Assembly (NCBI GenBank): GCA_964573185.1
Contig: CAZNIQ010000015.1
Coordinates: 1 to 7,149, forward strand
Length of the DNA: 7,149 nt
From: Candidatus Woesearchaeota archaeon
Lineage (GTDB): Archaea; Nanobdellota; Nanobdellia; Nanobdellales; CAZNIQ01
Reading direction: 5' to 3'
Shown here piece by piece: positions 1-7,149 of this stretch. The first letter of the stretch is position 1; every line of letters starts with the position of its first letter. The translations under genes were made by a program, and so were the position numbers. The notes under the pieces are model-generated. The model saw only the letters and a list, made by a program, of their open reading frames with translations. It did no database searches and was not told where the DNA came from.

Positions 1-189
1 AACCCTTTCTACATACCATTCCCTTTTAACCTTAACTAACTTAACAGAATTTAATTTCTTTAGATACTTTAATATTTGGTTATGCGAAATGTAATCATAT
101 CCTTTTTCCAACAACTTCCTTTTTAATTCCTTTAATGATATTCTATCTTTTACAATCTCTAAAACTACATTTTCAGGTATGTTGAGCAT
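1..189 (-). CDS. Partial CDS: N-terminal 63 codons, continuing past the left edge. Small Lys-rich protein with a winged-helix-like pattern; function unknown.
   Basis: Manual reverse-complement translation from ATG (187-189) gives MLNIPENVVLEIVKDRISLKELKRKLLEKGYDYISHNQILKYLKKLNSVKLVKVKREWYVERV..., with no stop to position 1. An in-frame TAA lies 4 codons upstream of the ATG, so this is the first possible start. Sixty-three open codons are unlikely by chance at this AT content. The helix/turn/helix plus beta-wing-like pattern (ISHNQILKYLKKL then VKLVKVKREWYV) is only suggestive. Not in the supplied ORF track. Confidence 0.5.
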   Translation of the reverse strand, partial: MLNIPENVVLEIVKDRISLKELKRKLLEKGYDYISHNQILKYLKKLNSVKLVKVKREWYVERV

Positions 190-212
190 AAGATATCGTT
201 AAGGAAAAGCTT

Positions 213-264
213 TTTCAGTCCATCGAGGGTTCATCATTTTCAGTCCCGTGGAGAATCATCATTT
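213..264 (-). ncRNA. Archaeal box C/D sRNA (2'-O-methylation guide RNA) with two 12-nt guides
   Basis: The minus strand reads AAAA-AUGAUGA(C, 256-262)-UUCUCCACGGGA(12 nt, 244-255)-CUGA(D', 240-243)-AA-AUGAUGA(C', 231-237)-ACCCUCGAUGGA(12 nt, 219-230)-CUGA(D, 215-218)-AAAAGCUUUU. All four boxes match consensus exactly (RUGAUGA / CUGA). Both spacers are exactly 12 nt, with a short D'-C' linker, and the core is 48 nt. On the plus strand it appears as a 25-bp tandem repeat with conserved ends and a divergent middle. RNA ends are approximate. Confidence 0.85.
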
Positions 265-271
265 TTATAAA
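264..271 (+). promoter_or_regulatory. TATA box (TTTATAAA) for metG; probably a leaderless transcript
   Basis: The consensus archaeal TATA octamer starts 29 nt upstream of the metG ATG at 293. ndk and infB have the same spacing. No Shine-Dalgarno-like sequence lies in between. Confidence 0.6.
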
Positions 272-292
272 AGAAGCATCAGAAGAAATTAA

Positions 293-1747
293 ATGTTCTA
301 TGTGACAACACCAATCTATTACCCCAATGACAAACCACATATAGGTTCTTTATTTACTACTGTTCTTGCAGATTTTCTTAAAAGAACTGCAGAGATTTTT
401 GGAGATGAAACTTTTCTTTTAACAGGATTAGATGAGCATGGATATAAATTATATAAAACTGCAAGGGAGAATGGAAAAGAACCCTTGGAATTCTTGGATG
501 AAATGCAGAAATACTTTAGAGAAGCTTGGGAAAAATATTGGATAGCTTATAACAGGTTTATTCGTACTACTGATAAAGATCATGAGGAAGTAGTAAAATA
601 TGTAATGGAAAGACTTTATGAAAAGGGCTATATTTATCAGGGAAAATATGAGGGTTATTATTGTTATAGATGTGAAGCATTTTATCCTACTTCCCGATTA
701 ATATATAAAGATGGAAAGTATTATTGTCCAGTTCACTTAAAAGAAGTCGAATGGATGTCTGAAGATACTTATTATTTAAAATTAACTGAATTTAAGGATT
801 GGATAAAGAATTTAATTGAAAATAAAGATTTTATAATTCCAAGAGGATATAAAAACGAAGTTTTAGGGTATATAAATGAGTTAGAGGATTTATCTATTGC
901 AAGACCAAAAGAAAGAGTTCCATGGGGAATAGAATTACCTTTTGACAAAAATTATACTGTTTATGTCTGGATAGACGCATTGCTAAACTATTTATCCGGA
1001 ATAGGTTATCCTAATGAAATTTACAAAAAGTATTGGCCAGCTGTACACGTCATAGGTAAGGATATATTAAAATTCCACGCCGTCATTTGGCCTATAGTTC
1101 TAAAGATGATTGATGTTGAGCCACCGAAGAAAATACTTGTCCATGGCTTCTGGACAGTTAAAGGATTAAAGATGTCTAAGAGCTTAAAAAACGTAATTTA
1201 CGTTGAGGAAATATATGATAAAGTTATACCTGTAAGATACTTCTTATTAAGAAATGCTGCTATAGAAAAAGACTCCGATTTCTCTTGGGAAGAAGTTTAT
1301 GCTTTCTATAATAACGAGCTTGCAGATATAATTGGAAATGCTTTTAAGAGAGTAACATCTTTAGGATTAAAAATAAATAATGGAATTATAAGAGGATTAA
1401 TTGATCCTGAAGTTTTAGATGAATTGAACAAGTATATAAAAGAAGGAAAATCTTTGTTTGAAGATTTCAAAGTTCCACAATATGTTATAGGAGTTGTAAA
1501 GGTATTTAAGTTCCTAAATGAATATTTCCAAGAGAAAGAACCATGGAAAACAAAAGATGAAAAAGTACTTTATAATTCATTATTTATAGCTAAAATAGGA
1601 TTAACATTATTATATCCCATCTTACCAGAAGTCTCTAAGAAAGCTTTAGATGTAATAGGAATTAAGTTGAAACCATTAGAACAGCAGTTCTTGCAGGAAA
1701 CATTTTATATCAAAGAAAGTCCAATATTGTTTCCAAAAATCAAATGA
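293..1747 (+). CDS. metG: Methionyl-tRNA synthetase, short core-only form (484 aa)
   Basis: Class I aaRS signatures are present: N-terminal FYVTTPIYYPNDKPHIGS (HIGH-type motif, here H-I-G-S) and KMSKS (GLKMSKSLKN). MetRS-specific blocks are also present: YVWIDALLNY, GKDILKFHAVIWP, a single CP1 zinc knuckle CYRC...CPVH (3 Cys + His), and the anticodon-domain N..F..KEPWK motif. The protein is collinear with my recollection of the Thermus thermophilus MetRS core and ends at PILFPKIK, where that core ends. Confidence 0.95.
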   Translation: MFYVTTPIYYPNDKPHIGSLFTTVLADFLKRTAEIFGDETFLLTGLDEHGYKLYKTARENGKEPLEFLDEMQKYFREAWEKYWIAYNRFIRTTDKDHEEVVKYVMERLYEKGYIYQGKYEGYYCYRCEAFYPTSRLIYKDGKYYCPVHLKEVEWMSEDTYYLKLTEFKDWIKNLIENKDFIIPRGYKNEVLGYINELEDLSIARPKERVPWGIELPFDKNYTVYVWIDALLNYLSGIGYPNEIYKKYWPAVHVIGKDILKFHAVIWPIVLKMIDVEPPKKILVHGFWTVKGLKMSKSLKNVIYVEEIYDKVIPVRYFLLRNAAIEKDSDFSWEEVYAFYNNELADIIGNAFKRVTSLGLKINNGIIRGLIDPEVLDELNKYIKEGKSLFEDFKVPQYVIGVVKVFKFLNEYFQEKEPWKTKDEKVLYNSLFIAKIGLTLLYPILPEVSKKALDVIGIKLKPLEQQFLQETFYIKESPILFPKIK

Positions 1748-2289
1748 AGTGGACTCTAAAGCTCCTTTTATTAAATATTTTTGTATTTTTTCTTGAAACT
1801 TTATTTCCGAATTTAATATATTTCTTAGGATTCGTACCGGCGTTGTTTCCTTATGAACCTTGGAGGATCGTTACTTCACTTTTTGTTCACGCGAACTTCA
1901 CGCACCTTTTCTACAACATGTTAGCCCTGTTCTTTTTTGGACTACATTTTGAAAGTAAATATGGAAGCAAGAATTTTCTAACAGTTTATTTTCTTTCAGG
2001 TATTTTAGGAAATCTTGCTTATTTCATTTTAGATCCTAGCAGTACTATAATTGGAGTTGGAGCTTCCGGAGCAATATATGGTATAATTGGTGCCTTAGCA
2101 ATCTTAGAACCTTTTACAATTGTTTATATTAATTTAATTCCTGTGCCACTAATTGTTGTAGCGTTCTTTTGGTTATTACTTAACTTCTTAGGAATATTTT
2201 ATCCATTTTCAAATGTAGGTTATCTAGCACATCTCATAGGTTTAATAGTTGGCTTTATTTACGGTTTATTTTTAAAGAAATTTTCTTAA
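1744..2289 (+). CDS. Rhomboid-family intramembrane serine protease (6 TM, 181 aa)
   Basis: Contains EPWRIVTSLFVHANFTHLFYNMLALFFFG (rhomboid WR...H...H..NM motif). Also contains GVGASGAIYGIIGA (GxSG catalytic Ser) and AHLIGLIVG (catalytic His in TM6). Six hydrophobic segments. The start ATG overlaps the metG TGA (ATGA at 1744-1747). Confidence 0.9.
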   Translation: MKWTLKLLLLNIFVFFLETLFPNLIYFLGFVPALFPYEPWRIVTSLFVHANFTHLFYNMLALFFFGLHFESKYGSKNFLTVYFLSGILGNLAYFILDPSSTIIGVGASGAIYGIIGALAILEPFTIVYINLIPVPLIVVAFFWLLLNFLGIFYPFSNVGYLAHLIGLIVGFIYGLFLKKFS

Positions 2290-2904
2290 CCATCCTTTAA
2301 ATTTATCTTCTGTACTCCAATAATCTTTATAATAATTCATTTTATCCAAAATCCAATTTAAAGTCATTATAACTTGAGAAGAAAAATAAGGTATATCTCC
2401 TAAAGAAATAAAAGTCGAAAACTCTTTTAACCATCTTTTCTCCTTTTTAGGAATACCTAGAAAGTCTCCAACAACAAAAACCGGATTTTCTATTTTTACA
2501 TTTTCAATAAATTCTCCTTCTGGATCTAAAACATAAATCTTTCTTCCGTGCTGTTTATATTCTTCTATTACTTCTCTAAAGCTTTTTCTTTCAACAAAAA
2601 CGCCCGGAAAAGCATATAGAGGCTCCCTCTTTTTGTTAAATTTTTTTAGAGCAGAAGAGAGAAGAGTTGCTATATCTTTTTTTGACCAAGGTGTTTCAGG
2701 ATTAGATTCTATTTTTATTCTTCTTGGAGGATCAGGAGGACCATTTAAAATTAAATCAAAAACAATATATTTCCTCAGACCATTCGAAATAAAAAAGGCA
2801 TGAATTATCGAGTGTACTACTATATCTATCCTACCGGAATAATATATATCCTTGAAGTTACCATCTGTTCTTACAGTGTTTGAATAAAAAACGAAAATTC
2901 TCAT
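2272..2904 (-). CDS. trmY: TrmY-like SPOUT methyltransferase (COG1901/DUF358 family; tRNA pseudouridine54 N1-methyltransferase)
   Basis: MRIFVFYSN...GRIDIVVHSIIHAFFISNGLRKYIVFDLILNGPPDPPRRIKIE...NPVFVVGDFLGIPKKEKRWL...ISLGDIPYFSSQVIMTLNWILD is collinear with the Methanocaldococcus MJ1640 TrmY pattern as I recall it. The track start at 2913 is a TTG. The ATG at 2902-2904 overlaps the infB TGA (ATGA), matches the family N-terminus (MR.F.F) and has GGGG 3 nt upstream, so I call 2904. Confidence 0.75.
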   Translation of the reverse strand: MRIFVFYSNTVRTDGNFKDIYYSGRIDIVVHSIIHAFFISNGLRKYIVFDLILNGPPDPPRRIKIESNPETPWSKKDIATLLSSALKKFNKKREPLYAFPGVFVERKSFREVIEEYKQHGRKIYVLDPEGEFIENVKIENPVFVVGDFLGIPKKEKRWLKEFSTFISLGDIPYFSSQVIMTLNWILDKMNYYKDYWSTEDKFKGWLRKFL

Positions 2905-5900
2905 ATACCCCAAGTTGGATTGAGTCTTCTCATTATTTTAGCTATTTCTTTTAATACTTCTTTTTCGTCCTCAGTTAATAAATGCTTCAATTCCTTATAT
3001 TTCTTGAAATGGGCTTCCGGGACATAAGTATATAAAACATCACCCTCATCTATATGTCTTCCAACAATAGGTCCTTGAATAGCAACTGCAACTTTATCTC
3101 CTTTCTTAGCTTCTTTCAAAGGCTTTCCTTCTGATTGGATGGATACTACTGTTCCAACTACTGTTCCATCTTCTCTCATAACAGATACTCCTGGTCTTAA
3201 AACACCACCTAGAATTTCTACACCAACTATTGCAGGATTAGATCTTCTGAAGATAAAACCATGCAATATTCTAAATTTACATGGAGGCACCAATTCTTCT
3301 AATATCTTTCTTCTTTTCAATTCTTCTACTTCTTTTAACCACTTATCAAATTTCTCTAGCAATCTGTAAATAACATTATCCTGTATTATCTTAATATCAT
3401 ATTTCTTTAGTTCTTCTTCTGCAGATTTATCAATACCTACATTAAAAGCTAAAATTACCCCCCATTTTTCATCTTTCTCTTTAGTTGCATAAGCTAACAG
3501 AATGTCTTTCTTAGTTACTGGCCCTATATCAGCTTTCCTTATAGGAATCCCTTTATCTTTTAGCAATTTTACTAAAGCTTCCAAAGTACCCAAAGTATCT
3601 GCTTTTACAACAATACCTATTTTATCTTCTTCAAATATAAAAGCTTGGATCTCTTTTTCTATCTCTTCCTTTATCTTTTTAATTTCCTTCTCATCCCAAA
3701 TAGCATATACTGGGGAACCTGCTAAAGCTTCTTCTAAACCGGGTGCTGCGATTCTTATACCAGCTGCAGCAACAACTTCCTCTACCTCCTTGAATTTTGC
3801 AGATTTATCTCTTATTTCCTTTAAAGGTAAAGGTTTTAGTAAAGCTCTAATTTTTGTAAATATGACACCTCTTCTACCAGCTAAAGCAATTAAATCTCCT
3901 TTTCTTAAAATACCATCATATAGTATTACATCAATTACATGTCCCAATCCCTTTACTTCTTTCTTTTCAAGAACAACCCCCTTTCCCGGACCTGAAACAT
4001 TTATCTTTAATCTTTTTTCTAGGAACTTTTGTGTAATTCCAGCAACTAATAGTAATAATTCAGGAATTCCTTCTCCTGTTTTTGCGGAAGTAGGAACAAC
4101 AGCTACTTGCCTTAAAAAATCGCTAACTCTATCAAATCTTTCAGCCTCAAAACCCAGTTCATATAAGGGACCGATAATATTTGAATATAAAAGTTCATCT
4201 AATCTCTGTTGAACATCAGGTCTTTGCTTCTTGATTGTTTCTAAAAATGGTTCATTTTCATGCGGAATCCAACCATCAATTCTATCTATTTTGTTTGCAG
4301 CAATTAAAAATGGAACTTTAAATTGTTTACAAATCTCTATAGATTCATAAGTTTGTGGCTTAAAACCTTCAAGTATATCTACAACTATAATAGCAAAATC
4401 TGCTACAGAACCACCTCTCCTTCTTAGATTAGTAAATGCTTCGTGTCCGGGAGTATCTATAAAAAGTAAACCCGGTATCTTAAATTCAAATTTGAAAACT
4501 TTTGTTAAGGGTCCTGCAATTTTTTTAATTACTTCTATTGGGATCTCTGTAGCACCTATATGTTGGGTTATTCCCCCAGCTTCCTTTTGGGCTATAGCTG
4601 TTCCACGTATTTTATCTAGAAGGGAAGTGTTATGAACTATAATTCCGTTAGCAATGAAAGTATAAGTTTCTGTTGAAAGATCATATACATATCCTTTGTA
4701 TGGTATTTTCTCTATTCTTTCAATTTCCACAAAAGCTATTTCTTCAAAGTTTGGAATGTGTATTTTTTCATAAAGTTTTTCTTTCCAAATTCTTAAGAAT
4801 TCTTTACCAAGTTCTGTAATATTTCCATTTTCGTCTAACAGCCCATCCCTTTGAAATGCTTTTATTAAATTATAATCCTTTACTTTTCCCTCTAGAACTG
4901 CTATTTTCTTTTCAATATTCTTAACTCTTAAGTTCTCGACAAATTTTCTCCAAATATATAAAGTAATTTTCTGCTTACTCTCTTCATATTTTTTATAGAA
5001 AGGTATTTTTATTTCACTCTTTGTTAAACCAAAAGATAACCTTAAGTACTTAAGATACTGTGGGGAAATAGGAATTATTATATTATCCTTCTTGGCTCGT
5101 TTAAGGATTTGCGCAAACGCTTCTTTCTTTGCTATTAAAAGTATATATTTTGAAAGGTTTTCTAAATTCCTTTTGCCGGAAATGATTAACCTAAAGTATT
5201 TTTCTTTTTGCTTTACTTTAGAAAACACGCCCAAAACTAATAGGAGGTATTTTAATCCATATATAAAGTCCTTTGAAGCAGAAAGTATTTCTATGCTGCA
5301 ATTTCTTGTATCTATATAGCCATCTCCATCAATTACACCTCCTATAAAAGCGCCTATAAATTCTTTAGGAGAATGCCACAGAATTTCAGGAATTCTCAAG
5401 TTACGTGCCTTTTTCTTTTCAGGATATTCGAATAAATATTTTAATAATTTAATAAAGCTTTGTTTAGCTCCTTTTATTTCAATTAATTGCACAGTTTTAC
5501 CATTTTTAACCTCAGTGTATAATTCTAATTCTTTTGAAAACTCTTCTACGAATTTCTGAATCCTTTTATTATTATTTGTAATAATATTATGATTCGCTAC
5601 TCCATCAGCATAAAATAAACCAACTAAGTAAAATAATTTTCTCCAAGTTTCAAAATCTTTAGGAAACTTTATATACCATTTAATATGTCCTGCTCTCTGC
5701 TTTCTAGTTGTAAATCCAAAACATTCTATAGAACGCCAAGCATAGTCTATTCCATAATCTTCTATCAGTATTTTTAAGTCCTCCCCTCTAAATCTGTTTA
5801 TATATGTTTTGTAACTTCTCGGAAGTTTTTCTACAGCATCTTCTGATAAAATAAAAATACTTTCCTCGTTTTCGATAAGTTTATTTAAAACGTATTTTTT

Positions 5901-6281
5901 GAAATCTTCAAAAGTTTTTTCAATAGGATATTTGATTATTACAGCAATTTTATCATTAATGTCTAAATCTTTAGCGTACTTCCATCCATTGGAAGTTAGT
6001 AAAGGATGCTCTGGAGTAACTCTAATAATAGTTCCATCTTTCAATTTTATTTTTATAAGATAACCGCTATGCTCCAACTTTACTTTTTGATAATTCTCCG
6101 TTTTCTTTATATTTTCTTTATAAACAAAAATCCTTTCTATAGTATTGTTTTCTACTAATTCTTTTATTTTCTTTGGACCATTCTCTGTAAAAACTAGCTC
6201 CTCTGGATGTAAGCACTTCCCATGATCTACATGCCCTAAAACAACGATAATAGGAGATCTAATTTTAGCATTAGAACTCAT
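2901..6281 (-). CDS. infB: Translation initiation factor aIF5B/IF2 precursor (1126 aa) containing a 529-aa intein; mature extein about 597 aa
   Basis: GTPase motifs are G1 GHVDHGK|T (split by the intein), G3 DTPGHEAF, G4 NKID and G5 SAKTGEG. GGITQHIGATEIP and the domain II-IV layout fit aIF5B. The N-terminus lies only about 10 aa before G1, which is the archaeal rather than the bacterial IF2 architecture. N-extein 6216-6281, C-extein 2901-4628. Confidence 0.95.
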   Translation of the reverse strand: MSSNAKIRSPIIVVLGHVDHGKCLHPEELVFTENGPKKIKELVENNTIERIFVYKENIKKTENYQKVKLEHSGYLIKIKLKDGTIIRVTPEHPLLTSNGWKYAKDLDINDKIAVIIKYPIEKTFEDFKKYVLNKLIENEESIFILSEDAVEKLPRSYKTYINRFRGEDLKILIEDYGIDYAWRSIECFGFTTRKQRAGHIKWYIKFPKDFETWRKLFYLVGLFYADGVANHNIITNNNKRIQKFVEEFSKELELYTEVKNGKTVQLIEIKGAKQSFIKLLKYLFEYPEKKKARNLRIPEILWHSPKEFIGAFIGGVIDGDGYIDTRNCSIEILSASKDFIYGLKYLLLVLGVFSKVKQKEKYFRLIISGKRNLENLSKYILLIAKKEAFAQILKRAKKDNIIIPISPQYLKYLRLSFGLTKSEIKIPFYKKYEESKQKITLYIWRKFVENLRVKNIEKKIAVLEGKVKDYNLIKAFQRDGLLDENGNITELGKEFLRIWKEKLYEKIHIPNFEEIAFVEIERIEKIPYKGYVYDLSTETYTFIANGIIVHNTSLLDKIRGTAIAQKEAGGITQHIGATEIPIEVIKKIAGPLTKVFKFEFKIPGLLFIDTPGHEAFTNLRRRGGSVADFAIIVVDILEGFKPQTYESIEICKQFKVPFLIAANKIDRIDGWIPHENEPFLETIKKQRPDVQQRLDELLYSNIIGPLYELGFEAERFDRVSDFLRQVAVVPTSAKTGEGIPELLLLVAGITQKFLEKRLKINVSGPGKGVVLEKKEVKGLGHVIDVILYDGILRKGDLIALAGRRGVIFTKIRALLKPLPLKEIRDKSAKFKEVEEVVAAAGIRIAAPGLEEALAGSPVYAIWDEKEIKKIKEEIEKEIQAFIFEEDKIGIVVKADTLGTLEALVKLLKDKGIPIRKADIGPVTKKDILLAYATKEKDEKWGVILAFNVGIDKSAEEELKKYDIKIIQDNVIYRLLEKFDKWLKEVEELKRRKILEELVPPCKFRILHGFIFRRSNPAIVGVEILGGVLRPGVSVMREDGTVVGTVVSIQSEGKPLKEAKKGDKVAVAIQGPIVGRHIDEGDVLYTYVPEAHFKKYKELKHLLTEDEKEVLKEIAKIMRRLNPTWGI
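4629..6215 (-). mobile_element. Intein (529 aa) in the aIF5B P-loop between GHVDHGK and TSLLD, with a LAGLIDADG homing endonuclease
   Basis: Cys1 codon TGC at 6213-6215 directly follows K22. Block B is RVTPEHPLL (TxxH). The C-terminal end is ...VYDLSTETYTFIANGIIVHN (His-Asn; Asn codon 4629-4631), followed by the +1 Thr codon (4626-4628). Removing it restores the canonical GHVDHGKTSLLD P-loop in frame. Confidence 0.9.
5319..5627 (-). other. LAGLIDADG homing-endonuclease core within the intein (span between the two catalytic motifs)
   Basis: Motif 1 is LVGLFYADG (5601-5627). Motif 2 is IGGVIDGDG (5319-5345). They lie about 94 aa apart, typical of a double-motif monomeric enzyme, and both retain the acidic catalytic Asp. 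Confidence 0.8.
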
Positions 6282-6302
6282 CTATATACTTCTAATGAAA
6301 TA

Positions 6303-6310
6303 TTTTTAAA
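6303..6310 (-). promoter_or_regulatory. TATA-like box (TTTAAAAA on the minus strand) for infB in the 49-bp ndk-infB spacer
   Basis: The octamer starts 29 nt upstream of the infB ATG (6281). metG and ndk have identical geometry. Confidence 0.5.
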
Positions 6311-6318
6311 TAATTGTG

Positions 6319-6323
6319 AAAAA
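6319..6323 (-). terminator. Possible oligo-T terminator after ndk (TCTCTTCTTTTTCAC on the minus strand)
   Basis: A T5 run begins 8 nt after the ndk stop, and archaeal terminators are simple oligo-T tracts. The call is weak in such an AT-rich genome. Confidence 0.25.
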
Positions 6324-6330
6324 GAAGAGA

Positions 6331-6921
6331 TTAATAAATAACCTCCTCCATGTCCCTTCTATATTCATAAATTTCCTCCGGCTTAAACAACAAAGATATT
6401 TCTCTTTTTGCAGATTTTTCTGAATCTGAAGCATGAACAACGTTTCTTATAGCCATTTTATTCCAATTAGCATAAGCATAAGACATATGAGCGAAATCTC
6501 CTCTTATGGTTCCGGGGGGAGCTTCCAAAGGTTCTGTAGGTCCTACTATTTTTCTTACAACCTTTACAGCATTTACCCCTTCAAGAACAATAGCTACAAC
6601 TGGACCAGAAGTTATATATTCAATTAACCACTCCCTTACCTTTTTACCGATTTCTATAGCATCCGTAGTTCCAAATTCTTTTAGAGGGTCTAAACCTACT
6701 TCTTGATATTTCTGTAACAACGTTGTTCCCACTTTTTCATACCATTTTTCATCGAATTTATAGAACTCTTCTGCTAACTCTCTAGTAAACCAAATCATTT
6801 TTAAACCTACGATCTTTAAACCAGCCCTTTCAAATCTTCTGATAATCTCACCGATTAAACCCCTCTTCACAGCGTCTGGCTTTATTAAAACAAGCGTTTT
6901 TTGAATTAAAGGATGCTTCAT
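6331..6921 (-). CDS. ndk: Nucleoside diphosphate kinase, long form with two insertions (196 aa from the ATG)
   Basis: Contains TLVLIKPDAVKRGLIGEIIRRFERAGLKIVGLKM, SGPVVAIVLEG, PGTIRGDF and NVVHASDS (catalytic His codon 6433-6435). The first track codon (6922-6924) is TTG. The ATG at 6919-6921 sits 29 nt from a TATA octamer, so I call 6921. Confidence 0.9.
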   Translation of the reverse strand: MKHPLIQKTLVLIKPDAVKRGLIGEIIRRFERAGLKIVGLKMIWFTRELAEEFYKFDEKWYEKVGTTLLQKYQEVGLDPLKEFGTTDAIEIGKKVREWLIEYITSGPVVAIVLEGVNAVKVVRKIVGPTEPLEAPPGTIRGDFAHMSYAYANWNKMAIRNVVHASDSEKSAKREISLLFKPEEIYEYRRDMEEVIY

Positions 6922-6942
6922 CAAATTTCCTTACAATTATTT

Positions 6943-6950
6943 TTTATAAA
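6943..6950 (-). promoter_or_regulatory. TATA box (TTTATAAA on the minus strand) for ndk; a second palindromic TATA-like copy lies at 6953-6961
   Basis: The octamer starts 29 nt upstream of the ndk ATG at 6921. The upstream copy, TTTTATAAA, contains the stop codon of the MNT ORF. Confidence 0.55.
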
Positions 6951-6954
6951 TCTT

Positions 6955-7149
6955 TTATAAAATTCTCATTCCTCCGGTTTTAATAATATGGATTTCAAAA
7001 GGGGAAAATTCAAAACTCTCTAAAAGTTTCAACCTTATCCTTACTCTTTCATTAGCATCTTCCGACATATTATTTGAGACTATAGCAACATCTATATCAG
7101 ATAGCATAGGATGATAATCTTTCGTTAAAACAGATCCAAATAAATAAAT
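6955..7149 (-). CDS. Partial CDS: C-terminal 64 codons plus stop, with the N-terminus beyond the right edge. Minimal nucleotidyltransferase (MNT, Pol-beta superfamily).
   Basis: Manual reverse-complement translation gives ...IYLFGSVLTKDYHPMLSDIDVAIVSNNMSEDANERVRIRLKLLESFEFSPFEIHIIKTGGMRIL*. The hhFGS-x(10-12)-SDIDh pattern is the Pol-beta nucleotidyltransferase signature (G-S ... D-x-D). The small size is typical of MNT proteins in HEPN/MNT modules. Not in the supplied ORF track. Confidence 0.75.
   Translation of the reverse strand: MYLFGSVLTKDYHPMLSDIDVAIVSNNMSEDANERVRIRLKLLESFEFSPFEIHIIKTGGMRIL

Follow-up and report, generated by a model that had tools for sequence, protein, structure and literature searches.

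The window, that is, the whole 7,149-nt stretch of DNA that we analyzed, opens with a putative ORF on the minus strand (1 to 189) that leaves the window and belongs to no Pfam family. Beyond an AT-rich spacer lie genes that Pfam recognizes: metG, encoding a 484-aa methionine-tRNA ligase (293-1747, plus strand; PF09334, E 4e-89), and a rhomboid protease gene (1744-2289, plus strand), followed on the minus strand by genes for a PF04013 RNA methyltransferase (2272-2913), for aIF5B with a LAGLIDADG intein (2901-6281) and for a nucleoside diphosphate kinase (6331-6924). A tRNA scan of the window found no tRNA genes, and genes for L7Ae, Nop5 and fibrillarin are likewise absent from it. The element under study lies in the spacer, which the original prediction described as separating metG from a small divergent ORF; Pfam bears out metG, while the ORF stays putative.

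The protein encoded by metG occurs at 100 % identity only on short metagenomic contigs. Its next-nearest relatives are 66-70 % identical, the sole named one being from Candidatus Nanopusillus sp., and a comparison of the protein with a genome collection of species representatives found no close relative. Judging from these matches (metagenomic contigs only, and a nearest named metG from Ca. Nanopusillus), the source is an uncultivated, Nanopusillus-like nanoarchaeote. The archaeal origin that had been deduced from the element itself is thus borne out by the neighboring genes: aIF5B carries an intein, and the other close named metG matches are archaeal too.

On the minus strand, positions 262 to 215 read directly as the full C/D pattern: AUGAUGA, 12 nt, CUGA, AA, AUGAUGA, 12 nt, CUGA. 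With its flanks, the element is AAAA-AUGAUGA-UUCUCCACGGGA-CUGA-AA-AUGAUGA-ACCCUCGAUGGA-CUGA-AAAAA. Box C (256..262, minus strand) is AUGAUGA, in agreement with the RUGAUGA consensus, and is followed by the 12-nt D' guide UUCUCCACGGGA (244..255), in which the N+5 nucleotide is C248 and would pair with a target G. Box D' (CUGA, 240..243) is separated by a two-nucleotide AA linker, the predicted K-loop (238..239), from box C' (AUGAUGA, 231..237), and the second guide, the 12-nt D guide ACCCUCGAUGGA (219..230; N+5 = A223, predicted to face a U in the target), leads into box D (CUGA, 215..218). The terminal pair therefore has the RUGAUGA box C and CUGA box D expected of a kink-turn with tandem sheared G-A pairs, and both internal boxes are perfect as well. 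Guide spacers in archaeal box C/D sRNAs measure 10-12 nt (PMC7994747), and both of ours are exactly 12 nt. Direct reading and a pattern search agreed on the four perfect boxes and the two 12-nt guides, just as originally claimed; the extent first given, 205-266, contains a real element whose functional core is narrower, 215-262.

We then asked how often such a pattern arises by chance. The composite ATGATGA-N12-CTGA-N1-12-RTGATGA-N12-CTGA has a single match in the window and was found in none of 200 dinucleotide-preserving shuffles, and the half-unit RTGATGA-N12-CTGA has two matches in the window, both inside the element, against a shuffle mean of 0.01. Seen from the plus strand, the same DNA is a 25-bp tandem repeat (212-236 and 237-261) with 18 of 25 positions identical; on recomputation, this identity held and a period of 25 was the best register. 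The box positions of the two units are conserved, and divergence falls exactly on the guide positions. The GC-enriched patch that had been noticed in the AT-rich spacer is real too: GC content is 46 % in the element, 24 % in the remaining spacer and 31 % in the window. Each guide reaches 58 %, a high value for a 31 % GC genome that is expected if the guides pair with rRNA, since the rRNA of relatives is also GC-rich (~66 %). The element RNA has no stable self-structure (z -0.2), and the sRNAs of Nanoarchaeum equitans likewise lack stable self-structure and have unpaired termini (PMC3491384). A reading on the opposite strand was discarded: the plus strand has no boxes, and its reverse-complement 12-mers, used as control guides, gave rRNA runs of only 8 nt.

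In an Rfam scan of the window, no family reached its gathering score at the element. Under permissive settings, nearly all of the best sub-threshold matches were to archaeal C/D families, in full-length alignments to the minus strand, led by snoPyro_CD (RF00095; 27.2 bits, E 7e-4, against a gathering score of 45 bits) and sR5 (RF01304; 25.8 bits, E 3e-4, against 40 bits), with sR7, sR42, sR28 and others ranked below them. All four boxes were matched in the snoPyro_CD and sR5 alignments, yet the guides of these families (from Pyrococcus and other archaea) are unrelated to ours, and the snoPyro_CD alignment needs a 2-nt linker deletion; the element is not a member of either family. Since Rfam delimits its archaeal C/D families by guide sequence, a shortfall of this kind was to be expected. 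We also used a sequence-only model built from the alignment of 24 of the 26 RNA-seq-verified sRNAs of N. equitans (PMC3491384, supplementary file 2). With filters off, it matched 215-266 on the minus strand at 18.7 bits (E 8.8e-6), while the runner-up in the window scored 3.3 bits. The proposed model scan thus gave a clear match with a model from the clade, which picks out the element alone, and only sub-threshold matches with Rfam. Our box C aligned to box C of snoPyro_CD, of sR5 and of the N. equitans model. Applied to a relative, this last model also matched a C/D-like element distinct from ours between genes (L004 7115-7165, the same as L005 5284-5334).

Boxes and guides are identical in three independent assemblies from the same population: the window, a Logan contig (L002) and a JGI contig (L003). 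Over 2,077 nt, the JGI contig and the window share 99.9 % identity, and within the element the only difference is one extra A in the D'-C' linker, which is AAA there and AA in the window and the Logan contig. In N. equitans, linkers are 3 nt long in 23 of 25 sRNAs and 4 nt in the other two; none has 2 nt. The linker had been described as short, and it is, but at 2 nt it lies below every one of these 25. The N. equitans model is sensitive to this difference and gave 26.6 bits to the 3-nt allele, as opposed to 18.7 to the 2-nt allele. One could thus see in the window a decaying or non-functional copy, in which the loss of one base from the linker blocks the K-loop or the spacing of the half-complexes. 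We consider this very unlikely, since the four boxes and both guides are intact in all three assemblies, and decay in a 31 % GC genome should already have cost box or guide bases. Moreover, one A of a homopolymer run is all that separates the alleles of two contigs 99.9 % alike, a difference that could stem from sequencing, from assembly or from a minor allele. The 2-nt linker is thus atypical, and it may reflect an error in the homopolymer, represent a minor allele or betray a slightly defective copy. If real and functional, a K-loop linker of 2 nt would fall below the whole range of N. equitans.

Beyond the population, conservation was not found where it had been anticipated, in syntenic spacers. 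Upstream of metG, none of the relatives with 66-70 % identical metG has a C/D element adjoining the gene, and in the same relatives the gene order around metG differs. This is weak counter-evidence, because C/D sRNA genes are known to shift genomic context (PMC3491384, PMC7994747). A tRNA-Gln(UUG) gene occupies this upstream spacer in the two Ca. Nanopusillus contigs, as would fit a proposed swapping of positions between C/D sRNA genes and tRNA genes during nanoarchaeal genome rearrangements. Scans of viral contigs for diverged copies of either guide unit found none, and no diverged homologue showing guide covariation turned up within the clade. Since the evidence is of sequence only and includes no diverged homologue, the element could in principle owe its two units to a tandem duplication that arose by chance in the AT-rich spacer and has no RNA function. 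The probability of this is practically negligible: the pattern was absent from all of the shuffles, the match to an independent clade model has an E of about 1e-5, the repeat keeps its box positions and diverges in its guide positions, and its complementarity to rRNA, described below, is non-random. All the defining sequence features, the match to the clade model and plausible rRNA targets with a Watson-Crick N+5 pair agree with the original reading, and we conclude that positions 215-262 of the minus strand very likely represent a canonical archaeal dual-guide box C/D sRNA gene, with a predicted RNA of ~52-60 nt including short flanks.

The surroundings of the element offer some hints about its expression. 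On the minus strand, a candidate archaeal box A, TTTAAT (288..293), overlaps the metG start codon; its first T is 26 nt upstream of position 267, implying a start 4-6 nt before box C, and N. equitans has a box A TTTAAA at -26 (PMC3491384). The candidate is weak, and with TTTAWW occurring ~8 times per kb per strand it is near chance level. We therefore dropped the promoter as an argument, such hexamers being too common in the genome to count. At the other end, 8 nt downstream of box D, the T-rich stretch UUUUCCUU (200..207, minus strand) may be an archaeal oligo-T terminator, a reading to which we likewise give little weight. On the plus strand, TTTATAAA (264..271), centered ~26 nt upstream of the ATG at 293, is the likely TATA box of metG, and this spacing suggests that the metG mRNA is leaderless. 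The predicted TATA box starts 2 nt from box C of the sRNA. The control regions of the sRNA and of metG would thus overlap back to back.

The sRNA may then be expressed from its own weak box-A-like promoter or be processed from a longer transcript that runs into the downstream ORF. A stronger version of the second route, in which the sRNA has neither promoter nor terminator of its own and is cut from the 5' leader of the ORF mRNA, with its box C beside the TATA box of the divergent metG, so that co-transcriptional sRNP assembly would couple the capacity for rRNA modification to the expression of the flanking genes, seems to us distinctly unlikely. The ATG at 189 follows box D at a distance of only 26 nt, with no room for a separate promoter in between, and this proximity also raises the question of whether the element works in cis, as an L7Ae-binding kink-turn in the leader of the ORF, or else as a regulatory feature of the shared divergent promoter region. 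Control of archaeal translation by L7Ae binding to mRNA kink-turns is indeed proposed (PMC5539422). Nonetheless, a regulatory kink-turn needs one C/D pair, while here there are two units with exact 12-nt spacers, GC-rich guides and complementarity to rRNA at known methylation sites, and the ORF to be regulated is itself putative and has no recognizable family. Processing of sRNAs from mRNA leaders is moreover a known maturation route (PMC3491384, PMC7994747), so that co-transcription is compatible with an sRNA. A purely cis-acting or promoter role is, in our view, extremely unlikely, and we keep to the guide RNA reading in what follows.

To find what the guides may modify, we scored targets in an unbiased scan of the rRNA of relatives and counted only contiguous Watson-Crick runs that cover N+5. 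A 22-mer, reconstructed from PLEXY target strings in the literature, brought up the 23S of N. equitans, and the translation of a spurious ORF lying antisense within this 23S then served as a protein bait for other nanoarchaeal 23S sequences. The resulting set comprises a complete sequence (L010) 84 % identical to N. equitans, a partial one (L011) at 91 % and a more distant one (L012). The remaining 46 matches of the antisense-ORF bait included none close to the nanoarchaeal 23S sequences, and a 2,691-aa concatenated bait made of all stop-free frames around the target region brought in no further sequences.

A perfect target of the D' guide would be 5'-UCCCGUGGAGAA-3' and that of the D guide 5'-UCCAUCGAGGGU-3', with the methylated G and U, respectively, at position 5. 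The best match of the D guide, CCAUCGAGGG, makes 10 contiguous Watson-Crick pairs at 922-931 of the L010 23S, a result equaled by 57 of 5000 shuffled guides. For the D' guide, the best match is CCCGUGGAG(G), with 9 Watson-Crick pairs and one G-U pair at L010 856-865 (equaled by 340 of 5000), and its target motif is present in all three nanoarchaeal 23S (L010 856, N. equitans 844, L011 124). Taken singly, the guides are only modestly significant (p about 0.07 for D' and 0.01 for D), and position 1 of the guide, as well as position 12, is mismatched at both sites in the rRNA of relatives. Both runs include N+5, so that guide complementarity of at least 9 bp with a Watson-Crick N+5 pair, 9 bp being the published criterion for sRNA target prediction (PMC4644070), was found, in the 23S of relatives only. 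The sensitivity of the approach is low: as a calibration, the sRNA found in a relative (L004) reached just 8-nt runs on the same 23S set.

The D and D' sites lie 66 nt apart in domain II of the L010 23S, with homologous sites in N. equitans and L011, and only 5 of 20,000 shuffled guide pairs placed both runs, each 9 nt or longer, no more than 150 nt apart on this 23S, in a test devised after the data had been seen. Targets no more than 100 nt apart in one rRNA define a double guide (PMC4644070), a class to which 262 of 489 sRNAs belong in that study, and on the rRNA of a relative our element falls within it. The N+5 nucleotides align to C723 of the E. coli 23S, which is a G in all three nanoarchaea, and to U790, which is a U in all five sequences. 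On this sequence evidence, the sRNA probably guides Gm and Um formation at the 23S equivalents of E. coli 723 and 790, an assignment inferred from the rRNA of relatives.

Other candidate sites were set aside along the way. A D target near 23S position 357 was dropped on account of an internal mismatch in the match. A D' target in the GACCCCGUGGAGCUU region near E. coli 2067 found no support, since in none of the nanoarchaeal 23S did this sequence rank with the best matches. A metagenome scan with CCATCGAGGGTGANAGCCCCGT, in which the predicted D target had been fused to a wrong conserved flank, returned only a eukaryotic LSU rRNA fragment.

We also considered that the sRNA might be genuine and have at least one target outside this pair of domain II sites, be it in 16S near E. 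coli 1310 (motif AUCGAGGG) or in a tRNA, or that one of its guides might be an orphan. The 16S of N. equitans and of four other archaea contains GAUCGAGGG, which makes 8 contiguous Watson-Crick pairs with the D guide and covers N+5 (at this site, the N. equitans 16S reads GUCCAGAUCGAGGG). In addition, sR500 of Ignicoccus hospitalis and sR112 of Sulfolobus acidocaldarius bear CCUCGAUC-type guides that would pair with the 16S GAUCGAGGG, and predicted methylation marks of other archaea are found at the end of the same 16S alignment block. The 23S match of the D guide is nevertheless the longer one (10 pairs, as opposed to 8), its site is the one lying 66 nt from the D' site, with the shuffled guide pairs so rarely doing as well, and its register on 23S is that of a known D guide, sR73 of Methanopyrus kandleri (see below). 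As for the D' guide, the alternative site UCCCGUGGA at position 2139 of the N. equitans 23S (E. coli about 2027) also offers 9 Watson-Crick pairs, but we rejected it as the primary site because the sequence of this helix is wholly different in L010. Within 16S, CGUGGAG is absent from the seven archaeal sequences of the alignment of Dennis et al. A target outside the domain II pair thus seems unlikely, though by no means far-fetched, and we retain the two domain II sites as the probable ones.

Published methylation maps bring these two sites into a familiar context. By column counting in the 23S alignment of Dennis et al. 2015 (PMC4644070), the predicted N+5 nucleotides are alignment positions 947 and 1017. 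In the same study, methyl modifications are denser in helices 32-35a, and domain II has a conserved hotspot of methylation in its helices 35/35a. G947 is a predicted target there, which the I131 label and the guide sequence attribute to sR131 of I. hospitalis, and the adjoining C946 is a predicted target of M. kandleri sR42. U1017 has three entries in the target table: one under M. kandleri sR73, one under an sR9 that its P9 label suggests to be from Pyrobaculum calidifontis, and one more. The sRNAs with these predicted targets are verified ones and come from Ignicoccus, Methanopyrus and at least one additional species.

Of these RNAs, sR73 resembles our element at the D guide. Its D guide with box D, CGCCUCGAUUGG/CCGA, has positions 4-10 from box D in common with ACCCUCGAUGGA/CUGA, and in both guides N+5 falls on one and the same universally conserved U (alignment position 1017, U790 of E. 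coli). The differences between the flanking guide bases match those between the rRNAs, which read CCAAUCGAGGC in M. kandleri and CCCAUCGAGGG in L010: for example, guide position 3 is a U in M. kandleri, pairing within CCAAUCG, and a G in the window, pairing within the CCCAUCG of L010. However, sR73 belongs to another phylum, and its second guide targets G1051 instead of G947. The likeness of the two D guides may reflect common descent or convergence. A similar correspondence holds for the other guide. The D' guide of I. hospitalis sR131 (..ACCACCGGG/CAGA) has its N+5 on G947 in CC(C/G)GUGGAGG, that is, on the same nucleotide and in the same D' slot as ours, yet the two guide sequences differ outside CCAC. 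The second listed target of sR131 is apparently 23S G26 (the reading of the table is uncertain here), and the partner target of sR42 is G996. That our guides share the registers of sR131 on G947 and of sR73 on U1017 lends independent support to the target assignment.

Within the same phylum, 26 box C/D sRNAs were verified by RNA-seq in N. equitans (Randau 2012, PMC3491384), which encodes fibrillarin (NEQ125) and Nop56 (NEQ342) (PMC3491384). Our element resembles them in its guides of about 12 nt (12 nt is the modal value in N. equitans), in its short A/U-rich linker, which is nonetheless 2 nt long where theirs have 3-4, and in its unpaired termini. Its setting is similar as well, N. equitans sRNA genes often abutting or overlapping protein genes. 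It differs in its guides: none of the 26 has this guide pair, and none has a predicted target at either of the proposed positions. The D guide of N. equitans sRNA1 (..ACCACGGGCA) resembles our D' guide only over CCACGGG.

If the element acts as proposed, its assembly would follow the steps established for archaeal C/D sRNPs. Boxes C and D would form a kink-turn and boxes D' and C' a K-loop; L7Ae would bind each of these motifs, and Nop5 and fibrillarin, in two copies apiece, would then assemble on the RNA. Once the 12-nt guides had paired with rRNA, fibrillarin would 2'-O-methylate the nucleotide facing the fifth guide position upstream of D' or D. In this way, Gm would be formed under the D' guide at G947 of the alignment, the 23S equivalent of E. 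coli C723, and Um under the D guide at U1017, the equivalent of E. coli U790. As a double guide, the sRNA could also hold the two domain II segments together during rRNA folding.

Box C/D sRNAs, double guides and the domain II hotspot are already established, and such RNAs are documented in the phylum; the element changes no concept. What it adds is one well-formed, previously unlisted guide RNA in a lineage with next to no small-RNA annotation, the uncultivated Nanopusillus-like nanoarchaea. Its guides further suggest that two sites in 23S domain II, predicted to be methylated in Crenarchaeota and Methanopyrus, may be guided in Nanoarchaeota as well. The sRNA that would guide them is apparently missing from N. 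equitans, and this would be a small data point in favor of guide repertoires that turn over while the modification sites persist.

The linker between boxes D' and C' of the metG-upstream sRNA (238-239 in the window) reads AA both in the window and in L002, a Logan assembly of the same population, and AAA in L003, a JGI assembly of it, in which the extra base is placed at the site matching window 236/237. Because these contigs are 99.9 % identical, the difference reflects either micro-variation within the population or an assembly error in a homopolymer.

A relative carries another, distinct candidate box C/D sRNA, at 7115-7165 of contig L004 and, correspondingly, 5284-5334 of L005 (minus strand in both), at the 5' edge of the archease gene. 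Its layout is AUGAUGA-AGCCCCAGCAC-CAGA-GAA-AUGAAGA-UAAAACUGCCUU-CUGA, and it scores 19.3 bits with the model built from the verified Nanoarchaeum equitans C/D sRNAs; against the available 23S sequences the longest runs of its guides reach only 8 nt.

Some 'hypothetical proteins' in public protein collections (P0121-P0169) are spurious ORFs antisense within archaeal 23S rRNA genes, as at 3313-4266 (minus strand) of L008, and can be used as bait to recover rRNA-bearing contigs. A fragment of eukaryotic LSU rRNA in a JGI metagenome (L009, 209-230, plus strand) carries GCCAUCGAGGGUGAAAGCCCCGU, and thus matches 11 nt of the predicted target of the D guide at a site in LSU rRNA unrelated to it, a reminder that chance recurrence of 11-mers is expected in very large collections.

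Genes in the window are very tightly packed: computed from mechanical ORF starts, the overlap is 4 nt between metG and the rhomboid gene (1744-1747), 18 nt between the convergent rhomboid and methyltransferase ORFs (2272-2289), and 13 nt between the methyltransferase and aIF5B ORFs (2901-2913). The aIF5B gene (infB; 2901-6281, minus strand) is split by an intein that contains a homing-endonuclease domain of the LAGLIDADG type; the Pfam matches to Intein_splicing, LAGLIDADG_3 and Hom_end cover residues ~30-551. The nucleoside diphosphate kinase ORF (6331-6924, minus strand; Pfam NDK) has 197 aa for a profile of 135 positions, which it matches in two stretches, the best pairing residues 94-185 with positions 54-135, a pattern suggestive of an insertion or of extra sequence at the N terminus.

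The metG gene itself (293-1747, plus strand) is of the short form, its 484 aa giving no match to the PF01588 tRNA-binding domain. L004, whose metG is 66 % identical, has a separate, stand-alone PF01588 tRNA_bind ORF of 106 aa (5951-6271, plus strand), located ~1.3 kb downstream of its metG. Two further contigs, L014 from Ca. Nanopusillus and the very similar L015 (metG 70 % and 68 % identical to the window's, respectively), have a tRNA-Gln(UUG) gene directly upstream of metG (2150-2224 and 99-173, both plus strand), whereas in the window this spacer holds the C/D sRNA. Across related genomes, therefore, the same position is taken by either a tRNA gene or an sRNA gene.
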